Part shown: in pieces, positions 1 to 64,000 of the stretch
Layout of the letters: every line of letters begins with the position of its first letter
Position numbering within the stretch: the first letter of the stretch is position 1
NCBI GenBank assembly: GCA_029261065.1
Contig: JAJDCB010000026.1
Coordinates: 166,320-230,319 of the forward strand
Source: Candidatus Omnitrophota bacterium
GTDB taxonomy: Bacteria; Omnitrophota; Gorgyraeia; Zapsychrales; Zapsychraceae
Reading direction: 5' to 3'
Length of the DNA: 64,000 bases
Translations under genes and position numbers: made by a program
The notes under the pieces: generated by a model
Databases searched by the model: none
Told to the model about the DNA's origin: nothing
Seen by the model: the letters and a program-made list of their open reading frames with translations, nothing else

Positions 1-484
1 ATCAGCGAAGGATGCAGCGATAGCTTTAAAGCCATTAGCTGGTCCGTATGCGAGTATGTTATTTTCCTTCGGATTATTTATCGCCTCCATTTTTGCAGCA
101 TCGATATTACCATTATCGACAGCTTATAGTGTTTGTGAGGGGATGGGGTGGGATGCGGGCATTGATAAGAGATTTGAGGAGGCCCCTGAATTTTTCTGGA
201 TGTATGCTTTTATGATTATTGTTGGGGCTGGAGTCGTTTTGCTTCCTAAATTTCCTCTACTCAGCGTTATGTATTTTTCACAAGTAGGTAATGGGATATT
301 GCTGCCCTTTGTTCTGTTATTAATGCTTGCTCTTATTAATAATAAAGAAATCATGGGTGAGGATTTTGTGAACACCAGATCTCTAAATGTTATAACTTGG
401 ATCGCCGTTGTTGCCATTATTGTGATCACTATCGTTATGGTTGTATTTACATTCATGTATTCTTCGAAAGTAACCGTGATATAA
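1..484 (+). CDS. mntH: NRAMP-family divalent metal (Mn2+/Fe2+) transporter MntH, C-terminal part (gene starts upstream of window)
   Basis: Frame is open from nt 2. PLAG motif near the start. C-terminal tail KEIMGEDFVNTRSLNVITWIAVVAII closely resembles the MntH tail KRLMGEFVNSRLVAIISWIIAVLII. Several TM helices. Confidence 0.75.
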   Translation, partial: SAKDAAIALKPLAGPYASMLFSFGLFIASIFAASILPLSTAYSVCEGMGWDAGIDKRFEEAPEFFWMYAFMIIVGAGVVLLPKFPLLSVMYFSQVGNGILLPFVLLLMLALINNKEIMGEDFVNTRSLNVITWIAVVAIIVITIVMVVFTFMYSSKVTVI

Positions 485-604
485 AGGGGTCAAAAATCTT
501 GACAGGGGCTAGGGGGTGTGTTAAAAAAAATTATTAATAATGAATATGAAAAAAGGCTTTATTATTGAAATTCAATGAAAATTTTTTAATCACATAGAAA
601 ACGT

Positions 605-637
605 CCGGAACCTTATAGATAAGGTTCCTTTTTTTTG
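605..637 (+). terminator. Rho-independent terminator downstream of mntH
   Basis: Stem GGAACCTT / AAGGTTCC with a 6-nt loop, followed by T8. It ends 2 nt before the ATG of the next gene. Confidence 0.6.
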
Positions 638-639
638 TT

Positions 640-1683
640 ATGAAAATAGGTATTACCTACGATTTAAAAGAAGACTGGGGTCATAAACAAGGGGATCCCT
701 TTGATGCGAATGCTGAATTTGATAAGCCAGAAACAGTTGATCGGGTTATCAAGGCGTTTGAGGATGGCGGGCATCGCGTTAAGAGGATCGGCAACGTTTA
801 TCAGTTGTTAAAGAAGATAGATCAACTTGATGTGGATATTGTTTTTAATATGTGTGAAGGTCGCGTTGGACGTAATCGTGAGATGCAGGTTCCTGTATTG
901 CTTGAGATGTTTGATATTCCTTTCGTTGGTGCTGATGCGTTAACCCTTGGGTTGACACTCGATAAAGTTGTTACTAAGAAAATTTTTGTCTCAGAAAATA
1001 TGCCAACGGCCCGTTGTTGTGCGGTAACAGAGAATCAAGATCTTGATGAGGCTTCTTTAAATAAGTTATTGCAAAAGCATCAACTTAATTTTCCTTTGAT
1101 GGTCAAGACATCCTATGAGGGTTCATCAAAGGGTATTACTCAGGATTCACGTGTTGAAGATGGGATAAGTTTGTTGCGACAGATTAAATGGGTTCATGAC
1201 AATTATCATCAAACAGCTTTAGTGGAGGAGTTTATTCGCGGAACAGAATTTACAGTTGCTGTTTTAGGAAATGAGGGTGCCCAAGGCATGCCCGTTTTAC
1301 AGTATGCGATGGATGGAAAGCTAGATTTAGGGGATGAAATATATACAGCGCAACGATTAGCTGATTTGTCCGTGGAATACATTTGTCCGGCGAAGATCTC
1401 TAATGAGCAGGCTCAACAGTTAAAAGATTTGGCGGTTGAAGCGTATCGCGCGGTTGGTTGTCGTGACTTTGGTCGTGTTGATTTTCGTGTCGATGAAAAG
1501 GGAACTCCTTTTATCTTAGAGGTTAATCCTCTTCCGAGTTTGGAGGTTAACGATTGTATTGATTTGTTTCCACCCGTAATAGGTTCGACATTTGAGAAGA
1601 CTATGAATGACATTGTTTCTTTTGCTGTGAAAAGATATCAACAAAAAAGAGAAATGTTTAGTTTAACTGGTACTAAATTATGA
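640..1683 (+). CDS. ATP-grasp enzyme of the D-alanine--D-alanine ligase family (Ddl-like, substrate unknown)
   Basis: N-terminus MKIGITYDLKEDW. C-terminal ATP-grasp motifs GCRDFGRVDFRVDEKGTPFILEVNPLP. Overlaps the downstream aminomutase gene by 4 bp, implying an operon. Confidence 0.6.
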   Translation: MKIGITYDLKEDWGHKQGDPFDANAEFDKPETVDRVIKAFEDGGHRVKRIGNVYQLLKKIDQLDVDIVFNMCEGRVGRNREMQVPVLLEMFDIPFVGADALTLGLTLDKVVTKKIFVSENMPTARCCAVTENQDLDEASLNKLLQKHQLNFPLMVKTSYEGSSKGITQDSRVEDGISLLRQIKWVHDNYHQTALVEEFIRGTEFTVAVLGNEGAQGMPVLQYAMDGKLDLGDEIYTAQRLADLSVEYICPAKISNEQAQQLKDLAVEAYRAVGCRDFGRVDFRVDEKGTPFILEVNPLPSLEVNDCIDLFPPVIGSTFEKTMNDIVSFAVKRYQQKREMFSLTGTKL

Positions 1684-2840
1684 ATCCCCTTGAGTCTCTT
1701 AAAGAAGAAGTCGTTGTTCGTTTGACCCCAAAAGAAAATAGAGTTATTGCTTCTTTTAAAGATGCCACACCTCTTGACTGGGAAGATTGGCGTTGGCAGT
1801 TGCGTAATCGTATTCGATCATTAGATGTTTTAAAAAAAGTTGTTAACCTTACCCTTCAAGAGGAAAAAGGGATTGTTGGTTGTGGGGATAAATTAACAAT
1901 GTCGATCCCACCTTACTTTGCGAGTCTCATGGACGCGGATGATCCAAAATGTCCGATCCGTTTACAAAGCGTTCCGCTTGGTTATGAATTAGAAACATCC
2001 GCTGAGGAGATGAAAGATCCTTGTGGGGAAGATGATCATTCACCCGTACATGGTTTGGTTCATCGTTATCCGGATCGTGTTTTGTTTTTAGTTAATGAAA
2101 TGTGTGCGATGTATTGTCGTTACTGTACGCGTTCGCGAATGGTCGGAGATGGTAAGCGGACGTTAAGTAAAGAAACTTATGAAGCAGCTTTCGATTATAT
2201 TCGATCAAATAAAAAGATTCGCGATGTCCTTATCTCCGGTGGCGATCCTTTAACAATGAGTGATCGGATGTTGGAATACATTATCAGCACATTAAAATCA
2301 ATTCCACATGTTGAGTTTGTTCGCATCGGCACGCGAATTCCTGTAACCCTTCCTCAAAGAATTACGTTTGATTTGGTTAACATGCTTAAAAAATATAGCC
2401 CTATCTGGATGAGCATACATTTTAATCATGCAAAAGAAATCACCAAGCGTGTTAAATTTGCGTGTGATTTATTAGCCGATAGCGGAATTCCATTAGGTAG
2501 TCAGACCGTGTTGCTAAAGGGGATTAATGATAAGCCCTCGATCATGAAGAAGTTGATGCACGAGTTATTAAAGATCCGCGTTCGTCCGTATTACATTTAC
2601 CAATGTGATCCCATTCTAGGATCCAAACATTTTCGCACCCCTGTGTCTGTTGGTATCAACATCATGGAAAAACTTCGCGGCCACACCACAGGCTACGCCG
2701 TTCCCACCTACGTCATCGACGGCCCAGGCGGAGGCGGCAAAATCCCCATCAACCCCAACTACATCATCGCCCGAGATGAAAACAAATACATCCTGCGTAA
2801 TTTTGCCAACCAAGAATTCCACTACGTCGATCCCCAATAA
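1680..2840 (+). CDS. KamA/EpmB-family lysine 2,3-aminomutase-like radical SAM enzyme
   Basis: CxxxCxxC radical SAM motif (CAMYCRYCTRS). PLP-binding-like region. The overall sequence resembles L-lysine 2,3-aminomutase. Confidence 0.7.
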   Translation: MNPLESLKEEVVVRLTPKENRVIASFKDATPLDWEDWRWQLRNRIRSLDVLKKVVNLTLQEEKGIVGCGDKLTMSIPPYFASLMDADDPKCPIRLQSVPLGYELETSAEEMKDPCGEDDHSPVHGLVHRYPDRVLFLVNEMCAMYCRYCTRSRMVGDGKRTLSKETYEAAFDYIRSNKKIRDVLISGGDPLTMSDRMLEYIISTLKSIPHVEFVRIGTRIPVTLPQRITFDLVNMLKKYSPIWMSIHFNHAKEITKRVKFACDLLADSGIPLGSQTVLLKGINDKPSIMKKLMHELLKIRVRPYYIYQCDPILGSKHFRTPVSVGINIMEKLRGHTTGYAVPTYVIDGPGGGGKIPINPNYIIARDENKYILRNFANQEFHYVDPQ

Positions 2841-2906
2841 GCTTTTATTGTTGTGAAGCCTAAAATATTGTCATATGTTATACTTTAATTTTAATTAATC
2901 GTAAGA

Positions 2907-3836
2907 ATGGTAGAGATTATGAGGATTCTTAAAATTTATTTAATACTATTGTGTTTAGTCTTTGTTTATCCAGCGCAAATAAGCCATGCAAAGTCGGTAA
3001 GTCAACGTTTGAAAGAGGATTGGGAGAGACGACAACTGGAAAAGCGAGAGGGATCTAAAAATAGTTCCTCAAAGGATAAAAAAAAGCGTAAATCAAATAA
3101 GTTTAAGAATCCTCTAAAGAAGGAGAAATACAAAAAAGTAGGAAGGTTTAGGCTTTTTGATGACAAGCTCTCTGCCGATGAATTTACTCAGTTTTTAGAG
3201 GGCGTTGAATACATGGATCGATTTTATGCCAAAATGGGAGCATCCGTAAAGCGCTTAAATATGAGAATGTTTACAGATAAAGATCGGTATGACGAATATT
3301 ACAACAAAAATTTCAGGGGGTCTAAAAAACATATAGCGAATGCCTATTATTCGTCAAGAAAAAATGAGATGGTGGTATATAAACATTGGAATTTTATGCG
3401 GAGTTTCTACCATGAATATTCTCATGCTTTTTATCGGGATATCATTCCTAAAGGAGCCCCACGGTGGCTTAATGAGGGCTTGGCTGAATACTTTGAAGGG
3501 ATGAAATTTCATTCGAGAAGCCGTGTTACTATTAGTCCACAGCGAGGAAGATTATTAACTGTTAGAGGATGGAAAGGTCGTTTGCCGAATTATGTTGAAG
3601 ATATCATGACGTTATCCTTCAGGAATTTTAAGGCAAAATATGATGATTCAAATTACAACGCTTATACAATATCTTGGGCCATAGCTTATTTTATTCTAAA
3701 ACAAACCCGTGGGGAGCATATTATGGAAAAGTTTTTAAAGGGAATTGCTAGGGGGCGTACGTCAAAGGAAGCTATTGGTGCTGCATATCCAGGGGGGTAC
3801 TCAAGTTTTATTGAGGATTTCTCAGCATTTTATTAG
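2907..3836 (+). CDS. Secreted putative gluzincin-type zinc metallopeptidase with a lysine-rich N-terminal low-complexity segment
   Basis: Signal peptide. HExxH motif (HEYSH) with a downstream NEGLAEYF third-ligand Glu motif. K-rich stretch KDKKKRKSNKFK. Confidence 0.45.
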   Translation: MVEIMRILKIYLILLCLVFVYPAQISHAKSVSQRLKEDWERRQLEKREGSKNSSSKDKKKRKSNKFKNPLKKEKYKKVGRFRLFDDKLSADEFTQFLEGVEYMDRFYAKMGASVKRLNMRMFTDKDRYDEYYNKNFRGSKKHIANAYYSSRKNEMVVYKHWNFMRSFYHEYSHAFYRDIIPKGAPRWLNEGLAEYFEGMKFHSRSRVTISPQRGRLLTVRGWKGRLPNYVEDIMTLSFRNFKAKYDDSNYNAYTISWAIAYFILKQTRGEHIMEKFLKGIARGRTSKEAIGAAYPGGYSSFIEDFSAFY

Positions 3837-3856
3837 AAGTTATCTATTTAGGGTTT

Positions 3857-3910
3857 ACCTTTGTTTGACAGTAAAGGTTTAATATGGTATCCTTTACTTG
3901 AAAGTAAAGG
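3857..3910. promoter_or_regulatory. Putative vapBC promoter with two operator-like palindromes
   Basis: Consensus TTGACA at 3865-3870. Palindrome ACCTTT-N10-AAAGGT at 3857-3878 and CCTTTAC-N6-GTAAAGG at 3891-3910. RBS GGGAGG lies before the ATG at 3920. Confidence 0.35.
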
Positions 3911-3919
3911 GAGGTCAGA

Positions 3920-4189
3920 ATGGTCACAAAACAAATAAAAATTTCATCAAAAAATCAAATTACAATTCCTCAAACGGTTTTGAAAAAATTAGGTGTTGGA
4001 CCCGGTGATGCTATACAGTTGAATATAGAGGGTCAACATGCAGAAATTCTTGTGGCCAAAAGAAAGCAATTGTCCGCGTTAGATTTAGGAAAAAAGTTTA
4101 AGAGCCACCCTAAAAAGGTTTTGTCTATAAAGCAGATTAATCAGGCTATCGTTGATGGTTATAAAGATTTGGCCGGTAAAAATAGATGA
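3920..4189 (+). CDS. vapB: AbrB/MazE-fold (SpoVT-AbrB) antitoxin VapB
   Basis: N-terminal swapped-hairpin DNA-binding motif (KISSKNQITIPQTVLKKLGVGPGD). 89 aa. Overlaps the PIN gene by 4 bp. Confidence 0.65.
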   Translation: MVTKQIKISSKNQITIPQTVLKKLGVGPGDAIQLNIEGQHAEILVAKRKQLSALDLGKKFKSHPKKVLSIKQINQAIVDGYKDLAGKNR

Positions 4190-4575
4190 AGGTTGCCGTA
4201 GATACGAATATTGTTTTAAGGCTTATTCTCGAAGACAACAAGGATCAGCTGTCAAAAGCTAGAAAAATTGTTAGGGATAATAAGGATGAGGGATCAATTT
4301 TTATCAGCTCGTTGGTTTTCCTTGAAATGTATTTTGTTTTAACCAAACTTCTTGGTTGGGATAAAGCACTCGTTTATCAGGCCTTTGAGGACATCTTATG
4401 TGTAAGAGAATTTAGTTTTGAGAATGAAATAGCCATTAGAATGGCCATATCGGATGTAAGAAAAAATCTTGATTTTAGCGATGCCCTCATTGGTCAGGTT
4501 GGAAACTCGAGAAATTTAAAGACATATACTTTCGATAAGCAATTAAAATCTGATACGGCTTTCATCGTCATATAG
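4186..4575 (+). CDS. vapC: PIN-domain toxin VapC
   Basis: Begins MKVAVDTNIVL, the classic PIN N-terminal acidic motif. 129 aa. Translationally coupled to the upstream antitoxin. Confidence 0.7.
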   Translation: MKVAVDTNIVLRLILEDNKDQLSKARKIVRDNKDEGSIFISSLVFLEMYFVLTKLLGWDKALVYQAFEDILCVREFSFENEIAIRMAISDVRKNLDFSDALIGQVGNSRNLKTYTFDKQLKSDTAFIVI

Positions 4576-4591
4576 GAGCAGTTTTACCAAG

Positions 4592-4636
4592 AACCGATTC
4601 CACTTCCGAAGTGGAATCGGTTTATTTGTTTTTTTC
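4592..4636 (+). terminator. Rho-independent terminator after vapC
   Basis: Perfect ~13-15 bp stem AACCGATTCCACTTC / GAAGTGGAATCGGTT followed by a T-rich run. Confidence 0.65.
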
Positions 4637-4730
4637 TAAATATATAGTACTCTTAACTATAGAGTAAAGTTTGACGCTTGAGGGTCTCTGTGTTAAGATA
4701 TCGCCATTCATTTTTAGGAGGAGGAAAAAT

Positions 4731-5033
4731 ATGAAAAAAATTGAAGCGATTGTACGAGATGAGAAGTTTGATGATATTATCAAGGCTTTGGAAGACTCGG
4801 GAATAGGTGGCATAACTGTAACGGAGGCAATGGGTTTTGGGCGTCATCGTAATGGCTTGAAGAAGAAAATGAAGCTAGAGATTTATTGTGATGAGTTTCA
4901 GGTCGATAAGGTTGTTGAGATGATTCGACGTCACGGCAAGACAGATACCACGGGAGATGGCAAAATTGCCGTTATTCGGCTTGAACAATTGTTCCGCATT
5001 CGTACCGGTGAGCAAGGGGCTAATGCGATTTAG
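4731..5033 (+). CDS. PII (GlnB-like) family signal-transduction protein with a short T-loop
   Basis: MKKIEAIVRDEKFDDIIKALEDSGIGGITVTEAMGFGR closely follows the PII N-terminus. C-terminal IRIRTGE motif. The T-loop segment is shorter than in GlnB/GlnK. RBS AGGAGG, preceded by TTGACG-17-TAAGAT. Confidence 0.6.
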   Translation: MKKIEAIVRDEKFDDIIKALEDSGIGGITVTEAMGFGRHRNGLKKKMKLEIYCDEFQVDKVVEMIRRHGKTDTTGDGKIAVIRLEQLFRIRTGEQGANAI

Positions 5034-5141
5034 GAGTGTTTTTAAGAAAAAGAAATTCGTTTACTTTTTAAGGAACTGTAATATAATAGCTAAATAATTT
5101 TTAAAGAGAAAAATAAAAAGAGAAAAGGCGGTGTTAGTTAG

Positions 5142-5300
5142 ATGATTGAAGTTAAAGTAAATGATCCTCACAACTTCGAAAAAGCTATGAAAATCTTTAA
5201 GAAAGCCTGTCAAAAAGACGGTTTTATGATGGAACTTAAAGACAGGCAATACTATAGCAAACCTTCGGAAAAAAAGAGACATAAGGGTAAGAAACGATAA
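5142..5300 (+). CDS. rpsU: 30S ribosomal protein S21
   Basis: 52-aa ORF MIEVKVNDPHNFEKAMKIFKKACQKDGFMMELKDRQYYSKPSEKKRHKGKKR, which matches the S21 pattern. Absent from the ORF track because it is under 60 aa. Confidence 0.8.
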   Translation: MIEVKVNDPHNFEKAMKIFKKACQKDGFMMELKDRQYYSKPSEKKRHKGKKR

Positions 5301-5422
5301 CCCTTTTTTTGAATACAGAATTTATGGCTTTGTGCCGTGGGTATTTGCTAAGTGCTTTTTAAAAGTGCCAAGCTAGAAGACTCATAGCCCAAAGCCATTT
5401 CCTTTCCCAAATTTTTAACAAT

Positions 5423-6979
5423 ATGATTAAAGTCAAACGTGCACTTATTAGTGTTTCCAATAAGAAAGGGCTTCTCCCTTTCGTGAAAGGCCTTCACGCC
5501 CTTGGTGTAGATATGATCTCTACCGGAGGCACAGCCCGCCTTATTAGAGAAGCAGGCCTTCCTGTAACTGAAGTTTCCGATTACACCGGTTTTCCCGAAA
5601 TGCTTGATGGACGTGTGAAAACCCTACATCCCAAAATCCACGGTGGTCTTCTCGCATTACGAGATAAGATCGAACATATGACACATATCAAAAAGCATGA
5701 GATTGAATTGATTGATATGGTTGTTGTTAATTTGTATCCATTTGAAAGTGTGACTCAAAAGAAAAATGTTAGTTTAGAAGAAGCTATAGAAAACATTGAT
5801 ATTGGTGGGCCTTCCATGTTACGTTCGGCAGCAAAGAATTATAAAAGTGTTGCCGTTGTTTCCAATCCTGTGCGGTACAACGATATTTTAGTTGAACTTG
5901 ATACCAATTCTGGACTAATGTCTGATAGCGTTTTGTACAATCTTGCCGTTGAAGCCTTTGAACACACCGCGCGGTATGATACCATCATCTCTCAATTTTT
6001 GAACCAACGTAAGACAAGCAAAGAATTTGGTCAACTTCCTCAAGAGATGGATTTTCAGTTTGAGAAGATTCAAGATTTGCGTTATGGAGAGAATCCTCAT
6101 CAAGCGGCATCCTTTTATAAATCAGAAGGGAAGGCTTTTGGGTTAGCGAATATTAAACAGCTTCACGGTAAGGAATTGTCGTTTAATAATATTTTAGATT
6201 TGAATGCAGCTGTTGAATTTATCAAAGGTTTCAATGAGCCGGCAGCTGTTGTCATCAAACACAATAACCCGACAGGCGTTGCGATTGATAAAACATTGGC
6301 GCAAGCGTATAAACAAGCTTGGGCGTGTGATAAGATTTCTGCCTTTGGTGGTATTATTGGATTAAACAAAAAAGTAGACGAACAAACAGCTCTCGCGATT
6401 TCCAAAAGTGGTTTTATGGAATGTGTTATTGCTCCAGGCTTTGGGAATGACGCTCTTAAAGTTTTAAAGAAAAAAAAGAATTTGCGGTTGGTTGAGTTAA
6501 AATTGAAGGATTTAAAGCAGCAATCTTATGATCTTAAGAAAGTCATTGGCGGGTTATTGGTTCAGGAATTTGATGCGCGAGATATAAAGTCGGAAGAATT
6601 AAGGATTGCAACGAAGAAAAAGCCTACCAAAGCACAATTAGATTCATTATTGTTTGGTTGGCGCGTTATTAAGAACGTTAAATCTAATGCGATTATCCTC
6701 GTCAAGGGAACGCGAACGGTTGGAATTGGTTGCGGACAAACCTCACGTGTGGAAAGCGTTAATATTGCCATCGATAAAGCAGGTCCTCAAACGAAAGGCT
6801 CTTCTCTTATCTCCGATGCCTTCATCCCCAAAACAGACAATGTGACTCTTGCTGCAAAAGCAGGTATTAAAGCCATCATCCAAACCGGGGGATCGATTGC
6901 CGATGAAGATGTTATTAAGGCGGCCGACAAGGCTGGCATAGCCATGGTTTTAACAGGTGTCAGACATTTCAAACATTAA
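5423..6979 (+). CDS. purH: Bifunctional AICAR transformylase / IMP cyclohydrolase
   Basis: N-terminus MIKVKRALISVSNKKGL (MGS-like domain) and a C-terminal AICARFT domain. 518 aa. Confidence 0.9.
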   Translation: MIKVKRALISVSNKKGLLPFVKGLHALGVDMISTGGTARLIREAGLPVTEVSDYTGFPEMLDGRVKTLHPKIHGGLLALRDKIEHMTHIKKHEIELIDMVVVNLYPFESVTQKKNVSLEEAIENIDIGGPSMLRSAAKNYKSVAVVSNPVRYNDILVELDTNSGLMSDSVLYNLAVEAFEHTARYDTIISQFLNQRKTSKEFGQLPQEMDFQFEKIQDLRYGENPHQAASFYKSEGKAFGLANIKQLHGKELSFNNILDLNAAVEFIKGFNEPAAVVIKHNNPTGVAIDKTLAQAYKQAWACDKISAFGGIIGLNKKVDEQTALAISKSGFMECVIAPGFGNDALKVLKKKKNLRLVELKLKDLKQQSYDLKKVIGGLLVQEFDARDIKSEELRIATKKKPTKAQLDSLLFGWRVIKNVKSNAIILVKGTRTVGIGCGQTSRVESVNIAIDKAGPQTKGSSLISDAFIPKTDNVTLAAKAGIKAIIQTGGSIADEDVIKAADKAGIAMVLTGVRHFKH

Positions 6980-6981
6980 TC

Positions 6982-8271
6982 ATGACGTTTTTAGAAGCGC
7001 AAAGCGTTCTTAATTCTTTTATCGATTTAGAAAAATCTCTAAATCACCGGGATCCCTCTGAGTTTAAATTAGATCGCATCAAACATCTGCTGCAACTCTT
7101 AGATAATCCTCATCAACATTTAAAAATTATTCATGTTGCCGGTTCCAAAGGCAAGGGTTCAACGTGTGCCATGACGGCGCATATTTTAAAGGAAGCCGGA
7201 TATAAAGTTGGTTTATATACCTCACCGCATTTATATCATTTTCGAGAACGCATCCGTTTGCTTGATAGAACGATACAGTCGTCGGAGGGGAGTGATGTTT
7301 TTTTAGATTGTATTAGTGAGCAACAATTTGCAGAGGTGTTAACGGAGATGTTGCCAGCGATTGAGAGTGTCCGTTTAAAGTTTGAGTTGGGTTCGTTGAC
7401 ATTTTATGAAGTGATCACGGCTTTAGCGTTGTATCATTTTAGTAAACAGATGGCAGACATTGTTATTTTAGAAACAGGGTTGGGTGGTCGTTTTGATGCT
7501 ACCAATGTTGTCTCGGCGATGGTGTGTGCGATAACGGCAATTGGTCTTGAACATACAAAGTTGCTTGGAGGAACTGTTGAAGCTATTTCGCGTGAGAAGA
7601 TTGCTATTGTGAAGACGGGCAAGGAGAGGGTTGTTGTGCAAAAGCAAGATCATGCAATTAATGAAGCCATTAATCAACATTGTAAAAAGTTAGCCATTGA
7701 TCCGTTCTGGGTTGAAGAAGAATGTATGGATTATGAGATACCGTTGCTGGGAAAACATCAACGGCGGAACTTAGCTGTTGCCGTGGCCATTGTTGAAGAA
7801 GTTAAATCTTTGGGTTACAACATTTCAACGGAAGCGATTAAGCGTGGGGCGCAAGGCGTATTTTGGCCAGGGCGAATAGAGGTTATTCAAAAGAATCCTT
7901 TATGGATTATTGATGGTGCTCACACATTAGATTCTGTAAAAGAATTGGTTGAAACTATGAAAGAATTATTCCCTGATCAGAAGGCACTTCTTGTTGTTGG
8001 TATGTCAGATGATAAAAACTTTAAGGAATTATTAGAAGAATTAAAACCGATTGTTCAAAAACTCATCATGACAAAATCCAATCATCCTCGAGCTCGTTTA
8101 TTTGACGAACAGCAATTAAATGGTATATTTGAAGATATTCCTATAACGTATATAAATAGTGTTAAAGAAGTGACAGAATATCTGGCAACTCAAAATGATG
8201 TTGCCTTGTTTACGGGTTCAATTTTTATGATTGCAGAGGTTAGAAAACTATGTACCAATATCAAAGTCTAG
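6982..8271 (+). CDS. folC: Folylpolyglutamate synthase / dihydrofolate synthase
   Basis: Mur-ligase P-loop HVAGSKGKGST. 429 aa. Overlaps mnmE by 22 nt. Confidence 0.85.
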   Translation: MTFLEAQSVLNSFIDLEKSLNHRDPSEFKLDRIKHLLQLLDNPHQHLKIIHVAGSKGKGSTCAMTAHILKEAGYKVGLYTSPHLYHFRERIRLLDRTIQSSEGSDVFLDCISEQQFAEVLTEMLPAIESVRLKFELGSLTFYEVITALALYHFSKQMADIVILETGLGGRFDATNVVSAMVCAITAIGLEHTKLLGGTVEAISREKIAIVKTGKERVVVQKQDHAINEAINQHCKKLAIDPFWVEEECMDYEIPLLGKHQRRNLAVAVAIVEEVKSLGYNISTEAIKRGAQGVFWPGRIEVIQKNPLWIIDGAHTLDSVKELVETMKELFPDQKALLVVGMSDDKNFKELLEELKPIVQKLIMTKSNHPRARLFDEQQLNGIFEDIPITYINSVKEVTEYLATQNDVALFTGSIFMIAEVRKLCTNIKV

Positions 8272-9641
8272 AAGATACGATTGTGGCCATCTCAACACCG
8301 TCAGGACAGGGTGGAATTGGGATTGTGCGTTTAAGTGGTGGGGAGGCTGTTTCCGTTTGTGAAAAGATGTTTAAGGGAAAGAAAGGTAAGCCTGTTTCAC
8401 AACTAAAGAGCCATACGGTCCATTACGGTTGGATTCAAAGTGGTGATGAGGTCGTTGATGAGGTGCTCTTAACCATTATGCGAGCACCCAAAAGTTATAC
8501 CAAAGAAGATGTGATCGAAATCAGTTGTCATGGCGGGATGGTTTCCCTGCGTGCTATTTTGCAACTAGCGATTTCTCACGGCGCGCGCATGGCGCAACCA
8601 GGCGAGTTTACCAAACGCGCATTTCTCAATGGTCGTATTGATTTAGCCCAGGCCGAAGCTGTTCTAGATATTATTCATTCAAAGACGGAACATTTTTTGA
8701 AAGTGAGCACTCATCAACTGAAGGGTGAGCTGTCCACGGAATTGGAATCTATTCGTGAAGAATTGTTAAAGAGTTATGTGGAAATCGAAGCCATCGTTAA
8801 TTTCCCCGAAGATGATATTGATGCGAGTCAACGTGAGAAAATAATTGAGAAGATAGATGTCCAAAAGCAAAGAGTTGAGAAGCTATTAGCCTCAAGTCAG
8901 CACGGACGGATTCTTAAAGAGGGGATCAAAATTGTTTTAGCAGGTCGTCCAAATGTTGGAAAATCATCACTACTAAATGTTTTGTTAAAAACACCTCGCG
9001 CCATTGTCTCAGACATCGCCGGCACCACGCGTGATACGATAGAGGAGCTAGCCCAAATTCAAGGCATCCCTTTTCAACTTGTTGATACCGCTGGTATTTT
9101 AGAGCCAAGAGATCTTATCGAAGAAGAAGCGGTTAAGCGCAGTCATATGTATATTCAAGGGGCTGATCTTGTATTGTTTGTGCTAGATGCAAGTAGCTCG
9201 GTACAACAAGAAGATCAAATGCTTATGGAACGCGTGAAAGATCATAACGCCTTGGTTGTGTTTAATAAATCAGATCTTAAAAGTCAGATGACTCAAGCGG
9301 ACATTAAGAAATATTTACCAAATAAGAAAATGGTCAAAGTGTCTGCTCTAAAAAATGAAGGGTTTGAGCAGCTAGAGTCCGAGATTCTTGAAGCCGTATG
9401 GCATGACAAACATATCGACACGCATGGCATCATGATAAGCAACGAAAGACACATTCAATCTTTAAGACAAGTTCAATCCATATTAGAAAAATCTCAACGC
9501 ATTTTTCAAGAAGGCATCTCTCTAGAGTTTGTTTCAGAAGAAATTAAACAAGCGGTTAATTATTTGGATAGCATTACAGGTCGTAATGTCGATGCAGATT
9601 TATTAGATACGATTTTTTCGAAGTTTTGTATTGGAAAGTAA
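8250..9641 (+). CDS. mnmE: tRNA modification GTPase MnmE
   Basis: G-domain GRPNVGKSSL and DTAG motifs. C-terminal CIGK motif. 463 aa. Confidence 0.9.
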   Translation: MYQYQSLEDTIVAISTPSGQGGIGIVRLSGGEAVSVCEKMFKGKKGKPVSQLKSHTVHYGWIQSGDEVVDEVLLTIMRAPKSYTKEDVIEISCHGGMVSLRAILQLAISHGARMAQPGEFTKRAFLNGRIDLAQAEAVLDIIHSKTEHFLKVSTHQLKGELSTELESIREELLKSYVEIEAIVNFPEDDIDASQREKIIEKIDVQKQRVEKLLASSQHGRILKEGIKIVLAGRPNVGKSSLLNVLLKTPRAIVSDIAGTTRDTIEELAQIQGIPFQLVDTAGILEPRDLIEEEAVKRSHMYIQGADLVLFVLDASSSVQQEDQMLMERVKDHNALVVFNKSDLKSQMTQADIKKYLPNKKMVKVSALKNEGFEQLESEILEAVWHDKHIDTHGIMISNERHIQSLRQVQSILEKSQRIFQEGISLEFVSEEIKQAVNYLDSITGRNVDADLLDTIFSKFCIGK

Positions 9642-9644
9642 TTG

Positions 9645-9669
9645 AGAAATAGTAAGTAAGTAGGTTGTA
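9645..9669. repeat. Left arm of a ~25-bp inverted repeat bracketing gene 9691..11019
   Basis: GAGAAATAGTAAGTAAGTAGGTTGTA. Its reverse complement recurs at 11051-11075 (18/19 identity with one indel in the core). Confidence 0.5.
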
Positions 9670-9690
9670 GATAGAGATGTTGAGGTGCAG

Positions 9691-11019
9691 TTAGTTGGCA
9701 CCATCAACTTTTTTAATCAAATCTCCAGTTGTTGGGTCAAATGATAAAGTCGTGCCTTCATGGGTTTTTACATCGAAAGAGTAATCAGAGGAATTGATTG
9801 ATTGAAAACCCATTGAATATTGGATGACTTGATAATGCGAATTCATTATCTCTACATTTTTTTTGTTTTTGTAGGCTAAATCAACAATCTCTATTGTTGA
9901 ATATTCTTTTAACATCTTTCCTTCTCGATAAAACCCTATCGCTAAATCATTTTCGTTAGGATTTTCTCCCTTGCCCCAAGTTCCCACACGGACTAAGTCT
10001 CGTTGGTTTAAGTAAATGTTATATTCATACCAGTCGTATGTGTCGAGCAGAACATCTTTGCCTTTAACAACTTGATAGACAAGAGTGTTTCCTTTTTTGC
10101 GATTTGTTAAGGGTTCATCATCAGTATCTATTTTAAGACTCTTTGTGTAAAAATTTCCAACCGCAGAAGCCTTAATCTGAGGATATGGATCGGGATTTAG
10201 CCACAATTCTTCAGCTGGCAAACAATGTCTTTTTGGACTGATATACCACGCTTTTTCATTAATTAAAAAGCTAGGGTTTTCTATGGATGAATATAAACGT
10301 TCAAAGTCTTCCAGATATTTACCATTTATATACATTAAATAATATTTCTCAAAATCAGGATCTTTTTTTGTGGATGGATGTTTCATGTCAGGCCAATTTT
10401 TCGGCCATGGATTAGGATCTGTTTCATCCATTGGAGTTGCCCAAATAACAAATTGCTCAGGTTGCCAGGATTTAAGGTTATTATGTTTAAAAGACTTGAT
10501 TCGATCATAAACTTTAAGAAATGCACGTGGAGTTTTGCTGCGGTCTTTTTTATTAGAATCGAGCTCACCGAAGACACCAACGACTCTTTCTAATTTTCCA
10601 TTTTTGAAATATGATAGAGTATTTGAAGGTGGATGAAAACGGTTAGAAGTAAAGGTACTGTCTTCAAGATGCATAAATTCATCAGAAAAATTAAATCCAC
10701 CTAAGAACTCTTGCATTTCACGTTGAGTCAGTGTGACGGAATATAAATTAATTAAATCCCCTTTCTTTTTTAGAATAACCAATCCGTCATCATAGAGGAC
10801 AAAAGAAGGGTTACGGTAACCAGTTTTATTGGTTATTGGATACGGAGGGTTATCTGTCAAGTGAGCTGTAATATAAAGCAATGAATATTTTAAGACGATA
10901 AGCGGCTTTCGTTCACTAATTTCTGATTTTTTCTCTGCAAAAAGGGATGCGGGAAGAAGGGAGGTTGATAGGAATCCTGCAAATAATAGCATGATCCATT
11001 TACGCCATAATATTTTCAT
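9691..11019 (-). CDS. Hypothetical secreted protein (~442 aa)
   Basis: Long ORF. Likely start MKILWRKW, with RBS AAGGAG 7 nt upstream. N-terminal signal peptide. No recognisable motif. Confidence 0.5.
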   Translation of the reverse strand: MKILWRKWIMLLFAGFLSTSLLPASLFAEKKSEISERKPLIVLKYSLLYITAHLTDNPPYPITNKTGYRNPSFVLYDDGLVILKKKGDLINLYSVTLTQREMQEFLGGFNFSDEFMHLEDSTFTSNRFHPPSNTLSYFKNGKLERVVGVFGELDSNKKDRSKTPRAFLKVYDRIKSFKHNNLKSWQPEQFVIWATPMDETDPNPWPKNWPDMKHPSTKKDPDFEKYYLMYINGKYLEDFERLYSSIENPSFLINEKAWYISPKRHCLPAEELWLNPDPYPQIKASAVGNFYTKSLKIDTDDEPLTNRKKGNTLVYQVVKGKDVLLDTYDWYEYNIYLNQRDLVRVGTWGKGENPNENDLAIGFYREGKMLKEYSTIEIVDLAYKNKKNVEIMNSHYQVIQYSMGFQSINSSDYSFDVKTHEGTTLSFDPTTGDLIKKVDGAN

Positions 11020-11050
11020 AAATCTCCTTATTATTTTTCTACCTACAACA

Positions 11051-11075
11051 TACAACCTACTACTTACTTTATCTC
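11051..11075. repeat. Right arm of the inverted repeat bracketing gene 9691..11019
   Basis: TACAACCTACTACTTACTTTATCTC is the reverse complement of the 9645-9669 arm. Confidence 0.5.
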
Positions 11076-11834
11076 AACAATCTTCGGCTTCGAGGCTTCT
11101 TCTTCCCTTCGCGCTTTATTATTCTCAACCCCTGTTTTAAAAATCTCTTTATTTAATAACATCAATTGTTTTAACATTTCTTGATCTTTCATAATGGATT
11201 TGAAATTTTCATTTTTAAGTAAACTCACAAAATCTTTTTCTTGGATTTGTCTGTTGGTTTCAGGATCACTGGCCAATTCCTGCATCGCTTTGTTTGTTAG
11301 AAGGGCTTTAAATTCATCCTTTTTTTCAAGCTTTTCTCTAAAATCAGGATTGTTTATAACTTGAGCGATGTTTTGAAATTCATCTAGACTTGTTGGAATT
11401 GAATTTTGAGTGAGATTATTTATAATAGTAAAGCTGTGGGATACTAATACATTTAGTTTTAATTTTTGAAAGGCATCTGACTCAATGGGGGCAATTACGA
11501 CGAGGATTAATAAAAGAGCGACAATAGTTCCGCTCCATAAAATACTCATACATCCACCCAAAAAACGACTAAAGGAAAAGCTACTTGTTTCTTCTTTTTT
11601 GTCTGCTTTGAGTATGGATTTAACAATGACAGAACCACAGAGTTTGATGGCAAACGGAACAGAGATTCCAATGAGAAGGGTCATGCCTAGGTTTTGTGTT
11701 TGGGTATAATATTGGAAACTAATGATAGATCCGATAACAAGTGCAATTGGACCTAAAATCATAAGGAACAGACCTTTTTGCCAGCCATGAATAAAAAAGA
11801 TGATGAAAAGTACTATGATAAAAGAATCGATCAT
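11064..11834 (-). CDS. CvpA-family membrane protein with a C-terminal soluble extension
   Basis: N-terminus MIDSFIIVLFIIFFIHGWQKG with about 4 TM helices, typical of colicin V production protein CvpA. Charged, coiled-coil-like C-terminal half. Confidence 0.4.
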   Translation of the reverse strand: MIDSFIIVLFIIFFIHGWQKGLFLMILGPIALVIGSIISFQYYTQTQNLGMTLLIGISVPFAIKLCGSVIVKSILKADKKEETSSFSFSRFLGGCMSILWSGTIVALLLILVVIAPIESDAFQKLKLNVLVSHSFTIINNLTQNSIPTSLDEFQNIAQVINNPDFREKLEKKDEFKALLTNKAMQELASDPETNRQIQEKDFVSLLKNENFKSIMKDQEMLKQLMLLNKEIFKTGVENNKARREEEASKPKIVEIK

Positions 11835-12101
11835 TGTTTTGTGATGTGTGTGTTGGGTTTACGTTAAAATATTAGTATATCATGAGATTTTTTTTGTTCA
11901 ATGATTGAACTAATAGGGTATGATTTTAAAAAAATATTTTAATTATTTTCATTCCAGAGGTTGTAATATAGCAAATAATAAAGTATATTTACAGTAGATA
12001 AGAAAGCGGTTTCATTTATTGGAAATATTAGTTGCTAATTCATCTCTACGTAATACAATACATTTGAAATTTCGTTCTAACCCATTTAAATATAGAAGCT
12101 A

Positions 12102-12431
12102 ATGAAAAATAACGATAATAAAAGAAAAATCCCTCGCCAGGGCTGCCGTGTTCCGGTAGAAGGTAAAAAAGATAGCCTTTTTGAGTCACTTGAAACAGTT
12201 GATATTAGTAAAAACGGTTTAGGCTTTATCTCAACCCATCGTATTCCTGTTAACAAAAAAATTCCTATAGAAATTAACCTATCTGAGGATGAAGATCCGG
12301 TTTTAGTGGTGGGTAAAGTGGAATGGAATCGGGTTATAAAAGGAACCGATAATTACCGTATCGGAGTCTCTTTTGATAGTATTATGAGAGGCTCAAAGTC
12401 ACGTCTTTTGCAATATTTTAAGTCCTTATAG
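12102..12431 (+). CDS. Single-domain PilZ c-di-GMP receptor
   Basis: RxxxR motif (RQGCR) and DxSxxG motif (DISKNG). 109 aa. Confidence 0.65.
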   Translation: MKNNDNKRKIPRQGCRVPVEGKKDSLFESLETVDISKNGLGFISTHRIPVNKKIPIEINLSEDEDPVLVVGKVEWNRVIKGTDNYRIGVSFDSIMRGSKSRLLQYFKSL

Positions 12432-12472
12432 GTATTATCAAAACATAAAGTCACTATTGAGGAAAAGTACCC

Positions 12473-12811
12473 TTGTTATCTCAAATACAAGATGATCGGC
12501 GTATGTTTGCTCGTTTTTCTGCGCGTTTTCCAGCGAAGTTTAAAGATGCCCGTGCAGATTATGGATCGGTTATCGGTCTAAGAGATGCCTCAGCTGGGGG
12601 GGTTAAAATTTTCTCCAGAGAGCGTCTCTATCTTAATGATACTGTCACTATTGAGGTTAGGTTGCCTGATACACAGGCTCCGCTCAATATCAAAGGACAG
12701 GTCGTTTGGTCTAAGAAAAACGAACCTAGTTTATGGGAATTTGGTTTGCAGTGCCACACCATTAGTTTGGTCAGTATGTCACGGCTTTATAAATTCGTAG
12801 TTGATAATTAG
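12473..12811 (+). CDS. Single-domain PilZ c-di-GMP receptor (second, tandem)
   Basis: RxxxR motif (RRMFAR) and DxSxGG motif (DASAGG). 112 aa. Confidence 0.65.
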   Translation: MLSQIQDDRRMFARFSARFPAKFKDARADYGSVIGLRDASAGGVKIFSRERLYLNDTVTIEVRLPDTQAPLNIKGQVVWSKKNEPSLWEFGLQCHTISLVSMSRLYKFVVDN

Positions 12812-12922
12812 TTTTTTAAGCCTCTCACCCTTAAAGATCTTGACCCATTCCCCCACATATGTTACATTTCAATATCTTACAAATTGTTGTTAAACTAACA
12901 GTTAGAGAGCTTTTTAAAAATT

Positions 12923-15643
12923 ATGGTTATTAAGCCCAAACTCTATCAATATTTCTCTGATGCAGCTTCCTTTAAATCAAGTGAAGCGATGAGCGATAGA
13001 ATGCTTTATTTTCCCTTGTGTGGGGCAAATAATGATTCTATCAAATCCTCAATTACGCCTTTTTTAAGCGGTGATATCAAGATCGATAAAAATCGTTATT
13101 TAACGAAACCATTTTCCAGAGAAGATTTACGGAGTGTTTCTCGTAATTTTTATCTTAGGAGTCATGATAATGTCATTTCTTTTGCAGATAAAATATCCAA
13201 TGAGCATTCAACAGTTGAAGCAGGGTTTCTTTGGCATAAGGTAACCAAGACTTTTCCTAAAAAAGGACTAGAGCTTCAAGCTTTGAACTTTGTTCCTGTT
13301 TCAGGTGAAAATGTTGAGCTTATGAAGATTACCTGCAAAAACGTTTCTTCAAAAAACATCTCGTTTACACCAACAGGATGTGTCCCAATGTTTGCCCGCG
13401 CCCTTTCCAATAAACATGACCACGAACATGTCACAGCATTACTACAAACTATTACTCAAACAAAACAGGGTGTTATTGTTGAGCCGACGATGTTATTTAA
13501 TGAGGAAGGTCATAAAGACGTTCAAACGACTTATTTTGTTTTTGGATTTGAGGATAGCGGTAACGCTATTAAAGGTACGTTTCCTACGATGGCTTGTTTT
13601 TGTGGTGATGCTGGAACTCTTCGGGAACCGCAGGCAGTCTGTGAGAATTTGGATCCCAAAGGGCTAACAGAGAAAGAATTAAACGGAGAAGAGGCGATTG
13701 GGGCTATACGTTTTGAAGATGTTGAACTTAAAGCCGGCGATTTGAAAGAATATTATATTGTTATGGGAATAGCAGAAAACAATAAAAGTGTGTTTGATAT
13801 TTTCTCGGCTTTTGATACGGGACCTAAATTTGAGCAAGCCTTAACCGAGAATAAAAAATATTGGCAAGCTAAGATTCATTCCATTGAGTTTAATACGGGT
13901 TCGACCGATTTTAATGCCTGGATGAAGTGGGTCACCTTACAGCCTGTTTTGCGTCGCATTTTTGGGTGTTCTTTTTTGCCAGATCATGATTATGGAAAAG
14001 GGGGGCGTGGTTGGAGAGATATTTGGCAGGATTTATTATCGCTTATTCTTATCGAACCGGAAAATGTCAGAGAGCATTTATTGAATAATTTTGCTGGTGT
14101 TCGCATTGATGGTTCTAACGCAACAATCATCGGTGATAAACCAGGTGAGTTTTTGGCCGATCGTAATGCGATTACACGGGTATGGATGGATCACGGCGTC
14201 TGGCCGTTTATGACATTGTTACTTTATATAAATCAAACAGGAGATTTTGATATTCTGTTTGAGGACAGTTTCTATTTCAAAGATCCGCAAATATCACGAA
14301 CCTTTCATAAAGATCTTCAATGGCACCCCAAGGATGGTAAAGAGTTAAAGGATGTGAACGGAAATGTTTACCAAGGTTCTATTTTAGAACATATTCTTGT
14401 TCAGCATTTGGTTCAATTTTTTAATGTGGGCGAACACAATATGATTCGATTAGAAAATGCTGATTGGAACGATGGCTTGGATATGGCTTTTGACCGCGGG
14501 GAAAGTGTTAGCTTTACATCCTTTTATGCTGGAAACTTAATGGCCTTAGCAGATCTTTTGGAACGCGTATCTAGCACAATACAGATTCATGATATTTCTG
14601 TGGCTCAAGAATTATTAAAGTTATTAGATGGGTTAGGAAAAAATAAAGTTGATTACAATAATGCAGATGCCAAACGCAAACATTTATTTGATGTTTATTT
14701 TCCTTCCGTTCAACCCAACGTTAGCGGAGAGAAGACAACGATTGCTATTAAAGATGTGGTTTTAGATTTACGAGCGAAGGGAGAATCGTTAAAAGTATGT
14801 ATTCGATCTCAAGAAAAGATAGTTGTTGATGATAAATCAAATCAGTTTCAGTGGTTTAATGGGTATTACGATAACAAGGGCAACCGTGTTGAAGGCAAAA
14901 AAGATGACACGGTTTGGATGACTCTTACGGGTGCCGTTTTTCCGATTATGTGTGATGTAGCTGAAGATGCTGATGTAGAAAACATTGTTAAATCTGTTAA
15001 TCATTTTTTGAAAGATCAAGAGCTGGGTGGTTATCGTCTTAATACGAATTTTGGTAAGCGTAATTATTTAGACTTAGGGCGAGCTTTTGGATTTGCCTTT
15101 GGGACAAAAGAAAATGGAGCCTTCTTTAGCCATATGATAGTGATGTATGCTTATGCCCTTTACACAAGAGGTTTTGTTCGCGAAGGTTATGAGGTGTTGC
15201 ATTCGATTTATCAGATGTGTATGAATACGGATAAAAGTAAAATTTACCCAGGAGTACCAGAGTACTGTGATGCACAAGGTCAAGGCATGTATCATTATCT
15301 AACGGGGTCCGCTAGTTGGCTTGTATTAACACAATTGACTCAAGTATTTGGTGTCAGAGGTGAGGGTGGCGATTTGGTTATTAGTCCTAAGCTTGTAAAA
15401 GAAGAGTTTTCACATGAAGGTAAGGCTTCTGTTGAAAGTTATTTTGCTGGAAAGAGAATAAAGGTCGTTTATCACAATGAACAGAAATTAGATTATGGAT
15501 CGTACACCATAAAAGGTGTTTCGTTTAAAGATTTTGAGGGTTCTGTTGAATTTTCACAAACGCATCCCGCCCAAATTAAGCTCTCAAGAGCCCCTATCCA
15601 ACAGGCCCCTTCTGGCCTTGAAATTCAGATTCAACTAGGTTGA
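12923..15643 (+). CDS. GH94-like glycoside phosphorylase (cellobiose/cellodextrin/chitobiose/beta-1,2-glucan phosphorylase superfamily)
   Basis: 906 aa. RGWRD (Arg...Asp at i, i+4) and DWNDGLD (Trp-x-Asp) are spaced ~150 aa apart. This mirrors the R351/D355 and W488/D490 catalytic-site residues of cellobiose phosphorylase. Family-level call only. Confidence 0.45.
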   Translation: MVIKPKLYQYFSDAASFKSSEAMSDRMLYFPLCGANNDSIKSSITPFLSGDIKIDKNRYLTKPFSREDLRSVSRNFYLRSHDNVISFADKISNEHSTVEAGFLWHKVTKTFPKKGLELQALNFVPVSGENVELMKITCKNVSSKNISFTPTGCVPMFARALSNKHDHEHVTALLQTITQTKQGVIVEPTMLFNEEGHKDVQTTYFVFGFEDSGNAIKGTFPTMACFCGDAGTLREPQAVCENLDPKGLTEKELNGEEAIGAIRFEDVELKAGDLKEYYIVMGIAENNKSVFDIFSAFDTGPKFEQALTENKKYWQAKIHSIEFNTGSTDFNAWMKWVTLQPVLRRIFGCSFLPDHDYGKGGRGWRDIWQDLLSLILIEPENVREHLLNNFAGVRIDGSNATIIGDKPGEFLADRNAITRVWMDHGVWPFMTLLLYINQTGDFDILFEDSFYFKDPQISRTFHKDLQWHPKDGKELKDVNGNVYQGSILEHILVQHLVQFFNVGEHNMIRLENADWNDGLDMAFDRGESVSFTSFYAGNLMALADLLERVSSTIQIHDISVAQELLKLLDGLGKNKVDYNNADAKRKHLFDVYFPSVQPNVSGEKTTIAIKDVVLDLRAKGESLKVCIRSQEKIVVDDKSNQFQWFNGYYDNKGNRVEGKKDDTVWMTLTGAVFPIMCDVAEDADVENIVKSVNHFLKDQELGGYRLNTNFGKRNYLDLGRAFGFAFGTKENGAFFSHMIVMYAYALYTRGFVREGYEVLHSIYQMCMNTDKSKIYPGVPEYCDAQGQGMYHYLTGSASWLVLTQLTQVFGVRGEGGDLVISPKLVKEEFSHEGKASVESYFAGKRIKVVYHNEQKLDYGSYTIKGVSFKDFEGSVEFSQTHPAQIKLSRAPIQQAPSGLEIQIQLG

Positions 15644-15662
15644 AAAATCCCAACACTTCATT

Positions 15663-15691
15663 TTGACAAATAGTCAACTGCATGATATACT
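15663..15691 (+). promoter_or_regulatory. Sigma-70-like promoter for the sugar ABC transporter operon
   Basis: TTGACA-17 nt-TATACT, about 130 nt upstream of the solute-binding protein gene. Confidence 0.4.
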
Positions 15692-15822
15692 CATGGTTCA
15701 AATTTTGAAATTAGTACGTAACATGTTCATTTTAAACCGTTTTTGATTCTTTTAGAAAAGACTTAAAGTTTTTTTATTAAGTATGAATATTAGGAAAACA
15801 TGATTTAAGTAGAGAGGTTAAT

Positions 15823-17130
15823 ATGAAGAAGCTACTCAAGGGATTTTTAATTTGTTCATTTTTAGTCTTAATCGGTAGTGGTCTGAGTTGTTCGGGAAAA
15901 GCGGCGGATCCCAACACCGTCACTCTTTGGCACTGGATGAACGATCGTCATGCCGCCATTGAAGAGTTAGCCTCACGTTACGAAGAACAAACAGGTATTA
16001 AAGTTAAAGTTGAATTGTTCGCCCCGCCAGATGCTTATACACAAAGAATCATTGCCTCCGCCCAATCAAGAGTCCTTCCCGACATATACGGAATCCTAGA
16101 TAAAAAAGAAATATTTGCCTCCTTTATTGAAAATGGTTTTGTTGCCAATTTAACGGAGGAGTTTGCCAAAGATAATAATGCTTGGGAAAAATCTTTGTTT
16201 GCCAAGGCCGTTGATGTGAATCGTTTTAAACCTAATAATCCTCAAAATATTGAACCAGGAATTTATGGTGTTCCAATTGATGTAACCAATATTCAAATGC
16301 TTTATAACAAAAAGCTTTTAGAAAAAGCAGGAATCAAAACACCACCAAAAACGTTTGATGAGTTTCTTGCAGCCGGTGAAGCTTTAAAAAGAGTGGGTAT
16401 AACAGGATTTGTTGCTGGTTGGGGTGAGTTATGGATGGCGGATTGTTTTGCTTCTAATTATGCGTTTAATATTATGGGTGAAGATAAGATTATGGCAACT
16501 TATAGGGGAGAGGTTCCTTATACAGACCCTGATTGGGTTAAGGTTTTTGGGGTTTTTAAAACACTTAGTGATAAAGGGATTTTAATTGAAGGTATTGTCA
16601 CAAAACCAAATAAAGATGCCGAACAAGACTTTGCCTTACAAAGGGCCGCCTTTTCTTTTAATGGTTCATGGTGCGTGAATGTTTATCACAATATGAATCC
16701 GGATTTAGATTATGGTGCTATGTTACCTCCTGCGATGAATTCAAAATTTCCTTTAAAGATTTGGGGAGGGGGAGGTTCATCCTTTGTTGTTAATAATCAT
16801 ACGCCTAATAAAGAGAAGGCTATTGCGTTTTTAAAATGGTTAACGGGTCATGAGCAACAAGCCTATCTTTCAGAATCAACAAAGAATTTGCCAGCTAACC
16901 GAGAAGCGTTGTCTTCTATTCCAAAAATATTATCTCAATTTGCATCGGCCATGGATGATACAACTCATCCAACGATTTGGAAGTTTAATGAATTGCCTCT
17001 AGTTGTTGAAAACTTTGATAAAGGGATTCAATCTATTATCATTGGAGAGAAAACTCCAGAACAGGTTGCTGCAGAGGTTCAGGCTGTTAAGGAAAGAGAA
17101 ATAGAAAAAGCTAAAAAGCGAAAAAGGTAA
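15823..17130 (+). CDS. Sugar ABC transporter solute-binding lipoprotein (family 1)
   Basis: Signal peptide with lipobox (LSCSG). 435 aa. Typical SBP_bac_1 length. Followed by two permease genes. Confidence 0.7.
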   Translation: MKKLLKGFLICSFLVLIGSGLSCSGKAADPNTVTLWHWMNDRHAAIEELASRYEEQTGIKVKVELFAPPDAYTQRIIASAQSRVLPDIYGILDKKEIFASFIENGFVANLTEEFAKDNNAWEKSLFAKAVDVNRFKPNNPQNIEPGIYGVPIDVTNIQMLYNKKLLEKAGIKTPPKTFDEFLAAGEALKRVGITGFVAGWGELWMADCFASNYAFNIMGEDKIMATYRGEVPYTDPDWVKVFGVFKTLSDKGILIEGIVTKPNKDAEQDFALQRAAFSFNGSWCVNVYHNMNPDLDYGAMLPPAMNSKFPLKIWGGGGSSFVVNNHTPNKEKAIAFLKWLTGHEQQAYLSESTKNLPANREALSSIPKILSQFASAMDDTTHPTIWKFNELPLVVENFDKGIQSIIIGEKTPEQVAAEVQAVKEREIEKAKKRKR

Positions 17131-17142
17131 GCCATAGGCGCC

Positions 17143-18111
17143 TTGAATGAAGATGGTTTTAAGGCGCAACAACAAAACTTTATTATGTCTACTCCGTCAG
17201 CAAAACAAGTCAGTTTCAACAAACTCAAAAACAACGCACAGAACTTTTCTTTTATCCTTCCCGCTGTCCTTATTTTTGCCACTTTTTATATTTATCCTTT
17301 CTACGACATCTTTAAATTATCAATGCATTCCTGGAACGGAATAAATCTTCATAAAACACCTGTTGGATTAGATAATTTCTTTGAGTTAATGACCGATGGC
17401 ATTTGGTGGAAGTCTGTTTGGAATGCAACCTACATTACATTGATTGCATTAACTTTTCAGAATTTATTAGCTTTTGGTTTAGCGTTAGCATGTGATCGTG
17501 AAATTAGGATGAAGAATTTTTATCGTGTTGTGTTTTTTATTCCCCCTGTTTTATCGGAGGTTGTCGTTGGATTAGTTTGGAAGTGGATTTTAAACCCTTC
17601 TGTTCAAGATGGCCAACACATTGGATTACTAAACTATTTTTTTGATAAAATCGGCTTACATCATTTGGTTCATAACTGGCTTTCCGACCCGAATACAGCC
17701 TTAACATGTATTGCTGTTGTTCATAGTTGGAAAGGATTTGGTTGGGGCTTTATAATGTTACTAGCGGGGCTTCAGACGATTGATCGTCAACTTTATGAGG
17801 CAGCAAAAGTTGATGGTGCAGGGTTTTGGAAAACTTTGACAAATGTCACTATTCCAATGATGATGCCTGTAATTTTAGTGGTTATTATTTTAACGGTATT
17901 AGGTTCGATGCAAGCATTTGTACTAGTGTTATCCATGGTGGGCCAAGGTTTGGTTTATCATACAGAAGTTCCTGTAACGAGGATTTTATCAGCCATGACG
18001 GGAACGAATCGCTTTGGATATGCTTGTTCTATGGGCGTTGTCTTTGGCGCCCTTTTGATTATGGTTTCCTTGGCGTTTAAATTTGTTTCAGATAAGGTAA
18101 AGCAGGCTTAA
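17143..18111 (+). CDS. Sugar ABC transporter permease (MalF/UgpA-like)
   Basis: Six TM helices. EAA motif EAAKVDGAGFWKTLTNVTIP. The true start may be the internal MSTPSAK. Confidence 0.75.
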   Translation: MNEDGFKAQQQNFIMSTPSAKQVSFNKLKNNAQNFSFILPAVLIFATFYIYPFYDIFKLSMHSWNGINLHKTPVGLDNFFELMTDGIWWKSVWNATYITLIALTFQNLLAFGLALACDREIRMKNFYRVVFFIPPVLSEVVVGLVWKWILNPSVQDGQHIGLLNYFFDKIGLHHLVHNWLSDPNTALTCIAVVHSWKGFGWGFIMLLAGLQTIDRQLYEAAKVDGAGFWKTLTNVTIPMMMPVILVVIILTVLGSMQAFVLVLSMVGQGLVYHTEVPVTRILSAMTGTNRFGYACSMGVVFGALLIMVSLAFKFVSDKVKQA

Positions 18112-18125
18112 GAAGATTATTTTGA

Positions 18126-18147
18126 GGTCCCCGCTTTCGCGGGGATC
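18126..18147. repeat. REP-like GC-rich hairpin (variant CCCCGC-TTTC-GCGGGG)
   Basis: GGTCCCCGCTTTCGCGGGGATC sits between the two permease genes. It belongs to the TCCCGC-N4-GCGGGA family. Confidence 0.55.
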
Positions 18148-18166
18148 AATTAAGAGTGTTATTATT

Positions 18167-19009
18167 ATGTTAAACAAATATCAAATTAAAGGCATGTTTA
18201 AATCCACGTTCCTCCACATCATCCTGATGTCTGTCGCAGCTACGTGTCTGTTTCCTTTATTCTGGATGTTACGTTGTTCTCTCATGACGAATCAGACCGT
18301 ATTTGTAGATAAATCTTTTTTCCCACATGAGTTGCATTTTATGAATTATTTTCAAGCTTGGACAGAAGGTAATTTTGGAATTTATTTCATTAACAGTATT
18401 ATTTACACAACAAGTGTTGTTGTCGGAATTGTTGTTGTATCATCCTTAGCCGCTTATGCATTCTCACGTCTTGAATTCCCTGGAAAAAAGGTGTTCTTTT
18501 ATATGTTTGTCTTAGCAATGATGATTCCTCTACCAGGTAGTTTCGTTGCCCTTTTTGATTTAATGAACATCATCGGACTTGTGAATACGCGAATAGGGTA
18601 TATACTTTGTATGATTAATGTTGGTCTTTCAATGAGCATCCTTTTATTAAAAACATTTTTTGATAAAATGCCCCCGGATCTTGAAGATGCCGCACGGATT
18701 GATGGTTGTGGAAGGCTTCGTATTTGGTGGAATGTTGCTCTTCCTTTAGCAAGACCTGCGTTGGCGGTTATTATTATTTTTAATTCATTGAATGTCTGGA
18801 ACGAATACATTTTAGCGCAGTTGTTACTAAGCGATAAAAATTTAATGCCATTGCAAAGAGGTCTTATGGTTTTTCAAGGATCACATAGTGTTGATTATCC
18901 TTTGTTGATGGCTGGCTTAACGATTGCTGCTATCCCTATTATTGCCGTGTATCTTTTTATGCAAAAACATATTATTAAAGGGTTATCGTCAGGAGCCGTT
19001 GTTGGATGA
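18167..19009 (+). CDS. Sugar ABC transporter permease (MalG/UgpE-like)
   Basis: EAA motif DAARIDGCGRLRIWWNVALP. Start taken at MLNKYQI so the upstream REP hairpin stays intergenic. No ATPase gene in the locus. Confidence 0.75.
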   Translation: MLNKYQIKGMFKSTFLHIILMSVAATCLFPLFWMLRCSLMTNQTVFVDKSFFPHELHFMNYFQAWTEGNFGIYFINSIIYTTSVVVGIVVVSSLAAYAFSRLEFPGKKVFFYMFVLAMMIPLPGSFVALFDLMNIIGLVNTRIGYILCMINVGLSMSILLLKTFFDKMPPDLEDAARIDGCGRLRIWWNVALPLARPALAVIIIFNSLNVWNEYILAQLLLSDKNLMPLQRGLMVFQGSHSVDYPLLMAGLTIAAIPIIAVYLFMQKHIIKGLSSGAVVG

Positions 19010-21459
19010 AAACCAAATTTATTTCAAAGTCCATTTTATATCTGTTGGTAACTCTGCTCGTTACTCATTTTTCAACCCTACCTTTGCAGGCATCCTCAAA
19101 AATAAAAACTTCTGAAACAGTTGTTAGTGAAATAGAAGAACCTCAAACCCCTCAAGAAGTACAAGAACCTCAAGAACAACCAAAAGATTCTAAAGAAATT
19201 AAAGAGAACAAGCTCAGTGAGTTAGCCATTAAGTCTTTATCGCAGCTTACTTCAGAGGAGATTATTCAACAGGCATGGGAATTTTCTAGCAATAATAATT
19301 TAGAAGAATTGGATCGTTTGATTGTGGCTTGTTTAGAATTTTATGGAGAAGATGCCAAGCTACAACATCAAGAATTAACAGATTTTCCTATTCGCACGGA
19401 AGCTAAAAATTATCAATCCTTAAACGATGTAGCGACGTGTCTTTTTATTAAAGCTGAGTCTCAGATGAATAATGGATTAAGAGAAAAAGCCATCGAAGGG
19501 TTTCAACATATTATTGATAATTACAAATGGTCACAGGCTTGGGATCCGAGAGGTTGGTATTGGTCGGTTGCTGAAAAAAGTCAGGCTAGTATCGATGTGT
19601 TGACAGGAAAGAAACAAGAAGAAATAGATCAAGCTGAGGTAAAAATTAATCGCACCAGACCGAGTCTTGTTGAAAAAGGGACAGAAAATATTATTGATTA
19701 TTCGAAATACGGAAAGTTTATTAATGTGGGCACTGAAAAATATCATTACTCTATTACAGATATGCAAGGACTTACGAAAGCGATAGGTGAGGGAATCTAT
19801 CCAAATACAAGCAGCATTTTTAATAATCCCCGTTTTAAGAAGTTAAAGAAGGAAGGACGCTTAGAGGGGAGTCAATGGGACTATGTTAACACTGATGATC
19901 TTGAAGCGGCTTTTTTTAAATGGGCTACAGCTCATGAGCCATGGGGGATTCGTTTGTTTTACATTGGTATGATATTTGAAAAGGCTGAGATGTACTACGA
20001 GGCTTTAAGAGCCTATCACGCTTTAGTTGTTCATTATCCTAAGACAGTTGCTTGGACATATTGGCAGACTCCTTGGTATCCAGGGCAAGTGGCTATTGCC
20101 AAAATTCGCCATATTATTCGTATTCGTCCAGAGTTACACTTGCAAGATAAGTGGATGAAGATTGAGGTGGAAAATGGGTTTGATAATGAAGTGAAAAATG
20201 ATATTTTTATCTCATATCCAGGAAAAATTTTAGAGAAGAGTTTGATGGAAAAAGTTAAAGATAGATTTCTGGATGATAAAGCGTCGTTAGATAAAGTCAA
20301 AAAAGAATTAGGAAAAGGGACTGTACGTTTGGTTCAATATGAAAATGATCACTGGCAGATGTTGGTTAATGATAAACCTTACATTATTAAAGGTGTCACT
20401 TATGCGCCAACAAAGATTGGTCAAAGTCCTGATAAAGGATCGTTAGAAAATTGGATGGAGCAAGATACAGATGATAACGGTCTTATTGATGGGCCTTATG
20501 ATTCTTGGGTTGATAAAAACAGAAATAATAAACGTGATGAAGATGAGGCTGTTGTTGGCGATTTTCAATTGATGAAAGATATGGGTGTTAATACCATACG
20601 TGTTTATCATGTTCCTGATACCCCTAATAAAAAATTGTTAAGAGAAATGTATGAGAAATATGGAATTCGTGTCATTATGGGAGACTTTTTGGGTAAGTAC
20701 GCTATTGGTTCAGGAGCCAAATGGAGCGATGGAACAGATTATGAAAATGAAGAGCATAAGAAGAAGATGTTAGATGCTGTTAAAGGAATGGTTAATGAGT
20801 TTAAGGATGAACCTTATATTTTAATGTGGCTTTTAGGTAATGAAAATAATTATGGCGTTGCTTGTAATGCTGATAAAAAGCCTGAGGCGTATTTTAAATT
20901 TGCTGATGAGGTTGCTCAATGGATCAAATCTGTTGATAAAAATCATCCCGTTGCAATTAGCAATGGTGATACTCTGTTTTTAGACCTTTTTGCGCAAAAT
21001 GCCCCTAATATTGATATTTTTGCAGCCAATGTTTATCGAGGCAATTATGGGTTTGATCCTTTTTGGGAACAAATTCAGGACGCCAGCGGTAAGCCTGCCT
21101 TTATCACAGAATATGGATGCCCTGCCTTTGCAAAACATCTATCGTTAGAGGAGGCCGAAAAAGCTCAAGCCGATTATCATGAAGGTAATTGGCTAGATAT
21201 TGCAAGAAATACAGCAGGTTCGCAAGACGGTGTAGGGAATGCTTTAGGGGGTATTGTTTTTGAATGGATGGATGAATGGTGGAAAAATTATGAACCTTAT
21301 CTGCACGATCGTGCCTCTGATGCCGTCGGACCGTTTCCGGGAGGTTTTTATTATGAAGAATGGTTTGGTATTGTAAGTCAAGGAAATGGTCGAAAAAGCC
21401 CTTTTTTAAGACAATTAAGAAAGGCCTATTTTTCCTATCAAGAGATGTGGAATCAATAA
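19006..21459 (+). CDS. Secreted clan GH-A (GH2/GH5-like TIM-barrel) glycoside hydrolase with an N-terminal GWFWKP-repeat domain
   Basis: Signal peptide. The N-terminal ~170 aa carry one copy of the repeat that also builds ORFs 21617 and 51589 (…AWDPRGWYWSVAEKSQ). C-terminal TIM barrel has acid/base-like LLGNENNYG and nucleophile-like FITEYGCPAF motifs. Confidence 0.55.
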   Translation: MKTKFISKSILYLLVTLLVTHFSTLPLQASSKIKTSETVVSEIEEPQTPQEVQEPQEQPKDSKEIKENKLSELAIKSLSQLTSEEIIQQAWEFSSNNNLEELDRLIVACLEFYGEDAKLQHQELTDFPIRTEAKNYQSLNDVATCLFIKAESQMNNGLREKAIEGFQHIIDNYKWSQAWDPRGWYWSVAEKSQASIDVLTGKKQEEIDQAEVKINRTRPSLVEKGTENIIDYSKYGKFINVGTEKYHYSITDMQGLTKAIGEGIYPNTSSIFNNPRFKKLKKEGRLEGSQWDYVNTDDLEAAFFKWATAHEPWGIRLFYIGMIFEKAEMYYEALRAYHALVVHYPKTVAWTYWQTPWYPGQVAIAKIRHIIRIRPELHLQDKWMKIEVENGFDNEVKNDIFISYPGKILEKSLMEKVKDRFLDDKASLDKVKKELGKGTVRLVQYENDHWQMLVNDKPYIIKGVTYAPTKIGQSPDKGSLENWMEQDTDDNGLIDGPYDSWVDKNRNNKRDEDEAVVGDFQLMKDMGVNTIRVYHVPDTPNKKLLREMYEKYGIRVIMGDFLGKYAIGSGAKWSDGTDYENEEHKKKMLDAVKGMVNEFKDEPYILMWLLGNENNYGVACNADKKPEAYFKFADEVAQWIKSVDKNHPVAISNGDTLFLDLFAQNAPNIDIFAANVYRGNYGFDPFWEQIQDASGKPAFITEYGCPAFAKHLSLEEAEKAQADYHEGNWLDIARNTAGSQDGVGNALGGIVFEWMDEWWKNYEPYLHDRASDAVGPFPGGFYYEEWFGIVSQGNGRKSPFLRQLRKAYFSYQEMWNQ

Positions 21460-21616
21460 ATACTGAAAAATTTAACCGTTTTTGTCAATTCTATGCCGTA
21501 TCGCTAAATTTTGGCATTTTTATATATTATAGTGTATAATTAGACTACGTATTTAAAGGTAGTCTTATTTTTAACCCACCAAAATTCCTAAAAAGAAGAA
21601 AAGGAGAAGTAGTAAC

Positions 21617-22489
21617 ATGAAAAAATTGTTGTATCTATTTATCGCATTACTTATTTCAGGGGCTGGATTTGTTAGTCCAAATCAAGTTGAAGCATACAAT
21701 TTCGGAGATTTTCGTTCGGAAACGTTGACAGCAAAAGCATGGGAAGCTTTGGCAGAAGACGATATTGAGGCCGTATTAGCATATACAAATAAGGTTATGG
21801 AACTTTATGGGGCGCAAGCACAACAAATGCAAGAAAGTATTGATGAATTTGTTAGTGGTCCTAAAGAAGACGTCTATGCTTTATGGGCATTAAACGATGT
21901 TTCTACAAGTTTGTTTATCCAAGGGGAAGCCTTTAGAAAAGCTAATATGGTTGACGAAGCCAAAGAAGTTTACAAGAAACTCTTAAACGAATACACGTAT
22001 GGACAATCTTGGGATGATAATGGTTGGTTTTGGAAACCAGCTGAAGCTGCTAAAGAAAAATTGGCAATGCTAGAATCCGGAACGAATTTAGATTTTGGCG
22101 ATTATTCTTCAGCGTATTTGACAGATCAAGCATGGAAGGCCTTAGGTAGCCAAGATCTAGAAGGTGTTGTTATCTATACGGATAAAGTTATGGAACTTTA
22201 TGCGAACCAGGCGCAAGAAATGCAAAATTCTTTGACAGAATATGCTTGGGAATCAAAAGAAAAAATATTTTCTTTGTGGGCTTTAAATGATGTTGGTACA
22301 GCGCTTTTCATCAGAGGTGAAGCGTTTAGGCAAGCAGGAAAGAACAAAGAATCTGCGCAAGCTTATAAAGCTCTCGTTGATAGTTATTATTATGCTCAAT
22401 GTTGGGATCCAGGTGTTAACAATAAAGGTTGGTTCTGGAAACCAGCTGAGGCGGCTCAACAAGCATTGGATGAAATTGGAGAAGTTTAA
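21617..22489 (+). CDS. Secreted protein made of two ~130-aa GWFWKPAEAA repeats (novel domain)
   Basis: Signal peptide. Two internal repeats, each ending ...LWALNDV[SG]T.LFI.GEAFR...Y.Y.Q.WD..GWFWKPAEAA. Confidence 0.5.
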   Translation: MKKLLYLFIALLISGAGFVSPNQVEAYNFGDFRSETLTAKAWEALAEDDIEAVLAYTNKVMELYGAQAQQMQESIDEFVSGPKEDVYALWALNDVSTSLFIQGEAFRKANMVDEAKEVYKKLLNEYTYGQSWDDNGWFWKPAEAAKEKLAMLESGTNLDFGDYSSAYLTDQAWKALGSQDLEGVVIYTDKVMELYANQAQEMQNSLTEYAWESKEKIFSLWALNDVGTALFIRGEAFRQAGKNKESAQAYKALVDSYYYAQCWDPGVNNKGWFWKPAEAAQQALDEIGEV

Positions 22490-22511
22490 TATTTCTCATT
22501 CCACTATTTTT

Positions 22512-22543
22512 CAGGGTATTTGTTGATTCTAACAAATACCCTG
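22512..22543 (+). terminator. Perfect 13-bp hairpin (possible terminator or regulatory hairpin)
   Basis: CAGGGTATTTGTT-gattct-AACAAATACCCTG. No clean T-run follows it. Confidence 0.35.
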
Positions 22544-22635
22544 AAAATCCTTTTAAATCACAATTTGTAATCTACCATTTTCAAGCAAAAGATTAAAAAC
22601 AGAATGACCTGCCGAGAATAGAAAGGCTAAGCAAC

Positions 22636-23337
22636 ATGAAATTACGTTGGATTTTTTTTGTATGTGTGTTAAGTTTTACCGCTGGATGTGGAAATTCACA
22701 AAAAGCGAAACAAAAAGCTACACCACCTGAAACGAATCAGCAAACAGTTAAAACATCTTCCGAAACATTACCTGCCGCCTTAGATATTGACATCGAAGAG
22801 ATGGCCAATTCTAATGGATTTAAACCGTTCTATATTTATGCTGACAAAGGCTCTAGGCTAAATCATTATGTCCCTTCAGGATTTATGCCTAATGGCAAAT
22901 GCGTTACATTTAATGATGTCTGGCGTGAAAATTGCTATTCCGGAGAGACATGTGTCCAAATAGTCTATGATGTTGAATGTTCCCAGCTGGATCAAAAATG
23001 GGTGGGGATTTATTGGCTTAATCCTCCCAATAATTGGGGTCGCAGAAAAGGTGGTTTTAATTTAACCGGTGCCAACAAGTTAACCTTTTGGGCTAAGGGA
23101 CGTTCGGGTAACGAACAGATACAAGAATTTACGGTTGGAGGCATTGAAGGTGATTATCCTGATACGGATAAGGTCGTTCTTGGGCCTATTATTTTAACGG
23201 ATCAATGGAAGCAATACACCATTGACTTAAGGGGTAAAGATTTATCTTATATTAGCGGGGGATTTGCGTGGGCAACGGAGGCCGATGTGAACGAAGGGAG
23301 TTGTGAGTTTTACTTGGATAATCTTAGATTTGAGTAA
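22636..23337 (+). CDS. Lipoprotein with a beta-sandwich (carbohydrate-binding-module-like) C-terminal domain
   Basis: Lipobox FTAGC. Aromatic- and Gly-rich C-terminal domain. Located inside the glycan-utilisation locus. Confidence 0.4.
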   Translation: MKLRWIFFVCVLSFTAGCGNSQKAKQKATPPETNQQTVKTSSETLPAALDIDIEEMANSNGFKPFYIYADKGSRLNHYVPSGFMPNGKCVTFNDVWRENCYSGETCVQIVYDVECSQLDQKWVGIYWLNPPNNWGRRKGGFNLTGANKLTFWAKGRSGNEQIQEFTVGGIEGDYPDTDKVVLGPIILTDQWKQYTIDLRGKDLSYISGGFAWATEADVNEGSCEFYLDNLRFE

Positions 23338-23388
23338 TTTATAACCCTGTTGTAAGTTTAAAATTTAACTTAGAAAATTTTATGTTTT

Positions 23389-23422
23389 AAAAAGCGCTTT
23401 GTTTATCGAAGCGCTTTTTTTA
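23389..23422 (+). terminator. Rho-independent terminator
   Basis: AAAGCGCTTTG...CGAAGCGCTTTTTTT: a GC-rich palindromic stem followed by T7. Confidence 0.55.
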
Positions 23423-23706
23423 TTTCTAAATAAAGATGACAGCAAGAAGTGTTTTTATAACAAGATGTTAGGAAAATATTGGTCGTAAAAATAATGAATT
23501 ATTCTTGTATTAAATATAATAGTTTGTTATATTCATATTAATTAATAATATACCAAAAAGGCGCGTCGCATCTTCTTAGTGAGAAGGTGTATACATTTTT
23601 ATATACCGACGAGAACTATTGTTACCTTACTATTACAAGCATAAAAAATTGATTCAACTAAATCATATAGATAGTAATAAAAGGGCACATAAAATGATAA
23701 CTTGGA

Positions 23707-25044
23707 GTGTGCATGTCTAAGGGTGCGGCTATTAAAATAACTGTAGTCGTCATCTTGTTAGTTATTGCATGTCTTGGTCTTGCAGGGTGGTTGTACAAAT
23801 TAAATACAGATCTAAAAGAAAAGAATTTGTCTTTAGAAAAAGAAGTTGAGCAGGTTCATAAACGAGAACTTGCAGCGGTGAGAGATGCAAAGGCTATTGA
23901 ACAAAAGTTAAAAAAAGTTAGAGAAGAGAAAGTAGCTTTAGAAACGAACATTAGTGAATTACACAAACAAACGACGGGTCTTAACGAAGAAATTGATAGC
24001 ATCAGTGCTGATCGCGATAAGTTTAAAAATAGAATAGAAAATATCAAAAAAGAGCGTGATGATCTGATGGCCCGCATGCAAGAAATGGCCACGGAAATAG
24101 AAAACCACAAGCTAGCCGCCGCACAATCCTCCGGGAGTCAATTCTCAAATTCAGCCCAAATACAATTGCCCAACTCAGAGGGTAGTCAAGTTACCGTCCT
24201 GGAATCCGCTCCAGAACCTGTCGATTATTCTCAAATTGAGGAGAGAAAAGGGGATTACGAGCATTGGGCTAAACTTTTAAGAGCAAAAGCGAATTTAGAA
24301 GTTAAAGTAGATCAATTAAAAAGAGACCTATCAGAAGCTGCTGTTGAAATTGTTGATTTGAAGCAAACAAATTCTGATTTTCAAATGGATATTGAAAATT
24401 TAACGTTAAATAAAGAAGATATCGGCCGCGAAATTCAATACAAGGAAGAGATGATTAATAATCTTTCATTAGAACTTGCCCGTGCTAAGAATGATAAAAA
24501 GTTTTTAACAGATCGTGTTTCAAAGATTAATGATGGGAATAAAGAGTTAAGAAACCAGCTTAAAACTTTAATTACAAAAAAGAGTGCACTCGAGAAAACA
24601 GTTGTTAAGCTGACACAAGATAAGAATAATATTAATAAGAAATTAGCTGGGTCAGAAGAAGTTATTCAGAGCAAAATTGATGAAATTTGGGACATTAAAG
24701 ACAGTATTGATAATACATTTAAATCAACGCGTTTGTCTGTTCCATCAAGCGAAGTTGAATTGCCTCCTATTGTTGTTAATTCTAATGGTCCCGCTGTTAG
24801 CTTTAATCCTGGAGCAACAATTCCAGGTATTGACGCTCAAGTGGTAAGTGTTAATCATGATAATAATTTTGTTATTCTTGATGCTGGAGAGAATACCGGA
24901 GTACGTATAGGCGATACATTAAGCGTTTATCGAGACTCAAAATACGTTGCCCGCCTTGAAGTTATCCAAGTTCGTAAAGATATCTCAGCTGCTGATATTA
25001 AAGACAAATGGTCTCGTCTTGAGGCAGGAGATGTTGTTCGTTAA
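23707..25044 (+). CDS. Membrane-anchored long coiled-coil protein with a small C-terminal beta domain
   Basis: N-terminal TM helix. ~300 aa of heptad-rich E/K/L sequence. C-terminal ...VILDAGENTGVRIGDTLSVYRD... domain. Confidence 0.4.
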   Translation: MCMSKGAAIKITVVVILLVIACLGLAGWLYKLNTDLKEKNLSLEKEVEQVHKRELAAVRDAKAIEQKLKKVREEKVALETNISELHKQTTGLNEEIDSISADRDKFKNRIENIKKERDDLMARMQEMATEIENHKLAAAQSSGSQFSNSAQIQLPNSEGSQVTVLESAPEPVDYSQIEERKGDYEHWAKLLRAKANLEVKVDQLKRDLSEAAVEIVDLKQTNSDFQMDIENLTLNKEDIGREIQYKEEMINNLSLELARAKNDKKFLTDRVSKINDGNKELRNQLKTLITKKSALEKTVVKLTQDKNNINKKLAGSEEVIQSKIDEIWDIKDSIDNTFKSTRLSVPSSEVELPPIVVNSNGPAVSFNPGATIPGIDAQVVSVNHDNNFVILDAGENTGVRIGDTLSVYRDSKYVARLEVIQVRKDISAADIKDKWSRLEAGDVVR

Positions 25045-25067
25045 CAATCTATTTAGTAGTTTTTATT

Positions 25068-26075
25068 ATGAGTCAAAAAAAAATTAGTATTGATGATGTA
25101 GCCCGTCGAGCCAAAGTCTCCATTACAACAGTCTCTCGTGTTATCAATAACGTACCTACCGTTTCCAATAAAAATCGAGCTAAAGTTGAAGAGGCTGTTG
25201 CTGCCTTAAAGTTTAAACCAAACGTCAGTGCCCAACGTCTCGCCCGAGGTGTTAACAATGCGATTGGTCTTGTTATGCCTGGGTATCCAGGAATCTTTCA
25301 TTCTTTTTATGCCATAGAGCTTGTACGTGGGATTGGACATTCATGTGAAACATTAAGAATGGATATGGTTTTTCATATCACCAATGGATTTAATCCGATC
25401 AATAACAACAATGTTGGTGGGGTTATTTTTGCTGATATTATTGAAAACCGTAAACAAGTCGAATCCGCCGTTGCAACGGGAACACCTTGTGTGATTATTA
25501 ATAATAAAGTAGATGATTTAGATGTGAGTTATGTCTCTATTCATAATCATTTTGGTGGTGAGTTAGCAGCTGATTATTTGTATAGTCTTGGACATCGCGA
25601 TATCGCTATCGTTTCGGGATCTTTTAATACCCAAGCCGGTATTCAACGATTTGACGGGTTTAGGAAATATTTAGAAAAACAAAATAATCCTCTCAATGAG
25701 GAGTATATTTTCGAAGGTGATTATTCAAGGCGATGTGCGCGTGTGGCGGCCGAACAGTTTTTAAAAGCTAAAAAAAGACCAACTGCCATTTTTGCGGCTA
25801 GTGATGAAATGGCTTTAGAGTTGATGGCCTTTTTTTTAGAGAAAGGAGTTAAGATTCCTGAAGAACTTTCGATTATTGGCTTTGACGATAATCCAGCCTG
25901 CCTGTATGGCCCCGTAGCCCTAACAACCATAAAACAGCCTCTTTTTAAGATGGCAGAAGAATCCGTAAGAATGCTTCATAAGATCATCCAAGAGCAAAAG
26001 CATGTTAGGAAAAAGTTAATTTTAAAACCCGAGCTCGTTATCCGAGAATCCTGCGCTCCCTGCCCAAAGAAGTAA
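25068..26075 (+). CDS. LacI-family transcriptional regulator
   Basis: N-terminal HTH (ISIDDVARRAKVSITTVSRVIN) and a periplasmic-binding-protein-like effector domain. 335 aa. Confidence 0.8.
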   Translation: MSQKKISIDDVARRAKVSITTVSRVINNVPTVSNKNRAKVEEAVAALKFKPNVSAQRLARGVNNAIGLVMPGYPGIFHSFYAIELVRGIGHSCETLRMDMVFHITNGFNPINNNNVGGVIFADIIENRKQVESAVATGTPCVIINNKVDDLDVSYVSIHNHFGGELAADYLYSLGHRDIAIVSGSFNTQAGIQRFDGFRKYLEKQNNPLNEEYIFEGDYSRRCARVAAEQFLKAKKRPTAIFAASDEMALELMAFFLEKGVKIPEELSIIGFDDNPACLYGPVALTTIKQPLFKMAEESVRMLHKIIQEQKHVRKKLILKPELVIRESCAPCPKK

Positions 26076-26194
26076 TTTCTCTTAACCTTAAGCTAGCTAA
26101 CATCTTTCAATACTTCATCGTAATCCTCATTACTTGACAAACCCTTCAATATGCTATATTTTAGTGCATCACATAAAAATATGGATAGACGTTT

Positions 26195-28090
26195 ATGAAT
26201 CAGAGATATAATACTATTATTATTGGTGGCGGCCATGCAGGTGTTGAAGCCGCCTTAGCAGCCGCACGTATGGGGGTTAAGACCCTTATGGTGACCTTTT
26301 ATGCCGATACCATTGGCCAAATGAGCTGTAATCCAGCTATTGGCGGTGTTGGGAAGGGGCAGTTGGTTAAGGAAATTGATGCTCTTGGAGGTGAGATGGG
26401 GCTTGCGGCTGATCGTAGCGCTATTCAATTTCGCCAATTGAACACCTCCAAAGGACAAGCCGTTCGTTCCTCCCGATGTCAGTCTGATCGAAAACAATAT
26501 AAGCTTTATATTCAGGGTGTTGTTTCCAAGCAAGAGAATCTTACCGTATTAGAAGATAAGGTCAGTGATTTGTTGGTTAAGGGCGGACAGGTACTAGGTG
26601 TTAAAACCGAAAAAGGTTTAACAATAGATTGTCAAAACGTTGTAATCACCACAGGTACTTTTTTAAGAGGGCGCATTCATATAGGGCGAGAAATCACGCA
26701 GGGTGGAAGAATTGGTGAGCCAAACTCCATTTCGCTTGCTGATAGTATTGAAGCTTTAGGTTTTGAAGTGTTGCTCTTTAAAACAGGAACGCCTCCAAGA
26801 CTTGATGGGAAGACCATCGACTTCTCAAAATGTATCCCTCAATATTCTGATAATCTTCCCATACCATTTTCTTTTCGTACAACAGAGATTCCAAGTGATC
26901 AAAAATTATTGCCCTGTCACATTACGCATACAAATGAAAAGACACATCAAATTATTCAAGACAATATGGATTTGTCTCCGATGTATTCCGGCCAGATGAG
27001 TGCGACAGGTGTTCGCTATTGTCCGTCCATTGAAGATAAGTTAAAGAAATTTGGTGATAAGTTGCAGCACAACATTTTTTTAGAACCAGAAGGTCTTGAT
27101 ACGGATGAATATTACCCTAATGGCATTTCAACAGGTTTGCCTTTAGACGTTCAGGAGCAGTTCGTTCGTTCCGTTAAAGGATTAGAAAATGTAGTGATTG
27201 TTCGTCCGGGATATTCGATTGAACACGGTGTTATTCCACCGACGGAATTAACACCTTATCTAGAGACTAAAAAGGTAAAAGGTTTATTTTTAGCTGGACA
27301 AATTAATGGAACGACTGGATACGAAGAAGCTGGCGCACAAGGGTTGATGGCAGGTATTAATGCAGCATTGCAAGTTCAAAACAAAGAGCCATTTGTTTTA
27401 GGACGTAATGAATCTTACATTGGTGTTCTTATTGACGACTTAACGACAAAGGGAACGGAAGAACCTTACCGGATGTTTACCTCACGTGTTGAGTATCGTT
27501 TAATTGTTCGTGAAGATAATGCAGATAATAGATTGAGTCATTATGGGCACCAATTTGGTTTGTTATCTGATGAAGAGTTTGCAAGAGTACAAAAAAAATA
27601 TGAAGTTATCTCAGAAGAGATTCAACATTTACGTGAGACAAGAGTATATCCGGGAGAAGCGATTGATAGTGAACTAAGGAAGAGAAATAGTGCGCCCCTT
27701 AAACAACCGACATTGTTAAGTGATTTATTAAAGAGGCCGGAGGTTGATTATCAACTCATTGCTCCTTTTGATGGAGATTTAAAGAAGTATCCCAAGGTTA
27801 TGATTGATCAGGTTGAATATGAAATCAAATATGAAGGGTTTATTGCTAGACAAAAAAAAGATGTTGCGCGGTTTAGACATATTGAGAATATTAAAATTCC
27901 TGCTAATATCAATTATGATGAAGTGCCAAGTCTTTCTATTGAAATTCGTCAAAAGTTAAAACGTTTTACTCCACTTAATCTCGGCCAAGCCAATAGAATT
28001 TCAGGCGTCACACCGGCCGCGATTTCCATTTTGATGGTTTATTTAAAGAAATTTTTAACAAACTCTAGGTCCTCGCTTTTGCGGGGATGA
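26195..28090 (+). CDS. mnmG: tRNA uridine 5-carboxymethylaminomethyl modification enzyme MnmG (GidA)
   Basis: FAD-binding [10 protein letters not shown] motif. 631 aa. Sequence is MnmG-like throughout. Confidence 0.9.
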
Positions 28091-28140
28091 CAATATTAAT
28101 ATTTATATTAAGCGTGTCGTCCCCACGTATGTGGGGATCT
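28070..28140. repeat. Two REP-like GC-rich hairpins between mnmG and cysK
   Basis: CCTCGC-TTTT-GCGGGG overlaps the mnmG stop. GTCGTCCCCAC-GTAT-GTGGGGA follows it. The GTCGTCCCC prefix is shared with the copies at 42681 and 48170. Confidence 0.5.
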
Positions 28141-28161
28141 CATAATGGAGAAAGTAATATT

Positions 28162-29097
28162 ATGAAGGTTGCCAAAGATATAACAGAACTTATCGGAAAC
28201 ACCCCGCTGGTGCGGCTTAATAAATTAAGCGAAGGGTGTCATGCCGAAATTTTATTAAAGTTAGAATTTTTTAATCCTCTTGGATCTGTCAAAGATCGCA
28301 TTGGGTTTGCTATGATTGAGGCCGCTGAAGCCCAAGGTAAGTTGAAAAAAGGAAAAACAATTATCCTTGAACCTACCTCAGGAAATACGGGCATCGCGTT
28401 GGCTTTTGTGTGTGCGGTTAAAGGTTATAAGTGTACATTAACGATGCCTGAGACAATGAGTTTAGAGAGACGTGCTTTGTTAAAGTCATTGGGTGCAAGT
28501 CTGATATTAACGCCCGCTTATGAAGGTATGCAGGGAGCAATTAAAAAAGCAAAAGAACTCGCCGCCTCAGATAGTCATTATTTTATCCCCCAACAATTCG
28601 AAAATCCCGCCAACCCTGAAATTCACCGAAATACAACCGCCCAAGAAATTTGGAACGACACAGATGGAGAAGTAGATATTCTTATTTCTGGCGTTGGTAC
28701 AGGTGGAACGATTACAGGTGTTTCTGAGGTGATTAAAAAGAAAAAATCTTCGTTTAAATCTATAGCTGTTGAGCCAAAAGGATCTCCTGTTATTTCCGGT
28801 GGTGAGGCTGGTCCGCATAAAATTCAAGGTATTGGCGCTGGGTTCGTTCCTGTAATATTAAACAAAGATATTATTGATGAAATTATTCAGGTAGATAACG
28901 AACATTCTTTTGAGTTTGCAAGACGCCTAATAAAGGAAGAAGGAATTTTATCCGGTATCTCCTCTGGCGCGGCTGTTTGGGCTGCTGTTGAGGTTGCAAA
29001 AAGAGAAGAGAATAAGGGGAAAGTTATTGTCGTGATTATTCCAAGTACGGGTGAGAGATATTTGAGTACGGAGTTGTTTGAAGAATATAGAAGTTAG
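28162..29097 (+). CDS. cysK: Cysteine synthase A (O-acetylserine sulfhydrylase)
   Basis: PLP-Lys motif SVKDR. Gly-rich loop GTGGTITG. Start chosen at MKVAKDI. Confidence 0.85.
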
Positions 29098-29101
29098 TAT
29101 G

Positions 29102-29191
29102 GATCCCCGTTTTCACGGGGATTACAAGGTTTCTATTAATACTAAGCATGTCATTCCCACCCCTTATGTCATTCCCGCGAAAGCGGGAATC
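29102..29191. repeat. REP-like repeat cluster (two hairpins)
   Basis: CCCCGT-TTTC-ACGGGG followed by CCCCTTATGTCATTCCCGCGAAAGCGGGAATC. The second matches 42690-42720 almost exactly. Confidence 0.55.
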
Positions 29192-29199
29192 AAATAATA

Positions 29200-29922
29200 A
29201 TGAAAAAAGAAACCATACTAAATTCTTTTAAATTCCTCAGCCTCATCGCCATCCTCACAGGCTGCTGGTGGCTTGGGCGAGAACTGGATATTGATTTTGA
29301 ACATTATCGAGAGATGTTCAAGCAGTATCCTGTTTTTATTTCGGGTCTTATTTTTATAGGTCTTTATAGTGCGATTACTTTAGTCGTTTGGTTTGTCGCC
29401 AAAGATGTTTTTCGTATTATGGCAGCTGTCCTTTATGGACCCCTGACAAGTACGATTATTATTTGGTTGGCTGAGTTACTTAATGCATTTATTCTTTTTC
29501 ATTTAAGTCGTTTATTAGGTCGAGAGTTTGTTCAACAACGTTTTAAGGTGCGTTCAAAAGATATTGATCATGTGAAAAAAGATACATCCTTTTGGTGGAT
29601 CTTGGCATTAAAGATTAATCCGCTGTTTCCATTTCGTTTGCTTGATTTAGGCTTCGGCTTATCCTCAGCATCCTTCTTAAAATATTTCACAATTTCTGCG
29701 ATCTTTACTCCCTTTCGCATTTATTGGCTGCAGTTTGTATTAGCAGGTGTAGGAGGAGAGATTTTAAAAGATATCAACTTCGTAAGAGATTTCTTAGTCG
29801 ACAATCCCTTTATTATTATTTACAGTGTGATTTATTTTTTGAGCGTATTTGTGTTAACAATTATTGCATTTACAGTACAATCTCAAAAAAGAAAAGACGC
29901 GTCTTATGCGGGACGAGTTTAA
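29200..29922 (+). CDS. TVP38/TMEM64 (DedA-related) family membrane protein
   Basis: Polytopic membrane protein. The pattern ...PLTSTIIIWLAELLNAFILFHLSRLLGREF... resembles the SNARE-associated / TVP38 family. Confidence 0.4.
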   Translation: MKKETILNSFKFLSLIAILTGCWWLGRELDIDFEHYREMFKQYPVFISGLIFIGLYSAITLVVWFVAKDVFRIMAAVLYGPLTSTIIIWLAELLNAFILFHLSRLLGREFVQQRFKVRSKDIDHVKKDTSFWWILALKINPLFPFRLLDLGFGLSSASFLKYFTISAIFTPFRIYWLQFVLAGVGGEILKDINFVRDFLVDNPFIIIYSVIYFLSVFVLTIIAFTVQSQKRKDASYAGRV

Positions 29923-29930
29923 AAGAAAGG

Positions 29931-30235
29931 CTCTTTAAAGTATTAAGTGGGTAAGTTAAGGCTAAAACATGTTGTCACGCGCAGTTCCGAAGCCGACAGC
30001 TTACCAATAATTGATGGTCAAGTCATATGATCATTCGCTCGGACAGTCCTCGCAGCGCATTTTTCTAAAAATTGCTTGCTGCGGAACTCGCTCTTATGAT
30101 CATATGACTTGACCATCAACAGAAAAGCTGAGAAATAAGCAATACAGTTCGTTTGCTTATTTCTTGTCGAGCGAAGGCTGTTTGAGCATGACAACATGTT
30201 TTAGCCTTAACTTACCCACGTGATTCTCCAAAGAG
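29931..30235. mobile_element. MITE-like non-coding element, copy 1 (~305 bp)
   Basis: Terminal inverted repeats CTCTTT..GTGGGTAAGTTAAGGCTAAAACATGTTGTCA (31 bp perfect). Internal 18-bp-arm hairpin GGTCAAGTCATATGATCA...TGATCATATGACTTGACC. No ORF. Homologous in inverted orientation to the element at 59300-59620. Confidence 0.55.
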
Positions 30236-30253
30236 TCAAAAGAAAATAGCTGG

Positions 30254-31270
30254 TTACGCCTGGATCCTTCGCCAATCGGTAAAAACAGGATCGAGGTTTT
30301 TTTCTTTTAAGAGGGTTGTGATGGCCTTCACACTGCGGGTATCTTCAATGTCAAATTGAGGGTCTTGTTGTTGGGGTTCTTTTAATGTGTAGCCTCCAAC
30401 AGAGGTGTTTGATCCAGCGGACATTCGCGTGATGCCAAGTTTAAGGGCATGGTCGCGTAATTCTGGTTTCTCACGTGTAGAAAGGTTGATGCCAACGCGT
30501 GGGAAAAGGGTTCGTGTTAGACAAATAATTTTAATAAACGTTTTATCATCGATATACACCTTCCCAAAATCCTCTCCTTTAATTTTCTGAATCCTTGGAA
30601 AGGAAAGACTGTACTCAACACCAGGATAATTTTTTTCCATAAAGCTTAAATGTTCGTATAAATCAAAAAGGTCTTGGGAGGTGTTTGAACTCAGGCCTAA
30701 TAATATTCCTAATGAAATACTTCTTATGCCCGCCGCAGCTGCTCTCTGGGCTGTACCCGCTCGAAAGTCATAGTCTGCTTTAATACCAGAGAGGTGAACT
30801 TTTTTGTAGCGCTCTCGATCATAAGTTTCTTGATATACAGTAATCCCATCAACACCATGTAAGAATAACGTTTTATATTCATCTTCTTCCATAGGATGAA
30901 CTTCTAAGCTTATATTGGGGAAGTATTGTTTGGCGACGGTGACGGTATCCATTAAATAAGAAAGAGGTGTTACTTTATAAGACTCACCGGTGAGCAGTAA
31001 AATATTTTCTATGCCTTGATCGGCAACATGCTTCATCTCTTGGTTCATTTCTTTATCCGTTAATTTAAAACGTTTGATGCGATGATGACTGTGAAATCCG
31101 CAATAGGTGCAATGACTGGAGCAGAAGTTTGATAAGTAAATAGGAGCGTAAAGAGAAATGGTGTGGCCGAAGTATTGACGGGTTAAGGATGAGGCCTCTT
31201 GAGCAAGGGCTTCGATATTTGTTGGATTGTTGTCGGTAAGGATTTTTTGTATGTGGTTAAAAGAAATCAT
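30254..31270 (-). CDS. thiH: 2-iminoacetate synthase ThiH (radical SAM)
   Basis: Radical SAM CxxxCxYC motif (SSHCTYCGF). 338 aa. Sits immediately downstream of thiS-thiG on the same strand. Confidence 0.75.
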   Translation of the reverse strand: MISFNHIQKILTDNNPTNIEALAQEASSLTRQYFGHTISLYAPIYLSNFCSSHCTYCGFHSHHRIKRFKLTDKEMNQEMKHVADQGIENILLLTGESYKVTPLSYLMDTVTVAKQYFPNISLEVHPMEEDEYKTLFLHGVDGITVYQETYDRERYKKVHLSGIKADYDFRAGTAQRAAAAGIRSISLGILLGLSSNTSQDLFDLYEHLSFMEKNYPGVEYSLSFPRIQKIKGEDFGKVYIDDKTFIKIICLTRTLFPRVGINLSTREKPELRDHALKLGITRMSAGSNTSVGGYTLKEPQQQDPQFDIEDTRSVKAITTLLKEKNLDPVFTDWRRIQA

Positions 31271-31276
31271 ATGTTT

Positions 31277-31357
31277 GTCATTCCCGAGACATCGGGGACC
31301 CGTGAAGTTATTGTTAGAATTTTTTTATGTATAGGTTCCCGCTTTCGCGGGAATGAC
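31277..31357. repeat. REP-like hairpins between thiH and thiG
   Basis: GTCATTCCCGAGACATCGGGGAC and GGTTCCCGCTTTCGCGGGAATGAC. The second is the reverse-orientation form of GTCATTCCCGCGAAAGCGGGAAT. Confidence 0.55.
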
Positions 31358-31383
31358 ATGTTTTGGTTGTGTATGTCTTTGTG

Positions 31384-32199
31384 TCAATTCTCATAGAGAA
31401 AACCAGTTAGAGGTGACGATGCATTCGCGGTATCTTTCACAGGAGGAAGGTTGCTTAAATATCCTAATCGACCAGCTTGAACAGCCATTGCAAAAGCTTT
31501 GGCCAGTTTTGCTGGCTTTTCTGCAGTAGCAACTGCCGTGTTAACCAACACAGCATCTGCTCCCATTTCCATCGCTTCGGCCGCTTGGGAAGGACATCCA
31601 ATCCCGGCATCAACAATAATAGGAATGTCTATCTCATTGATCAAGACTCTGATAAGTTCTTTTGTTTTTAATCCCTGATTACTTCCGATAAGCGACCCTA
31701 AAGGCATGACACTCGCAGCACCAACCTTGACCAATTCACGTGCAACATATAAATCAGGACTGACATAAGGCAGGACAACAAAACCTTCTTTAACTAACGT
31801 TTCTGTAGCTTTAATTGTTTCGGAATTATCAGGAAGTAAATATTTGGTATCGTTAATAACTTCAATCTTTATCCAATTGCCATAACCTGATTCTTTTGCC
31901 AATCGAGCAATACGGATTGCTTCTTGAGCATCCCGCGCGCCAGATGTATTTGTTAATAATGTGACGGATTTAGGGATGTGCTCAAGGATATTTTCTTCAT
32001 GATGTTCAAGATCAATTCGGCGAAGGGCAACAGTTACGATTTCTGTTTGAGATTCCGTAATGCTTTGAGCAAGATCAGCCTTGTTTCTAAACTTTCCCGT
32101 TCCTAATAGAAATCGACTTGTTAATTTTTTTCCACCAATAAAGAATGGTGTATCTTCAATAGCATCAGCAATTTTTGTCTCTGTAGTACGTGTAGTCAA
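31384..32199 (-). CDS. thiG: Thiazole synthase ThiG
   Basis: TIM-barrel ThiG. Conserved Lys (Schiff-base) region. 271 aa. Adjacent to thiS. Confidence 0.85.
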
Positions 32200-32200
32200 T

Positions 32201-32401
32201 TTAACCGCCTCCTACAAATTGTAATAATTCAATACTATCGCCTTCGTTAATGGAAGTTTCTTTCCATCTTTCTGCCTGAATGACAGTGCCGTTAAGTTCG
32301 AGAATAATAGAGGAAGGCGTTTTACTGTATTGTTGCACAATCTCTGTTAGCGAGGTTTGCTTTAAATATTGTTTCTCTGTGCCGTTTAGTGAAATTTTCA
32401 T
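32201..32401 (-). CDS. thiS: Sulfur-carrier protein ThiS
   Basis: 66 aa ending in GG (…LLQFVGGG). Immediately upstream of thiG. Confidence 0.7.
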
Positions 32402-32557
32402 AGTGGAATAAATTAACTGCCGTTAATCTTTTGGTTAATGAACCCATATTAAACCAATTAATTTGCAAATGCAATTGAAAAGGAAAGCGCTCATTAAGGT
32501 TTCAGAAATCGAGAATTCTTTTGACTACGCATTTGGGTAGTGTGATAATAGCTCTTT

Positions 32558-32755
32558 ATGAGCGAATACATCTGTCCCAACTGCAAAAATCCAATCTATG
32601 ACGAAGACGCTTTACTATGCCATTTTTGTGGCGGCAGTCTAAAAAGGGCTGGTAAAGGCCTTATTAGCAATATGCGCTACTCCAAAAGGACATGGTTTTG
32701 GCCGTTACTTGTTCTTTGCGTTTTATTGGCCTTTGTTTTGTTGATGGTATTCTAA
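32558..32755 (+). CDS. Small zinc-ribbon protein with a C-terminal TM helix
   Basis: CPNC...CHFCGG pairs of Cys. Hydrophobic C-terminus. 65 aa. Confidence 0.35.
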   Translation: MSEYICPNCKNPIYDEDALLCHFCGGSLKRAGKGLISNMRYSKRTWFWPLLVLCVLLAFVLLMVF

Positions 32756-32808
32756 TGCTGGATTTTCCCCGCAATATGTAGTATATTGACGCCCTTAGAG
32801 ATAATATT

Positions 32809-35289
32809 ATGTCCTACATCACAGAAGAAATATTAAAAATAGAGAAGAAATGGCAAAAGATTTGGGAGGATAATAAATTATTCCAAGCCCAAAACGATAC
32901 CGCCAAACCAAAGTATTATGTCCTAGAGATGTATCCCTATCCTTCTGGAAAGCTGCATATGGGCCATGTGCGTAATTACACGATTGGTGATGTGTTAGCC
33001 CGCTTTCGTCGTATGCAAGGGTTTAATGTCCTCTACCCCATGGGCTTTGACAGCTTTGGGCTTCCTGCTGAAAATGCCGCCATCAAAAATAAAACAAATC
33101 CTAAAGAATGGACCGAAGCGCGCATGAATGACATGGTCGCGCAAATGAAACAGATCGGTCTAAGTTACGACTGGTCTCGTTTTCTTTACAGTCATAGTGA
33201 AGATTATTACAAATGGAATCAATGGATCTTTCTTCAAATGTATAAACAGGGGCTTGTTTATAAAAAGAAATCTGTGGTCAATTGGGATCCTATTGATAAT
33301 ACGGTTTTAGCTAATGAACAAGTCATTGATGGTAAAGGATGGCGTAGTGGCGCTGTTGTTGAGAAACGAGAGATTGAGCAATGGTTTATTAAGATTACCG
33401 ATTATGCTGAAGAATTGTTAAGTGACTTGGATAAATTGGATGATTGGCCCGAGCGTGTTAAGTCCATGCAACGAAATTGGATTGGGAAGAGTGAGGGGTG
33501 TATGATTACGTTTGATGTTGTTGATGGTACTGGGAAAAAGATTGATGAGATCAAAACTTTTACGACGCGTCCGGATACCGTATTTGGCATTAAATATGTT
33601 GTTTTAGCGGCCGAACATCCTAAATGTATTGAGTGGAGCAAGAGCACAGAATACGAATCACCTGTTAAAGACTTTATCGCCGATGTTGCCAAAGAAACTT
33701 TGATTGAGCGTATGGCTGAAGGCAAAGAAAAAAATGGAACAGCGCTGGGTGTCTTTGCGGTTAATCCAGCCAATGGCAAGAAGGTTCCGTTGTGGGTTGC
33801 TAATTACGCATTGATGGATTACGGAACAGGAGCTGTGATGGCGGTACCCGCACATGATCAAAGAGATTTTGAGTTTGCAAAAAAATATCAATTACCTGTC
33901 TCCGTTGTTATTAATCCAAAAGACCAAGATGCGCTTAACGCTGATACGATGAGTGAAGCATTTGTTGAAGTTGGTATTATGACAAACTCCAAAGAGTTTG
34001 ATGGTGTATCCAGTGATGATGCGAAATTAAAGATGGCGCAATGGATGGAGGAGAAAGGTTTTGGATCAAGAACGACTACCTATCGATTAAAAGATTGGCT
34101 TATTTCTCGTCAACGTTACTGGGGAACTCCAATTCCTATTTATTATGATGATGACGGAAATCCTCAACTGATTCCAGAAGAGGAGTTGCCCGTTAAGTTG
34201 CCTAAGGATGTTGAGTTTGGTAAGGGAAATCCTCTTGAAACGTCACAGACATTTATAAATTATACAGATCCAAAGTCTGGCAAAACATATCGTCGTGAAA
34301 CAGACACGATGGATACTTTTTTTGACAGCAGTTGGTATTACATTCGTTACACCGATTTAAATGATAAGTGTATCTTTGATAAATCATTAGCCAATTACTG
34401 GATGCCCGTTGATCAATACATCGGCGGTATTGAACATGCTATCTTGCATTTATTGTATTCTCGTTTTTTTCTTAAGTTTTTTAGAGACATAGGTTTGGTT
34501 GATGAGAGCGAACCTTTTAAACGTTTATTAACGCAGGGTATGGTTCTTTTGTCCGGTGAGGTTATGTCTAAATCAAAGGGGAACATTGTTGATCCCGATG
34601 AAATTTTAAAGAAATTTGGAACAGATTCTTTGCGCATGTTTATTTTATTCGCCGCACCTCCCGAAGATCAGCTGGAATGGAATGACGATGCTATCGAAGG
34701 ATCGTGGCGATTTTTAAGTCGAATTTGGAAGTTAGTCGAGCATCGCTTCTCCATAGTTGAAGATGAGTTAAATGTTAGTGACATGGATGATCAAGATAAA
34801 GAGATAGAGCGGGAACGAAACTTTACAATCAAAAAAGTGACAGAAGATCTTTCTTCGTATAAATTTAATACAGCGATTAGTTCGTTAATGATTTTAATGA
34901 ACAAGATTGATAAATACAAAGTTCCAGAAGGGGCTTTAACAAAACAGATTGTATTAAATAATGTTACGCGATCTATTATTCAATTATTAGCTCCACTAGC
35001 TCCTCATATGTGTGAAGAGTTATGGCAGAAATGTGGTGCCACACAATACAGTATTATTCTGGAAGGTTGGCCGAGTTATGATGAAGCGGCATTAAAACAA
35101 GATGTGATTGAGTTAATTGTTCAAGTTAACGGAAAACTTCGTTCTCGGATTTCGATTCCAGCAGATAGTAGTAAAGAGGACGTTCAACGTCTAGCTCTTG
35201 AAGATGAAAAGGTTCAACAATTTGTCTCATCTGACGCTATAAAGAAGTTTATTTATGTGCCGGGCAAATTGGCGAATTTTGTAGTATAA
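32809..35289 (+). CDS. leuS: Leucyl-tRNA synthetase
   Basis: HIGH motif (HMGHVRNY) and KMSKS motif (VMSKSKGN). 826 aa. Confidence 0.95.
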
Positions 35290-35385
35290 TATTTCCTAAC
35301 GTTTCAGCGGGTTATCACCTTCCCCCTCGATAACCTTCCCTCAATTAAGAGAATACTTCCCCCCTCATAGAAAGCGATTAGTCTT

Positions 35386-35724
35386 ATGTTTAATTGGACC
35401 AAAGAAGAACGTCTGGTTCTATTGCTGTTTGTTGCCGTTTTATTGACGGGTAGCATGCTTCACTATACCTTCAAAAAATATCCTGAAGTGCAAGATTACG
35501 TCAACTTTGTCGACAGCGATCGAGCCTATCCCAAGCTAGATATCAATAAAGCAAGCCATCAAGAGTTTGTTGATATCCCCTATATTGGTGAATATACCGC
35601 GGGGGAGATTTTATCTTATCGAGAAGAACATGGACTCTTTGCCTCTTTAGAAGAATTGAAATTAATTAAGGGTATAAAGGAAAAGAATTATGAAAAGTTC
35701 TCTAAGTATCTCAAAGTTAACTAA
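35386..35724 (+). CDS. comEA: ComEA-like helix-hairpin-helix DNA-binding competence protein
   Basis: N-terminal TM. C-terminal HhH region: DINKASHQEFVDIPYIGEYTAGEILSYREEHGLFASLEEL. Confidence 0.65.
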   Translation: MFNWTKEERLVLLLFVAVLLTGSMLHYTFKKYPEVQDYVNFVDSDRAYPKLDINKASHQEFVDIPYIGEYTAGEILSYREEHGLFASLEELKLIKGIKEKNYEKFSKYLKVN

Positions 35725-37309
35725 TCGTACACCCAACAAAAAGATACCAAAGAAAATTCATCGTCCATTTTTGGGCCTTGTTGTTTGTTTTGCAAGCGGC
35801 ATCTATTTAAGTCGAATGTTTCCGGTATCTATGTCAATTAACATTATAGTTGCGATGATTCTTACTGGATTATGCGTTGTTTGTTTTTCTCGCGCAAGGC
35901 TCTCCACGTGGATCATTCTTATGTTGTATGTGTGTATGGGAACCATATATACGAATGGTTATCAACAATTAGCCAAAGAAGATATATCCAAGGTCGCGAA
36001 GTATTATTACGGAGAGCAAGTTCAATTAGAGGGAGTCGTTGGTCATGATTTGAAAGTTGTTAACTTTTTTAACGGCCAAAAAACAAGTTTTACGTTAAAT
36101 GTAAAAAAGATGCAAACACAATGGGGATGGAAGAAGAAAAAGGGGAAGGTATTAGTTAATGTCTTTCAAAAGCTTCAAGCGAATTATGGAGACACAATTG
36201 TTATTGAAGGAAAACTTCACCGCCCATTTGAATTTTCTAAAGACAAATCGTTTTCGTATTTGGATTATCTCAAACGTCGAGGGATTAGATGGGTTTTAAC
36301 GGCTAAGAAAAATGCGTTGATCGAGGTTAAGTCTCAGGAAAGCCATTTTAATGTTTTAACAACCCTACTGAATTTTAGAGGTTCACTAGAACAACGTTTT
36401 GATCATGCCTTAACAAAAAATGAATCGGCGATTATGCAAGCACTGTTGCTTGGAAAGCGGTCGGACATTCCTCGTCATATTAAAGAGTTGTTTGAAAAGA
36501 CAGGAACGATTCATATTTTAGCGATCAGTGGTTTGCATGTTGGGTTTGTTGCGGCATTTTTTATTATGCTTCTTAAACCTTTTCCTGTTTCTCGAAAAAT
36601 ACAACTTTGTTTAGGCGCCATTTTACTCATAGCTTATTGTCTAATGACAGGCGCCCGCCCTTCTGTGGTTCGGGCAACTGTTATGACTGTCATTGTATTA
36701 ATTAGTCTTTTAATGGAACGCCACACAAATTTATTAAACACCCTTAGTTGCGCGGCCTTTTGTCTTTTGTTGATTAATCCATTTTATTTGTTTGATGTTG
36801 GCTATCAGTTATCGTTTTGTTGTGTGTTGTCCATTGTATGTATTAATCCTTTGGTGATGAAGGTTCTCGTCTTTTTATGTAAGGGAAATGTTTCAAAAAA
36901 GGGGCAGTGGATTTTGCAGTCTTTTTCGGTTTCGCTATCTGTTTGGATCGGAATCATAGCCCTCATTGGATATTATTTTCAAATCATAACGCCCATTACC
37001 GTTTTCATTAATATTATCATCATTCCATTTATTCCAGTCCTGCTAGCCTTGGGATTTGGACTCCTTTTAACCTCCTTTTTTCTCCCCATCTGTACCGTAT
37101 TTTTCGCGATGTGCCTTAAAATCACCCTCAACCTTATGGTCGCCATCATCTTCCTTGCTGCCAAAGTTCCCGGAGCATTTTTTAATGTTTATTTTGTAAG
37201 TTATTGGGGTGTAATTGCTTATTATTCAGTATTGATTGTGATTCTTTTTTTGATTTATCAAAGATGCCATATATATGATGACACACGGAATTATGAAAAG
37301 TTTTCGTAA
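35690..37309 (+). CDS. comEC: ComEC/Rec2-family DNA internalisation channel (no metallo-beta-lactamase domain)
   Basis: Polytopic membrane protein with a competence-domain HILAISGLHVGF motif. At 539 aa it is shorter than a canonical ComEC with its C-terminal MBL domain. Confidence 0.6.
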   Translation: MKSSLSISKLTNRTPNKKIPKKIHRPFLGLVVCFASGIYLSRMFPVSMSINIIVAMILTGLCVVCFSRARLSTWIILMLYVCMGTIYTNGYQQLAKEDISKVAKYYYGEQVQLEGVVGHDLKVVNFFNGQKTSFTLNVKKMQTQWGWKKKKGKVLVNVFQKLQANYGDTIVIEGKLHRPFEFSKDKSFSYLDYLKRRGIRWVLTAKKNALIEVKSQESHFNVLTTLLNFRGSLEQRFDHALTKNESAIMQALLLGKRSDIPRHIKELFEKTGTIHILAISGLHVGFVAAFFIMLLKPFPVSRKIQLCLGAILLIAYCLMTGARPSVVRATVMTVIVLISLLMERHTNLLNTLSCAAFCLLLINPFYLFDVGYQLSFCCVLSIVCINPLVMKVLVFLCKGNVSKKGQWILQSFSVSLSVWIGIIALIGYYFQIITPITVFINIIIIPFIPVLLALGFGLLLTSFFLPICTVFFAMCLKITLNLMVAIIFLAAKVPGAFFNVYFVSYWGVIAYYSVLIVILFLIYQRCHIYDDTRNYEKFS

Positions 37310-37363
37310 ATTTTTAAGGGAAAAATAAATTTGGTAAGTATAGTTAATTAGGGTATACTTATC

Positions 37364-37495
37364 ATGGGTATAGAGGATGGGCAATATAGTCAGATCGTTG
37401 AGTTGCCTAATTTTACAAGATTAGTCACAACTTATTTAAGCGATGATGAATATAATAAATTACAGTGCTATCTTATTAAACAAAAGATGATTTAA
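37364..37495 (+). pseudogene. N-terminal remnant (43 aa) of a HigB-2/RelE-like toxin gene
   Basis: ...FTRLVTTYLSDDEYNKLQCYLIKQ resembles the N-terminus of Vibrio HigB-2-type toxins (…YLSDEEYRLFQ…). The ORF stops ~65 aa short of a full toxin. It sits directly upstream of the cognate-type HTH antitoxin. Confidence 0.35.
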
Positions 37496-37532
37496 TGAAG
37501 GAACAATACAAAATTTTAATGGAGGACATCTG

Positions 37533-37820
37533 GTGAAAAAGGAAGATTTTAAAAATTTACGGCAAGGAATTAAGGAGTTAAAGCTCTATCGGCAAAACAA
37601 ATTGAAACCCAGTCGCGTGTTTAATTTTGATCCTGATGTTAAAGCTATTAGATCAAAACTAAAAATGTCACAATCGGAATTTGCAGATTTTTTGGGCGTT
37701 AGCGCAAACACAATTAGAAACTGGGAACAAGATCGATCGAAACCCGTGGGAGCGGCAAGATCTTTATTGACCGTTGCCCAAAAAGAACCTCAGGCTGTAT
37801 TCTCAGCATTGCATGGTTAA
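37533..37820 (+). CDS. HigA-like XRE-family HTH antitoxin (orphan)
   Basis: GTG start with RBS GGAGGA. HTH MSQSEFADFLGVSANTIRNWEQDRSKP. Confidence 0.6.
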   Translation: MKKEDFKNLRQGIKELKLYRQNKLKPSRVFNFDPDVKAIRSKLKMSQSEFADFLGVSANTIRNWEQDRSKPVGAARSLLTVAQKEPQAVFSALHG

Positions 37821-37835
37821 TATTATAACAATTTT

Positions 37836-38309
37836 ATGAACGATCTAATCTTACTAAAAGCCTTTTACCACAAACACGAAGCCGAGATGGCCGTTGGGTT
37901 ATTAAAGGAGGGAGGTGTCATCGCTATTCTTCAATCAGATGATGCCGGAGGTTTTCGTCATCATTTGACATTGGGTGTGGGGAATAATCGGGTTATGATT
38001 CAAAGAAAGGATGCGCAAAAGGCTTTAGAGTTAATTAAGGTGCTCGATGACAATGTATCTATTGAAGAGTTAAAGCAGATTGAGGAGGAGGCCGTTAATT
38101 CTCCCAGACCGTCCACCCAAAGGTTGAAGAAAAAAACAAAAAGTGAGTATACCCTCGTTATTCCGTTTATTGTCGCTGCGCTATTTATTATGTCTTATTA
38201 TTTCCAGGAAAGTAAAAAAAGTGATCGTTCATTCGAAGGCTATTTAAGCAATATGGATTGCCAAGAAGGCGAACCAAGCTCTAGAGAGTATATTGATTGC
38301 AAAGAATGA
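37836..38309 (+). CDS. DUF2007-like (PII-fold-like) putative signalling protein with a C-terminal TM helix
   Basis: N-terminus LILLKAFYHKHEAEMAVGLLKEGGV resembles the DUF2007 signal-transducing family. Hydrophobic segment near the C-terminus. Confidence 0.3.
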   Translation: MNDLILLKAFYHKHEAEMAVGLLKEGGVIAILQSDDAGGFRHHLTLGVGNNRVMIQRKDAQKALELIKVLDDNVSIEELKQIEEEAVNSPRPSTQRLKKKTKSEYTLVIPFIVAALFIMSYYFQESKKSDRSFEGYLSNMDCQEGEPSSREYIDCKE

Positions 38310-38445
38310 TGTCCCAGCCATTTAGTAATATTTATATTACTAATAATTTGCATTACTGCTATGATGAAAATGTTCATTTTAGGCCTTTTTCATAAGCCTC
38401 TGGCAATGATTGACAAATAGAAACGACTATGATAAATTTGGGCTA

Positions 38446-39414
38446 ATGTTTAAAAAGACACTATACATATCTTATCTAATAATAGTATTATTACTATTAT
38501 CCATACAGCCTTCCCAGGCATTTTGGGTTTGGACATCCGACAGTAAGAAGTGGGAGAATCCAAAATACTCTGTCAAAGGGACCCCTCAAGAGCAATTAGA
38601 AATTGGGAAACAATATCTAAAAGATAAAAAATATAAAATGGCACGCCGCGCTTTTAAGAAGTTGATTAAGCATTATCCTAAGGCTAGACAGGCGCCAGAG
38701 GCTCAATTTCATATTGGGGAGATTTTTGATGAGCAGGGGAAAACCTTTGAGGCCTTTAAGCAGTATCAACTTGTCATAGATAAATACCCCTTTAGCGAAC
38801 GTTCGGCTCAGATTGTTAAAAAACAATATGAGATCGGAAATCAGCTGTTAGACGGGCGAGAAGATCGTAATAAGTTTATAGAATCTTTATCAGGGGCTGA
38901 TTACAATATTATTGAAGTTTTTAAAAAAGTTATTAAGAATGCGCCATATGGCGAGTTGGCAGCACCTTCTCAATATAAAATTGGGTTATATCTTCAGGAA
39001 AAAGGATTGCTTCAAGAGGCGCGTGATGAGTTTGAAAAGGTTGTTAACGATTATCCTGATAGTGAGTGGGCAAAGGCCGCTAATTATCAGATTGCGGTAA
39101 CGGATTCAAAAAGATCGGCAGGCGCTCAATATGATCAAAAGATCACTAAGGCCGCAGTTGATGAGTTTAAGGACTTTTTGGAAAGATATCCAGATGCCGA
39201 ATTATCTGAGGATGCTAAGGGAGAGGTTTTTAAGTTAAAAGAAAAAGAAGCGGCTAATAATTTGGTCGTTGCTCAGTTTTATGAAAAACAAAAAAATTAT
39301 ACAGCGGCAAAAGTTTATTATCAAATAATCGTTGAAGATTATGCCAACACGCCTTATGCATCAGGGGCTTTACAAAAAATTCGAGAGATGAATGAATTGG
39401 AGAATAGTAAGTGA
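38446..39414 (+). CDS. Secreted TPR-like repeat protein (BamD/YbgF-like fold)
   Basis: Signal peptide. Repeated ~34-aa helical units (…YKMARRAFKKLIKHYP…, …AFKQYQLVIDKYP…, …EFEKVVNDYPDS…). No lipobox Cys. Confidence 0.4.
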   Translation: MFKKTLYISYLIIVLLLLSIQPSQAFWVWTSDSKKWENPKYSVKGTPQEQLEIGKQYLKDKKYKMARRAFKKLIKHYPKARQAPEAQFHIGEIFDEQGKTFEAFKQYQLVIDKYPFSERSAQIVKKQYEIGNQLLDGREDRNKFIESLSGADYNIIEVFKKVIKNAPYGELAAPSQYKIGLYLQEKGLLQEARDEFEKVVNDYPDSEWAKAANYQIAVTDSKRSAGAQYDQKITKAAVDEFKDFLERYPDAELSEDAKGEVFKLKEKEAANNLVVAQFYEKQKNYTAAKVYYQIIVEDYANTPYASGALQKIREMNELENSK

Positions 39415-39968
39415 AGATAAAGAAGCTACTCATGAGAAGTAAATTTTGTGTTGTATTCTTTTCAATACTAGTCATTTCTATTGGAATGAGTGGCTGTGGT
39501 TATACAACAGGAGCATCTTTTGGGGGGGGCAAGAAAACCATTTTTATTGAACCCATCAAAAATAATGTTGATTATGGCTCAGATAGTCGTCGTACCGTTT
39601 ATTTGCCTTTGCTTGAGGTTGATGTGAGAAATGCTGTGATTGATCGGTTTTTATTTGATGGAAATTTAAAAATTGCTCAAGAACAAACCGCTGATTTTCT
39701 ATTAAAAGGAGAATTGATTCAGTACAATCGTGATGCTCTGCGTTTTACGGACAATGATGATGTGGAAGAATATCGGGTTTTGATAACGGTAAAGTTGGAG
39801 TTGTGGGATAGAGCAACGAATCAATTGTTGTGGGAAGAAACAAGTTTTGTTGGAGAAGATACATTTTTTATCCGGGGTTCCACTGTCACGACCGAAGAAT
39901 CTGCTGTTGATGGCGCTATTGAGGATTTAGCAAGACGTATTGTAGAACGAACGATTGAAAATTGGTAA
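39411..39968 (+). CDS. lptE: LptE-like outer-membrane lipoprotein
   Basis: Lipobox IGMSGC. ~185 aa. Lies between leuS and holA, as lptE (rlpB) does in the E. coli leuS-lptE-holA neighbourhood. Confidence 0.45.
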   Translation: MKIKKLLMRSKFCVVFFSILVISIGMSGCGYTTGASFGGGKKTIFIEPIKNNVDYGSDSRRTVYLPLLEVDVRNAVIDRFLFDGNLKIAQEQTADFLLKGELIQYNRDALRFTDNDDVEEYRVLITVKLELWDRATNQLLWEETSFVGEDTFFIRGSTVTTEESAVDGAIEDLARRIVERTIENW

Positions 39969-39986
39969 TTGATATAGTATTAATGG

Positions 39987-40020
39987 CTTGTCTCACATTT
40001 TGAGACAAGTTGTTTTTTTT
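39987..40020 (+). terminator. Rho-independent terminator after the lptE-like gene
   Basis: CTTGTCTCA-cattt-TGAGACAAG followed by T8. Confidence 0.6.
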
Positions 40021-40050
40021 AATGGTCGCTTGTTAGTGAGATAAAAAAAT

Positions 40051-40707
40051 ATGATTTACCTTTTTACGGGAGAAGATCAGGTTGCCAAAGATGAAAAGAT
40101 TGCGCAATTAAAAACATCTATTCTACCTACGGAAGATGAAAAGACGTTTGATTATCAGTCCCTGCACGCCGCTAAATTAAGTCCAACCGATTTAAAGAAA
40201 AATCTCATTACCCTCCCAACAGTTGCCAAAAAAAGACTCATTGTTTTACGTTTTTGTGAAAAACTATCAAATGCCAATAAAGATTTGATTCTTGAATTTT
40301 CTGAGAAAAAAGAAACCAAAATAGACGTCATTTTGGATACGAATCAAAGTGCCTTAAGTAATAATTTCTTAAAAATAATAGCTAAGGTGGGCAAACATGT
40401 TCCTTTTCAGACAGCAAAAAAGAAGAACGTCTTTGATATGACCAATGCTTTATCTAGAAATAGCTCGGCAGATGCTTTAAATATATTATCTGAATTAATG
40501 TCAGGTGGGGATCATCCTTTACAGATTATGGGTGGGTTAGTTTGGTTTTGGGGACGTTCCAAAACAAAACTAACGCCCCAACGTTTTCAATTGGGGCTTA
40601 AGGCCTTGGAACAGGCAGATTTAAATATTAAACGGAGTCGCTTAAAAAGCGAGCATGCTATGGAAGTATGCGTTGTTAAGCTGGCAGGTTATTTAAATGC
40701 AAATTAG
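40051..40707 (+). CDS. holA: DNA polymerase III delta subunit (short form)
   Basis: N-terminus MIYLFTGED. C-terminal ...ALNILSELMSGGDHPLQIMGGLVWFW motif typical of HolA. 218 aa, shorter than E. coli HolA. Confidence 0.5.
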   Translation: MIYLFTGEDQVAKDEKIAQLKTSILPTEDEKTFDYQSLHAAKLSPTDLKKNLITLPTVAKKRLIVLRFCEKLSNANKDLILEFSEKKETKIDVILDTNQSALSNNFLKIIAKVGKHVPFQTAKKKNVFDMTNALSRNSSADALNILSELMSGGDHPLQIMGGLVWFWGRSKTKLTPQRFQLGLKALEQADLNIKRSRLKSEHAMEVCVVKLAGYLNAN

Positions 40708-40709
40708 GA

Positions 40710-40973
40710 TTAATTAAGCGTTGCTAATAAGCGGGTATAACGAGATTTGCGGCGAGAAGCCGTATTAAGTTGAAGAATATTACGTTTTGTTGCTTTATCC
40801 AATTTTTTAAAGACAACTTTTAAATTAGATGTCGCTTCTTCTTTGTTTTTAATCTCAACGCTAGCTAAATACTTCTTGATAGTCTTTTTAAGATCTGTTT
40901 TGATATCAAGATTGTGCATATGTCTTTTGCGATTCTGGCGTAAAGCTGTGACTCCTGATTTTCTTTGTGGCAA
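40710..40973 (-). CDS. rpsT: 30S ribosomal protein S20
   Basis: S20-like sequence (…ALRQNRKRHMHN…KKLDKATKRNILQLNTASRRKSRYTRLLATLN). Most likely starts at TTG, 7 nt after AAGGAG. The ORF-track ATG start (41045) would add a non-homologous extension. Confidence 0.8.
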   Translation of the reverse strand: MPQRKSGVTALRQNRKRHMHNLDIKTDLKKTIKKYLASVEIKNKEEATSNLKVVFKKLDKATKRNILQLNTASRRKSRYTRLLATLN

Positions 40974-41038
40974 TTTAATGCTCCTTCGCGTAGTTTTTAT
41001 CGAATTAGAAGTGTGTAATATACCAAAAACCCCAAAAT

Positions 41039-42652
41039 ATGTCAATTAATAAATCCAACGAGAATGACACGTCAGATGAGGGCTCCCACAAGGGTCCAGA
41101 CTCGCACCGTTCCATCATTAAGTCTACATCCATGTTATCTGTGGGCACCTTAAGTTCGCGCATTTTGGGCTTTTTTCGAGATGTTATTATTGCGAAGCTC
41201 TTGGGAACGGGTATCAGGGCGGATGCCTTTTTTGTGGCGTTTAAGATTCCTAATTTGTTTCGAGATTTGGTGGGAGAGGGGGCGACAAATGCCGCAGTTG
41301 TCCCTGTTTTTGCTGAGTATAAGGAAAAGCTACGCAAAGAGAAATTTTGGAATTTTGTGAGTATTATTTTCTGTTTGGGTATGATTATTCTCAGTGCGTT
41401 AACGATATTAGGTATATTGTTAACCCCTGTCATTGTTAGACTTATAGCTCCAGGGTTTATCGTAGAACCTGAAAAACTGGCACTTACGATCGATCTGACC
41501 AAACTTCTTTTTCCCTATCTCGTTTTTATTGGTTTAACCGCTTATTCCGTTGGTATTTTATTCACATTTCGATCCTTTATGGTCCCCGCCTTTAGTCCCT
41601 GTTTGCTCAATATTTCAATGATCATCAGCGCCCTTATTGCCTCAAGGACCATGGATGAACCCGTTTTTGGCCTGGCAATCGGAGTTTTGGTGGGGGGGGC
41701 TTTGCAATTGCTTGTCCAAATACCGCCATTATTAAAGACAGGGTTTAAGTTTACTTTTCCCAAAACGTTTATTCATCCAGGCGCTAGAAAAATTGGCCGG
41801 TTATTGATCCCCCGAATGCTGGGAAGTGGTGTTTATCAAATGACGGTTTTAGTTGATACCTTTTGCGCCTCACTTTCTTCGATTGTGGGTGCCGGAGGCA
41901 TTTCAGCGATTTATTATTCCAATCGTATTATTCAGTTTCCTATGGGAATTTTTAGTGTGGCGTTGGCTTCAGCGGTTTTGCCTTCACTTGCGGGGTTAGC
42001 GCATAAAAAAGATACAGCCTCAATTAAAAAGACGGTTGTGTTCTCATTAGAAAATATTTTCTTTGTCATGTGTCCAACGATTGTGGTCTTACTTTTATTA
42101 GCAACACCCATCATCCGCGTTTTGTTTCAACGTGGTGAGTTTGGCGAGTATTCTACGAACATCACGTCATTTGCACTCACCTTTTATGCGGCTGGATTGT
42201 TTAGTTTTGGGGGTATCAAAATTTTGGTAACGGCATTTCATGCTCTTCAAGACACAAAGACACCGGTTAAGGTTGCGGCGTTATGTTTGGTGATTAATGC
42301 TGTTTTAAATTTTGTTTTGATGAGACCCTTACAAGTTGGAGGCATTGCCTTAGCCAGTTCCATTGCGGGAACTGTCGATTTTTTGATTCTATTCTATGTG
42401 ATGGATAAAAAACTTGGAGGCTTTGATTCGGATCTATTAGGATATTTCTTTCGCGTCACATTGGCCGCGGCTCTAACAGGATTGTTTGTTTATACCTGCT
42501 GGACTTTCATCCCACTAAGATTTGAAACCATCAAACTCTTTGCCATCGGAGGGGCTGGTTTTGTGGTTTATGAAATTGTGTGTTTAAGGTTGAAGGTTGT
42601 GCAGGCGGAGAAGATTTGGAAGTGGATGTCTGGGGTGTATTCTAGTAGGTAG
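41039..42652 (+). CDS. murJ: Lipid II flippase MurJ (MviN)
   Basis: 14 predicted TM helices. N-terminal SRILGFFRDVIIAKLLG motif. 537 aa. Confidence 0.85.
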   Translation: MSINKSNENDTSDEGSHKGPDSHRSIIKSTSMLSVGTLSSRILGFFRDVIIAKLLGTGIRADAFFVAFKIPNLFRDLVGEGATNAAVVPVFAEYKEKLRKEKFWNFVSIIFCLGMIILSALTILGILLTPVIVRLIAPGFIVEPEKLALTIDLTKLLFPYLVFIGLTAYSVGILFTFRSFMVPAFSPCLLNISMIISALIASRTMDEPVFGLAIGVLVGGALQLLVQIPPLLKTGFKFTFPKTFIHPGARKIGRLLIPRMLGSGVYQMTVLVDTFCASLSSIVGAGGISAIYYSNRIIQFPMGIFSVALASAVLPSLAGLAHKKDTASIKKTVVFSLENIFFVMCPTIVVLLLLATPIIRVLFQRGEFGEYSTNITSFALTFYAAGLFSFGGIKILVTAFHALQDTKTPVKVAALCLVINAVLNFVLMRPLQVGGIALASSIAGTVDFLILFYVMDKKLGGFDSDLLGYFFRVTLAAALTGLFVYTCWTFIPLRFETIKLFAIGGAGFVVYEIVCLRLKVVQAEKIWKWMSGVYSSR

Positions 42653-42680
42653 CGGTATGTTTTTTTACAATAATGGTAAT

Positions 42681-42899
42681 GTCGTCCCCGCCCCTTATGT
42701 CATTCCCGCGAAAGCGGGAATACTATGGGATAAACTCTAGTGGAATCACAAAATAGTTATAACTATAAATAGATTCCCGATTCCTCGGGAATGACAGGTA
42801 CGTGTTTTTCCCGTGATTACGCTTTTGTGCAACTCGGGAATGACAGGTACGTGTCTTTCCCGTGATTACGTTTTTGTGCAACTCGGGAATGACACGTAT
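42681..42899. repeat. Composite REP-like repeat cluster with 49-bp tandem direct repeats
   Basis: GTCGTCCCCGCCCCTTATGTCATTCCCGCGAAAGCGGGAAT. Then TTCCCGATTCCTCGGGAA. Then 2.3 tandem copies of the 49-bp unit CTCGGGAATGACAGGTACGTGTYTTTCCCGTGATTACGYTTTTGTGCAA (42784-42900). Confidence 0.6.
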
Positions 42900-42913
42900 C
42901 TGCCACTAAGCTT

Positions 42914-44146
42914 ATGGACATCAAACTCAAACTAAAATCCCTCCCCCTAACCAGCGGCGTTTACTTGATGAAAGATAAGAAGGGGAAGGTCATCTACGTT
43001 GGTAAGGCCGTGTCGTTGCGTAAACGTGTGCAGTCTTATTTTAGAAAAAAGCAGACGATGACTAAGACCGATTTGTTGGTCGCTGAAATTGCAGACATTG
43101 ATTACATCGAGACCGCAAGTGAGGCGGGCGCTCTTTTATTAGAAGCGAGTTTAATTAAGAAATATAAAACAAAGTACAACATTGAACTGCGTGATGATAA
43201 GAGTTATCCCTACATTGAGGTGACGGGCGAGAAGTTTCCTCGTATTTCTGTCGAACGGCCCAATGAGAAGAAAAAGAGTTCCACGTATTATGGTCCGTAT
43301 GTTAGTGTTGGTTTAGTCCGTGAGGCGTTAAGTTTATTAAGAAAAATCTTTCATTTTCGCACCTGTGATCCTTTTCCTAAAAAAGAATGCCTCGATTTTC
43401 ATATTGGTTTATGCGAAGCTCCCTGCATAGGAAAGATTTCAAAAACAGAGTACTTAAAAAATGTTAAACATGTGCGTTTCATTCTTGAAGGCAAGCGTGA
43501 TCAGTTGTATAAGAATCTCAAAAAAGAAATGGATACCCACTCTCAACGTCAAGAATATGAACAAGCTGCCAAAGTGCGCGATCAGTTAAGAGCGATTGGG
43601 GCGTTGTATTCGGGAACGACGAATATCAATTATTTTAAAGAAGCTGAACAGTTGCAGCGAGCTTTGGGTTTAGAGCGATTGCCTGAACGTATGGAGGCCT
43701 TTGATATTTCTAATATTATGGGAAATCAAGCCGTGGGCTCTATGGTTTCTTTTTTTCATGGCAAACCAGATAAGCGAAATTATCGGCGCTTTCGTATTAA
43801 GGATGTTGAGGGAATAGATGATTTTAAAATGATTGGAGAAGTCGTTCGCCGCAGATACACGAGACTTAAAAAGGAGGGGGCCGCTTATCCTGATTTAATT
43901 ATCATTGATGGAGGAAAGGGGCAATTATCAAGTGCTTGTGAGGAGTTAAAAAAAATCGATGTTGTCATTCCTATTATTTCGTTAGCTAAAAGAGAAGAAG
44001 AGGTTTTTTTTCCGTATAAAAGAAGTTCAGTTCGACTTTCTCATGAGTCTTTGGGGCTTAATCTTTTGCGAAGAATCCGTGATGAAGCGCACCGTTTTGC
44101 CATAACATATCATCGACTTTTGCGTTCTAAGGCATTTTTGAAATGA
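42914..44146 (+). CDS. uvrC: UvrC-like excinuclease (GIY-YIG, UVR and RNase H-like endonuclease domains; no C-terminal HhH)
   Basis: GIY-YIG N-terminus (GVYLMKDKKGKVIYVGKA). UVR motif (QEYEQAAKVRDQLRAI). Endonuclease domain (FDISN…IIIDGGKGQ). 410 aa. Confidence 0.7.
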   Translation: MDIKLKLKSLPLTSGVYLMKDKKGKVIYVGKAVSLRKRVQSYFRKKQTMTKTDLLVAEIADIDYIETASEAGALLLEASLIKKYKTKYNIELRDDKSYPYIEVTGEKFPRISVERPNEKKKSSTYYGPYVSVGLVREALSLLRKIFHFRTCDPFPKKECLDFHIGLCEAPCIGKISKTEYLKNVKHVRFILEGKRDQLYKNLKKEMDTHSQRQEYEQAAKVRDQLRAIGALYSGTTNINYFKEAEQLQRALGLERLPERMEAFDISNIMGNQAVGSMVSFFHGKPDKRNYRRFRIKDVEGIDDFKMIGEVVRRRYTRLKKEGAAYPDLIIIDGGKGQLSSACEELKKIDVVIPIISLAKREEEVFFPYKRSSVRLSHESLGLNLLRRIRDEAHRFAITYHRLLRSKAFLK

Positions 44147-44301
44147 AAATTTAAGAGGATCATCGTCTAATTCCATTTGAAGAAAAGTGATCCTACAAAT
44201 GGATTATTTCACTTTTTCCTGATTTTTTTAGTCATAATGTGTACAATGTAATTATAGCCGCAGCATATATTTAGCAATTATTAATAAATGGGAGCCGTGT
44301 T

Positions 44302-45381
44302 ATGAATATTAGTCATCTTTTTCGCTTAATGATTGAAAAGGAGGCTTCGGATATGTATCTGAGAACGAAGGCTTTTCCTCGTGCGCGCATTAACGGACGT
44401 GTTCAGGTGATCAGTGATGAATTGATTTCGCGTTCCGATATGCAGGCATTATCTACTTTTCTGCTGGCCAGTGAACAGCGTCGCAAAAAATTTCAAGAAA
44501 AGTTAGATATTGATTTTATTCACGAGGAACCTGAAATAGGTCGTTTCCGAATTAATATATTTATCCAACGAGGAACCCCTGCCATTGTTGCCCGCCATGT
44601 ACATTCGAATATAAAGAGTTTTAATGAGCTTAATCTGCCTGTTAAATTTTGCAAATTATTTAGTGAAGAGGCTAAGGGTTTATTTTTAGTGTGTGGTCCT
44701 GCTGGTAACGGAAAGTCAACAGCCATTGCCAGTATGATTGAATATATTAACAGTATTCACGAAAAACATATCCTAACTATTGAAGATCCTATCGAATATA
44801 TGTTTCAGGATCAAAAAAGTATTATAAATCAAAGAGAGTTGGGATTAGATGTTTTAAGTTATCAAGATGCATTAAGATCCATAACACAACAAAGTCCGGA
44901 CATTATTTATATTGGTAATATCCGTGATGTCGAAACGATGAAGGCTGCTGTGACAGCAACGGAATTAGGGGCCTTTGTTATGACAACATTTCATACGGTT
45001 AACGCCGTTCAAACATTGATAAGAATCATAAATTTTTTCCCACCTCATCTCCATGAAGAAGTCCGCATGCAATTGTCCCTTATTCTTAAAGGAACAATTT
45101 CTTTAAGGTTGTTACCCCGTAAGGATGGCTCCGGACGAATTCCCGCCTTTGAAACCATGGTTGTTACCCCCACCGTATCTCGTCTTATTCGTGAAGGCCG
45201 TATTCAAGAAATTCAAAATTTCATCGACCAAGGAGACCTTTTTGGTATGCAATCCTTTAGAAAATCTTTAGTGCAACTTGTTAAAGATGAGGTCGTCGAT
45301 GTCGATGAGGCCCGCCGTTTTGCGGACAGTAAAGATGAGTTTGATCTTTCGATTAAGGGGATTAAGAGTAGTTTTGATTAG
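44302..45381 (+). CDS. pilT: Type IV pilus retraction ATPase PilT/PilU family
   Basis: Walker A GPAGNGKST. PilT-like N-terminus. 359 aa. Confidence 0.75.
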   Translation: MNISHLFRLMIEKEASDMYLRTKAFPRARINGRVQVISDELISRSDMQALSTFLLASEQRRKKFQEKLDIDFIHEEPEIGRFRINIFIQRGTPAIVARHVHSNIKSFNELNLPVKFCKLFSEEAKGLFLVCGPAGNGKSTAIASMIEYINSIHEKHILTIEDPIEYMFQDQKSIINQRELGLDVLSYQDALRSITQQSPDIIYIGNIRDVETMKAAVTATELGAFVMTTFHTVNAVQTLIRIINFFPPHLHEEVRMQLSLILKGTISLRLLPRKDGSGRIPAFETMVVTPTVSRLIREGRIQEIQNFIDQGDLFGMQSFRKSLVQLVKDEVVDVDEARRFADSKDEFDLSIKGIKSSFD

Positions 45382-45613
45382 TTTTTTAGGTCCTGGTTTG
45401 TCCTATTGATTATTTTGTTTTTAACTAATATAGTTAAAGCCTAAAAAGTTTTTTAAGATATTTCCCCGTCCCATGAGTTTTATTCCTTTTTAAATTTCAT
45501 GCGCTTAACATCCTGCCCTAAACATTTTTAAAGATATTAACGAAAAAATTTTTAAACTTGCAACGTGTCTCAAATATGATACACTTAAAAGGATGTTACA
45601 AAGATGAAAACGT

Positions 45614-45939
45614 ATGAGAATTTTTTTAGTTTATGATGGAAAGCATTATTCGGTTTATTTTCATGCTAACAGTTCCACTTTATCTGAAGTTTTTGAGTAT
45701 TATGAGAAATGTGACATGCCAACAAGGGCAAATTTGCTTTATCTGGTTCAGAGGATAGTAGATCATGGGCAGATTTACGATACTACGAAATTCCGCATTG
45801 AGAACAAGAAAAACAAAATTTATGCTTTTTTCAAGAAGGTCGCTTAATTATTATTACTTCTGCTTATCGAAAATCGGGGCAGAAAGTTGATAAAATGGCG
45901 CTTCGAAAGGCAATTAAGATTCAAGAATTATATATCTGA
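45614..45939 (+). pseudogene. higB: Gp49/HigB-like (RelE superfamily) toxin gene split by a -1 frameshift in a T6 run
   Basis: Frame A ends ...EYYEKCDMPTRANLLYLVQRIVDHGQIYDTTKFRIENKKNKIYAFFKKVA*. The next frame continues QEGRLIIITSAYRKSGQKVDKMALRKAIKIQELYI*, which matches the conserved toxin C-terminus (...FY.T.GKRIVILHAF.KKTQKTP..E...A..R...). Frames switch within TTTTTT at 45826-45831. Confidence 0.55.
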
Positions 45940-45954
45940 AGGGAGGTTTTTATT

Positions 45955-46224
45955 GTGGTGAAATCAATATTTGAAAAAGAAATGAAGAACCCTAAATTCC
46001 GTAAAACATATAAAGCCGAATCTTTTAAGCTTAATATTGGTGAATCTATTGCTAAGCTGCGTCATAAAAATAAATTAACCCAGTTAGAGTTAGCCCAAAA
46101 AGCGCAAACATCTAGATCAGCCATCGCACGATACGAGAGTGGTGATTATGAGAATTATAATATTGTGACATTACAAAAGATTGCACAAGCGCTTGGGAGA
46201 GAACTCAAAGTATCTTTTAAATAA
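45955..46224 (+). CDS. higA: HigA-like XRE HTH antitoxin
   Basis: GTG start with RBS GGGAGG. HTH LTQLELAQKAQTSRSAIARYESG. Confidence 0.6.
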   Translation: MVKSIFEKEMKNPKFRKTYKAESFKLNIGESIAKLRHKNKLTQLELAQKAQTSRSAIARYESGDYENYNIVTLQKIAQALGRELKVSFK

Positions 46225-46227
46225 GGA

Positions 46228-46653
46228 GTGATTATGAAAAAGTTATATCGTACAAATAAGGGACAAAAAATTGCGGGTGTATGTACGGGATTGGGAGAAC
46301 ATTTTGATCTTGATCCTGTTATTTTACGCGTTCTTTTTCTTGTGTGTGTGCCTTTTGGAGGTATAGGGTTTTTAACATACCTGATTATGTGGATCGTTGT
46401 TCCTCTAAAGGATTCAAATGTTTCTGGTAATAAGAGTGGCAAAAGATTATATCTTTCGACATCAAATAAAAAGGTTGCCGGAGTTTGTGGAGGGTTAGGT
46501 GACTTTTTTGATCTGGATCCTACGATATTTCGTGTGGGTTCTTTGGTATTGGTTTTTGTTGGCGGCTTGGGTGCTTTGTTATATGTCGTTCTTTGGCTTG
46601 TTATTCCGAAACAAGAAAAAGCGAAGAAAGATGCTCCTAAATTGTCAAATTGA
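46228..46653 (+). CDS. Tandem PspC-domain membrane protein
   Basis: Two copies of the PspC motif: KIAGVCTGLGEHFDLDPVILRV and KVAGVCGGLGDFFDLDPTIFRV. Each is followed by a TM helix. Confidence 0.6.
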   Translation: MIMKKLYRTNKGQKIAGVCTGLGEHFDLDPVILRVLFLVCVPFGGIGFLTYLIMWIVVPLKDSNVSGNKSGKRLYLSTSNKKVAGVCGGLGDFFDLDPTIFRVGSLVLVFVGGLGALLYVVLWLVIPKQEKAKKDAPKLSN

Positions 46654-46886
46654 GCTTTTTAAAAGCAGATAGTTTCTATTAAGGTTTAATTGCTCTTATT
46701 ATTCTGTTTGGTACAATGGAAAATCCGGAATATTTTAGTAGATAGAATAAAGGAGGAATAGAGATAGCCGCCTTTTATCTTAAAACACACCTTTAGTTGT
46801 AATCCTTTTACCTTATGATATAATGACTTCCAAAATTCTAAATAGGTGTTTATAATTGTTTTCCTCACATAGTTGAGGATTTTATT

Positions 46887-47988
46887 ATGGTTGATGATAT
46901 AAAAAAAATATTAGGTGATATTGAGGGAAAATTGAAGCACCTAAGGGGGTTTCTTTGACTTATCCGCTAAGGAAGAGTCAATTAAGGTTATACAAGAGAA
47001 GATGAATCAGCCCCATTTTTGGGATGATCAGGCCGGTTCTAATAAGTTGATGAAGGAATTGAAATATTTAAAGGGTTGTGTTGAGCCGTTTGATCAGAGT
47101 TTAAAGAAGTGTGAAGATTTAAAAGAGTTGCTTGAAATTTCTGTTGATGATCAAGAGATGCTTGATCAAATTAGTCTGGAACTTAAAGCATTAGAAAAAG
47201 ATGTTAATGCCACCGAAATACAAAGTATTTTGGGAGGCCCTTTTGATAGAAGTAATGTGATCTTTAGTATAAATGCTGGTGCCGGTGGAACAGAGTCCTG
47301 TGATTGGGCGAATATGTTATTAAGGATGTATACGCGATTTGCTGAGAAGCAAAACTATACACTTAAAACTATTGATATTCTTCCAGGGGAGGAGGCAGGC
47401 ATTAAGAATGTGACGCTTAGCATGGAAGGTGAGATGGCGTATGGTAAGCTCAAGAGTGAAAAAGGCGTTCACCGATTGGTGCGCATTTCTCCTTTTGATT
47501 CGAATAAACGTCGGCACACATCTTTTGTTTCCATTGATGTGATTCCAGAAATTGAAGAAGATGTTGATGTGGACATTAATCAAGAAGATTTACGCATTGA
47601 TATTTTTCGCTCATCAGGTCCAGGTGGGCAAAGCGTTAACACAACAGATTCAGCTGTAAGAATTACGCATATACCGACTGGTATCGTTGCTCAATGTCAG
47701 AATGAACGATCGCAATTGCAGAACAAACAAACCGCCATGCGTATTGTTCGGGCGCGTTTGTATGATCTAAAAATGCAAGAGCAAAACGAAAAGTTGGCTC
47801 AGGAGTACGGCCAAAAACAAAAGATTGAGTGGGGAAGCCAAATTCGTTCTTACGTCATGCATCCCTATTCAATGGTCAAAGATCATAGAACAAATGTAGA
47901 AACAGGTAATGTTCCTGCTGTGATGGATGGGGAGCTTACTTTATTTATAGAGGCTTATCTACGGATGAAGCCGGATGAGAAGGGGTAG
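46887..47988 (+). CDS. prfB: Peptide chain release factor 2 with programmed +1 frameshift
   Basis: Frame 0 reads MVDDIKKILGDIEGKLKHLRGFL and stops at TGA 46956-46958, inside AGGGGGTTTCTT TGA C (SD-like, then CTT_TGA_C). The +1 frame continues DLSAKEESI… with SPF and GGQ motifs to 47988. Confidence 0.85.
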
Positions 47989-48169
47989 TGGCGAATTTAA
48001 GGTTGAAACATTGGGGCGATTAAACCTTTTGTGCTATGATTCGCCATCGTTGTCAAAAATTGATATCTTCACTCACACTCACCCCTCCTTCAGGTCGGGG
48101 TTCAAGTTCGCTTAGATAACAATTTTAGACCGGTGACAATTGGTTGAGCTAAGTTGGAAAAGTAATAGT

Positions 48170-48267
48170 ATCGTCCCCGGCTCATCTGTCATTCCCGCGG
48201 AAGCGGGAATCCATGGGGTGAACATCTCATAATAGTATTAATAGGTTCCCGCTTCCGCGGGAATGAC
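48170..48267. repeat. REP-like repeat cluster between prfB and secA
   Basis: ATCGTCCCCGGCTCATCTGTCATTCCCGCGGAAGCGGGAATCC ... GGTTCCCGCTTCCGCGGGAATGAC. Two inverted copies of the core. Confidence 0.55.
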
Positions 48268-48297
48268 AGTTTTTTGAAGCAACAATAAGGTGATATC

Positions 48298-51200
48298 ATG
48301 ATTGATTTTTTATTACGCAAAACAGCCATCAACAGCACCCGACGCATGATCGAGAAACTGGATCCTCCAGTCGAGATTCATATGCATGATGAATTGACGC
48401 TCACCTCTGTGCAACTATTAAAGAAGATGGCCCCCATCGTTTCAAAAATCAAATCCTTCGAAGATACAATCAGTAATCTTTCCGACAGCGAACTTCAAGC
48501 AAAAACACAAGAATACAAAAAAAATTATACAGAAGGCATGAAAGATGTCCTTAAAGAATACGATGAGATGTTTGAACAATATCGACAAGCAAAGGCTGCG
48601 GATGTTAAAGAAGATTTAAGTTTAAAGTTAGATGCTAAACAAGAAGCTATCAAGAAGCAAAAAAAGAAAATTTTAGATGGTATCCTTCCTGAAGCTTTTG
48701 CTGTTGTACGGGAAACGGGGAAGCGCGTGTTAATTATGCGACATTTTGATGTGCAGATGATTGGTGGAATGGTTTTACACGGCGGTGATATTGCAGAGAT
48801 GACAACCGGAGAAGGTAAAACGTTAGTGGCTACGTTACCCGCGTATCTTAATGCGTTAACAGGAGAGGGTGTTCATGTCGTCACTGTTAACGATTATCTT
48901 GCCAAGCGTGACAGTGAATGGATGGGCCCGCTTTATCAGTTTTTAGGATTAACAGTTGGCGTGATCCAACATGATATGGCTCCTGAACATCGACAACAAG
49001 CGTATGGTTGCGATATTACCTATGGAACAAACAACGAATTTGGTTTTGATTATTTACGAGACAACATGGTTAATTATAAAGAAGATATGGCTCAGCGTGT
49101 TCATCATTTTTGTATTGTTGATGAGGTTGATAGTATTCTTATCGATGAGGCCCGCACTCCATTAATTATTTCAGGACCTTCTGAACAATCTACGGATAAA
49201 TATTTTGATGCTCACAAGGTCTCTCAAACGTTAAAGGGTCGACGAGTAACGGAAAAAGATGAAATTGATGCTAAACATCGCGAAGAAGATTTAACCATTG
49301 GGTTTGATTACATGGCTGATGAAAAAGCCAAATCTATCTCTCTAACAGAACAAGGAGAAGAGACGGCGGCCAAAGCTTTTGGCGTGGATAATCTTCACGA
49401 AATGGAAACGGTTGAATATCGTCATCACATTTTACAATCGCTTAAGGCTAAAGAGTTTTTTAACAGAGATGTTGATTACGTTGTCAAAGATGGTCAGGTT
49501 ATTATTGTTGATGAATTTACCGGGCGCCTCATGCCAGGTCGTCGATGGTCTGATGGTTTACACCAAGCTGTTGAAGCAGCCGAAGGGATTAAGATTGAAC
49601 GTGAAAACCAAACACTTGCCACAATCACCTTTCAAAATTATTTTCGTTTATATGAAAAACTTTCTGGTATGACGGGTACTGCTGACACAGAGGCCTCGGA
49701 GTTTAAACAAATTTATGATCTAGAAGTTGTTGTTGTGCCCACCAATCGACCCATTCAACGACAAAATCATGCTGACAGTATTTATCGTAGTTTAAATGAA
49801 AAATACAATGCTGTTGTCGATGAGATTGAAGAGTTTAATAAAAGAGGGCAGCCTGTTTTAGTTGGTACCATTTCTATTGAAAAGTCAGAGATGTTAGCCA
49901 GGATGCTTAAAGCGAAAGGCGTCCCGCATCAGGTTTTAAATGCTAAGTTTCATGAGATGGAGGCCAATATTATTGCTCAAGCTGGACGCTATAAAGGTGT
50001 TACGATTGCAACCAACATGGCTGGACGAGGAACAGATATTAATTTAGGCGGAAACGCAGAACAGCTTGCTCTGCAACTTGTCAGTGAAAAGGCCAAAGAT
50101 GTTGAAGATGAAGATGAGAAGAATGCTTTAACAAAGAAGTTTCTTGAAGAATTTCGTACAACAGTTAAAGAAGAACATAAAAAAGTTATTGAACTTGGGG
50201 GCTTGCATGTTTTAGGAACAGAACGTCACGAATCTCGACGAATAGATAATCAGTTGCGTGGTCGTCAAGGTCGTCAGGGCGACCCTGGTTCGTCTCGATT
50301 TTTTGTATCTATGGAAGATGACTTGATGCGTATTTTTGGTTCGGATCGGATTATGGGTATTATGGATAAGTTAGGGTTAGAGGAAGGTCAAGCGATTGAA
50401 CATCCTTGGTTAAGCAAAGCCTTAGAAAATGCACAGAAGAGAGTTGAGGGACATAACTTCGAAATTAGAAAACATTTGATCGAATACGACAATGTTATGA
50501 ATCGTCAGCGAGAAGTTATTTATAGCCAACGTCGCAATGTGCTAGATAGTGAAGATATTAAAGATCTTATTATGGAAGCGATTGAAGATGTCGCTGATCA
50601 GATGGTTGGTCAGTATATGGTCACAGATAAGGAAGAAATTTCGTGGGATGTGCAAGCGCTTGATTTGTATTTATCTGCAACTTTTAATTTTTCCTTGGGC
50701 GCTAAAAAGGATGGCATTAATAAAAAGACTCAAGATGAAGTGCGAGAATTGATAGAAAATGGTATGAAGGCTGCCTATGACGTTAAGGAACAAGAAGTGG
50801 GAAGCGACCAAATGCGATACATTGAAAGAATGTTATTCTTGCACACGATCGATACCAAATGGAAAGATCATTTGTATGCCATGGATCAATTAAAGGAAGG
50901 TGTTGGTTTACGTTCCTTTGCTCAGCGCGATCCTGTTATTGAATATAAAAAAGAAGGTTTCGAGATGTTTCAGATGATGTATGAATCCATTAATCGAGAC
51001 GCTGTGGAGACACTTTTTAAGATGCAAGCGCGTCGATCTGACGATGATCCTTCTGGTCAACCAAAAGAGCGTAAACGTCCCAAAGGTGTCTTTAGTTCTT
51101 TGCCTCAAAAATATATTCATGATGACGCTTCAGGTCTTTCTGGCGCAGAACAAGCTGGCATGCTAGGCCCGGGACCGGCATCGCAACAATCTTCAAATCC

Positions 51201-51300
51201 AAAACAACCCCCCGTTGTCAAAAGCGGTCCTAAAGTAGGCCGCAATGATCCATGTCCTTGTGGAAGTGGGAAGAAGCATAAAAAATGCTGTGGTGCGTAA
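48298..51300 (+). CDS. secA: Preprotein translocase ATPase SecA
   Basis: 1000 aa. DEAD-like motor motifs. C-terminal zinc-binding tail [14 protein letters not shown]. Confidence 0.95.
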
Positions 51301-51381
51301 GCTTTGCTCAATACATGTGATATGTGTGTTGGTCCACTAAGCAACGACTTCTACATATTCTAAGATGATATCTAAATTTAA

Positions 51382-51496
51382 TGGTGTCAGAAGACGCTAA
51401 GTTATTAGAGAGTAATGGGCTGCAATTAAAAAAGGTTTGTTTATTTGCAACTTATTTATTTGCTTTAGTTTGCCGTCTTCTGACACCATTTTTTTT
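51382..51496 (+). terminator. Long-loop hairpin plus T8 downstream of secA (terminator or small structured RNA)
   Basis: TGGTGTCAGAAGACGC ... GCCGTCTTCTGACACCA (16-bp arms, ~70-nt AT-rich loop) followed by TTTTTTTT. Confidence 0.4.
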
Positions 51497-51588
51497 GAAA
51501 TGCTCTCACTTTGACTTAACCCTTTTCTTTTGATATTATTATTAATATATAATATTTATTATATTTATTAAAGACGGACTCCATCATA

Positions 51589-53166
51589 TTGATTATGCGA
51601 ATAGAAAAGAAAGTCACTAGAGCGTTTTTTTTGATTCTTGTACTCATTGTCTTCTGTCTGGGCTTGACTCATACAACAAAGGCAAATGAGTATGATTTGG
51701 AAAATAACTCTTCAGAAGAACTCACAGCTAAAGCCTGGGCCGCTCTCAAAGAAAGAGACGTTGAAGCTGTGTTAGTTTATACAAATGAATGTATAAATTT
51801 GTATGCCGGTCGTGCTAAGAGAATGCAGGCTGAGTTAGAAAGTTATCCAACGGGTTCTAATGATGACGTTCATCAATATTGGGCTATCAACGATGTAGCC
51901 ACTTCATTATACATTCAGGCGGAGGCTTTTCGTGAAGTGAACATGATGGAGGAAGCCACAGAAGTCTACATTAAAATAATAAACGATTATAGTTTTGGCC
52001 AGACATGGGATCCAAGGGGCTGGTTTTGGAAGCCGGCTGAAGCCGCACAGGATAGGTTAGACGTTATTGAGTCGGGTAAGAATATAGATTTTGGGAATTA
52101 TTCTTCGGAGTTCTTGACGACGCAAGCATGGAATGCCTTAAATACTGGCGATCTTGACTCGGTCGATGACTACGCAGATAAGGTGATTAGCTTATATGCT
52201 GAGAAAGCTAAGGAGATGCAAAATTTTTTGGAAGACTATCCTTTGGGGTCAAATGAGGACATTCATCTTTTTTCAGCGCTCAATGATGTCGGAACTGTTT
52301 ATTTTATTAAAGCGCAAGCGCAAGAGAAAAAAGATGATAAAGATGGGGCTATCTATTATTATAAAAAAATAATTAACAGTTATTCTTACTCCCAGTGTTG
52401 GAATCCAGAAGGCTGGTTTTGGAAGCCGGCTGAAGGCGCGAAGGACAGAATACATATTATTAGGTCGGGTAAGAATATAGATTTCGGGAATTATTCTTCG
52501 GAATTTTTGACAACGCAAGCATGGAAGGCTTTAAATGCTGGAGACTTTGAGTCGGTCAATGACTATGCAGATAAGGTGATTAGTTTATATGCCGATAAAG
52601 CCAAAGAAATGCAAGACGCATTGAGCGGGTATCCCTGGGAGTCAAATGCAATTATTCATTCCCACTGGGCGTTGAATGATGTAGGCACCGTTTATTTTAT
52701 AAAGGGAGAAGCGGAAAGGAAGGCGGGCAACAATAAAAGAGCTATTAACTATTATGAAAAGGTTGTTAGTAATTTTTATTTCTCACAGTGCTGGGATCCA
52801 GAAGATTGGTTTTGGAAGCCGGCTGATGCAGCTCAACAGGCTTTAGATGAACTAGAAGATGAAGCGCAGAAGGCTAAAAAATACGCTCATATGAAAAGTT
52901 CAAAAAGAATCGGTGCTGATACGAAAAATATTACGGATAATAAGTTAGGCGTTGAAGGTGGTTTAGTCGTTTCTAATATGACTTATGGGAGTAAAAGTCC
53001 AATGATTGGAAGTATAGAGAATAGTGAAGTCATTTTTAACAATCAGAGTGAAAGTGAAGATGAAAATAAAGACAGTGTATGGGGAAAACTTTGGTGGAAA
53101 GTTATCATTCCAATATCAATATCGGTGATAGCAGCGGCATTAATTTTAAAATTCGTAAAGAAATAA
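51589..53166 (+). CDS. Secreted, C-terminally membrane-anchored protein made of three GWFWKPAEAA repeats
   Basis: Signal peptide. Three ~135-aa repeats each ending Q.WDP.GWFWKPAE[AG]A. Ser/Asn-rich linker. C-terminal TM helix (VIIPISISVIAAALIL). Confidence 0.5.
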   Translation: MIMRIEKKVTRAFFLILVLIVFCLGLTHTTKANEYDLENNSSEELTAKAWAALKERDVEAVLVYTNECINLYAGRAKRMQAELESYPTGSNDDVHQYWAINDVATSLYIQAEAFREVNMMEEATEVYIKIINDYSFGQTWDPRGWFWKPAEAAQDRLDVIESGKNIDFGNYSSEFLTTQAWNALNTGDLDSVDDYADKVISLYAEKAKEMQNFLEDYPLGSNEDIHLFSALNDVGTVYFIKAQAQEKKDDKDGAIYYYKKIINSYSYSQCWNPEGWFWKPAEGAKDRIHIIRSGKNIDFGNYSSEFLTTQAWKALNAGDFESVNDYADKVISLYADKAKEMQDALSGYPWESNAIIHSHWALNDVGTVYFIKGEAERKAGNNKRAINYYEKVVSNFYFSQCWDPEDWFWKPADAAQQALDELEDEAQKAKKYAHMKSSKRIGADTKNITDNKLGVEGGLVVSNMTYGSKSPMIGSIENSEVIFNNQSESEDENKDSVWGKLWWKVIIPISISVIAAALILKFVKK

Positions 53167-53240
53167 AGAAGGTAAGAGTAAGAGTTTAATGCAGTCACAT
53201 GCGGGGCTGGGATGACAATGTTGTTACGAAATACTAGTAC

Positions 53241-54758
53241 ATGCAATCAAAACTAAAAAATATCGCGTTTTGCGCATTAAGCGCCATTTTTCTTCTCTTA
53301 GCATTCCCCAAAACGAATTTCTTTCTTTTTGCTTGGGTCGGACTTGTTCCGTTGATGATTCTATTAGAGAGTAAAACGGGTAAGAAAGCATTTGGTTGGG
53401 CTTATTTGACTGGAGTTATCTTTTTTTCTTCTCTCCTTTATTGGTTTGTCTATGTTGATCCTATGATAGCCTTTTTGGGTTTGCCATGTATGATTTTGTA
53501 TTTAGCATTGTATTATGGTGCGTTTGGTTTTTTTTATAGTTTTGTCAATAAAGCTCAAACTCCTTTGAAATATGTGGCGATTCCTAGTGCGTGGGTTGCT
53601 TTGGAATTTATTCGTGCTCATTTTTTAACAGGATTTGATTGGGGAAGTTTGGGTTATTCGCAATTTAAGGCGTTGTCCTTGATTCAAATTGCAGATGTGA
53701 CAGGCGTATCGGGTATTTCTTTTTGTATTGTGTTTGTAAATTACGCGATTAAAGAATGGATTGTTTATAAAAAGAAATCCGTTTTGATAGCCGCTGGTTT
53801 GTTGATGAGTGTCGTTTTGGTTTACGGCGTTTTTGCCATAGTCTCGAGGGATAAATCAGATGAAATATCTGTTGCCGTCATACAGGCTAATATTGATCAA
53901 GATGATAAATGGAATGAGTCGCAATGGCCAATTATTTTTTCAAAGTATGTGGCGTTAACGCAAAAGGCAGTTAACGATCAACCGGACTTGATTATATGGC
54001 CGGAAACATCTTATCCAGGGTTTTTATGGGAAGATACAAAATATTACACGCAAATTAGGAAAATTGTTGATGAGAATAAGATTCCCATTTTGTTTGGTTC
54101 TGTAACCATCTTTAGTCAAAAGTATTATAATTCTGCACTTCTGCTACAACCGTCAAAACCTATCCCGCAAATTTACAGCAAACGTCATCTTGTTCCTTTT
54201 GGTGAATATATTCCGTTTCGTTCTTTGATTCCTGCTTTGTCTCGGTGGATTCCTATTGAAGATTTTAATGTTGGTAAAGAGTTAAAAGTTTTTAATTTAC
54301 AGGGTGAGGGGTTGGAGAAGAAGAAAAACCTTAAGTTTTCTGTTTTAATCTGTTTTGAAGATTCTATTGCACGTTTAGTCAGACAGTTTGTCCAAAAAGG
54401 GGCCCCGCTGTTGATCAATATGACGAATGATGCGTGGTTTAAAGATTCACGCGCCCTTTATATGCATTTATCAGCATCAGTGTTAAGAGCTGTGGAAAAT
54501 AGACGATCCATTATTAGGGCCGCTAATACCGGAGTGAGTTGTTTTATTAACTCTAGGGGAGTAGTCAAAAATTGTGTGGAAGATGCCGAAGGTAATCAGA
54601 CCAACGTTGATGGTTATGTCATGGGAACGGTTGCCTTTCAGGAAAAAATATCCTTTTTCACAAAATTCGGAGAAGTTTTTACATATTTGTGTTTTGGATG
54701 TATACTAATGACGTCTTTTTTTATATTAAAAAATAAGGAGAATTTAGATAATGTCTAA
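53241..54758 (+). CDS. lnt: Apolipoprotein N-acyltransferase
   Basis: N-terminal polytopic membrane domain. C-terminal CN-hydrolase domain with the catalytic Cys in VLICFED. Confidence 0.85.
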   Translation: MQSKLKNIAFCALSAIFLLLAFPKTNFFLFAWVGLVPLMILLESKTGKKAFGWAYLTGVIFFSSLLYWFVYVDPMIAFLGLPCMILYLALYYGAFGFFYSFVNKAQTPLKYVAIPSAWVALEFIRAHFLTGFDWGSLGYSQFKALSLIQIADVTGVSGISFCIVFVNYAIKEWIVYKKKSVLIAAGLLMSVVLVYGVFAIVSRDKSDEISVAVIQANIDQDDKWNESQWPIIFSKYVALTQKAVNDQPDLIIWPETSYPGFLWEDTKYYTQIRKIVDENKIPILFGSVTIFSQKYYNSALLLQPSKPIPQIYSKRHLVPFGEYIPFRSLIPALSRWIPIEDFNVGKELKVFNLQGEGLEKKKNLKFSVLICFEDSIARLVRQFVQKGAPLLINMTNDAWFKDSRALYMHLSASVLRAVENRRSIIRAANTGVSCFINSRGVVKNCVEDAEGNQTNVDGYVMGTVAFQEKISFFTKFGEVFTYLCFGCILMTSFFILKNKENLDNV

Positions 54759-54978
54759 GAATAGTAGTATTATTAAGTTAATTATACTTGGTGTTTTTAT
54801 GATTATTTGTATTCGCGTGTTGCTTTTTACTGTCCCTGTATTAATTAATGAGTATATAGCTACAGAAAATACAACAGGTGATGGATTTATCATGGTGTTA
54901 ACGATTGCATCAGCTGTTGGTGTGTGTTTAGGTTTGTTATTAATTAAAAGTAAACCATCTTTATCAAAAGCGAAATAA
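54751..54978 (+). CDS. Small two-TM membrane protein
   Basis: 75-aa hydrophobic ORF. Overlaps the lnt stop by 8 nt. Confidence 0.25.
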   Translation: MSKNSSIIKLIILGVFMIICIRVLLFTVPVLINEYIATENTTGDGFIMVLTIASAVGVCLGLLLIKSKPSLSKAK

Positions 54979-54981
54979 TCA

Positions 54982-56124
54982 ATGAACTGGAGACAATCAG
55001 AAATTAAAATTATTGGTTATGTGTTAGCCCTTCTCTATGCCATTTCCTTTTTGGCATATTATAATTTTTATCAATTTGTTACACTTAATGCTCCAGACGT
55101 TCAGGCGATGAAGTTGGTGTCCCTTTCGGTGATAGCTACATTCTTCGCTATTCTTTTTGTAGGTTCCATAGCTGTTGCTCAATTAAAAGAATGGGGGCGC
55201 ATTGTTATTGTATCTGCCAATCTTATGATGGGCATTTATTTGGCTATTCCGTATATAAATCCTGCGGACATCCTTCCGTTAAGTTACATCATCATGAATG
55301 TTGTTATATTTCTTTATTTTATTCAAGATAAAGTGAAGTCTCGTTTTAATATGATCATCGACGGCAAATGGCGTAGCATATTAGTCATCGATGACGATGA
55401 AACATTGCTTAAAACTATTCGCCCCATTCTTATCTCCAAAGGTTACTCGGTCTTAACAGCCATGACAGGAGAAGATGGTTTGCAAGCTGCTAAAAAACAT
55501 AAACCGGATTTAATCATTTTAGATGTTATTCTTCCAGGCATAAAGGGAAGAGATGTGTGTCGTAAAATAAAAGAAGATAAAACAACGACACATATTCCGG
55601 TTGTATTTTTGACATCGAAAAGTTCTGAATCTGATATTGAAGCAGAACTAGATGCTGGTGCGATAACACATTTGACGAAACCTGTTAATGCGACCATTTT
55701 AAGTTCTACAGTAAGAAATATTTTAGATGCAGAGTCAAAAGATCGTCCGGAATGGCGAAGTATATTAGTTATTGATGACGATCTAACGTATCTAACGACA
55801 TTGCGTCAATCATTGTTATCACATGGTTACTCGGTTTTAACAGCGAGTTCAGGAGAGGAAGGCCTTGCAATTGCTAAGAAACAAAAACCCGAACTCATTT
55901 TGTTGGATGTTATTATGCCAGGCCTTAAGGGTCGAGAAGTTTGCGAAAAACTTAAAGAAGGATCTGAGACTGTAGATATCCCAGTCGTTTTTTTAACAGC
56001 TAAAAATTCTCCAGATGATATTAAGGCAGAGTTAGAAGTTGGGGCAGTGACACATTTGACAAAGCCAGTCGATACCAAAGAGTTAATTTCGACAATCAGT
56101 AATATATTACATTTACAAAGTTAA
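54982..56124 (+). CDS. Membrane-anchored tandem receiver (REC-REC) protein with no output domain
   Basis: ~110-aa N-terminal region with 3-4 TM helices. Two ~125-aa CheY-like receiver domains (phospho-acceptor LIILDV and LILLDV; TKP motifs) share ~60% identity with each other. Confidence 0.65.
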   Translation: MNWRQSEIKIIGYVLALLYAISFLAYYNFYQFVTLNAPDVQAMKLVSLSVIATFFAILFVGSIAVAQLKEWGRIVIVSANLMMGIYLAIPYINPADILPLSYIIMNVVIFLYFIQDKVKSRFNMIIDGKWRSILVIDDDETLLKTIRPILISKGYSVLTAMTGEDGLQAAKKHKPDLIILDVILPGIKGRDVCRKIKEDKTTTHIPVVFLTSKSSESDIEAELDAGAITHLTKPVNATILSSTVRNILDAESKDRPEWRSILVIDDDLTYLTTLRQSLLSHGYSVLTASSGEEGLAIAKKQKPELILLDVIMPGLKGREVCEKLKEGSETVDIPVVFLTAKNSPDDIKAELEVGAVTHLTKPVDTKELISTISNILHLQS

Positions 56125-56162
56125 CGATGCCCGCCATCAGTGTATCTTATAAGATTTGATCC

Positions 56163-57086
56163 ATGAAATTTCAAGAGCGCGTTAAACGATTTAAAAGAGC
56201 TTTCGCTCGTTATTGCCTTTATTTTACATCTTGGATGTTTAAAAGAATGCCGTACTCTTTTGTTAAGGGGATGGCAAATTTTTTTGTTACGATTGGTTAT
56301 ACGTTAACTATTCGTCAGAAAAAAATAGCTTACGACAGTTTACAGATTGCTTTTGGAGATGAAAAGAGCGATCAGGAAATTCGATCTATTGTAAAAAAAT
56401 GTTTTGCGAATTTAGGGCGCGGGATGATTGAGTTGGTTTATTTGATGGATCATCCATCCCTTATAAAAGAAAATGTTGTCATAGAAGGTATGGAGCATTT
56501 AGAGCAGGCGTTTAAGAAGGGAAAGGGAGTTGTTGCTGTAAGTGCTCATTTTGGAAGCTTTCCGTTAATGTTGCTAAAGTTCGCGCAAGAAGGATATAAA
56601 ACCAACGCCATCATTCGTCCCACACGAGATGAGACTATTGAGAAATACTTTTTTAAACTGCGTTCGCGTCTAGGTTTAAACACAGTTTATAGTCATCCAC
56701 GCAAAAAATGTGTCGATACCTCGATTCGCGTTTTACGTAATAATGAACTGCTCTTTATTCCTCTTGATCAAAACTTTGGAAGTGGGGGCGGTGTTTTTGT
56801 TGATTTCTTTGGTCAAAAAGCAGCCACAGCAACAGGTCCTGTTGTTTTCTCAAAGCGAACGGGTGCACCGGTGATTCCAATGTTTATTGTTCGGCTAGAT
56901 AATAATACTCATAAAGTTATCATTGAACCTGAAATACCTTTGGAGTCACATGAAGATGAAAAGGAAATGATTCAAATTAATACAGCCAAGATTACAAAGT
57001 TGATAGAGCGTTATGTGCGGAAGTATCCGGAAGAGTGGGGTTGGATGCATCGGAGATGGAAGAGTAAGCCGCCTGGGGAAGAGTGA
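56163..57086 (+). CDS. LpxL/LpxM-family lipid A (Kdo2-lipid IVA) late acyltransferase
   Basis: N-terminal membrane anchor. Lysophospholipid-acyltransferase-like HX4D region (AVSAHFGSF). 307 aa. Confidence 0.65.
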   Translation: MKFQERVKRFKRAFARYCLYFTSWMFKRMPYSFVKGMANFFVTIGYTLTIRQKKIAYDSLQIAFGDEKSDQEIRSIVKKCFANLGRGMIELVYLMDHPSLIKENVVIEGMEHLEQAFKKGKGVVAVSAHFGSFPLMLLKFAQEGYKTNAIIRPTRDETIEKYFFKLRSRLGLNTVYSHPRKKCVDTSIRVLRNNELLFIPLDQNFGSGGGVFVDFFGQKAATATGPVVFSKRTGAPVIPMFIVRLDNNTHKVIIEPEIPLESHEDEKEMIQINTAKITKLIERYVRKYPEEWGWMHRRWKSKPPGEE

Positions 57087-57121
57087 TAATTTTTAGCGGT
57101 AGAATAACTAAGGTACAAGAT

Positions 57122-57140
57122 ATCCCGCCTTTTGCGGGAC
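57122..57140. repeat. REP-like hairpin (diverged copy)
   Basis: ATCCCGCC-TTTT-GCGGGAC. Confidence 0.4.
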
Positions 57141-57257
57141 CGCGGCAAGTTACAAAAAAGAAACAATAACCAATGACTAAAACACCAAACGTTAGGTTTC
57201 TAAGTAGTTGATTTTTAATCGTTTTTGTAGTTTTTACCTTTTATTGGAGAAGTCAAA

Positions 57258-57443
57258 ATGTCTCAAAATTCCGAATCCAGTTACAAAAAATTTTTGTCTG
57301 TCCTCATCGGTATTTTTCTTCTTGTCCTAGGCATCACCTTATGTTTGGTCTGGTGGAAAGATATGATAGCTTTAGTCCGAGGAGCTTCAGGTATTGTTTT
57401 GGCAGTGGCAGGGTTGTTGGTTTTGTATACACTTAGTAAATAA
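57258..57443 (+). CDS. Small membrane protein (61 aa)
   Basis: Two hydrophobic helices. RBS-like GGAGAAG upstream. Confidence 0.25.
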   Translation: MSQNSESSYKKFLSVLIGIFLLVLGITLCLVWWKDMIALVRGASGIVLAVAGLLVLYTLSK

Positions 57444-57552
57444 TTGGATTAAGTTAGAATTTATTGTTTAATACACCAAAAGAATTATCAATGGTTAAAA
57501 AAGTTAAGCGTTTGGTCATTTTATTATTGGGTATTGGTTATTTTTTGCCTTG

Positions 57553-57572
57553 GTCCCGCCAGAGGCGGGATA
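57553..57572. repeat. REP-like hairpin (diverged copy)
   Basis: GTCCCGCC-AGAG-GCGGGATA. Confidence 0.4.
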
Positions 57573-57629
57573 TCTTGTCTCTTGTACCTTGGTTATTCTT
57601 GCGTCAATAAATACCTTTAAAGGACAATC

Positions 57630-58619
57630 ATGTACTGGCTCGAATTCATCATTAGCGCAATTGTCATCATCATAGCAGGTGTTGTCTTGACTAAGAACGC
57701 AGATTTATTAAGCGAGCGATTGCAGTTAGGTAAGGCGTGGATTGGCATTGTTTTGTTGGGGTTTGTTACTTCTTTGCCCGAGGCGATTGCGAGTTTGGTT
57801 TCTATTGTTTCGTTACAAACATATGATTTAGCCATTGGAAACTTAGTAGGAAGTAATAATTTTAATCCAATGATGCTGGTCATGATGGACATGATTTATC
57901 GAGAAGGTGCCGTTACCAATGCGATTAAACCCCATCGTTCTCATTTTGCATCAGCTTCGTTTGCTATCATCTTAACACTTGTTGTGATCACAGAGATATT
58001 TGTAGCTTTGCCTGCATGGGGACCATTGAGTGTTGGTAGTATTTTAATTGTTGCTATTTATTTTGGTGGCATGTGGCGGTTATCCAAGCTTAATGCGGAT
58101 GATCCAGAGTTAAGTCAAGAAGCGTTAGTTCCTGTTGATAAAAGTATTTCGTTAAAACGGATTTGGGTTAGTCTTACGATTAGTTCTATTGTTGTTATTT
58201 TGGGAGCGATGGTCTTGGCGCGTTCGGCAGATACTATTGCAGAGCAATCCGGTTTAGGGGCTACGTTTGTCGGTAGCTTTTTATTAGCTTGTGTGACTTC
58301 TTTACCTGAGATGGTGGTAACGGTCTCGGCGGTAAGATTGGGTTCGCTTGATTTGGCTATTGGTAATGTGTTTGGGAGTAACATGACCAATGTTTTTATT
58401 CTGTTCTTTAGTAGTTTGTTTTATACAGAACAACCGATATTGCGTGTGGTCTCATCAACGCATGCCTTAACTGCTTTTTTTAGTATTATTTTTACCATTA
58501 TTGTTTTAGGCGGTATCAAGATTAAAAATAAAAAGACGTTCGCCCGATTAGGCATAGATTCTTGGATGCTTATTGTTTTATTTTTAGGGGCAACGTATGT
58601 TTTATATCAGTTGCGTTAA
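57630..58619 (+). CDS. CaCA-family cation/Ca2+ antiporter (YrbG-like)
   Basis: Two alpha-repeat signature motifs, GNLVGSNNFN and GNVFGSNMTN. ~10 TM helices. Confidence 0.7.
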   Translation: MYWLEFIISAIVIIIAGVVLTKNADLLSERLQLGKAWIGIVLLGFVTSLPEAIASLVSIVSLQTYDLAIGNLVGSNNFNPMMLVMMDMIYREGAVTNAIKPHRSHFASASFAIILTLVVITEIFVALPAWGPLSVGSILIVAIYFGGMWRLSKLNADDPELSQEALVPVDKSISLKRIWVSLTISSIVVILGAMVLARSADTIAEQSGLGATFVGSFLLACVTSLPEMVVTVSAVRLGSLDLAIGNVFGSNMTNVFILFFSSLFYTEQPILRVVSSTHALTAFFSIIFTIIVLGGIKIKNKKTFARLGIDSWMLIVLFLGATYVLYQLR

Positions 58620-58657
58620 ACTTATGTATCGAGGGCTTTTTATATAGGAGACTATAG

Positions 58658-59281
58658 ATGAAACAAATTACAGAAGCTATGAATCGAATTCGAAAATATT
58701 TTTTATCAGGATTGGTCGTCTTTTTGCCGATCACCTTGACGATTTTTTTATTTATTTGGGCGGTTACTGTATCCGACGGTGTGTTAGGAAAGTACCTTCA
58801 ACCTGTATTTGAGAAGAGGTTTGATTTTTATGTTCCGGGTATAAGTATTATTGTTACGGTTATAATAATTATTATTGTTGGTTTTCTTGTGACGAATTTT
58901 TTGGGACAGAGAATCTATTCTTATTTCGAGAATTTGGTTATCAAGTTTCCATTTTTTCGTCAAGTGTACCCTGCCCTTAAAGAGATGGCGTTGTTTCTTT
59001 TTTCTCGAGATCGTTTATCAAAATTTAAACAGGTTGTCCTTATTGAATATCCTCGCAAAGGTATTTTCGCCATTGGATTTTTGACGAATGAATCGTCGCA
59101 ACTTTTAAAAGATAAGGTGAAGAAAGATATTATCAATGTCTTTATTCCAAGTGCTCCGGGACCGTTAACAGGATTTGTGATATTGGTGCCACGTAATGAG
59201 GTTATTTTTACGGATATGACGATTGAGGAAGCTTTTAAATTTATTCTTTCAGGGGGCGTTGTTAATCCGTTGCATGTTTAA
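58658..59281 (+). CDS. DUF502-family membrane protein
   Basis: N-terminus ...RKYFLSGLVVFLPITLTIFL and the overall pattern are typical of DUF502. Confidence 0.45.
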   Translation: MKQITEAMNRIRKYFLSGLVVFLPITLTIFLFIWAVTVSDGVLGKYLQPVFEKRFDFYVPGISIIVTVIIIIIVGFLVTNFLGQRIYSYFENLVIKFPFFRQVYPALKEMALFLFSRDRLSKFKQVVLIEYPRKGIFAIGFLTNESSQLLKDKVKKDIINVFIPSAPGPLTGFVILVPRNEVIFTDMTIEEAFKFILSGGVVNPLHV

Positions 59282-59299
59282 AGAGTAACCAATGGCTTT

Positions 59300-59620
59300 T
59301 TGAAGTATTAAGTGGGTAACTTCAGAGGCCAAATAATATTGTCATGCTCAAATAAATAGCGTTTAGCTATTTTTTTGAGTGCTCAAACAACCTTCGCTCG
59401 ATAGGAAATAAGCAATAATAAAAGTTGTTTTGCTTATTTCCCTAGCTTTTTCTAAAATTAAGGGTCAAGGCCATATGATCACAAGAGCGAGTTCGTCGCA
59501 AAGCGACGTTGTCTGAGCGAATGATCATATGGCCTTGACCCTTAATTGATTGTAAGCTAGCGGCTTCGGAACTGCGCGTGACAACATTATTTAGCCTCTG
59601 AAGCTACCCACTTAAATTTC
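59300..59620. mobile_element. MITE-like non-coding element, copy 2 (~320 bp, inverted relative to copy 1)
   Basis: Terminal inverted repeats ATTAAGTGGGTAACTTCAGAGGCCAAATAATATTGTCATGC / reverse complement. Internal 20-bp-arm hairpin GGGTCAAGGCCATATGATCA...TGATCATATGGCCTTGACCC. Internal segments align with the reverse complement of 29931-30235. Confidence 0.55.
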
Positions 59621-59639
59621 CAAGGAACCTAAATAATCA

Positions 59640-61070
59640 ATGCTTTTTAACTCCCTAGAATTCCTCATATTCTTTACTATTGTTTACAGTCTCTATCTTG
59701 TTTGTAACCATCAATGGCAAAACCGAATGCTTTTGGTTGCGAGTTATGTCTTTTATGGTTGTTGGGACTGGCGATTTCTTTCTCTTATTTTTGTCTCAAC
59801 TCTTCTAGATTATGTCTGCGGCCTAAGAATGGCTTCACGGCCCAAAGATAAGCGAAAGATTTTTCTTTGGATCAGTTTAGGAGTTAATCTTACTCTCCTT
59901 GGTTTCTTTAAATACTTCAATTTTTTCACTGCAAATGTAATTGATTTTTTGGCGTTGATTAACGTTGATACCAATATCACCTTACTCAATATTATCCTTC
60001 CTGTCGGTATTTCTTTTTATACGTTTCAATCCCTGAGTTACACCATTGATATTTATAGGGGAGAGATCAAGCCTACGCGCAACTTTATTGATTTCGCCCT
60101 TTATGTTGCGTTGTTTACTCAATTAGTGGCGGGACCTATTGAGCGCGCTAAGCATTTATTACCTCAGGTGATTAAACCCCGCACAACATCAATGACGCAT
60201 TTTTATGAGGGATGTTTTTTAATTTTTTGGGGACTATTTGAGAAGATTTTTATTGCAGGGAATTTGGCCAAGATTGTAGATCCAATTTTTGCAGCAGAGG
60301 GCTCTTATGAAGGGTTGTCTGTTCTTGTTGGAATGTATGCGTTTTCTTTTCAAATTTTTTGTGACTTCGATGCGTATTCGAATATCGCCAAAGGATTGGG
60401 GCGATGTATGGGCTTTGATATCATGACTAATTTTAACTTGCCCTTTTTTGTCACCAACATGCAAGACTTTTGGAATCGTTGGCACATCTCTTTAAGTCTT
60501 TGGATACGAGACTATCTTTACTTTCCTCTTTTTCAAGCTTTAAAGAAGTTTAAAGGTAATATAAGAGTCTACATCACGTTATTGATTTCAATGACTCTTA
60601 TTGGTCTTTGGCATGGGGCGTCATGGAATTTTGTTGTGTTTGGTGTTTATCATGGGATCTTGCTGGCCATCTATGTGATGATCCGTCTGTATTGTCAGAC
60701 CTGGGTTAATCCGAAATCTCAATTGATGAAAGGTGTGTGGCATGTGGCGCGTGTCGTCTTTGCTTTTCATTTGATTGCCGTGGGAATGCTCATTTTTCGT
60801 GTGCAGACAATGGGACAGGCTGCGCGTATGCTGGGATCGCTTATAACAAACTTACAGTGTGATCAAACGGTAATAAATAGTTTTGTATTATTTCTTTTGA
60901 TTATCACACCACTTTTAGTCGTTCAGTTTGGACAACTTAAAACCAAGAATTTGATGTTTCTCTATAATCAACATTGGCTTGTTAAAACATTCGCATACGC
61001 CTTTATGAGTTATTTGCTTCTTGGCTGGGGGATTATGCAAACAGAGGAGTTTATTTACTTTCAATTTTAG
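59640..61070 (+). CDS. MBOAT-family membrane O-acyltransferase (DltB/AlgI/PatA-like)
   Basis: 476 aa, polytopic. Conserved His in LIGLWHGASWNFVVFG. Typical MBOAT core. Confidence 0.8.
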   Translation: MLFNSLEFLIFFTIVYSLYLVCNHQWQNRMLLVASYVFYGCWDWRFLSLIFVSTLLDYVCGLRMASRPKDKRKIFLWISLGVNLTLLGFFKYFNFFTANVIDFLALINVDTNITLLNIILPVGISFYTFQSLSYTIDIYRGEIKPTRNFIDFALYVALFTQLVAGPIERAKHLLPQVIKPRTTSMTHFYEGCFLIFWGLFEKIFIAGNLAKIVDPIFAAEGSYEGLSVLVGMYAFSFQIFCDFDAYSNIAKGLGRCMGFDIMTNFNLPFFVTNMQDFWNRWHISLSLWIRDYLYFPLFQALKKFKGNIRVYITLLISMTLIGLWHGASWNFVVFGVYHGILLAIYVMIRLYCQTWVNPKSQLMKGVWHVARVVFAFHLIAVGMLIFRVQTMGQAARMLGSLITNLQCDQTVINSFVLFLLIITPLLVVQFGQLKTKNLMFLYNQHWLVKTFAYAFMSYLLLGWGIMQTEEFIYFQF

Positions 61071-61073
61071 ACG

Positions 61074-62390
61074 ATGACACATTCAAAACATAATTCTATT
61101 TTTATAAAACTCTTTCGTATTTTTCTTTTTATCATCTTTTTAGAAGTTTTTCTTATTTGTGGGGGTGTGATTACGAAAGCTTATCAAGACCAGCACAATA
61201 AAAGGAGTTTGGGTAAGGACTATGAATATCGTATTTTAGTGTTGGGCGATTCCTTAAGCCACGCTGGAGGAGTGGATTCTTATCCGCTTCAATTAGAGAG
61301 ACTGCTCAATAAATCTCAATCAGACGTAATTTTTAAAGTCATTAATGAATCTTATCCTGCTCAGAACTCTAATATCATTCGAGAGAAAATTGATGAATGG
61401 ATTAACGAATACCAGCCGCATCTCGCTGTCACGATGTTTGGTATGAATGACGATGTTGATTTGGTGGCCTTTGATCAAAGGGATGAACCGCAAACTTTAA
61501 GTGCGACACTTAATAAATTTAAAGTTATGCGTTTAACCAAAAGCCTTTGGAAAGATATCATAAATCATTTTTCAGATGAGAGTGATGAAGCGCTCAGCAT
61601 GGAGAAGAATGATACGAAAGAAGCTCAAGATCAACCTAAAACAGGACCTGTTCCGCCTAAGTTTTCTTCCTTTATGATGCAAGGTATCAAATTGAATCAA
61701 CAGGGACAATATGCGCCAGCAGAGAAGATCTTTAAAGTGCTGTCACAAACAAATTTTGATGATACCTTCACCAAACGCTCGAATCGAGAATATTACAACA
61801 GTCTTTTTGGACAAAAGAAGTTTGAACAAGCCGTTAGGCAACTGAAACCATTTTTTCAAGATGACGCATGGGATTTTTTCGCCAGTGAAAGAGTAAAAAT
61901 TTTATGTAAAGATTCACAAGCAGCCCAACATACAATCACGATGTTTAAAACGATGATTCAAGAACGCCCCAAGGCAGAACGTTTTTACAATCTAACGGGA
62001 GCTTGTCACGCCGCCCAAAATCAAAACAAAGAAGCTGATCAATATTTTCAAGAAGCCAAAAAATTAAGTTCAAGCTCCATCAATCCCGTCACACAAGACA
62101 ATTATTTGTATGTCATAGATCGTTTAACCGAAAACAATATCTACATTGTTGCCATGCAATATCCAAGAAGAGATATCGAACCTCTAAAAAACATGCTTCG
62201 TTCATCAAGTACATTCGCAGACATTCATTTCGTTGATAACGATCAAACATTTGAATCTGCACTATCCAGCAAATCCTACGATGAGATCTTTATCGATCGA
62301 TCATTTGGAGACTTTGGACATTGTTCAGAAGAAGGCTATGCTCTTATTGCAGAGAATTTAGCAGGAGTTATTAAAGATATTGTTTATTAG
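61074..62390 (+). CDS. Membrane-anchored SGNH/GDSL-type esterase/transferase with a helical (TPR-like) insertion (DltD/AlgJ-like)
   Basis: N-terminal TM. Block I GDSLS (VLGDSLSHAGG). Block III GMND (FGMNDD). Block V DxxH near the C-terminus (GDFGH). ~250-aa helical insertion between blocks III and V. Confidence 0.6.
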   Translation: MTHSKHNSIFIKLFRIFLFIIFLEVFLICGGVITKAYQDQHNKRSLGKDYEYRILVLGDSLSHAGGVDSYPLQLERLLNKSQSDVIFKVINESYPAQNSNIIREKIDEWINEYQPHLAVTMFGMNDDVDLVAFDQRDEPQTLSATLNKFKVMRLTKSLWKDIINHFSDESDEALSMEKNDTKEAQDQPKTGPVPPKFSSFMMQGIKLNQQGQYAPAEKIFKVLSQTNFDDTFTKRSNREYYNSLFGQKKFEQAVRQLKPFFQDDAWDFFASERVKILCKDSQAAQHTITMFKTMIQERPKAERFYNLTGACHAAQNQNKEADQYFQEAKKLSSSSINPVTQDNYLYVIDRLTENNIYIVAMQYPRRDIEPLKNMLRSSSTFADIHFVDNDQTFESALSSKSYDEIFIDRSFGDFGHCSEEGYALIAENLAGVIKDIVY

Positions 62391-62530
62391 GCGAATCTAG
62401 GCGAATCACGCAAATTAAGTGTAAAGCGATATGATCATTCGCTCAGACAAACTCCCTTCGGTCGTAACTCGCTCGGTGATCATATCGCTTTACACTTAAC
62501 GGAAGAGTCGGCGAAGAGAGAATGTATCTT
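62391..62530. mobile_element. Solo hairpin module of the MITE family (copy 3)
   Basis: Perfect 21-bp arms AAGTGTAAAGCGATATGATCA...TGATCATATCGCTTTACACTT (62417-62507). Shares the ATATGATCATTCGCTCRGAC core with copies 1 and 2. Confidence 0.45.
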
Positions 62531-62590
62531 CACATATTTTGCGATTTATGATATATTGACGTTCCATTAAACAATTTAATATTTTTCCCA

Positions 62591-62887
62591 ATGATCAACG
62601 AAGAACAAGTAACCGAAGCCATTTATGCAGCTATTGATTCGGTTAATGAAACCTTACCAGCTGAGAAGCACATTAAAAAAGCCTTAGATACTGTTTTATT
62701 TGATATTGATGGTTATGTGGACTCTTTGGGTTTAACGATTTTAGTTGTTGCTATTGAACGAAAGGTTGATGAGATGTTTAATCAAAGCATCAATCTGATG
62801 AACGAACAACCAATGGCAACAAGCACCGGTCCATTTTCTAATGTCAAAAATTTAATTGATCACGTGAAAGTTTTATTAGAGGAATAA
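62591..62887 (+). CDS. Acyl/peptidyl carrier protein (DltC-like)
   Basis: 98 aa. Phosphopantetheine-attachment Ser motif (DGYVDSLGLTILVVAIE). Confidence 0.6.
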   Translation: MINEEQVTEAIYAAIDSVNETLPAEKHIKKALDTVLFDIDGYVDSLGLTILVVAIERKVDEMFNQSINLMNEQPMATSTGPFSNVKNLIDHVKVLLEE

Positions 62888-62890
62888 TAT

Positions 62891-64000
62891 ATGGATCCTC
62901 AAAAAATTCTTTTGATTTCAGATTTTAATTGCGAAATTCTTAAAGGTTATCTGGATAACAACGCGGAAGTTCCTTCATTGCAAGCTTCATGCTCCACTTT
63001 TGGCCAACCCATTCAAACCCTATTAAATCCTTCCGATCCTATTTGGCAATCAAAATATGATGCGTTATTGATTTGGACGCAGCCGCAGGCTGTCATTGAA
63101 TCGTTTCATGATTGTCTTAATTTCAAACACCCTTCTCTCGATACCATCCTTAATCAAGTCGATGAGTATGCTGATATTATTTTAGAGAATAAAACAAAGG
63201 CTTCGCATATCTTTATCCCTACATGGAGCGTTCCTTCATGTTTTCGTGGTTTTGCCCTTCTTGATCATAAACAAACAGGCATCGCGTATGTTCTTTCACA
63301 AATGAATGCGCGCTTAGCATCTCGTTTTATGAATGAAGACAATATTTTCATTTTAGATTCTCAAAAATGGATTGAATCCGTCGGGCCAAAGGCTTTTAAT
63401 TCTAAGATGTGGTATCTTTCTAAGACACCTTTTGATCTGACTGTTTTGCAAAAAGTGGCTGTGGATATTAAAGCAGCATTGTGCGCCTTAGCTGGGCAGA
63501 CAAAGAAATTGGTTATTGTCGATCTTGATGACACCCTTTGGGGAGGCATTGTTGGAGATGTGGGTTGGGAACATTTACGTTTAGGGGGACATGATGCGAT
63601 CGGGGAGGCTTATCTTGATTTTCAAAAGGCTTTGAAATCTTTAACCAACCGAGGCATTCTTCTCGGTATCGTTAGTAAGAATGAAGAATCGATCGCCCTT
63701 GATGCTATTGATCAAAATCCTGAAATGTTTCTAAAGCGGGAAAACTTTGCTGCTTGGCGCATTAATTGGGACGACAAGGTTCAAAATATTTTAGATTTAG
63801 TTGAAGAGCTCAATTTAGGATTACAATCAGTTGTTTTTATTGATGATAATCCCGTTGAACGTGCCCGGGTTAAAGAGGTTTTACCGGAATTGCTCGTGCC
63901 TGACTGGCCTAAAGATCATTCTCTTTTTAAAGAGACCCTTCTTTCGATGTCTTGTTTTGATCAAAGTGTGTTAACAGAAGAAGATAGCAAGCGTAATGAA
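62891..64000 (+). CDS. FkbH-like HAD-superfamily (subfamily IIIC) loader enzyme, N-terminal ~370 aa (continues beyond window)
   Basis: Open frame from the ATG at 62891 to the window end. HAD motif I LVIVDLDDTLWGGIVGD. Motif III SKNEES. Motif IV IDDNPVE. FkbH-like N-terminal domain. Confidence 0.6.
   Translation, partial: MDPQKILLISDFNCEILKGYLDNNAEVPSLQASCSTFGQPIQTLLNPSDPIWQSKYDALLIWTQPQAVIESFHDCLNFKHPSLDTILNQVDEYADIILENKTKASHIFIPTWSVPSCFRGFALLDHKQTGIAYVLSQMNARLASRFMNEDNIFILDSQKWIESVGPKAFNSKMWYLSKTPFDLTVLQKVAVDIKAALCALAGQTKKLVIVDLDDTLWGGIVGDVGWEHLRLGGHDAIGEAYLDFQKALKSLTNRGILLGIVSKNEESIALDAIDQNPEMFLKRENFAAWRINWDDKVQNILDLVEELNLGLQSVVFIDDNPVERARVKEVLPELLVPDWPKDHSLFKETLLSMSCFDQSVLTEEDSKRNE

Follow-up and report, generated by a model that had tools for sequence, protein, structure and literature searches.

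Here, we present an analysis of a family of repeats in a 64-kb stretch of Omnitrophota DNA, which as a whole is referred to as the window. In these 64 kb, there are two full copies (copies 1 and 2) and one partial copy (copy 3). We conclude that the elements are most likely non-autonomous MITEs that are mobilized in trans by an ISL3-family DDE transposase encoded elsewhere. A MITE reading had been put forward in a preliminary description of this DNA, and it is supported by target-site duplications, aligned terminal repeats, a copy outside this genome (L002, from a MAG labelled Planctomycetales) and an orthologous site that lacks the insertion, as well as by the sequence of the tips, the lack of coding capacity and the intergenic position. 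The interior of the elements is a set of nested palindromes holding a perfect hairpin of 22-26 bp around a core. While a MITE family is a known kind of element, this one provides a MITE family with defined ends for the Omnitrophota, a phylum of very small, uncultured bacteria.

The window is chromosomal and contains housekeeping genes (mnmG, mnmE, thiH, thiG, uvrC and genes for a PLP-dependent enzyme, a VTT/DedA-like protein and an MBOAT acyltransferase, among others), and the best named relatives by its MnmG are all Candidatus Omnitrophota MAGs (71-78% identity). The three loci originally described as sharing sequence were recovered by repeat finding, alignment and BLAST. Consistently, a covariance model of the hairpin, run over the whole window with filters off, found exactly three sites with scores of 95-102 bits, while the next-best match, an unrelated palindrome, scored 25 bits. 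The loci are as first given; the ends of copies 1 and 2, in contrast, lie 2-9 bp further out, and we place copy 1 at 29929-30237 and copy 2 at 59294-59629 because the inverted repeat runs on imperfectly past the positions first given and the two copies cease to resemble each other at GGCT on either side. Copy 1 aligns over its full length with the reverse complement of copy 2 at 80% mean identity, in agreement with the opposite orientation noted before, and the interiors are inverted relative to each other. The internal segments CGCGCAGTTCCGAAGCC and GAAATAAGCAA..TTGCTTATTTC are indeed common to copies 1 and 2. The features are as follows, where the + strand means that the core reads TTCGCTC first.

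29929-30237, + strand: copy 1, probable full MITE, 309 bp; left tip GGCTCTTTAAAGTATTAAGTGGGTAAG, right tip (reverse complement) GACTCTTTGGAGAATCACGTGGGTAAG.
29921-29928: left duplication of copy 1, AAAAGAAA, identical to 30238-30245; two of its bases are also the final two of the stop codon of the VTT/DedA-like gene upstream.
30238-30245: right duplication of copy 1, AAAAGAAA.
29947-29977 / 30189-30219, + strand: inner perfect 31 bp of the terminal inverted repeat of copy 1, 100% over 31 nt.
29978-29995, + strand: 5' box, CGCGCAGTTCCGAAGCCG, identical in copy 2; the counterpart in L002 is CGCGCAGTTCCGCAGCTG.
30011-30119, + strand: hairpin module of copy 1 with perfect 24-bp arms (30011-30034 / 30096-30119), 95 bits.
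30025-30045 and 30085-30105: invariant core of copy 1, ATATGATCATTCGCTCGGACA and AACTCGCTC-TTA-TGATCATAT, respectively.
30131-30164, + strand: side hairpin, AGAAATAAGCAA..TTGCTTATTTCT, common to copy 2 and absent from L002.
30169-30188, + strand: 3' box, GAGCGAAGGCTGTTTGAGCA, common to copy 2; the form in L002 is GCGAGGACTGTTTGAGCA.
59294-59629, - strand: copy 2, probable full MITE, 336 bp; its interior runs in the opposite direction to that of copy 1.
59286-59293: left duplication of copy 2, TAACCAAT, matching 59630-59637 at 6/8 positions.
59630-59637: right duplication of copy 2, TAAATAAT.
59456-59547, - strand: hairpin module of copy 2 with perfect 26-bp arms (59456-59481 / 59522-59547), 102 bits.
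59353-59387: 35-nt insertion specific to copy 2, a small palindrome (AAATAGC..GCTATTT) that forms its own hairpin; an alignment gap relative to copy 1.
62415-62499, + strand: copy 3, solo hairpin with perfect 23-bp arms (62415-62437 / 62477-62499), 99 bits, with the same invariant core.

Neither full copy contains a transposase gene. The statement that the elements lack an ORF holds in that there is no credible gene, while mechanically a 59-aa ORF is present on the minus strand of copy 1 (30018-30197). We did not treat this ORF as a gene because its exact sequence is absent from a collection of 15 billion proteins, in which none of the six mechanical ORFs of the elements (at most 59 aa) was found (0/6).

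Terminal inverted repeats of at least 31 bp, as initially reported, hold under proper alignment in copies 1 and 2. In copy 1, the repeat runs on imperfectly to 53 nt, and in copy 2 the terminal arms are 37 nt long with 92% complementarity. Target-site duplications, which were sought once the ends had been placed correctly, directly abut the ends of the inverted repeats and match at 8/8 positions in copy 1 (AAAAGAAA / AAAAGAAA) and at 6/8 in copy 2. Based on the whole window, the empirical chance of such a match at that spacing is 6e-5 for 8/8 and 6e-3 for at least 6/8, and the joint chance is ~4e-7 before allowing for the choice of boundary. These matches bear on the idea that the repeats are immobile, i.e., that they are local palindromes generated by duplication or gene conversion and that the agreement of the flanking 8-mers is a coincidence in AT-rich DNA. 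The loci known in this genome number only three, the duplication of copy 1 is of low complexity and that of copy 2 is imperfect, all of which would fit this idea. However, the 8/8 and 6/8 matches lie exactly at the ends of inverted repeats that were defined independently; moreover, 29 kb separate copies 1 and 2, which are oppositely oriented and have unrelated genes around them, another MAG has a homologue, and a relative lacks a spacer at the site of copy 1. We therefore consider it extremely unlikely that the repeats are immobile and return to the reading that they are MITEs.

The sequence of the tips together with the 8-bp duplication points to ISL3 as the transposase family, keeping in mind that 8-bp duplications with GG ends also occur outside ISL3, with IS6 and parts of IS1595 likewise producing 8 bp. 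The elements here have a GGCTCTT-type tip and an 8-bp duplication. In the ISL3 element ISArsp7, the inverted repeat is GGCTCTTCGCGG.. and the duplication is 8 bp (PMC6305408); similarly, the ISL3 copies of Microcystis and a 187-bp MITE have common ITRs starting with GGCTCTTCG and 8-nt duplications (PMC11448079). Beyond the GGCTCTT tip, the ends were compared by eye and against ISArsp7 only. The four tips of copies 1 and 2 read GGCTCTTT, GGCTTTTT, GACTCTTT and GGTTCCTT; because three of them deviate from GGCTCTT, the copies may no longer be mobile. Also, the tips of copy 1 are far less complementary than its inner stem, with eight of the first 18 positions mismatched and all of the following 31 paired, as counted from the sequence. 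The left tips of copies 1 and 2 are identical at 24/27 positions on the plus strand even though the interiors are inverted, and we considered that the interior had been flipped between the tips. This idea was rejected because the right tips are alike at 17/27 positions, which is no more than in comparisons with the left tips (18-19/27). Judging from these sequences, one degraded tip per copy would be a simpler account of the pattern.

All three copies lie between genes. Copy 1 occupies the spacer between the convergent VTT-domain gene (ending at 29922) and thiH (ending at 30254); copy 2 lies between two co-directional genes, a DUF502 gene (ending at 59281) and the MBOAT gene (starting at 59640); and copy 3 lies between a GDSL-like gene (ending at 62390, with its stop codon 24 nt before copy 3) and a small gene starting at 62592. 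When the element and one duplication are subtracted, 14 nt are left between the neighboring genes at both full-copy sites. Synteny around mnmG is conserved in three relatives. In one relative (L021, GCA_020632515.1), the VTT-domain gene and thiH overlap by 4 nt, compared with a gap of 331 nt in the window, and these 331 nt correspond to the 309-nt element, the 8-nt duplication and 14 nt. Because this relative is distant (its MnmG is 77% identical), we regard its empty site as supportive rather than as isogenic.

We suggest that transposition would proceed as follows. The transposase would recognize tips of ~25 nt (GGCTCTTT..AAGTGGGTAA) and cut a short AT-rich intergenic spacer with a stagger of 8 bp; these 8 bp would then be duplicated by gap repair. 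The parent ISL3-family transposase would be expected to be flanked by tips of the type GGCTCTTT..GTGGGTAA. Several observations speak against mobilization by an ISL3 transposase: none of the 15 scanned ORFs of the window (0/15) encodes a transposase; the known full copies are just two, one of which, copy 2, has an imperfect duplication; in the L002 copy, the outer arms are different and neither a right tip nor a duplication is clear; tips are missing from copy 3; and the family is very rare in the genomes, metagenomes and viral contigs scanned. With the tips and the 8-bp duplication in hand, one can look for the parent transposase and date insertions across strains.

The 35-nt palindromic insertion of copy 2 has the 8-nt direct repeat TGCTCAAA at its borders (59345-59352 and 59380-59387), which suggests that palindrome-generating events occur in these elements. 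Possible origins of the insertion are an inverted duplication by template switching and the footprint of a nested insertion that duplicated 8 bp.

Copy 3 had been described as the hairpin module alone, and our analyses agree: its flanks have no significant similarity to those of the hairpin in copies 1 and 2 (shuffle p 0.25-0.7), and we found neither ISL3-type tips nor a recognizable duplication nor defined module ends at this locus. The idea that copy 3 is a decayed full MITE is unsupported, as its flanks are not significantly similar to the flanks in those copies. Copy 3 is either a remnant of an old insertion or a hairpin module that spread or persisted separately. A 15-nt AT-rich stretch, ATTAAACAAT(A)TTAA, is common to copy 3 (62565-62579) and L002 (475-489), where it lies ~60-65 nt downstream of the hairpin and ~15-20 nt upstream of the next gene start in both cases (p = 0.0025 by shuffle, uncorrected for six tests). 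In the window, this stretch overlaps a promoter-like site. Its sharing may be due to chance in AT-rich DNA.

The copy in L002 is the one further copy found outside this genome and lies between two divergently oriented ORFs. In common with the copies in the window, it has the 5' box (CGCGCAGTTCCG.AGC), the hairpin with the same core and the 3' box (..CTGTTTGAGCA). The stem around its hairpin has a different sequence that is still complementary, and its outer arms differ (TTTGACATCAAAT / ATTTGATGTCAAA). There is a partial left tip (TTGAAGTATT), no clear right tip and no duplication. L002 was the one true match to the DNA pattern among 185,579 GTDB species genomes, in which three chance matches inside genes were also obtained. 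In the JGI metagenomes, the two-sided pattern gave no match and the one-sided pattern 13 matches, all by chance; in IMG/VR, the core gave no match and a 16-nt tip pattern 17 matches, again all by chance; and blastn against the PLSDB plasmids gave no match. The chance matches in genomes, metagenomes and viral contigs lie mostly inside genes. Similarly, no copy was present in four loci, 78-84 kb in total, from Omnitrophota relatives with 76-78% identical MnmG, one of which (L023) also carries an MBOAT gene product that is 86% identical. Altogether, the element family is rare in the data searched. In a Logan contig from the same organism (L001, SRR15505515), the 3' end lies inside the perfect 31-bp terminal repeat of copy 1, from which we conclude that the element breaks de Bruijn assemblies. 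Such breakage may be one reason for the few copies in public assemblies, and the elements mark likely assembly break points.

The unusual part of the elements is the hairpin. Its arms had been described as perfect over 18-21 bp; they are perfect, as stated, but longer (24, 26 and 23 bp in copies 1, 2 and 3, respectively), and in all four known copies (the three in the window and L002) they are 22-26 bp long and fully Watson-Crick paired. A covariation check across the four copies showed that 92/92 paired arm cells are Watson-Crick and that 12 of the 24 pairs have changed on both sides, with no one-sided change and no G·U pair; among 500 shuffles and the slid registers, none came near these values. 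The arm sequences next to the core differ at 6-9/23 positions, and every change is compensated. Several of the compensated changes are transversions (A-T to T-A, G-C to T-A) and, therefore, cannot pass through a wobble pair. The core itself, with a 5' part ATATGATCA-TTCGCTCRGACA and a 3' part AACTCGCTC-NN(N)-TGATCATAT, is invariant in the four copies except for one A/G position. It comprises blocks of 21, 9 and 9 nt, which are the inner ends of the arms and the adjoining loop strands. The core is asymmetric, with TCGCTC repeated directly within a structure that is inverted elsewhere, and the hairpin model scores ~100 bits on one strand vs ~50 bits on the other; thus, the core has a polarity as expected of a recognition site. 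The apex is a variable nested palindrome that falls into two length classes, i.e., long in copy 1 and L002 and short in copies 2 and 3. The outer stem and the stem around the hairpin differ in sequence between copies and are always complementary, save that the outer stem of copy 2 has three mismatches, all of which are G·T when read in the orientation of copy 1. A pseudoknot-like pairing over 7-10 nt, of the 5' box with the 3' loop strand and of the 5' loop strand with the 3' box, was dropped because the segments that would pair are not the same from copy to copy and the motifs amount to short TCGC repeats.

Full elements fold, as RNA, with energies of -148 and -161 kcal/mol over the spans folded (z = -15 and -18 relative to dinucleotide shuffles). 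These extreme values, the covariation of the helices (12 pairs changed on both sides, with 0/500 shuffles reaching the observed values), the three G·T mismatches in the outer stem of copy 2 and the location of every copy in the window 7-25 nt from a stop codon (3/3) could be taken to mean that the elements or the hairpin are a structured non-coding RNA, either a small RNA or a cis-acting mRNA stabilizer, terminator or RNase III target. However, no element matched Rfam at the gathering score in a search of the whole window, and in E-value mode only models of plant miRNA precursors were hit, as generic hairpins and with scores far below gathering. Moreover, the hairpin pairs include neither G·U nor one-sided changes, the better-folding strand alternates from copy to copy, and the orientation relative to the flanking genes is mixed, with copy 2 antisense to its operon and copy 3 sense. 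We also found no promoter-like or intrinsic-terminator-like site inside the elements. Finally, functional bacterial RNAs do not typically contain perfect duplexes as long as 24-37 bp, and in the hairpin form the conserved core would be left as an unpaired internal loop of ~12x12 nt. Based on the missing Rfam match, the lack of G·U pairs, the lack of strand asymmetry and the mixed orientation, we consider a structured RNA very unlikely. Accordingly, of the alternative that had been raised initially, namely, a structured RNA or a protein-binding site, neither is needed to explain the whole element, the RNA is disfavored, and protein binding is a candidate reading for the inner core.

Because there is no strand or orientation bias, maintenance at the DNA level is favored over an RNA gene, and we infer that the arms are held complementary as DNA. 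This could occur by arm-to-arm template switching or repair in a fold-back structure, or by selection for a DNA hairpin or cruciform. Template switching in quasi-palindromes is established in E. coli. As a side effect, elements that are transcribed within the mRNAs of their neighbors would be predicted to form stem-loops of about -150 to -165 kcal/mol, which might act as barriers or RNase targets.

The best reading of the invariant core would be a putative sequence-specific protein recognition site. The interior of the elements may be more than neutral filler because the combination of invariant core and boxes, covarying helices and variable loops is that of a structured nucleic acid under selection. 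Along this line, the hairpin might be a separate functional unit under selection, i.e., a DNA or single-stranded DNA site for a recombinase, an HUH enzyme or a regulator, which the MITE merely carries. The core is invariant in four copies, including that in the other MAG, while the adjacent arms vary with full compensation; copy 3 is a hairpin without detectable homologous flanks; the core is asymmetric, with its direct repeat and unequal scores on the two strands; and the all-Watson-Crick pairing fits DNA rather than RNA. On the other hand, no candidate recombinase, HUH enzyme or regulator was seen adjoining any copy, the hairpin alone has neither a duplication nor defined ends, and only four instances are known. 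Furthermore, copies 1 and 2 also have nearly the same boxes outside the hairpin, and for this reason part of the conservation between these two copies may reflect recent common ancestry. We regard a MITE that merely carries such a separate unit as possible but doubtful, and it is unlikely, in our assessment, that the hairpin and its invariant asymmetric core act as an independent functional module, which would be an undescribed DNA or single-stranded DNA recognition structure. If it were, a hairpin module that persists without the MITE (as in copy 3) and is common to different uncultured bacteria of the PVC group would ride on an ISL3-type MITE. In any case, the hairpin is a clean small example of arms that evolve in concert around an invariant asymmetric core. 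Apart from the hairpin, the elements, which we read as MITEs, are ordinary and a matter of routine repeat annotation unless the core is a protein recognition site, in which case it would offer a new handle on mobile DNA in the Omnitrophota.

The window contains a second, unrelated repeat family of at least 11 short GC-rich palindromes, (A/G)TYCCCGC-N4-GCGGGRAT with the core TCCCGC-N4-GCGGGA, which are REP-like and start at 18122, 28114, 29098, 29167, 31331, 42698, 42769, 48187, 48241, 57117 and 57548. They are intergenic, often have TGTCAT/ATGACA before or after them and often form inverted pairs (e.g., 48186-48269 and 42697-42797); two pairs bracket the genes on either side of copy 1. Related palindromes (GATCCCCG..) are present in intergenic DNA of the relative L023. 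At 57087-57613, inverted repeats of ~60-90 nt with 75-79% complementarity, which contain REP-like palindromes, flank a segment of ~350 nt coding for a predicted 61-aa membrane peptide (57259-57444). This region may be an invertible segment or a cassette with inverted REP-like units at its borders. A 49-nt unit is tandemly duplicated with 96% identity at 42784-42881, beside a REP-like palindrome and a short distance before the start of the uvrC-like gene (42914-44146); this gene encodes 410 aa, which is short for UvrC. Diverged tandem repeats also occur within genes, with a period of 393 nt at 51955-52846 and 19489-22469 (ORFs 51589-53166 and 21617-22489, with a conserved GWFWKPAEAA-type segment) and a period of 384 nt at 55441-56112 (ORF 54982-56124), and these genes look like genes for repeat-domain proteins.

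Among known systems, REP sequences and REPINs are mobilized by RAYT (HUH) transposases. REPs are 20-40 nt long, are short palindromes with a conserved 5' tetranucleotide, and are not known to have a target duplication or DDE-type terminal inverted repeats. Like the hairpin described here, they have complementary arms and a short sequence-specific part, and REPs occur singly or as inverted doublets. We rejected an identity with REP/REPIN, as the full copies carry 8-bp duplications and long inverted repeats of the DDE type and no RAYT gene is present among the scanned ORFs of the window. Likewise, a PATE or omega-RNA element derived from IS200/IS605, which would have subterminal hairpins but neither terminal inverted repeats nor a duplication, was rejected because terminal inverted repeats and duplications are present and there is no Rfam match. 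ERIC/IRU elements of Enterobacteria and Correia elements (CREE) of Neisseria are imperfect palindromic repeats of 100-150 bp or more in intergenic regions; compensated changes keep their stem, they are co-transcribed with their neighbors, and they sometimes have internal insertions at fixed positions. The elements in the window resemble both in being intergenic palindromes with compensated stems and, in copy 2, an internal insertion. Correia elements have a TA duplication and TATAGTGGATTA-type repeats, and ERIC is not known to have a defined duplication; unlike the elements here, neither is known to have a GGCTCTT tip, an 8-bp duplication or this core.

The closest likeness is to ISL3 and its derivatives. 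Like ISArsp7 (PMC6305408) and the 187-bp MITE of Microcystis aeruginosa (PMC11448079), the elements here have GGCTCTT tips and an 8-bp duplication, and like the MITE derivatives of ISL3, they are small, non-coding and intergenic and fold back on themselves. They are longer than the Microcystis MITE (309-336 bp vs 187 bp) and have far longer inverted repeats (~49 nt, of which 31-37 are near-perfect, vs 9 nt). Unlike their ISL3 relatives, they have an interior of nested palindromes with an invariant asymmetric core, and their host belongs to the Omnitrophota.

Follow-up and report, generated by a model that had tools for sequence, protein, structure and literature searches.

The window, i.e., the whole 64-kb stretch of Omnitrophota DNA that was analyzed, has a composition of ~38% GC and a GC skew that is positive throughout. 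Between 18 and 48 kb, six junctions, all of them between co-directional genes, carry 11 full copies (28-30 nt) of an oriented hairpin unit, accompanied by half-units and one 49-nt tandem array. The genes concerned encode MnmG, CysK, ThiH, ThiG, MurJ, UvrC, RF2 (prfB), SecA and two ABC permeases, all of which had been named correctly in a first-pass annotation made from the sequence alone. A scan of the whole window against Rfam at gathering thresholds gave no match, and a tRNA scan of the window found none. Only one of the full units (18122) stands alone. The others form dimers: two of these are head-to-head (28064/28114 and 29098/29166), and in the other three (31275/31330, 42697/42768 and 48186/48240) the units lie tail-to-tail, with their heads pointing outward and 24-41 nt between them. 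The individual features are as follows (bit scores are those of the covariance model described below):

18122-18151, minus strand: single unit with degenerate head (ATTG), ATCCCCGC-GAAA-GCGGGGAC, between two ABC-permease genes; 36.3 bits, DNA hairpin of -10.7 kcal/mol
28064-28093, minus strand: unit over the mnmG 3' end, left member of a head-to-head dimer; 38.6 bits
28114-28143, plus strand: unit TGTC-GTCCCCAC-GTAT-GTGGGGAT-C located 5' of cysK, right member of the head-to-head dimer; 36.2 bits
29098-29127, minus strand: unit immediately 3' of the cysK stop, with head TGTA, left member of a head-to-head dimer; 41.1 bits, DNA hairpin of -8.9 kcal/mol
29149-29160, plus strand: half-unit (head and left arm, TGTCATTCCCAC) ending 6 nt before the next full unit
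29166-29195, plus strand: canonical unit TGTC-ATTCCCGC-GAAA-GCGGGAAT-CAA; 44.4 bits, 3 mismatches to the published NTS
31275-31304, plus strand: diverged unit touching the thiH start codon, member of the thiG/thiH tail-to-tail dimer; 35.7 bits
31330-31359, minus strand: canonical unit, second member of the thiG/thiH tail-to-tail dimer; 46.6 bits
42680-42691, plus strand: half-unit TGTCGTCCCCGC, the outer left arm of a nested composite
42697-42726, plus strand: canonical unit, left member of the murJ/uvrC tail-to-tail dimer; 40.9 bits
42727-42749, plus strand: conserved extension GGGATAAACTCTAG and degenerate outer right arm (TGGAATCAC); 77 nt with 82% identity to locus L198
42768-42797, minus strand: unit TGTC-ATTCCCGA-GGAA-TCGGGAAT-CTAT, right member of the murJ/uvrC tail-to-tail dimer; 42.6 bits
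42784-42898, minus strand: 49-nt tandem repeat in 2.3 copies; 95% matches by TRF
48169-48180, plus strand: half-unit TATCGTCCCCGG
48186-48215, plus strand: unit whose loop is GGAA and whose tail is CCA, on the left side of the prfB/secA tail-to-tail dimer; 42.8 bits
48240-48269, minus strand: right member of the prfB/secA tail-to-tail dimer, the sole unit followed by a T-run in gene direction; 44.6 bits, terminator-like match

The last nine codons of mnmG and its TGA stop (28088-28090) fall within the unit at 28064-28093, and the MnmG profile match stops at residue 619 of 631.

The window also holds features outside this family. A second, unrelated family is MITE-like, with a length of ~305 nt and terminal inverted repeats of ~53 nt (AAGTATTAAGTGGGTAA...), and was found at 29931-30235 and 59308-59615; the two copies are in opposite orientation, share ~73% identity and have no Rfam match, the perfect palindrome inside them, around TGATCATATG, recurs by itself at 62413-62499, and the short-read contig L004 begins within the copy at 59.3-59.6 kb. 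UvrC (42914-44146) and its relatives in L212-L228 are only ~410 aa long; their alignment to the UvrC profile (574 positions) consists of two stretches in its first part, and they seem to lack the C-terminal portion. The GIY-YIG domain of UvrC, beside the largest cluster of units, was considered as a functional link and discarded, because relatives without the repeats share this 410-aa UvrC. The TPR-like gene at 51589-53166 contains in-frame tandem repeats of 393 nt (2.1 copies, 75% matches), and related segments occur in genes at about 19.4-22.5 kb. The prfB ORF (47002-47988) begins at position 12 of the PCRF profile, which is consistent with the usual programmed +1 frameshift and a short upstream ORF.

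Read from head to tail, the unit consists of TGTC, then ATTCCCGC, GAAA, GCGGGAAT and C(C/T)A: the head, (C/T)GTC, is unpaired, the stem ATTCCCGC has 8 bp, the loop has 4 nt, and C is the first base of the tail. Oligonucleotide forms of the unit are TGTCATTCCCGCGAAAGCGGGAATC and TGTCATTCCCGCGAAAGCGGGAATCCA. The head is TGTC in nine of the 11 units, TGTA and TTGA in one each and CGTC in none; GTC precedes the stem in nine units, C follows it in ten, and the tails are CCA, CTA, CAA or CTC. All 11 units have a loop of 4 nt and a T-A second stem pair, the first pair being A-T (5), G-T (1) or A·C (5). Across the 11-unit alignment 93% of the stem cells pair. Three of the eight pairs are changed on both sides (T-A to C-G at pair 3, G-C to A-T at pair 7, and C-G to A-T or T-A at pair 8), with a covariation score that was reached by none of 500 shuffles; the hairpin is maintained by compensatory changes. 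Folds of the units as single-stranded DNA range from -4.1 to -10.7 kcal/mol. Conservation is not confined to the stem but is just as high at T2, G3 and T4 of the unpaired head and at C26, where the tail begins.

A covariance model (R1) was built from the alignment of the 11 oriented units and searched against the whole window with filters off. It returned exactly the 11 aligned units, at 35.7-46.6 bits, followed by a match of 19 bits on the reverse strand of one of them, so that the family is strand-oriented (≥35.7 bits for every unit in its own direction, ≤19 bits in the opposite one). The form TCCCGC-N4-GCGGGA, by which the first-pass annotation had defined the repeats, has five matches in the 64-kb window versus none in 100 shuffles, and ATTCCC-N8-GGGAAT has four exact matches versus none in shuffles. 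By these pattern searches within the window, the family is genuine and its copies far exceed what chance would give. Two short-read contigs from SRR15505515 terminate within units, as is expected of a multi-copy sequence. The 7 kb past the right end of the window contain no units.

Six of the eight sites listed in the first-pass annotation correspond to the six junctions at 18-48 kb. The literal form occurs at 29173, 31337, 42704, 48193 and 48247, i.e., at four junctions only; it is lacking at 18126, 28070, 29102 and 31277, which nevertheless belong to the family as diverged units (35.7-41.1 bits) with stems such as CCCCGC..GCGGGG, CCCCGT..ACGGGG and TCCCGA..TCGGGG. The unit at 28114-28143 was absent from that list. 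The two remaining sites, 57122 and 57553 (TCCCGCC-N3/5-GGCGGGA), have neither head nor tail, were not found by the model at E≤10, and are not members. They lie in a separate structure, a 60-nt inverted repeat (57110-57169 and 57524-57583, 75% complementary) of which each arm carries the GC hairpin TCCCGCC..GGCGGGA; the 354 nt between the arms hold a small hydrophobic ORF. The long composites said to be shared between sites were recovered by a repeat finder among 29146-29207, 42677-42738 and 48166-48227, together with the inverted 24-nt match (31336-31359 versus 42697-42720, 100% complementary). An identical 24-mer is common to three units and a 31-mer to two.

At 29149, 42680 and 48169 a half-unit, consisting of head and left arm, precedes a full unit, and the half-unit-plus-unit arrangement of 29149-29195 recurs in other phyla. 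Every copy of the 49-nt tandem repeat holds a right arm and head (CTCGGGAATGACA at 42784, 42833 and 42882), so that 42784-42898 reads on the minus strand as two half-units upstream of a full unit. The module GGGATAAACTCTAG/TGGAATCAC is also found 3' of units in L198 (a Thermodesulfovibrionia MAG) and in L079. A nested, onion-like composite is present at 42680-42757, at 3515-3589 of L198 and at about 5960-6040 of L079, and is thus common to the window, the Thermodesulfovibrionia MAG and a 63%-GC contig of the viral set (L079). Its order is outer head and left arm, inner full unit, GGGATAAACTCCAG, outer right arm and tail, and in L198 the outer arms show a compensatory change (ATTCCTGC/GCAGGAAT). 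Four Atribacterota-type loci (L134, L163, L181 and L188) have two to three tandem half-units (cttatgtcattcccgcttc, period ~18-19 nt) in front of a full unit, and the corresponding right arms are absent downstream of these arrays. Nested insertion was considered as a general origin of half-units; it fits 42680-42757, L198 and L079, and was rejected as a general origin because the right arms are absent from the Atribacterota arrays.

The first-pass annotation had called the repeats REP/BIME-like, and the units indeed fall under the published definition of a CGTC-tagged REP family. CGTC-tagged REPs were defined by Di Nocera, De Gregorio & Rocco (2013, BMC Genomics 14:522; PMC3733652); in family 1 the stem is 8 bp long and begins with A-T pairs, the loop has 4 nt, the tail is CCA and the head has often become TGTC (CCTC also occurs), and its hosts are Neisseria, Rickettsia and many Alphaproteobacteria, with five phyla listed. 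The window units show the head (CGTC/TGTC) at one end, the AT-starting 8-bp stem with its 4-nt loop, the CCA-like tail, and the intergenic occurrence between co-directional genes as singletons and as both types of inverted dimer, with occasional overlap of gene ends and no transposase nearby. They differ in their host, as Omnitrophota is absent from the five phyla of that paper, in the ratio of tail-to-tail to head-to-head dimers (3 vs 2, the tail-to-tail type being called rare in the paper) and in the A·C first stem pair of five of the 11 units.

About half of the neisserial dRS3 copies are a 28-nt oriented NTS, CGTCATTCCCGCGMAVGCGGGAATCYRG (Chenal et al. 2025, Nat Commun 16:2388; PMC11893778). 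The same paper describes SsnA as a 94-aa single-domain GIY-YIG protein (cd10448) that binds to the NTS and cleaves immediately upstream, acts on single-stranded DNA only and on one strand only, and does not bind RNA; the C after the palindrome matters most for binding and the three bases before the palindrome for cutting. Repeats typically lie on both sides of the ssn gene. Without SsnA, transformation by NTS-bearing DNA rises about five-fold, an effect shown only in N. meningitidis, and 19% of the genomes with >200 SRMs are without an SsnA homologue (PMC11893778).

The window units share the core and the flanks of NTS/SRM, including the bases critical for SsnA, namely C for binding and GTC for cutting. 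The five best units have 3-4 mismatches to the NTS, all in the first base of the head, the loop or the tail, and the other six have 5-10. They differ from NTS/SRM in the head TGTC, in these 3-10 mismatches, which leave none of the 11 within the strict NTS limit of ≤1 mismatch, and in the lack of an ssn gene in the window. The SRM string HGTCWYN(0-2)YYVSBRHN(0-5)WNVSBRGN(0-2)RNCYNB, as taken from the text of the paper and strict on the tail, matches two of the 11 units (28065 and 31331) versus 0.06 expected.

A resemblance to neisserial dRS3 had been noted in the first-pass annotation and called formal. The match itself stands, with ATTCCC-N8-GGGAAT occurring four times, and the word understates it, since dRS3 is the palindromic core of the NTS/SRM family; a non-neisserial host is no contradiction, because that family is spread over many phyla. 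A possible further likeness to dRS3 and NIME is the mosaic-like appearance of 42680-42898, where other short repeats are interspersed with the units, among them the 49-nt tandem bounded by unit halves. The differences lie in the host, which is not Neisseria (~38% GC, four-gene synteny to an Omnitrophota MAG), and in the interleaved repeats, which were not seen by eye in Neisseria-like viral contigs.

The 20-mer core was found in >120 IMG/VR contigs of 40-70% GC, where its flanks are mostly cGTC and CCAG although they were not part of the query. A search of the species-representative genome set found the exact 28-mer CTTATGTCATTCCCGCGAAAGCGGGAAT in 86 stretches, which come from about a dozen phyla, with a chance expectation of ~2e-5 matches in 596 Gb. 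Its hosts are Atribacterota, Omnitrophota, several Patescibacteria, Planctomycetota, Chloroflexi, Rickettsia and other Alphaproteobacteria, Melainabacteria, Fibrobacter, Thermodesulfovibrionia and Gallionellales. Outside the 28-mer pattern, the conserved part in these other genomes is the tail C-[CT]-A only (84 copies). The 28-mer occurs many times in Rickettsia, and units can sit in coding sequence (mnmG 3' end), which recalls the Rickettsia palindromic elements. The latter are ~100-150 nt long and often lie in frame inside genes, whereas coding overlap in the window is limited to the mnmG 3' end.

Four loci (L035, L042, L186 (Atribacterota) and L202) contain an ORF of 92-97 aa flanked by units in the order unit(+) - gene - unit(-), with heads outward independent of the direction of the gene; in L094 a fifth ORF (102 aa) has a unit at only one of its ends. 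PF01541 GIY-YIG is the only match of each of these five small ORFs, and their nearest solved structures are, weakly, UPF0213 proteins. The three gene-less dimers of the window share the heads-outward geometry of these candidate ssn cassettes. In the window itself, a six-frame GIY-YIG motif scan and tblastn with three Ssn-like proteins (E≤1) found only UvrC, and no ssn gene was found in the 7 kb to its right (L004).

A MurJ scan yielded 19 metagenome loci as relatives (61-75% identity), with the same gene order (thiH-thiG, leuS, ..., murJ-uvrC-pilT-prfB-secA). The family model found one unit in the 167 kb of these 19 relatives versus 11 in the 64-kb window. The murJ-uvrC spacer measures -23 to +91 nt in the relatives (n=13) versus 261 nt in the window, and the prfB-secA spacer 1 to 309 nt (n=4) versus 309 nt; thiG and thiH overlap by 17 nt in the relatives (n=2) versus a 113-nt spacer with a tail-to-tail dimer in the window. 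Since murJ/uvrC and thiG/thiH of the relatives abut or overlap, and only one unit was found in their 167 kb, the units are lineage-specific insertions. By this comparison, they spread recently in this Omnitrophota lineage.

The units now supply gene ends, namely the mnmG stop codon and the sequence directly 5' of the thiH start. The thiG/thiH insert has TATGA at both gene ends and AACA beside the heads. Among the three tail-to-tail dimers no consistent target-site duplication was detected, short repeats being present at thiG/thiH only, and no consistent footprint of any transposition mechanism was found. Synteny with the Omnitrophota MAG JABDFL01 extends over four consecutive genes at 22.6-28.1 kb; MnmG has 70% identity to its counterpart there, versus 51% to that of a Planctomycetia MAG, and from this one locus an Omnitrophota host is probable. 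In an Omnitrophota MAG (L177, 7852-7905) mnmG also runs into a unit, of opposite orientation to that at 28055-28090 of the window, which suggests independent insertions at the same gene end.

On this evidence, the window units are probably copies of the CGTC-1 REP / NTS / SRM family that are still recognized by the product of an ssn gene located elsewhere in the host genome. In single-stranded DNA, as it arises in replication, repair or the uptake of transforming DNA, a unit would fold into its hairpin, and a small single-domain Ssn GIY-YIG nuclease would bind the hairpin with the following C and cut upstream at the head. By analogy with the mechanism published for other hosts, cutting would be limited to one strand and would limit transformation. 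The ssn gene would usually lie between two heads-outward units, and the gene-less tail-to-tail dimers would be non-autonomous, REPIN- or MITE-like derivatives; effects on co-transcribed mRNAs would be a side effect. The earlier proposal of sites for a DNA-binding protein comes close to this explanation by an Ssn GIY-YIG single-strand nuclease, insofar as the analogy holds. More tentatively, and with the odds rather against it, the gene-less tail-to-tail dimers may themselves be the transposing unit, i.e., Ssn cassettes without the gene; the filled junctions, including that at the 17-nt thiG/thiH overlap, would then be fresh insertions and the half-unit arrays possible footprints. Heads that point outward leave one cleavable site per strand, so a simple IS200-like excision does not explain such movement.

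The units could also belong to the same family and be orphan relics without a working Ssn, i.e., neutral or selfish leftovers, or copies spread by recombination or by another enzyme. We consider this unlikely. It agrees with the lack of ssn in the window and in the extra 7 kb on the right, with the SRM-rich genomes that have no SsnA homologue (19%, PMC11893778), with the divergence of six of the 11 units from the NTS (5-10 mismatches), and with the proposal that CGTC repeats are possibly heading for extinction (PMC3733652); however, the 24-mer identical in three units and the 31-mer identical in two suggest recent copying or constraint, head and tail positions beyond the stem are conserved, and the insertions postdate the divergence from relatives at 61-75% MurJ identity.

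That the units act at the RNA level, as intrinsic terminators, mRNA-stabilizing 3' structures or operon processing sites, is improbable. Every unit lies between co-directional genes that are probably co-transcribed, and the RNA of the murJ-uvrC spacer folds with -98.3 kcal/mol (z = -6.1). E. coli REPs stabilize the upstream mRNA and provide a precedent. Transcription termination, as proposed in the first-pass annotation, is not supported: a T-run in gene direction follows only one of the 11 units (48245-48264), two other matches lie on the opposite strand, and terminator-like sites show no enrichment relative to shuffles. A pure hairpin would not account for the conservation of the unpaired head and tail, for the strand specificity or for the 28-mer shared across phyla, the relatives run the same operons without such elements, and SsnA does not bind RNA (PMC11893778).

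Mobilization of classical REPs by a RAYT (IS200/IS605-type tyrosine transposase), a partner that had also been suggested earlier, can practically be dismissed: short palindromes in inverted dimers are REPIN-like, and RAYT genes are flanked by inverted REPs (PMC3733652), but the head is (C/T)GTC in TGTCATTCCC-type units and not GTAG, the window contains no Y1-transposase or IS200-like ORF, and for CGTC repeats the literature reports no associated transposase and, in a survey of CGTC-positive species, no RAYT flanked by them (PMC3733652). The likeness to a REPIN/RAYT 'REPtron' consists in a small nuclease gene between inverted hairpin repeats and in gene-less inverted dimers in intergenic DNA, whereas the enzyme is a GIY-YIG protein instead of an HUH/Y1 transposase and the head tag is GTC instead of GTAG; the genes found between units elsewhere are GIY-YIG only. 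Degenerate type I-E-like CRISPR repeats, which units such as GTCGTCCCCACGTATGTGGGGAT resemble, and attachment sites of an IS110-type or filamentous-phage recombinase, as for dRS3, are hardly credible, given singletons and inverted dimers without regular-spacer arrays, a sole tandem array with identical 'spacers', and no cas, integrase or IS110 gene in the window and no prophage abutting any unit.

The kind of element is thus already known; the modest value of this new member lies in the host range, the comparison of filled and empty sites, and the geometry shared by dimers and cassettes. A previously unannotated repeat of an uncultured, AT-rich bacterium is now placed in a family whose partner enzyme was identified in 2025, and for annotation it follows that these hairpins should not be labelled as terminators or CRISPR repeats. 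The 28-mer reaches lineages unmentioned in the cited literature, namely Omnitrophota, Atribacterota, Patescibacteria and others, and the filled versus empty junctions show that units recently entered even overlapping gene junctions and gene 3' ends. A REPIN-like origin is supported by the heads-outward geometry that gene-less dimers have in common with ssn cassettes. Should the dimers prove to be the transposing unit, this would give a handle on how CGTC repeats move without a transposase, a question that dates from 2013.

Follow-up and report, generated by a model that had tools for sequence, protein, structure and literature searches.

Nested-palindrome repeats in the spacers of a Dlt-like surface-acylation gene cluster of an Omnitrophota bacterium

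The acylation gene cluster

The window (the whole 64,000-nucleotide stretch of DNA analyzed here) ends within a gene cluster for surface acylation. Its first gene (59640..61070, plus strand) encodes a 476-aa MBOAT family O-acyltransferase of the DltB/AlgI-like kind (Pfam, 7e-15). The next (61074..62390, plus strand) encodes the partner of this enzyme, a 438-aa SGNH/GDSL-like protein with a helical (TPR-like) middle, identified from a profile match and its translation. The SGNH call is weak (GDSL_2, 30.9 bits against a cutoff of 32.9), with GDSL and DxxH motifs visible in the translation. SGNH-like homologues also come after MBOAT in three of the loci used for comparison (L002, L003, and L004). 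The pair had previously been proposed to have been acquired as a unit, which its composition does not bear out: GC and GC3 are typical of the window for both MBOAT (z = −0.23 and +1.53) and the SGNH-like gene (z = −0.81 and −0.48), and the genes around the cluster are core chromosome.

Downstream of the pair is a 98-aa ORF (62591..62887, plus strand) that we regard as a putative acyl or peptidyl carrier protein because it has an invariant DSL motif, is of suitable size, and stands beside an FkbH-like gene. Searches of Pfam (E ≤ 1), PDB sequences, and PDB profiles gave no match for this ORF, and its single-sequence AlphaFold (AF2) model has a pLDDT of 56, too poor for a fold search. The FkbH-like/HAD-IIIC gene (62891..64000, plus strand; TIGR01686, 4.8e-40) is cut by the end of the window and is complete, at 564 aa, in L001, where it is followed by a MaoC-dehydratase/SDR fusion and then a HAD phosphatase. 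A sigma-70-like promoter match (TTCACA-17-TG-TATATT; 62529..62557, plus strand) lies just before the carrier-protein ORF and is the best between 57 and 64 kb, as a match to the consensus only.

Dlt D-alanylation (DltA-D) and O-acylation of the AlgI/J/X and PatA/B types combine an MBOAT acyltransferase with an extracytoplasmic SGNH-like partner. The cluster described here likewise has an MBOAT beside an SGNH-like partner and a small, putatively carrier-like protein. It differs from the canonical Dlt operon in that the MBOAT scores 177.5 bits against the DltB model, under the equivalog cutoff of 375, the carrier is matched by no model, and there is no DltA-type ligase in the cluster, with FkbH, MaoC-SDR, and HAD genes in place. 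Judged by its gene content, the cluster appears to be a Dlt-like pathway in which an FkbH-type loader replaces the DltA ligase. Clusters of this FkbH-loader, Dlt-like kind are widespread in uncultured bacteria. The literature that we searched contained no published description of an FkbH plus MBOAT cluster, the matches being unrelated cyanobacterial natural-product papers.

The repeat family

A first-pass annotation had placed two related repeats around the MBOAT-SGNH pair, one directly upstream of MBOAT and a solo hairpin between the SGNH and carrier-protein genes, and both are there. The upstream repeat (copy 2; 59295..59631, core 59308-59615, plus strand) is a full-length nested-palindrome, MITE-like element, delimited by inverted-repeat search, self-comparison, and RNA folding, and it fills the 358-bp spacer between the stop of a DUF502 gene (59281) and the MBOAT start (59640). 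Its terminal inverted repeats are 43 nt long, the left arm (59308..59350, plus strand; TTAAGTGGGTAAC...GTTGTCATGCTCA) being 88% complementary to the right (59573..59615, plus strand), with weaker complementarity beyond the arms out to about 59295-59631. The predicted RNA fold of the element has an energy of −157 kcal/mol (z = −15.7). Just inside the left arm is a 35-bp insertion (59353..59387, plus strand) in which a 7-bp stem separates an A-run from a T-run, a terminator-like make-up; an 8-bp direct repeat bounds it (TGCTCAAA, at 59345-59352 and 59380-59387), and alignments show that it is specific to copy 2. A small hairpin follows (hairpin 1; 59404..59441, plus strand; GGAAATAAGCAA ... TTGCTTATTTCC), recognized from alignments and the fold, whose closing pair is G-C in copy 2 and a compensated A-T in copy 1. 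The long hairpin (hairpin 2; 59456..59547, plus strand) has a perfect 26-bp stem (26 nt, 100%) and a conserved asymmetric loop (GAGCGAGTT ... GTCTGAGCGAA). Scanning the plus strand inside the element for consensus promoters, we found none directed outward.

The second repeat (copy 3) sits in the 200-bp spacer from the stop of the SGNH-like gene (62390) to the 98-aa ORF (62591), upstream of the promoter match. It covers 62413..62501 on the minus strand with its A/T extension, and the hairpin itself (62415-62499; 85 nt) has a perfect 23-bp stem and, on the minus strand, the loop GCGAGTTACGACC...GTCTGAGC. Copy 3 consists of the hairpin module alone; all other parts of the element, including the terminal repeats, are absent. 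It is 81% identical to the long hairpin of copy 2 over 91 nt (blastn, E = 5e-14), and the longest identical run is 22 nt. The two copies are mutually inverted, as seen from their covariance model scores (copy 2: 96 bits on the plus strand and 53 on the minus; copy 3: 99.7 on the minus and 47.7 on the plus).

Two further members bring the known total to four in 71.4 kb, half of them full-length. Copy 1 (29931..30235, minus strand), found by inverted-repeat search, alignment, and the covariance model, is full-length, opposite in orientation to copy 2, and bounded by 53-nt terminal inverted repeats (87%). The spacer that it fills has a convergent VTT/DedA-like gene on one side and thiH on the other, both unrelated to the acylation cluster. 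Copy 4 is a solo hairpin that follows the HAD gene, 2.9 kb past the end of the window (L001 7445-7535; 66946-67036 in window coordinates); a 71-aa ORF overlying it has no family match. According to the ORF list, neither the full-length nor the solo elements contain an ORF of note. In the full form (about 305–340 bp in copies 1 and 2), 43–53-nt terminal inverted repeats thus enclose one small and one long hairpin, the latter also occurring solo (85–91 bp, copies 3 and 4).

The long hairpin defines the family. It always combines a perfect 23–26-bp stem with a conserved asymmetric loop (GCGAGTT ... GTCYGAGC), and the motif GCGAGTT-N(10-40)-GTCYGAGC occurs three times in the window where none is expected. 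A covariance model of the hairpin, run over the window with filters off, recovers exactly three copies and nothing else convincing. The stems are perfectly palindromic in every copy, yet six to nine of fourteen stem positions vary from copy to copy, and every difference is compensated, with Watson-Crick pairs only and no G-U. Stems that stay perfect while their sequences differ are not accounted for by dead insertions that simply drift. Among the loops, that of copy 3 matches that of copy 4 most closely, and vice versa (GCGAGTTACGA(A)CC ... GAGTT(T)GTCTGAGC), which would fit local duplication or hopping. Copy 2 and copy 3 each have TTAA at either end, but this sequence is palindromic and acts like stem sequence; the ends of copy 1 are TCAC/TTAA, and those of its hairpin TTGA/TCAA. 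The end sequences, in which TTAA is ambiguous, define no target-site duplication at the family copies, and neither an empty site nor an autonomous partner was found for elements that we nonetheless take to be probably mobile.

We then scanned a genome collection, of which the source genome was not part, with the hairpin core pattern. This returned one true relative only, between two divergent genes in an unrelated MAG titled Planctomycetales with a higher GC content (0.49; L007). The relative has the same core and loop motifs; its outer repeats are different and shorter, and it carries neither hairpin 1 nor the 35-bp insertion, which is missing from copy 1 as well. The presence of the element in an unrelated genome indicates that it is not bound to the acylation genes. 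A relaxed pattern gave eight matches in metagenomes, all by chance, in coding sequence and without the palindrome, and there were no matches in viral sequences. No IS related to the element appeared in the genome and metagenome scans, and blastn found no match among plasmids and phages. Rfam 15 had no match anywhere in the window at gathering scores, and relaxed thresholds on copy 2 produced only sub-threshold matches to generic hairpins. Transposase, integrase, and recombinase domains were all absent from the forty-five window ORFs scanned (forty-three of at least 120 aa, plus the 98-aa ORF and one of 61 aa). A literature search on miniature inverted-repeat elements in Omnitrophota found nothing, and the nested-palindrome family of this group is previously undescribed.

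Gene order in other genomes

The layout here is element, MBOAT-SGNH, element, carrier-FkbH-SDR-HAD, element. In four other genomes (L003, L016, L017, and L021, at least two of them Omnitrophota) the order is carrier-FkbH-(MaoC/SDR)-MBOAT-partner, with the genes directly adjacent, intergenic gaps of 0–38 bp, and no copy of the element. The association of Dlt-like and FkbH genes is therefore conserved, ancestral, and independent of the repeats, and the proposal that the repeats explain how the two came together does not hold. What does survive of the earlier reading is that the pair has been rearranged as a unit: the order in our genome is that of the four repeat-free genomes with two adjacent blocks swapped. 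Recombination between the repeats as the cause finds no support. The three junctions of this swap carry copy 2, copy 3, and copy 4, respectively, and since gaps within the blocks are 3–15 bp, the block boundaries are the sole spacers in the cluster.

The only closer relative, L002 (MBOAT 86% identical in amino acids), keeps the same order in remnant form (MBOAT ... SDR fragment) and has no element. Nucleotide homology between it and the window begins at 59635, about 20 nt past the end of copy 2. More broadly, MBOAT-partner pairs occur in many differing Omnitrophota neighborhoods.

That two of three copies bracket two genes is not statistically unusual (P about 0.2). For three of the four known copies to fall in three consecutive spacers has a post hoc probability of about 0.025 among spacers of at least 80 bp, or about 0.10 among all gene boundaries. 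The clustering is thus mildly non-random.

Discussion

Several bacterial repeat families resemble the one described here. Neisseria Correia elements (NEMIS), ERIC/IRU, RUP, and BOX are short, non-coding intergenic repeats with inverted-repeat ends that occur in full and truncated forms, often within operons or just before start codons, and that form long hairpins in DNA or co-transcribed RNA. Our elements share their shortness, lack of coding capacity, inverted-repeat boundaries, intergenic position, hairpins, and mixture of full and truncated forms, but differ in the nesting of outer 43–53-nt repeats around a small hairpin and a perfect 23–26-bp hairpin with a conserved asymmetric loop, and in having no definable duplication of TA or any other target. 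Like MITEs, copies 1 and 2 are under about 500 bp, non-coding, and flanked by terminal inverted repeats; the 'ends' of copies 3 and 4 are the hairpin stem alone. Across genomes, however, conservation lies in the core instead of in the terminal repeats, the opposite of the pattern in classic MITEs. REP/BIME sequences, in which REPs of 20–40 nt with a conserved GTAG-type head are mobilized by RAYT (REP-associated tyrosine) transposases, are similar as palindromes found in 3'-end spacers in either orientation, where they likely form mRNA-stabilizing or terminating hairpins. In contrast, the hairpins here span 85–110 nt, and no RAYT or IS200/IS605-like gene is present in the window.

Other classes were considered and set aside. 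Integron cassettes have imperfect-hairpin attC sites at their boundaries and so share hairpin sites at module boundaries with this locus, but the elements here also lie between unrelated housekeeping genes; no integrase is encoded in the forty-five scanned ORFs, and by eye there are no RYYYAAC/GTTRRRY cores in the hairpins or terminal repeats. PATEs of the IS200/IS605 type are at odds with the long terminal repeats, retron msr/msd with the absence of a reverse transcriptase and with repeats that are too long, and intrinsic terminators with the lack of a T-run after copies 3 and 4.

We favor, with a probability of roughly 0.58, the explanation that palindromic repeats of a MITE/REP-like kind settled in the permissive spacers of a cluster that is old and conserved. 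On this view they did not bring in the MBOAT-SGNH pair, nor did they link it to the genes beside it. The repeats are non-coding and intergenic and form a single nested-palindrome family of the MITE/REP/ERIC kind. They sit in spacers at transcription-unit boundaries, including all three around the cluster (before MBOAT, between SGNH and carrier, and after HAD). They may have spread through separate insertions, or by hopping over short distances, into the sole DNA that tolerates insertion, either after or independently of an older swap that placed MBOAT-SGNH before carrier-FkbH-SDR-HAD. Their effect, if any, is probably to form very stable RNA or DNA hairpins between cistrons, which could protect transcript ends or cause partial termination or processing. 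Counting against this explanation are the mild clustering of the copies, the start of nucleotide homology with L002 about 20 nt past copy 2, the failure to find a target-site duplication, an empty site, or an autonomous partner, the stems that stay perfect while differing in sequence, and the exact coincidence of three copies with the three junctions of the block swap.

That coincidence is an argument for the elements as agents of the rearrangement, with recombination or transposase action at three members excising a block and re-inserting it at another copy. The clustering of the copies (P = 0.025–0.10) and an order that differs from four repeat-free relatives point the same way, as does a resemblance between the tips of the solo hairpins and those of the outer repeats (TTAAGTG/AAGTGGG), through which one enzyme could in principle recognize all of the elements. 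This tip motif alone is not enriched, though (eleven found against 8.6 expected in the window). Excision and re-integration require direct repeats, and the orientations are plus, minus, plus; recombination between inverted copies such as those flanking the pair would invert the segment, not excise it. Homologous excision would also need near-identical segments, and the present identity of copies 2 and 3 (81%, 22-nt run), one of which has no terminal repeats, is too low. L002 retains remnants of the swapped order without an element, and no recombinase domain was found nearby, in the scanned window ORFs. Any element that seeks out spacers would in any case come to rest at the junctions, as the cluster has no other spacers. 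We therefore consider it unlikely that the elements served as recombination substrates, as had been suggested, and find their wider role as rearrangement agents unlikely. A more specific version, which we rate as improbable, has the hairpin as the recognition site of a recombinase or transposase, the family being a fold-back mobile or recombination element shared by distant phyla that swapped the two blocks of the cluster. It draws on sequence features: the stem, a perfect palindrome specific to each copy, a tip of the GTGGG(Y)AA type, and the asymmetric loop with its invariant motifs.

The compensated stem differences and strong predicted folding, together with core and loop motifs that two very different genomes have in common despite their differing outer parts, could instead suggest structured RNA genes or cis-acting RNA motifs under selection (e.g. 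a protein-binding hairpin) in place of mobile DNA. We judge this improbable, given that the copies agree neither in orientation nor in neighbors (positions 3' of genes and between divergent genes both occur, and both strands are used) and that Rfam has no match at gathering or relaxed thresholds. Moreover, perfect Watson-Crick stems without G-U, equally stable on both strands, are typical of DNA palindromes, and the mismatches in the outer repeats are inconsistent with wobble pairing on one strand. Far less probable is a recent MBOAT-SGNH cassette delivered by a composite, MITE-bracketed mobile unit. Integron mobilization units, class 1 integrons with paired MITEs in Acinetobacter and Enterobacter, and composite transposons all have repeats flanking genes; their two copies are complete and near-identical, with outer ends that work, and a target duplication surrounds the entire unit. 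The likeness here is of two related small repeats around a gene module, and the varied neighborhoods of MBOAT-partner pairs would suit mobility. The bracket here, in contrast, is one full copy and a solo, inverted, diverged hairpin that shares only a 7-nt tip (TTAAGTG) with the outer repeats. The unit (59308-62499) has no matching flanking direct repeats (TA on the left and CG on the right, with only the ambiguous palindromic TTAA shared), and an identical 3.2-kb unit was not found elsewhere. Composition is typical of the window, and carrier, FkbH, and SDR immediately adjoin the pair, as in the conserved operon of the relatives. Last, a chimeric join at the repeats is barely credible, even though short-read contigs (SRR15505515) end within the hairpin of copy 2 and share an overlap of just 13 nt. 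The right-hand contig starts in copy 2 and continues without a break across MBOAT, SGNH, copy 3, and the carrier gene as far as the SNF gene. On the left-hand contig are the left stem and left terminal repeat that match it, and their copy-specific variants pair with those on the right-hand contig. An independent Logan assembly agrees with the sequence at 100% identity over the two junctions, which, with the copy-specific pairing across its two contigs, shows that the arrangement is not an assembly chimera.

Under the insertion explanation that we favor, the bracket around MBOAT-SGNH is itself ordinary, consisting of palindromic repeats in the free spacers of an operon. Of note is a repeat family that keeps its stems perfectly paired while their sequence changes and that has a relative in a very different genome. 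If the fold-back version were true, the three junction elements would be scars or active sites of modular operon shuffling. As elements mark all junctions of the block swap, the cluster offers a small, testable case of whether repeats cause local changes in gene order or merely follow them.

Repeat copies flanking the MBOAT–SGNH pair

Two related repeats do flank the MBOAT–SGNH gene pair, as the first-pass annotation had noted: copy 2 fills the spacer 5′ of the MBOAT gene, and the hairpin of copy 3 lies in the spacer between the SGNH gene and the carrier gene. Copy 2 is on the plus strand and occupies the DUF502–MBOAT spacer (59282–59639), with a core at 59308–59615 and weaker pairing to about 59295–59631. 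Its inverted terminal arms (59308–59350 versus 59573–59615; 43 nt, 88 per cent complementary) enclose a small hairpin (hairpin 1, 59404–59441, 12-bp stem) and a long hairpin with a perfect 26-bp stem (59456–59547). The RNA fold predicted for the whole element reaches −157 kcal/mol (z = −15.7 versus shuffles). A terminator-like stretch of 35 bp at 59353–59387, made up of an A-run, a 7-bp stem, and a T-run (T7), is specific to this copy and lies between the two units of an 8-bp direct repeat, TGCTCAAA (region 59345–59387). In the alignment it is missing from both copy 1 and L007, a relative in another genome, and we therefore regard it as a palindrome nested inside copy 2.

Copy 1 (29931–30235) is also full-length, lies in the opposite orientation to copy 2 with about 73–79 per cent identity to it, and occupies the spacer between the convergent VTT/DedA-like gene and thiH. 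Copy 3 (62415–62499, minus strand) consists of the long-hairpin module only, with a perfect 23-bp stem, in the SGNH–carrier spacer (62391–62590); it is 81 per cent identical to the copy 2 hairpin over 91 nt (E = 5e-14). Three instances of the loop motif GCGAGTT-N(10–40)-GTCYGAGC were counted in the window versus zero expected, and a covariance model of the long hairpin (R1), run over the window with filters off, returned copies 1–3, the rest being weak generic palindromes. Its scores are strand-specific (copy 2, +96/−53 bits; copy 3, −99.7/+47.7; copy 1, −109/+48), and copies 2 and 3 are mutually inverted. Between copies, six to nine of fourteen outer stem positions vary, yet the long stems are perfect palindromes in all, and in the full copies the arms within one copy are more alike than the arms of different copies.

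A fourth copy lies beyond the window end, on the short-read contig L001 (7445–7535, equivalent to window coordinates 66946–67036; plus strand; R1 35.9 bits, E = 5e-7), in the spacer between the HAD and H+-PPase genes. Its hairpin has a 24-bp stem that is 96 per cent complementary. The nearest match to its loop, GCGAGTTACGAACC ... GAGTTGTCTGAGC, is the copy 3 loop, and its stem tip, AAGTGGGCAAA, is similar to the outer-repeat tip TTAAGTGGGTAA. A called 71-aa ORF overlapping this copy had no family match.

Finding two of the three window copies within two gene boundaries has a chance probability of about 0.2. For three of the four copies in consecutive spacers the value is about 0.025 if eligibility is restricted to spacers of 80 bp or more, and about 0.10 over all boundaries, in a test that was post hoc and in which the elements themselves partly create the spacers. 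We read these values as mild local clustering, as expected if the elements hop locally.

Genes of the bracketed cluster

The MBOAT gene (59640–61070; Pfam 7e-15) is DltB-like but scores 177 bits, far below the 375-bit equivalog cutoff. The SGNH-like gene (61074–62390) has a weak GDSL/SGNH match (30.9 versus 32.9 bits), with GDSL and DxxH motifs visible in its translation; its middle part is helical. The next gene (62591–62887) encodes a 98-aa protein with an invariant DSL motif, common to homologues found 5′ of FkbH genes in other loci. No Pfam or PDB model matched it and its AlphaFold model is poor, so we infer the name ‘carrier protein’. An FkbH-like gene follows from 62891 onward (TIGR01686, 4.8e-40). 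A Logan contig (L001/L020, SRR15505515), identical to the window, extends beyond its end. On it, FkbH (564 aa) is followed by a fused MaoC-dehydratase/SDR gene (542 aa) and a HAD hydrolase (224 aa), then a spacer, an H+-PPase, and an SNF transporter. Best protein matches are to Candidatus Omnitrophota.

The layout is thus copy 2 (+), MBOAT–SGNH, copy 3 (−), carrier–FkbH–SDR–HAD, copy 4 (+). Gaps within the blocks are 3, 3, 5, and 15 bp, so the elements fill the sole spacers of the cluster, and with copy 4 after HAD the entire MBOAT-to-HAD cluster is bracketed too. The remaining window ORFs of at least 120 aa are housekeeping genes (SecA, LeuRS, MurJ, UvrC, RF, ThiG/H, MnmE/G, Lnt, LpxL-like, and others), and none carries a transposase, integrase, or recombinase domain.

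Comparison with other genomes

We placed MBOAT homologues with 56–62 per cent identity on their contigs; one further locus, L021, was reached via FkbH. In L016 the order is carrier (46 per cent), FkbH (51 per cent), MaoC/SDR (42 per cent), MBOAT (60 per cent), and a downstream ORF. The order carrier–FkbH–MBOAT continues with a DUF1574-like gene in L017, with SGNH/TPR in L003 (where FkbH is represented by its N-terminal part), and with LB_356 in L021. The gap 5′ of MBOAT is 0–38 bp in these four loci. Elsewhere, MBOAT adjoins an SGNH-like gene without carrier or FkbH (L004–L006, L018) or stands without carrier or FkbH beside a downstream ORF that had no match (L019), and L022 has carrier–FkbH inside a sugar cluster without MBOAT. 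The element was absent from all of these loci (L003–L006, L016–L019, L021, L022) by blastn or R1.

A cluster of carrier-like, FkbH, (MaoC–SDR), MBOAT, and SGNH- or DUF1574-like genes is found in this genome (window 62591–64000 plus L001 3090–7408) and four others, at least two Omnitrophota among them. The Dlt-like core and the FkbH/carrier pair have a conserved link, and as the conserved cluster is free of repeats, this link is older than them or independent of them. The suggestion that the repeats had joined core and pair fails on L003, L016, L017, and L021, which have the linkage without the element. MBOAT–SGNH-like genes occur without flanking elements and also in other locations. The window's gene order differs from the common one: here two adjacent blocks are swapped. 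FkbH homologues at about 50–55 per cent identity occur in many phyla, and the cluster looks like a Dlt-like surface-acylation pathway in which an FkbH-type loader replaces DltA. Our literature search returned no description of an FkbH/MBOAT cluster.

The sole closer relative is the JGI contig L002, whose MBOAT is 86 per cent identical in amino acids and 79 per cent in nucleotides. Nucleotide homology begins at window 59635, about 20 nt past the end of copy 2, and the gene has an internal deletion of 304 bp (window 60615–60918). The next gene is SGNH-like but merely 34 per cent identical; two unrelated minus-strand ORFs (one MORN-repeat, one unknown) take the place of carrier and FkbH, and a C-terminal MaoC/SDR fragment (70–79 per cent amino acid identity) lies 2.3 kb downstream. 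This stretch (L002 9996–15190) is a decayed locus retaining the window-like order MBOAT ... SDR, and R1 found no family member on the contig. That L002 keeps the swapped order without an element argues, though not strongly given the degraded locus, that this order is independent of the present elements. Where the MBOAT and SGNH-like genes of L002 meet, identity changes abruptly, suggesting a recombination breakpoint.

Proposed acquisition and recombination between repeats

Nothing indicates a recent import of MBOAT–SGNH, which had been proposed as an acquired unit. GC and GC3 are 0.376 and 0.390 for MBOAT (z = −0.23 and +1.53) and 0.364 and 0.317 for SGNH (z = −0.81 and −0.48), typical of the spread of the 43 window genes, and the neighbours belong to core envelope biogenesis (Lnt, LpxL-like, DUF502). 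In L004–L006 an LpxL-like gene is likewise immediately 5′ of MBOAT.

The related proposal, that the pair is rearranged as a unit through its repeats, is partly supported: the block swap shows the pair rearranged as a unit, and the repeats mark its junctions. Against recombination between the repeats, the flanking copies are inverted and 81 per cent identical, sharing one 22-nt identical run, itself inverted, and differing elsewhere in their stems. Homologous recombination between them would be inefficient, and its outcome would be inversion of a 2.9-kb segment rather than excision or movement; in their present form the copies are not suitable as its substrates. A composite-transposon model lacks one end, copy 3 being without the outer repeats. 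No target-site duplication was definable at the copy ends or around the 59308–62499 unit, which is flanked by TA and CG; the shared TTAA is palindromic and acts as part of a stem, with TCAC/TTAA at copy 1 and TTGA/TCAA at its hairpin. We consider it improbable that an unknown recombination system shuffles operon blocks by acting on the hairpins as its sites.

Nature and possible role of the element

Outside this genome we found one genuine relative, L007, between two divergent genes in a MAG titled Planctomycetales (GC 0.49). It shares with the family the core TGCTCAAACAG..TCGC and GCGGAACTGCGCG, and its long hairpin matches in loop motifs and in the ATATGATCA stem base; hairpin 1 is missing and the outer repeats are different, at about 15 nt. 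This conservation pattern, with the core kept better than the ends, is unusual. Rfam gave no match for the element. Its long stems are free of G–U pairs and therefore fold equally well on either strand. This favours a DNA-level palindrome, with a fold-back-type repeat, correction between arms, or intermediates in hairpin form as options, over an RNA specific to one strand. The inconsistent contexts and orientations speak against a cluster-specific cis-regulator. We file the element as a MITE/REP/ERIC-like nested palindromic repeat, presumably mobile.

REP, ERIC, and Correia elements have been described as structures between cistrons that influence the stability, processing, or read-through of transcripts. 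By analogy, the hairpins here, if active, would most plausibly serve in the same capacity. Copies 3 and 4 have no T-runs and were ruled out as canonical terminators. Copy 2 contains no promoter-like site on the plus strand, so MBOAT is probably transcribed through it from upstream. Within the 57–64 kb region, the best promoter-like site (62529–62557) lies just past copy 3, 5′ of the carrier gene.

Spacer palindromes are generally abundant in this genome. Short intergenic palindromes of a second family (TGTCATTCCCGCGAAAGCGGGAATGACA type), unrelated to the first, occur at 29167–29195, 31331–31358, 42698–42726, 48187–48214, and 48241–48269, with related units at 18118–18156, 28060–28098, 29094–29132, and 42764–42802; the TCCCGC-N4-GCGGGA core of this family was seen five times versus 0.01 expected. 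Adjoining this family in the MurJ–UvrC spacer is a perfect-register tandem duplication of a 49-nt unit (42784–42881, 96 per cent identical). Between the LpxL-like and Na/Ca-exchanger genes, a segment of about 527 bp (57087–57613) ends in inverted repeats of about 60–90 nt (75–79 per cent complementary) containing CCCGCC..GGCGGG palindromes, and encloses a 61-aa ORF with two transmembrane helices (57258–57443). Repeats within genes include three tandem 393-bp units (51955–52846) in a TPR_6-containing gene (51595–53166), with a diverged relative (21959–22469) in another TPR_6 gene (21617–22489). The 380-aa response regulator at 54982–56124 has two receiver domains after a membrane-like N-terminus, the pair stemming from an internal 384-bp duplication (55441–56112; 70–72 per cent nucleotide identity).

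Assembly of the repeat-containing region

Two Logan contigs are 100 per cent identical to the window and end inside the copy 2 hairpin loop, L023 stopping at 59514 and L001 starting at 59502, a 13-nt overlap. This break probably reflects a drop in coverage at a strong hairpin. Across the break, the left-hand stem and terminal repeat form perfect, copy-specific pairs with their right-hand counterparts on the other contig, and the right-hand contig runs through copy 3 unbroken; the bracket arrangement is real and not a product of assembly. Elements of this kind will break up these genomes when they are assembled from short reads.

Follow-up and report, generated by a model that had tools for sequence, protein, structure and literature searches.

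In the Dlt pathway of Firmicutes (DltA-DltC-DltB-DltX-DltD), which carries out D-alanylation of teichoic acids, the gene for a small dedicated carrier protein adjoins genes for an MBOAT and a membrane-anchored SGNH-fold protein, an arrangement shared by the cluster described here. The acetyl-CoA-dependent O-acetylation systems of peptidoglycan, alginate and cellulose (PatA/PatB, AlgI/AlgJ/AlgX and WssH/WssI) likewise resemble it, with an MBOAT of ~470-480 aa whose two extra C-terminal helices end in FxYxxF, a neighbouring SGNH partner with an N-terminal anchor and, presumably, a common route from His to Tyr to Ser to polymer (PMC12148441). PatA and DltX are known to act by a tyrosine shuttle, and MBOAT/SGNH pathways other than Dlt have no carrier protein (PMC12148441). 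A small acyl group on a carrier protein also modifies a Gram-negative envelope in Vibrio, where AlmEFG attaches glycine to lipid A; unlike the present cluster, this system uses an adenylase (AlmE) and an LpxL-family transferase of the cytoplasmic face (AlmG), and has no MBOAT, SGNH or FkbH component. Loaders of the FkbH/OzmB type act on dedicated ACPs in polyketide pathways (methoxymalonyl-ACP), and FkbH-DH-KR loaders with a proposed lactate starter are known from BryA (bryostatin) and FR901464. ACP-FkbH cassettes are also found in loci that decorate surface glycans, as with the FkbH-domain gene cj1302 of the Campylobacter jejuni flagellar glycosylation island (PMC7099621); there the acyl-ACP is likely used by GNAT-like or unknown transferases in the cytoplasm, whereas an extracytoplasmic MBOAT-SGNH pair is the predicted consumer here.

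We analyzed positions 59,640 to 64,000 of a 64,000-nt stretch (the window) from a Candidatus Omnitrophota bacterium (Zapsychrales; Zapsychraceae; GCA_029261065.1, contig JAJDCB010000026.1, 166,320-230,319 of the forward strand). The original prediction had described four consecutive same-strand genes at this position and suggested that further components might follow downstream. All four open reading frames are present, and a public contig (L001) that matches the window from 59502 to 64000 with 0 mismatches carries the cluster past the window end, which allowed recovery of the complete FkbH gene and, behind it, genes for a DH-KR fusion and a HAD phosphatase (Table 1). As had been claimed, the cluster contains no adenylase, and a search of ~8 kb upstream and 7.4 kb downstream, where a DltA-like gene would have made this an ordinary Dlt-type system, revealed none; KS, AT, FabH and thioesterase genes were also absent from these flanks in the source genome. 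We found no published description of an MBOAT/SGNH/ACP/FkbH esterification route, in agreement with the earlier view that the combination is not a described system.

Table 1. Features of the cluster and its surroundings, in window coordinates unless marked L001.
Feature	Coordinates	Strand	Evidence or remark
LpxL-family acyltransferase (Lip_A_acyltrans)	56163-57086		169 bits; 2.5 kb upstream of cluster
MBOAT transmembrane acyltransferase, 476 aa	59640..61070	+	PF03062 55.6 bits, cut-off 27
Membrane-anchored SGNH acyltransferase/esterase-fold protein, 438 aa	61074..62390	+	N-terminal TM helix, SGNH blocks, TPR insert
Best sigma-70-like promoter match of cluster	62529..62557	+	10/12 positions, extended TG; just 5' of carrier-protein gene; weak evidence
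Dedicated acyl carrier protein, 98 aa	62591..62887	+	Predicted phosphopantetheine site Ser45 in VDSLGLTILVVAIE
FkbH-type HAD-IIIC glyceryl-ACP loader, 564 aa	62891..64000, full gene to window-equivalent 64585	+	TIGR01686
DH-KR fusion (MaoC hot-dog + SDR), 542 aa	L001 5090-6718, window-equivalent 64591-66219	+	MaoC 41.3 bits, adh_short 170.4 bits
HAD-IA phosphatase, 224 aa	L001 6734-7408, window-equivalent 66235-66909	+	Beyond window, after DH-KR

Among PDB entries, the MBOAT is closest to DltB, both by sequence (6bug, E=4e-31) and by fold (AF2 model, pLDDT 90.1), and it had initially been called DltB-like. This label had to be given up: the protein scores 177.5 bits against TIGR04091 (DltB), under the equivalog cut-off of 375, and its architecture is of the PatA/AlgI type, marked by two additional C-terminal helices and a built-in shuttle motif, which rules out a DltB orthologue. 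The predicted catalytic residue is His325 (GLWHG), a second histidine, His282, lies in WNRWH, and the C-terminus ends in FIYFQF, an FxYxxF acyl-shuttle motif with Tyr473; F471 and Y473 are invariant and the catalytic His is conserved. Both this cluster and Dlt have an FxYxxF tyrosine shuttle, on the DltX microprotein in Dlt and fused to the MBOAT here, and therefore DltX is not needed.

The second protein carries SGNH blocks I-III at residues 55-126 and block V at residues 408-416, separated by a helical/TPR insert of ~240 aa. G58-x-S60, G65-G66, G123, D408 and G415-H416 are conserved and D126 is nearly invariant; the match to Lipase_GDSL_2 (30.9 bits) lies slightly below the cut-off of 32.9, and DUF459, NonGDSL and TPR profiles also match below threshold. 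In a single-sequence structure model of poor overall quality (pLDDT 41), an N-terminal helix at residues 5-45 is predicted with confidence. A DltD-type split triad had been proposed, but a DltD profile search found no match, which rules out membership of the DltD family, and a split triad is normal in any SGNH enzyme; the unusual feature is instead the TPR insert, which also sets the protein apart from the PatB, AlgJ/AlgX and WssI partners. A member of this SGNH family lies 3' of the MBOAT gene in nine other loci (L059, L061, L018, L032, L162, L083, L163, L167 and L168), and the protein is presumed to be the extracytoplasmic transferase to the acceptor polymer.

A Pfam search with the 98-aa carrier protein alone gave no match. 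Ser45 is nevertheless invariant across 26 homologues, within (L/I)DSLGL, PF00550 matches 7 of these 26 family members, and a family profile searched against the PDB finds carrier proteins only, DltC among the best, so that its assignment as a phosphopantetheinyl carrier was upheld. The MBOAT, ACP and SGNH proteins fall below the DltB, DltC and DltD HMM thresholds, respectively. The FkbH-like HAD-IIIC assignment of the fourth gene was likewise confirmed, with the full-length protein reaching 283.3 bits against TIGR01686 (cut-off 146.65) and the part inside the window 138 bits; D211, D213 and C481 (the HAD DxDxT motif and conserved Cys) are invariant, the motif and the Cys being shared with polyketide FkbH loaders, and PDB 3slr aligns with the N-terminal and HAD portion (E=2e-44). 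As in the polyketide modules, a dedicated ACP is accompanied by the DH and KR set proposed for lactyl-ACP. In contrast to those modules, the proteins are free-standing with no ketosynthase or other PKS parts nearby, the DH is a MaoC/PhaJ-type hot-dog and not a PKS DH, and the product is apparently used by a transmembrane acyltransferase and not a synthase. The DH part retains the PhaJ-type Asp/His pair and the KR part the classical SDR motifs. Loading modules of the FkbH type are taken to yield lactate-ACP (PMC7901079). Because the DH-KR gene sits downstream of FkbH, lactyl and not glyceryl is, by analogy, most likely the group transferred in the source genome; of the earlier proposal of a glyceryl or glycerate-type group on the ACP, the glyceryl-loading step would stand by family membership, with lactyl the likelier cargo.

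We surveyed gene neighbourhoods at 80 loci from a genome scan, which contained six MBOAT-linked operons, the window included. The ACP gene lies directly 5' of FkbH in ~70 of the 80; DH-KR is the next gene 3' of FkbH in ~12 of them and in L169 and L171, and the stop codon of FkbH often overlaps the DH-KR start codon. Most cassettes have genes for glycosyltransferases, epimerases or polysaccharide deacetylases as neighbours, and in loci without an MBOAT, GNAT-like genes usually adjoin FkbH. The linked operons have tight or overlapping junctions and a shuffled gene order: ACP-FkbH-DHKR-MBOAT-SGNH (L059, L061, L169 and L171), ACP-FkbH-MT-MBOAT-SGNH with a TylF-type O-methyltransferase (L018 and L032), ACP-FkbH-MBOAT (L003 and L164) and FkbH-ACP-MBOAT-SGNH (L165). 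No other acyltransferase able to use acyl-ACP was found in the six genome-scan operons. Linkage to ACP-FkbH holds for 5 of 11 unbiased loci among the closest MBOAT relatives; at greater distance (<=46% identity), 78 MBOATs were examined and none has ACP or FkbH nearby. In the tree, the 10 linked MBOATs fall into a single clade (88% bootstrap) and the unlinked ones into a sister clade (86%), whose members (52-59% identity) are stand-alone MBOAT-SGNH pairs in L083, L163 and L166-L168, where neither ACP nor FkbH occurs within 6-10 kb. The closest relative, L170, has an MBOAT pseudogene, a deletion of ACP and FkbH, and a DH-KR remnant alone in their place; the MBOAT and its putative donor genes have decayed together. 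As a counterexample, L016 has a 'linked-type' ACP with FkbH-DHKR but no adjacent MBOAT.

The MBOAT belongs to a 'non-GG' subclade without PLGGN(R/K), an otherwise universal segment whose loss sets the protein apart from the PatA, AlgI and WssH systems and which DltB also lacks at the carrier-protein docking site. In 11 of 11 linked MBOATs, and in the distant independent L024 and L029, PLFxxL(K/R)xx(K/R)GNxR replaces PLGG[NS][RK], which is kept in 45 of 45 distant relatives that were parsed, in every clade B member and in L082. Used as a predictor, the motif gave the correct linkage state in 11 of 11 unbiased look-ups (Fisher p=0.002). By pairwise alignment the replaced segment corresponds to DltB M302, V305, I306, M309 and R317, which match the DltC-contacting residues of L. 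plantarum DltB in a published homology model of the complex (PMC9338922). On the ACP side, 11 of 11 MBOAT-linked proteins have a hydrophobic residue at S+5, versus ~2-3 of 66 other FkbH-associated ACPs (mostly Asn), and S+4 is mostly Thr in the former and Val or Ile in the latter; these are the DltB-contacting positions of DltC (Val42 and Gln43, relative to Ser38) in helix II. Because of the single linked clade, the loss of PLGGN(R/K), the S+4/S+5 difference, the motif predictions and the joint decay in L170, comparison across loci points to the carrier protein as the putative donor to the MBOAT. The clade and motif correlations are not independent of phylogeny, and linked MBOATs and linked ACPs may each be one lineage.

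A four-step route would be consistent with these features. FkbH, by family membership, would dephosphorylate 1,3-bisphosphoglycerate and place the glyceryl group on the phosphopantetheine thiol of the carrier, and the MaoC-type dehydratase and SDR ketoreductase would convert glyceryl-ACP via pyruvoyl-ACP to lactyl-ACP, by analogy with FkbH-DH-KR polyketide loading modules. The acyl-ACP, a donor suggested by the comparative signatures, would dock at the cytoplasmic face of the MBOAT, and His325 would catalyze transfer to the enzyme's own Tyr473 at the outer face. The SGNH/TPR protein would then accept the acyl group on Ser60 and pass it to a hydroxyl of an envelope polymer, with polysaccharide, LPS and peptidoglycan as candidates.

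It is also conceivable, if unlikely, that MBOAT and SGNH together form an ordinary O-acetyltransferase like PatAB or AlgIJ, fed by acetyl-CoA, and that ACP-FkbH-DH-KR supplies a hydroxy-acyl group to a transferase encoded elsewhere, the two being adjacent only through a common glycan. MBOATs that use acyl-CoA share the fused FxYxxF and the 476-aa architecture (PMC12148441), the sister clade does without ACP or FkbH, and the ACP-FkbH partners at most of the 80 loci are GNAT-like or unknown, in polysaccharide clusters. Moreover, in the source genome 200 nt containing a palindromic element and a promoter-like site lie between MBOAT-SGNH and the ACP gene, and given this gap the two pairs may be transcribed separately; across the region, promoter-like sites are no more numerous than shuffling predicts. 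Several findings speak against this reading: PLGGN(R/K) is lost, as in DltB, in exact step with linkage, S+4/S+5 co-vary with MBOAT presence, the linked operons have close junctions, the six from the genome scan contain no second acyltransferase, and both gene sets decayed together in L170.

Less probable again is the same transport logic with a glyceryl (2,3-dihydroxypropanoyl) or other derivative as cargo in the source genome, the DH-KR having another substrate or transformation. The MBOAT clade evidently accepts non-lactyl groups, judging from L003, L164 and L165 (without DH-KR) and L018 and L032 (O-methyltransferase), and the dehydration and alpha-keto reduction are read from domain content only; against this, DH-KR recurrently follows FkbH directly, its catalytic residues are intact, and the FkbH-DH-KR trio is the proposed lactate-starter loader of polyketide synthases (PMC7901079). 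We consider it very improbable that the acyl-ACP feeds an AlmEFG-like lipid or lipid A modification through the upstream LpxL-family enzyme, or starts a small polyketide or tetronate: three unrelated genes separate that enzyme's gene from the cluster, no LpxL-like gene accompanies ACP-FkbH in L059, L061, L169, L171, L164 or L162, and the flanks lack the polyketide genes sought, even though a Lip_A_acyltrans gene is nearby, another lies directly 5' of a related GG-type MBOAT in L163, and FkbH enzymes are familiar mainly from polyketide biosynthesis.

Taken together, these results make it reasonably probable that the cluster is a self-contained module that would esterify an extracytoplasmic envelope polymer with a small glycolysis-derived hydroxy-acyl group, probably lactyl in the source genome. 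It would differ from Dlt in its FkbH-type HAD loader in place of DltA, in a predicted hydroxy-acid instead of an amino-acid cargo and in its diderm host, where teichoic acids are not expected, and from the acetylation systems in the carrier, loader and tailoring enzymes encoded in the operon and in an acyl group that is probably lactyl or glyceryl and not acetyl. The core of the original prediction, an FkbH-loaded acyl group passed from a dedicated carrier to the MBOAT, the SGNH protein and an envelope polymer without an adenylase, is strengthened by the clade structure, the two-sided docking signature, the conserved operons with shuffled order and the co-decay, its function still being a prediction from sequence. 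Since sister loci swap DH-KR for an O-methyltransferase or nothing, the type of ester probably varies with the tailoring gene present, and the linked-MBOAT family as a whole probably installs lactyl, O-methylglyceryl or glyceryl esters.

The original prediction described four consecutive same-strand genes, and the ORF listing bore this out, with all four on the plus strand. Exact-protein look-up retrieved a Logan contig of 11,946 nt (L001) that is identical to window positions 59502-64000 (0 mismatches in 4,499 nt) and reaches 7.4 kb past the window end. On this contig FkbH is complete at 564 aa, and the further components anticipated downstream of the truncated gene appear as a fused dehydratase-ketoreductase (DH-KR) followed by a HAD-IA phosphatase. 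Beyond the phosphatase lie an H+-PPase and an SNF transporter, both unrelated. A place for the phosphatase among the core parts is not supported, as no homologue adjoins the cassette in any MBOAT-linked relative, and a 71-aa ORF that follows it is without support as a component. Upstream of the MBOAT gene we found MurJ, UvrC, SecA, Lnt, an LpxL-family acyltransferase, a Na/Ca exchanger and DUF502. These are housekeeping or generic envelope genes, and the module is therefore self-contained and lies outside any glycan-synthesis locus in this genome. No Rfam families were found in the window.

Features of the acylation cluster and its flanking repeats (window positions unless contig L001 is named)
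Feature	Position	Strand	Description
MBOAT	59640-61070	+	476 aa; ORF listing
SGNH/TPR protein	61074-62390	+	438 aa; ORF listing
ACP	62591-62887	+	98 aa; ORF listing
FkbH	62891 to window end	+	ORF listing; TIGR01686 and HAD-IIIC matches
DH-KR fusion	L001, starts five bases after FkbH		542 aa; MaoC/PhaJ-type hot-dog N-terminal part, classical SDR C-terminal part
HAD-IA phosphatase	L001, next after DH-KR		224 aa; resembles phosphoglycolate phosphatase
Palindrome E1	59456-59547		26-nt perfect arms; nested in outer 43-nt inverted repeat 59308-59350/59573-59615
Palindrome E2	62415-62499		23-nt perfect arms; in the 200-nt spacer before the ACP gene

The MBOAT had been termed DltB-like, a label that holds for its nearest structural relatives and fails for its family assignment and architecture. 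It matches PF03062 (55.6 bits; cut-off 27), and its best PDB sequence match is DltB (E=4e-31). DltB was also the top fold match (E=1.8e-13, TM 0.67) of an AF2 model built with 50 homologues (pLDDT 90.1, pTM 0.89), with eukaryotic MBOATs also among the best. Against the DltB equivalog TIGR04091 the protein scored 177.5 bits, under the cut-off of 375. It is ~60 residues longer than DltB, and the model shows two added C-terminal helices (409-435 and 446-463) that have no counterpart in DltB (PMC12148441). The C-terminus reads …EEFIYFQF, the final six residues (FIYFQF) being the FxYxxF acyl-shuttle hexapeptide; F471 and Y473 are invariant in 50 MBOAT homologues, and H325 (in GLWHG) and H282 are likewise invariant. 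In PatA, the Tyr of FxYxxF is auto-acylated and then donates to the SGNH partner (Anderson et al., PMC12148441), and in the Dlt system the motif is found on a separate microprotein, DltX (PMC12148441). Given its added C-terminal helices and fused FxYxxF, the MBOAT is therefore of PatA/AlgI type in architecture, not of DltB type.

The SGNH gene begins 4 nt past the MBOAT stop codon. The original prediction gave the enzyme a DltD-type split triad; the protein has no DltD family match at E<=0.1. Sub-threshold GDSL/SGNH matches cover residues 53-138 and TPR matches residues 245-335, and the single-protein Pfam score of 30.9 falls just under the cut-off of 32.9. A homologue search with this divergent protein recovered only itself, and family members were taken from the surveyed loci. 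An alignment of 11 of them revealed conservation of G58-x-S60 (block I), G65-G66 (block II), G123 with a nearly invariant D126 (block III), and D408 and G415-H416 (block V). A helical/TPR insert of ~240 aa separates block III from block V; it extends up to ~370 aa in relatives and is absent in one of them (L165). In a single-sequence model (pLDDT 41) the N-terminal helix 5-45 was the sole confident part.

The 98-aa ORF predicted to be a phosphopantetheinyl carrier protein has no Pfam match on its own and matches DltC models weakly (NF003464, 16.7 bits, under the cut-off of 68). Its identity was nonetheless upheld at family level: Ser45 in (L/I)DSLGL is invariant across 26 homologues, PF00550 is matched alone by seven of the 26 members, and the family profile finds only carrier proteins in the PDB, with DltC ranking second and third. 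The neighbouring gene is indeed an FkbH/HAD-IIIC enzyme, the full-length protein scoring 283.3 bits with TIGR01686 (cut-off 146.65) and its HAD-IIIC core 56.6 bits with TIGR01681 (cut-off 35.75). Across 29 homologues there is no variation in the HAD DxDxT nucleophile motif (DLDDT, with D211 and D213) or in C481 of LSCRV. From work on OzmB, C481 would be the acyl-enzyme residue. In its TIGR01686 score above cut-off, its DxDxT and its conserved Cys the protein resembles FkbH glyceryl-ACP loaders; its N-terminal and HAD parts match an uncharacterised Bacteroides structure, 3slr. The dehydratase part of DH-KR (MaoC, 41.3 bits) has retained the PhaJ-type Asp/His pair (GDKSLLH) and can be aligned with 5cpg and 1iq6, two (R)-specific enoyl-CoA hydratases, and the reductase part is FabG-like (adh_short, 170.4 bits), with TGASRGIG and YxxxK present.

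FkbH homologues are numerous (>5,500 at ~50% identity) and are spread over many phyla. An FkbH scan of species-representative genomes returned 80 loci, and in ~70 of these FkbH is directly preceded by an ACP gene, which makes ACP-FkbH a general cassette. Across the 80 loci, most cassettes sit among GT4 glycosyltransferases, epimerases, polysaccharide deacetylases and GNAT-like proteins, and look like donors for glycan decoration. The same theme has an annotated instance in cj1302, an fkbH-domain gene of the flagellar glycosylation island of C. jejuni (PMC7099621). Two cultured organisms, Thalassoglobus neptunius KOR42 and Novilysobacter antarcticus GW1-59 (L050, L051), carry ACP-FkbH without an MBOAT and could be used for FkbH-ACP chemistry in glycan decoration. 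In ~12 of the 80 loci the gene right after FkbH is DH-KR, as it is in L169 and L171 from a separate look-up.

This survey of gene neighbourhoods for co-occurrence also uncovered recurrent ACP-FkbH-MBOAT arrangements. In five of the 80 loci (four Omnitrophota, one Planctomycetales) an MBOAT >50% identical to that of the window adjoins the cassette, usually with an SGNH/TPR partner and with tight or overlapping gene junctions. The order is ACP-FkbH-DHKR-MBOAT-SGNH in L059 and L061, ACP-FkbH-MBOAT in L003, and ACP-FkbH-TylF-type O-methyltransferase-MBOAT-SGNH in L018 and L032. The methyltransferase of the last two (PF05711, 81.6 bits; L018 2417-3175) replaces DH-KR between FkbH and MBOAT, which suggests an O-methylglyceryl cargo. 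GNAT-like proteins and other candidate acyl-ACP consumers, common beside FkbH elsewhere, were absent from the six MBOAT-linked genome-scan operons (window included).

A reverse survey, in which metagenomes were scanned with the MBOAT alignment, returned a further 80 loci. ACP or FkbH was found near none of the 78 MBOATs at <=46% identity, and the two closest ones, L082 and L083, were also without either gene. Looking up the highest-ranking MBOAT homologues on long contigs yielded both linked loci (L162, L164, L165, L169, L171) and stand-alone MBOAT-SGNH pairs (L163, L166, L167, L168). In a neighbour-joining tree, the 10 linked MBOATs included form one clade with L082 (88/100 bootstraps), the unlinked MBOATs form its sister clade (86/100), and the grouping of both clades is supported at 100%. 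As the stand-alone pairs of the sister clade show, MBOATs of this lineage can work without an adjacent cassette. In the closest relative, L170 (10001-15190), the MBOAT is 86% identical to that of the window and the SGNH partner only 34% identical. The L170 MBOAT frame breaks at the catalytic GLWH motif, with residues 326-423 (~98 codons) deleted, ACP and FkbH are gone, and DH-KR is reduced to its last ~140 residues. Donor and transferase genes have decayed together in this locus.

Linked and unlinked MBOATs are told apart by a short segment. All unlinked ones, comprising the sister clade, L082, the outgroups and 45/45 parsed distant relatives, read RDYLYIPL-GG[NS][RK]…GGLWHG, and 11/11 linked ones (window and L171 included) read RDYLYxPL-F-x-x-L-(K/R)-x-x-(K/R)-G-N-x-R…IGLWHG. 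Among the 120 closest MBOAT homologue clusters ~31 lack the GG segment and ~85 keep it. In unbiased look-ups, the non-GG proteins were linked (5/5) and the GG-type proteins unlinked (6/6), for a Fisher p=0.002 that ignores shared ancestry. Asn279 (FWNRWH) was rejected as a linkage marker; it is Gln in L171 and hence not universal in the linked clade, so the GG segment is preferred.

In pairwise alignment the signature segment falls on S. thermophilus DltB M302, V305, I306, M309 and R317, which have the same spacing as L. plantarum DltB Met298, Val301, Phe302, Met305 and Arg313, the residues that contact DltC in a modelled complex (PMC9338922). The MBOAT model places the segment at the end of helix 283-300 and in loop 301-307, just before the His325 helix. 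A corresponding difference was seen in the carrier protein. Five positions after the phosphopantetheine Ser (S+5), 11/11 MBOAT-linked ACPs have Ile, Leu, Met or Val, a count uncorrected for shared ancestry; among 66 other FkbH-associated ACPs this position is hydrophobic in ~2-3 and Asn in 52. At S+4, Thr occurs in 8/11 linked ACPs, and Val or Ile in the other FkbH-associated ACPs. In the modelled L. plantarum complex, DltC1 (Ser38) contacts DltB through Met39, Val42, Gln43 and Leu46 (PMC9338922), which are S+1, S+4, S+5 and S+8. Since the changes on the MBOAT and the ACP side both map to DltB-DltC contacts, the two partners appear, from their sequences, to be altered at positions that form the carrier-MBOAT interface in the sole system with a known interface.

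Two Ignavibacteria/Bacteroidota loci, L024 (5259-11659) and L029, encode a distant MBOAT (31% identity) that is also without PLGGNR, together with KAS III (FabH-like), a short SDR, ACP, a 160-aa protein and FkbH. ACP-fed MBOAT acylation may have arisen independently in these loci, where it perhaps involves chain extension. In the linked operon L162 (8488-13084), FkbH has only 374 aa: the N-terminal and HAD domains are there, and the C-terminal transferase domain with its Cys is missing. ACP and MBOAT-SGNH/TPR nonetheless lie on either side of this FkbH, which may be a pseudogene or a split enzyme.

Known systems were weighed against these data. The route proposed here would resemble the Dlt pathway in its series of steps, from carrier protein to MBOAT, on to a Tyr and from there to an SGNH protein. 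The cluster differs from Dlt in falling short of the DltB, DltC and DltD models and in carrying FxYxxF fused to the MBOAT C-terminus, as opposed to a separate DltX microprotein. A DltA-like adenylase downstream, as the original prediction pointed out, would have meant an ordinary Dlt/Alm-type system; we found no AMP-binding/adenylase gene in the last ~23 kb of the window or in the 7.4 kb downstream on L001. As an adenylase is lacking and every Dlt HMM cut-off is missed, an ordinary Dlt or Alm system was rejected. The polyketide FkbH-DH-KR loaders combine FkbH and ACP, as this cluster does, with a DH and a KR whose catalytic residues are intact, but neither the cluster nor its flanks encode a KS, AT or TE, and with KS and AT missing the reading as a PKS starter cassette was rejected as well.

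In its membrane components the cluster agrees with PatAB/AlgIJ systems, whose catalytic-His MBOAT, C-terminal FxYxxF and adjacent membrane-anchored SGNH partner are all present here; the difference is the carrier-protein donor pathway, which is absent from such systems (PMC12148441). The GG segment is missing from the L024 and L029 MBOATs and from DltB, and the absence of PLGGN(R/K) in the window's MBOAT as in DltB is indirect evidence against acyl-CoA as the donor. Full-text literature searches found no description of an FkbH/ACP/MBOAT/SGNH system, consistent with the initial impression that the combination was not a described one.

Based on family membership, FkbH would load a glyceryl unit from 1,3-bisphosphoglycerate onto the ACP. 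By analogy, DH-KR would dehydrate glyceryl-ACP to the enol of pyruvoyl-ACP and then reduce it to lactyl-ACP; lactate loading by FkbH-DH-KR has reportedly been proposed for BryA and shown for FR901464. Such loaders have been treated as yielding lactate-ACP (PMC7901079). The comparative data point to the ACP as the probable acyl donor to the MBOAT, in which His325 would move the acyl group to Tyr473 of the protein's own tail, and Ser60 of the SGNH protein would then take it and esterify a polymer, as in the known PatA/PatB and DltB/X/D mechanism (PMC12148441). We consider transport from carrier protein to MBOAT to SGNH protein reasonably probable. Lactyl as the cargo in this genome is, overall, a tentative assignment that we hold at somewhat below even chances. 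Variation in the acyl group is suggested by sister operons, in which the tailoring enzyme is an O-methyltransferase or is lacking.

Several neighbourhoods give weak hints to the acceptor. L164 and L171 lie within EPS or glycan loci. In L169 (12792-21434), ACP-FkbH-DHKR-MBOAT is directly upstream of a gene encoding at least 2,933 aa with Glycoamylase and GH94 domains, which resembles cyclic beta-1,2-glucan synthase and hints at one possible acceptor class. An LpxL-family gene is found directly upstream of the GG-type MBOAT-SGNH pair of L163 (9176-12732, Omnitrophota) and, in the window, at 56163-57086, 2.5 kb upstream of the MBOAT; this may reflect synteny or hint at an LPS target.

The local arrangement in the window has its own features. 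The MBOAT-SGNH pair is upstream of the ACP gene, the reverse of the order in relatives, and the 200-nt spacer between the SGNH and ACP genes holds the region's best promoter-like site. The palindromic elements E1 and E2 are inverted copies of one family, TTAAG…ATATGATCA-loop-TGATCATAT…CTTAA, and are its sole two copies in 64 kb (expected 0). They exactly flank the pair whose position relative to ACP-FkbH is reversed, and may be a MITE-like element tied to a rearrangement or an RNA hairpin. Elsewhere in the window, a 525-aa protein (51589-53166) has an N-terminal signal/anchor, a C-terminal TM helix and three internal repeats of ~150 aa (…GWFWKPAE…GKNIDFGNYSSEFLTTQAW…) with weak TPR matches only, and a 380-aa protein (54982-56124) combines ~120 residues of N-terminal transmembrane segments with two tandem receiver domains and no output domain.

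We lean slightly towards the view that these genes belong to a family of carrier-protein-dependent transmembrane acylation systems that had gone unrecognised, the second such family. A PatA/AlgI-type subclade would have re-evolved a docking site convergently with DltB and would install FkbH-derived hydroxy-acyl esters (glyceryl, O-methylglyceryl, lactyl) on envelope polymers. It would occur in Omnitrophota, Planctomycetota and further phyla, most of them uncultured, and its donor cassette would be modular, the choice of acyl group depending on the tailoring gene. In a view stated in 2025, Dlt is the sole MBOAT/SGNH pathway with a carrier-protein donor and the others use acyl-CoA (PMC12148441). 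If true, our reading would provide a counter-example with a different loader and cargo class, and would mean that bacterial MBOATs can change their donor in evolution; it would also point to a short sequence determinant, PLGGN(R/K) versus PLFxxL(K/R)…GNxR, which could help to annotate thousands of "AlgI/DltB-like" genes. New envelope chemistry is predicted, in which polysaccharide, LPS or peptidoglycan would bear lactyl, glyceryl or O-methylglyceryl esters. The carriers, Omnitrophota and other little-known phyla, have proposed host-attached lifestyles for which the cell surface is important. Such a system would tie glycolysis, through 1,3-bisphosphoglycerate, directly to surface decoration. 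Furthermore, a D-lactyl ester has a hydroxyl in place of the amino group of a D-alanyl ester and therefore carries no positive charge, which would make it a natural contrast to D-alanylation.
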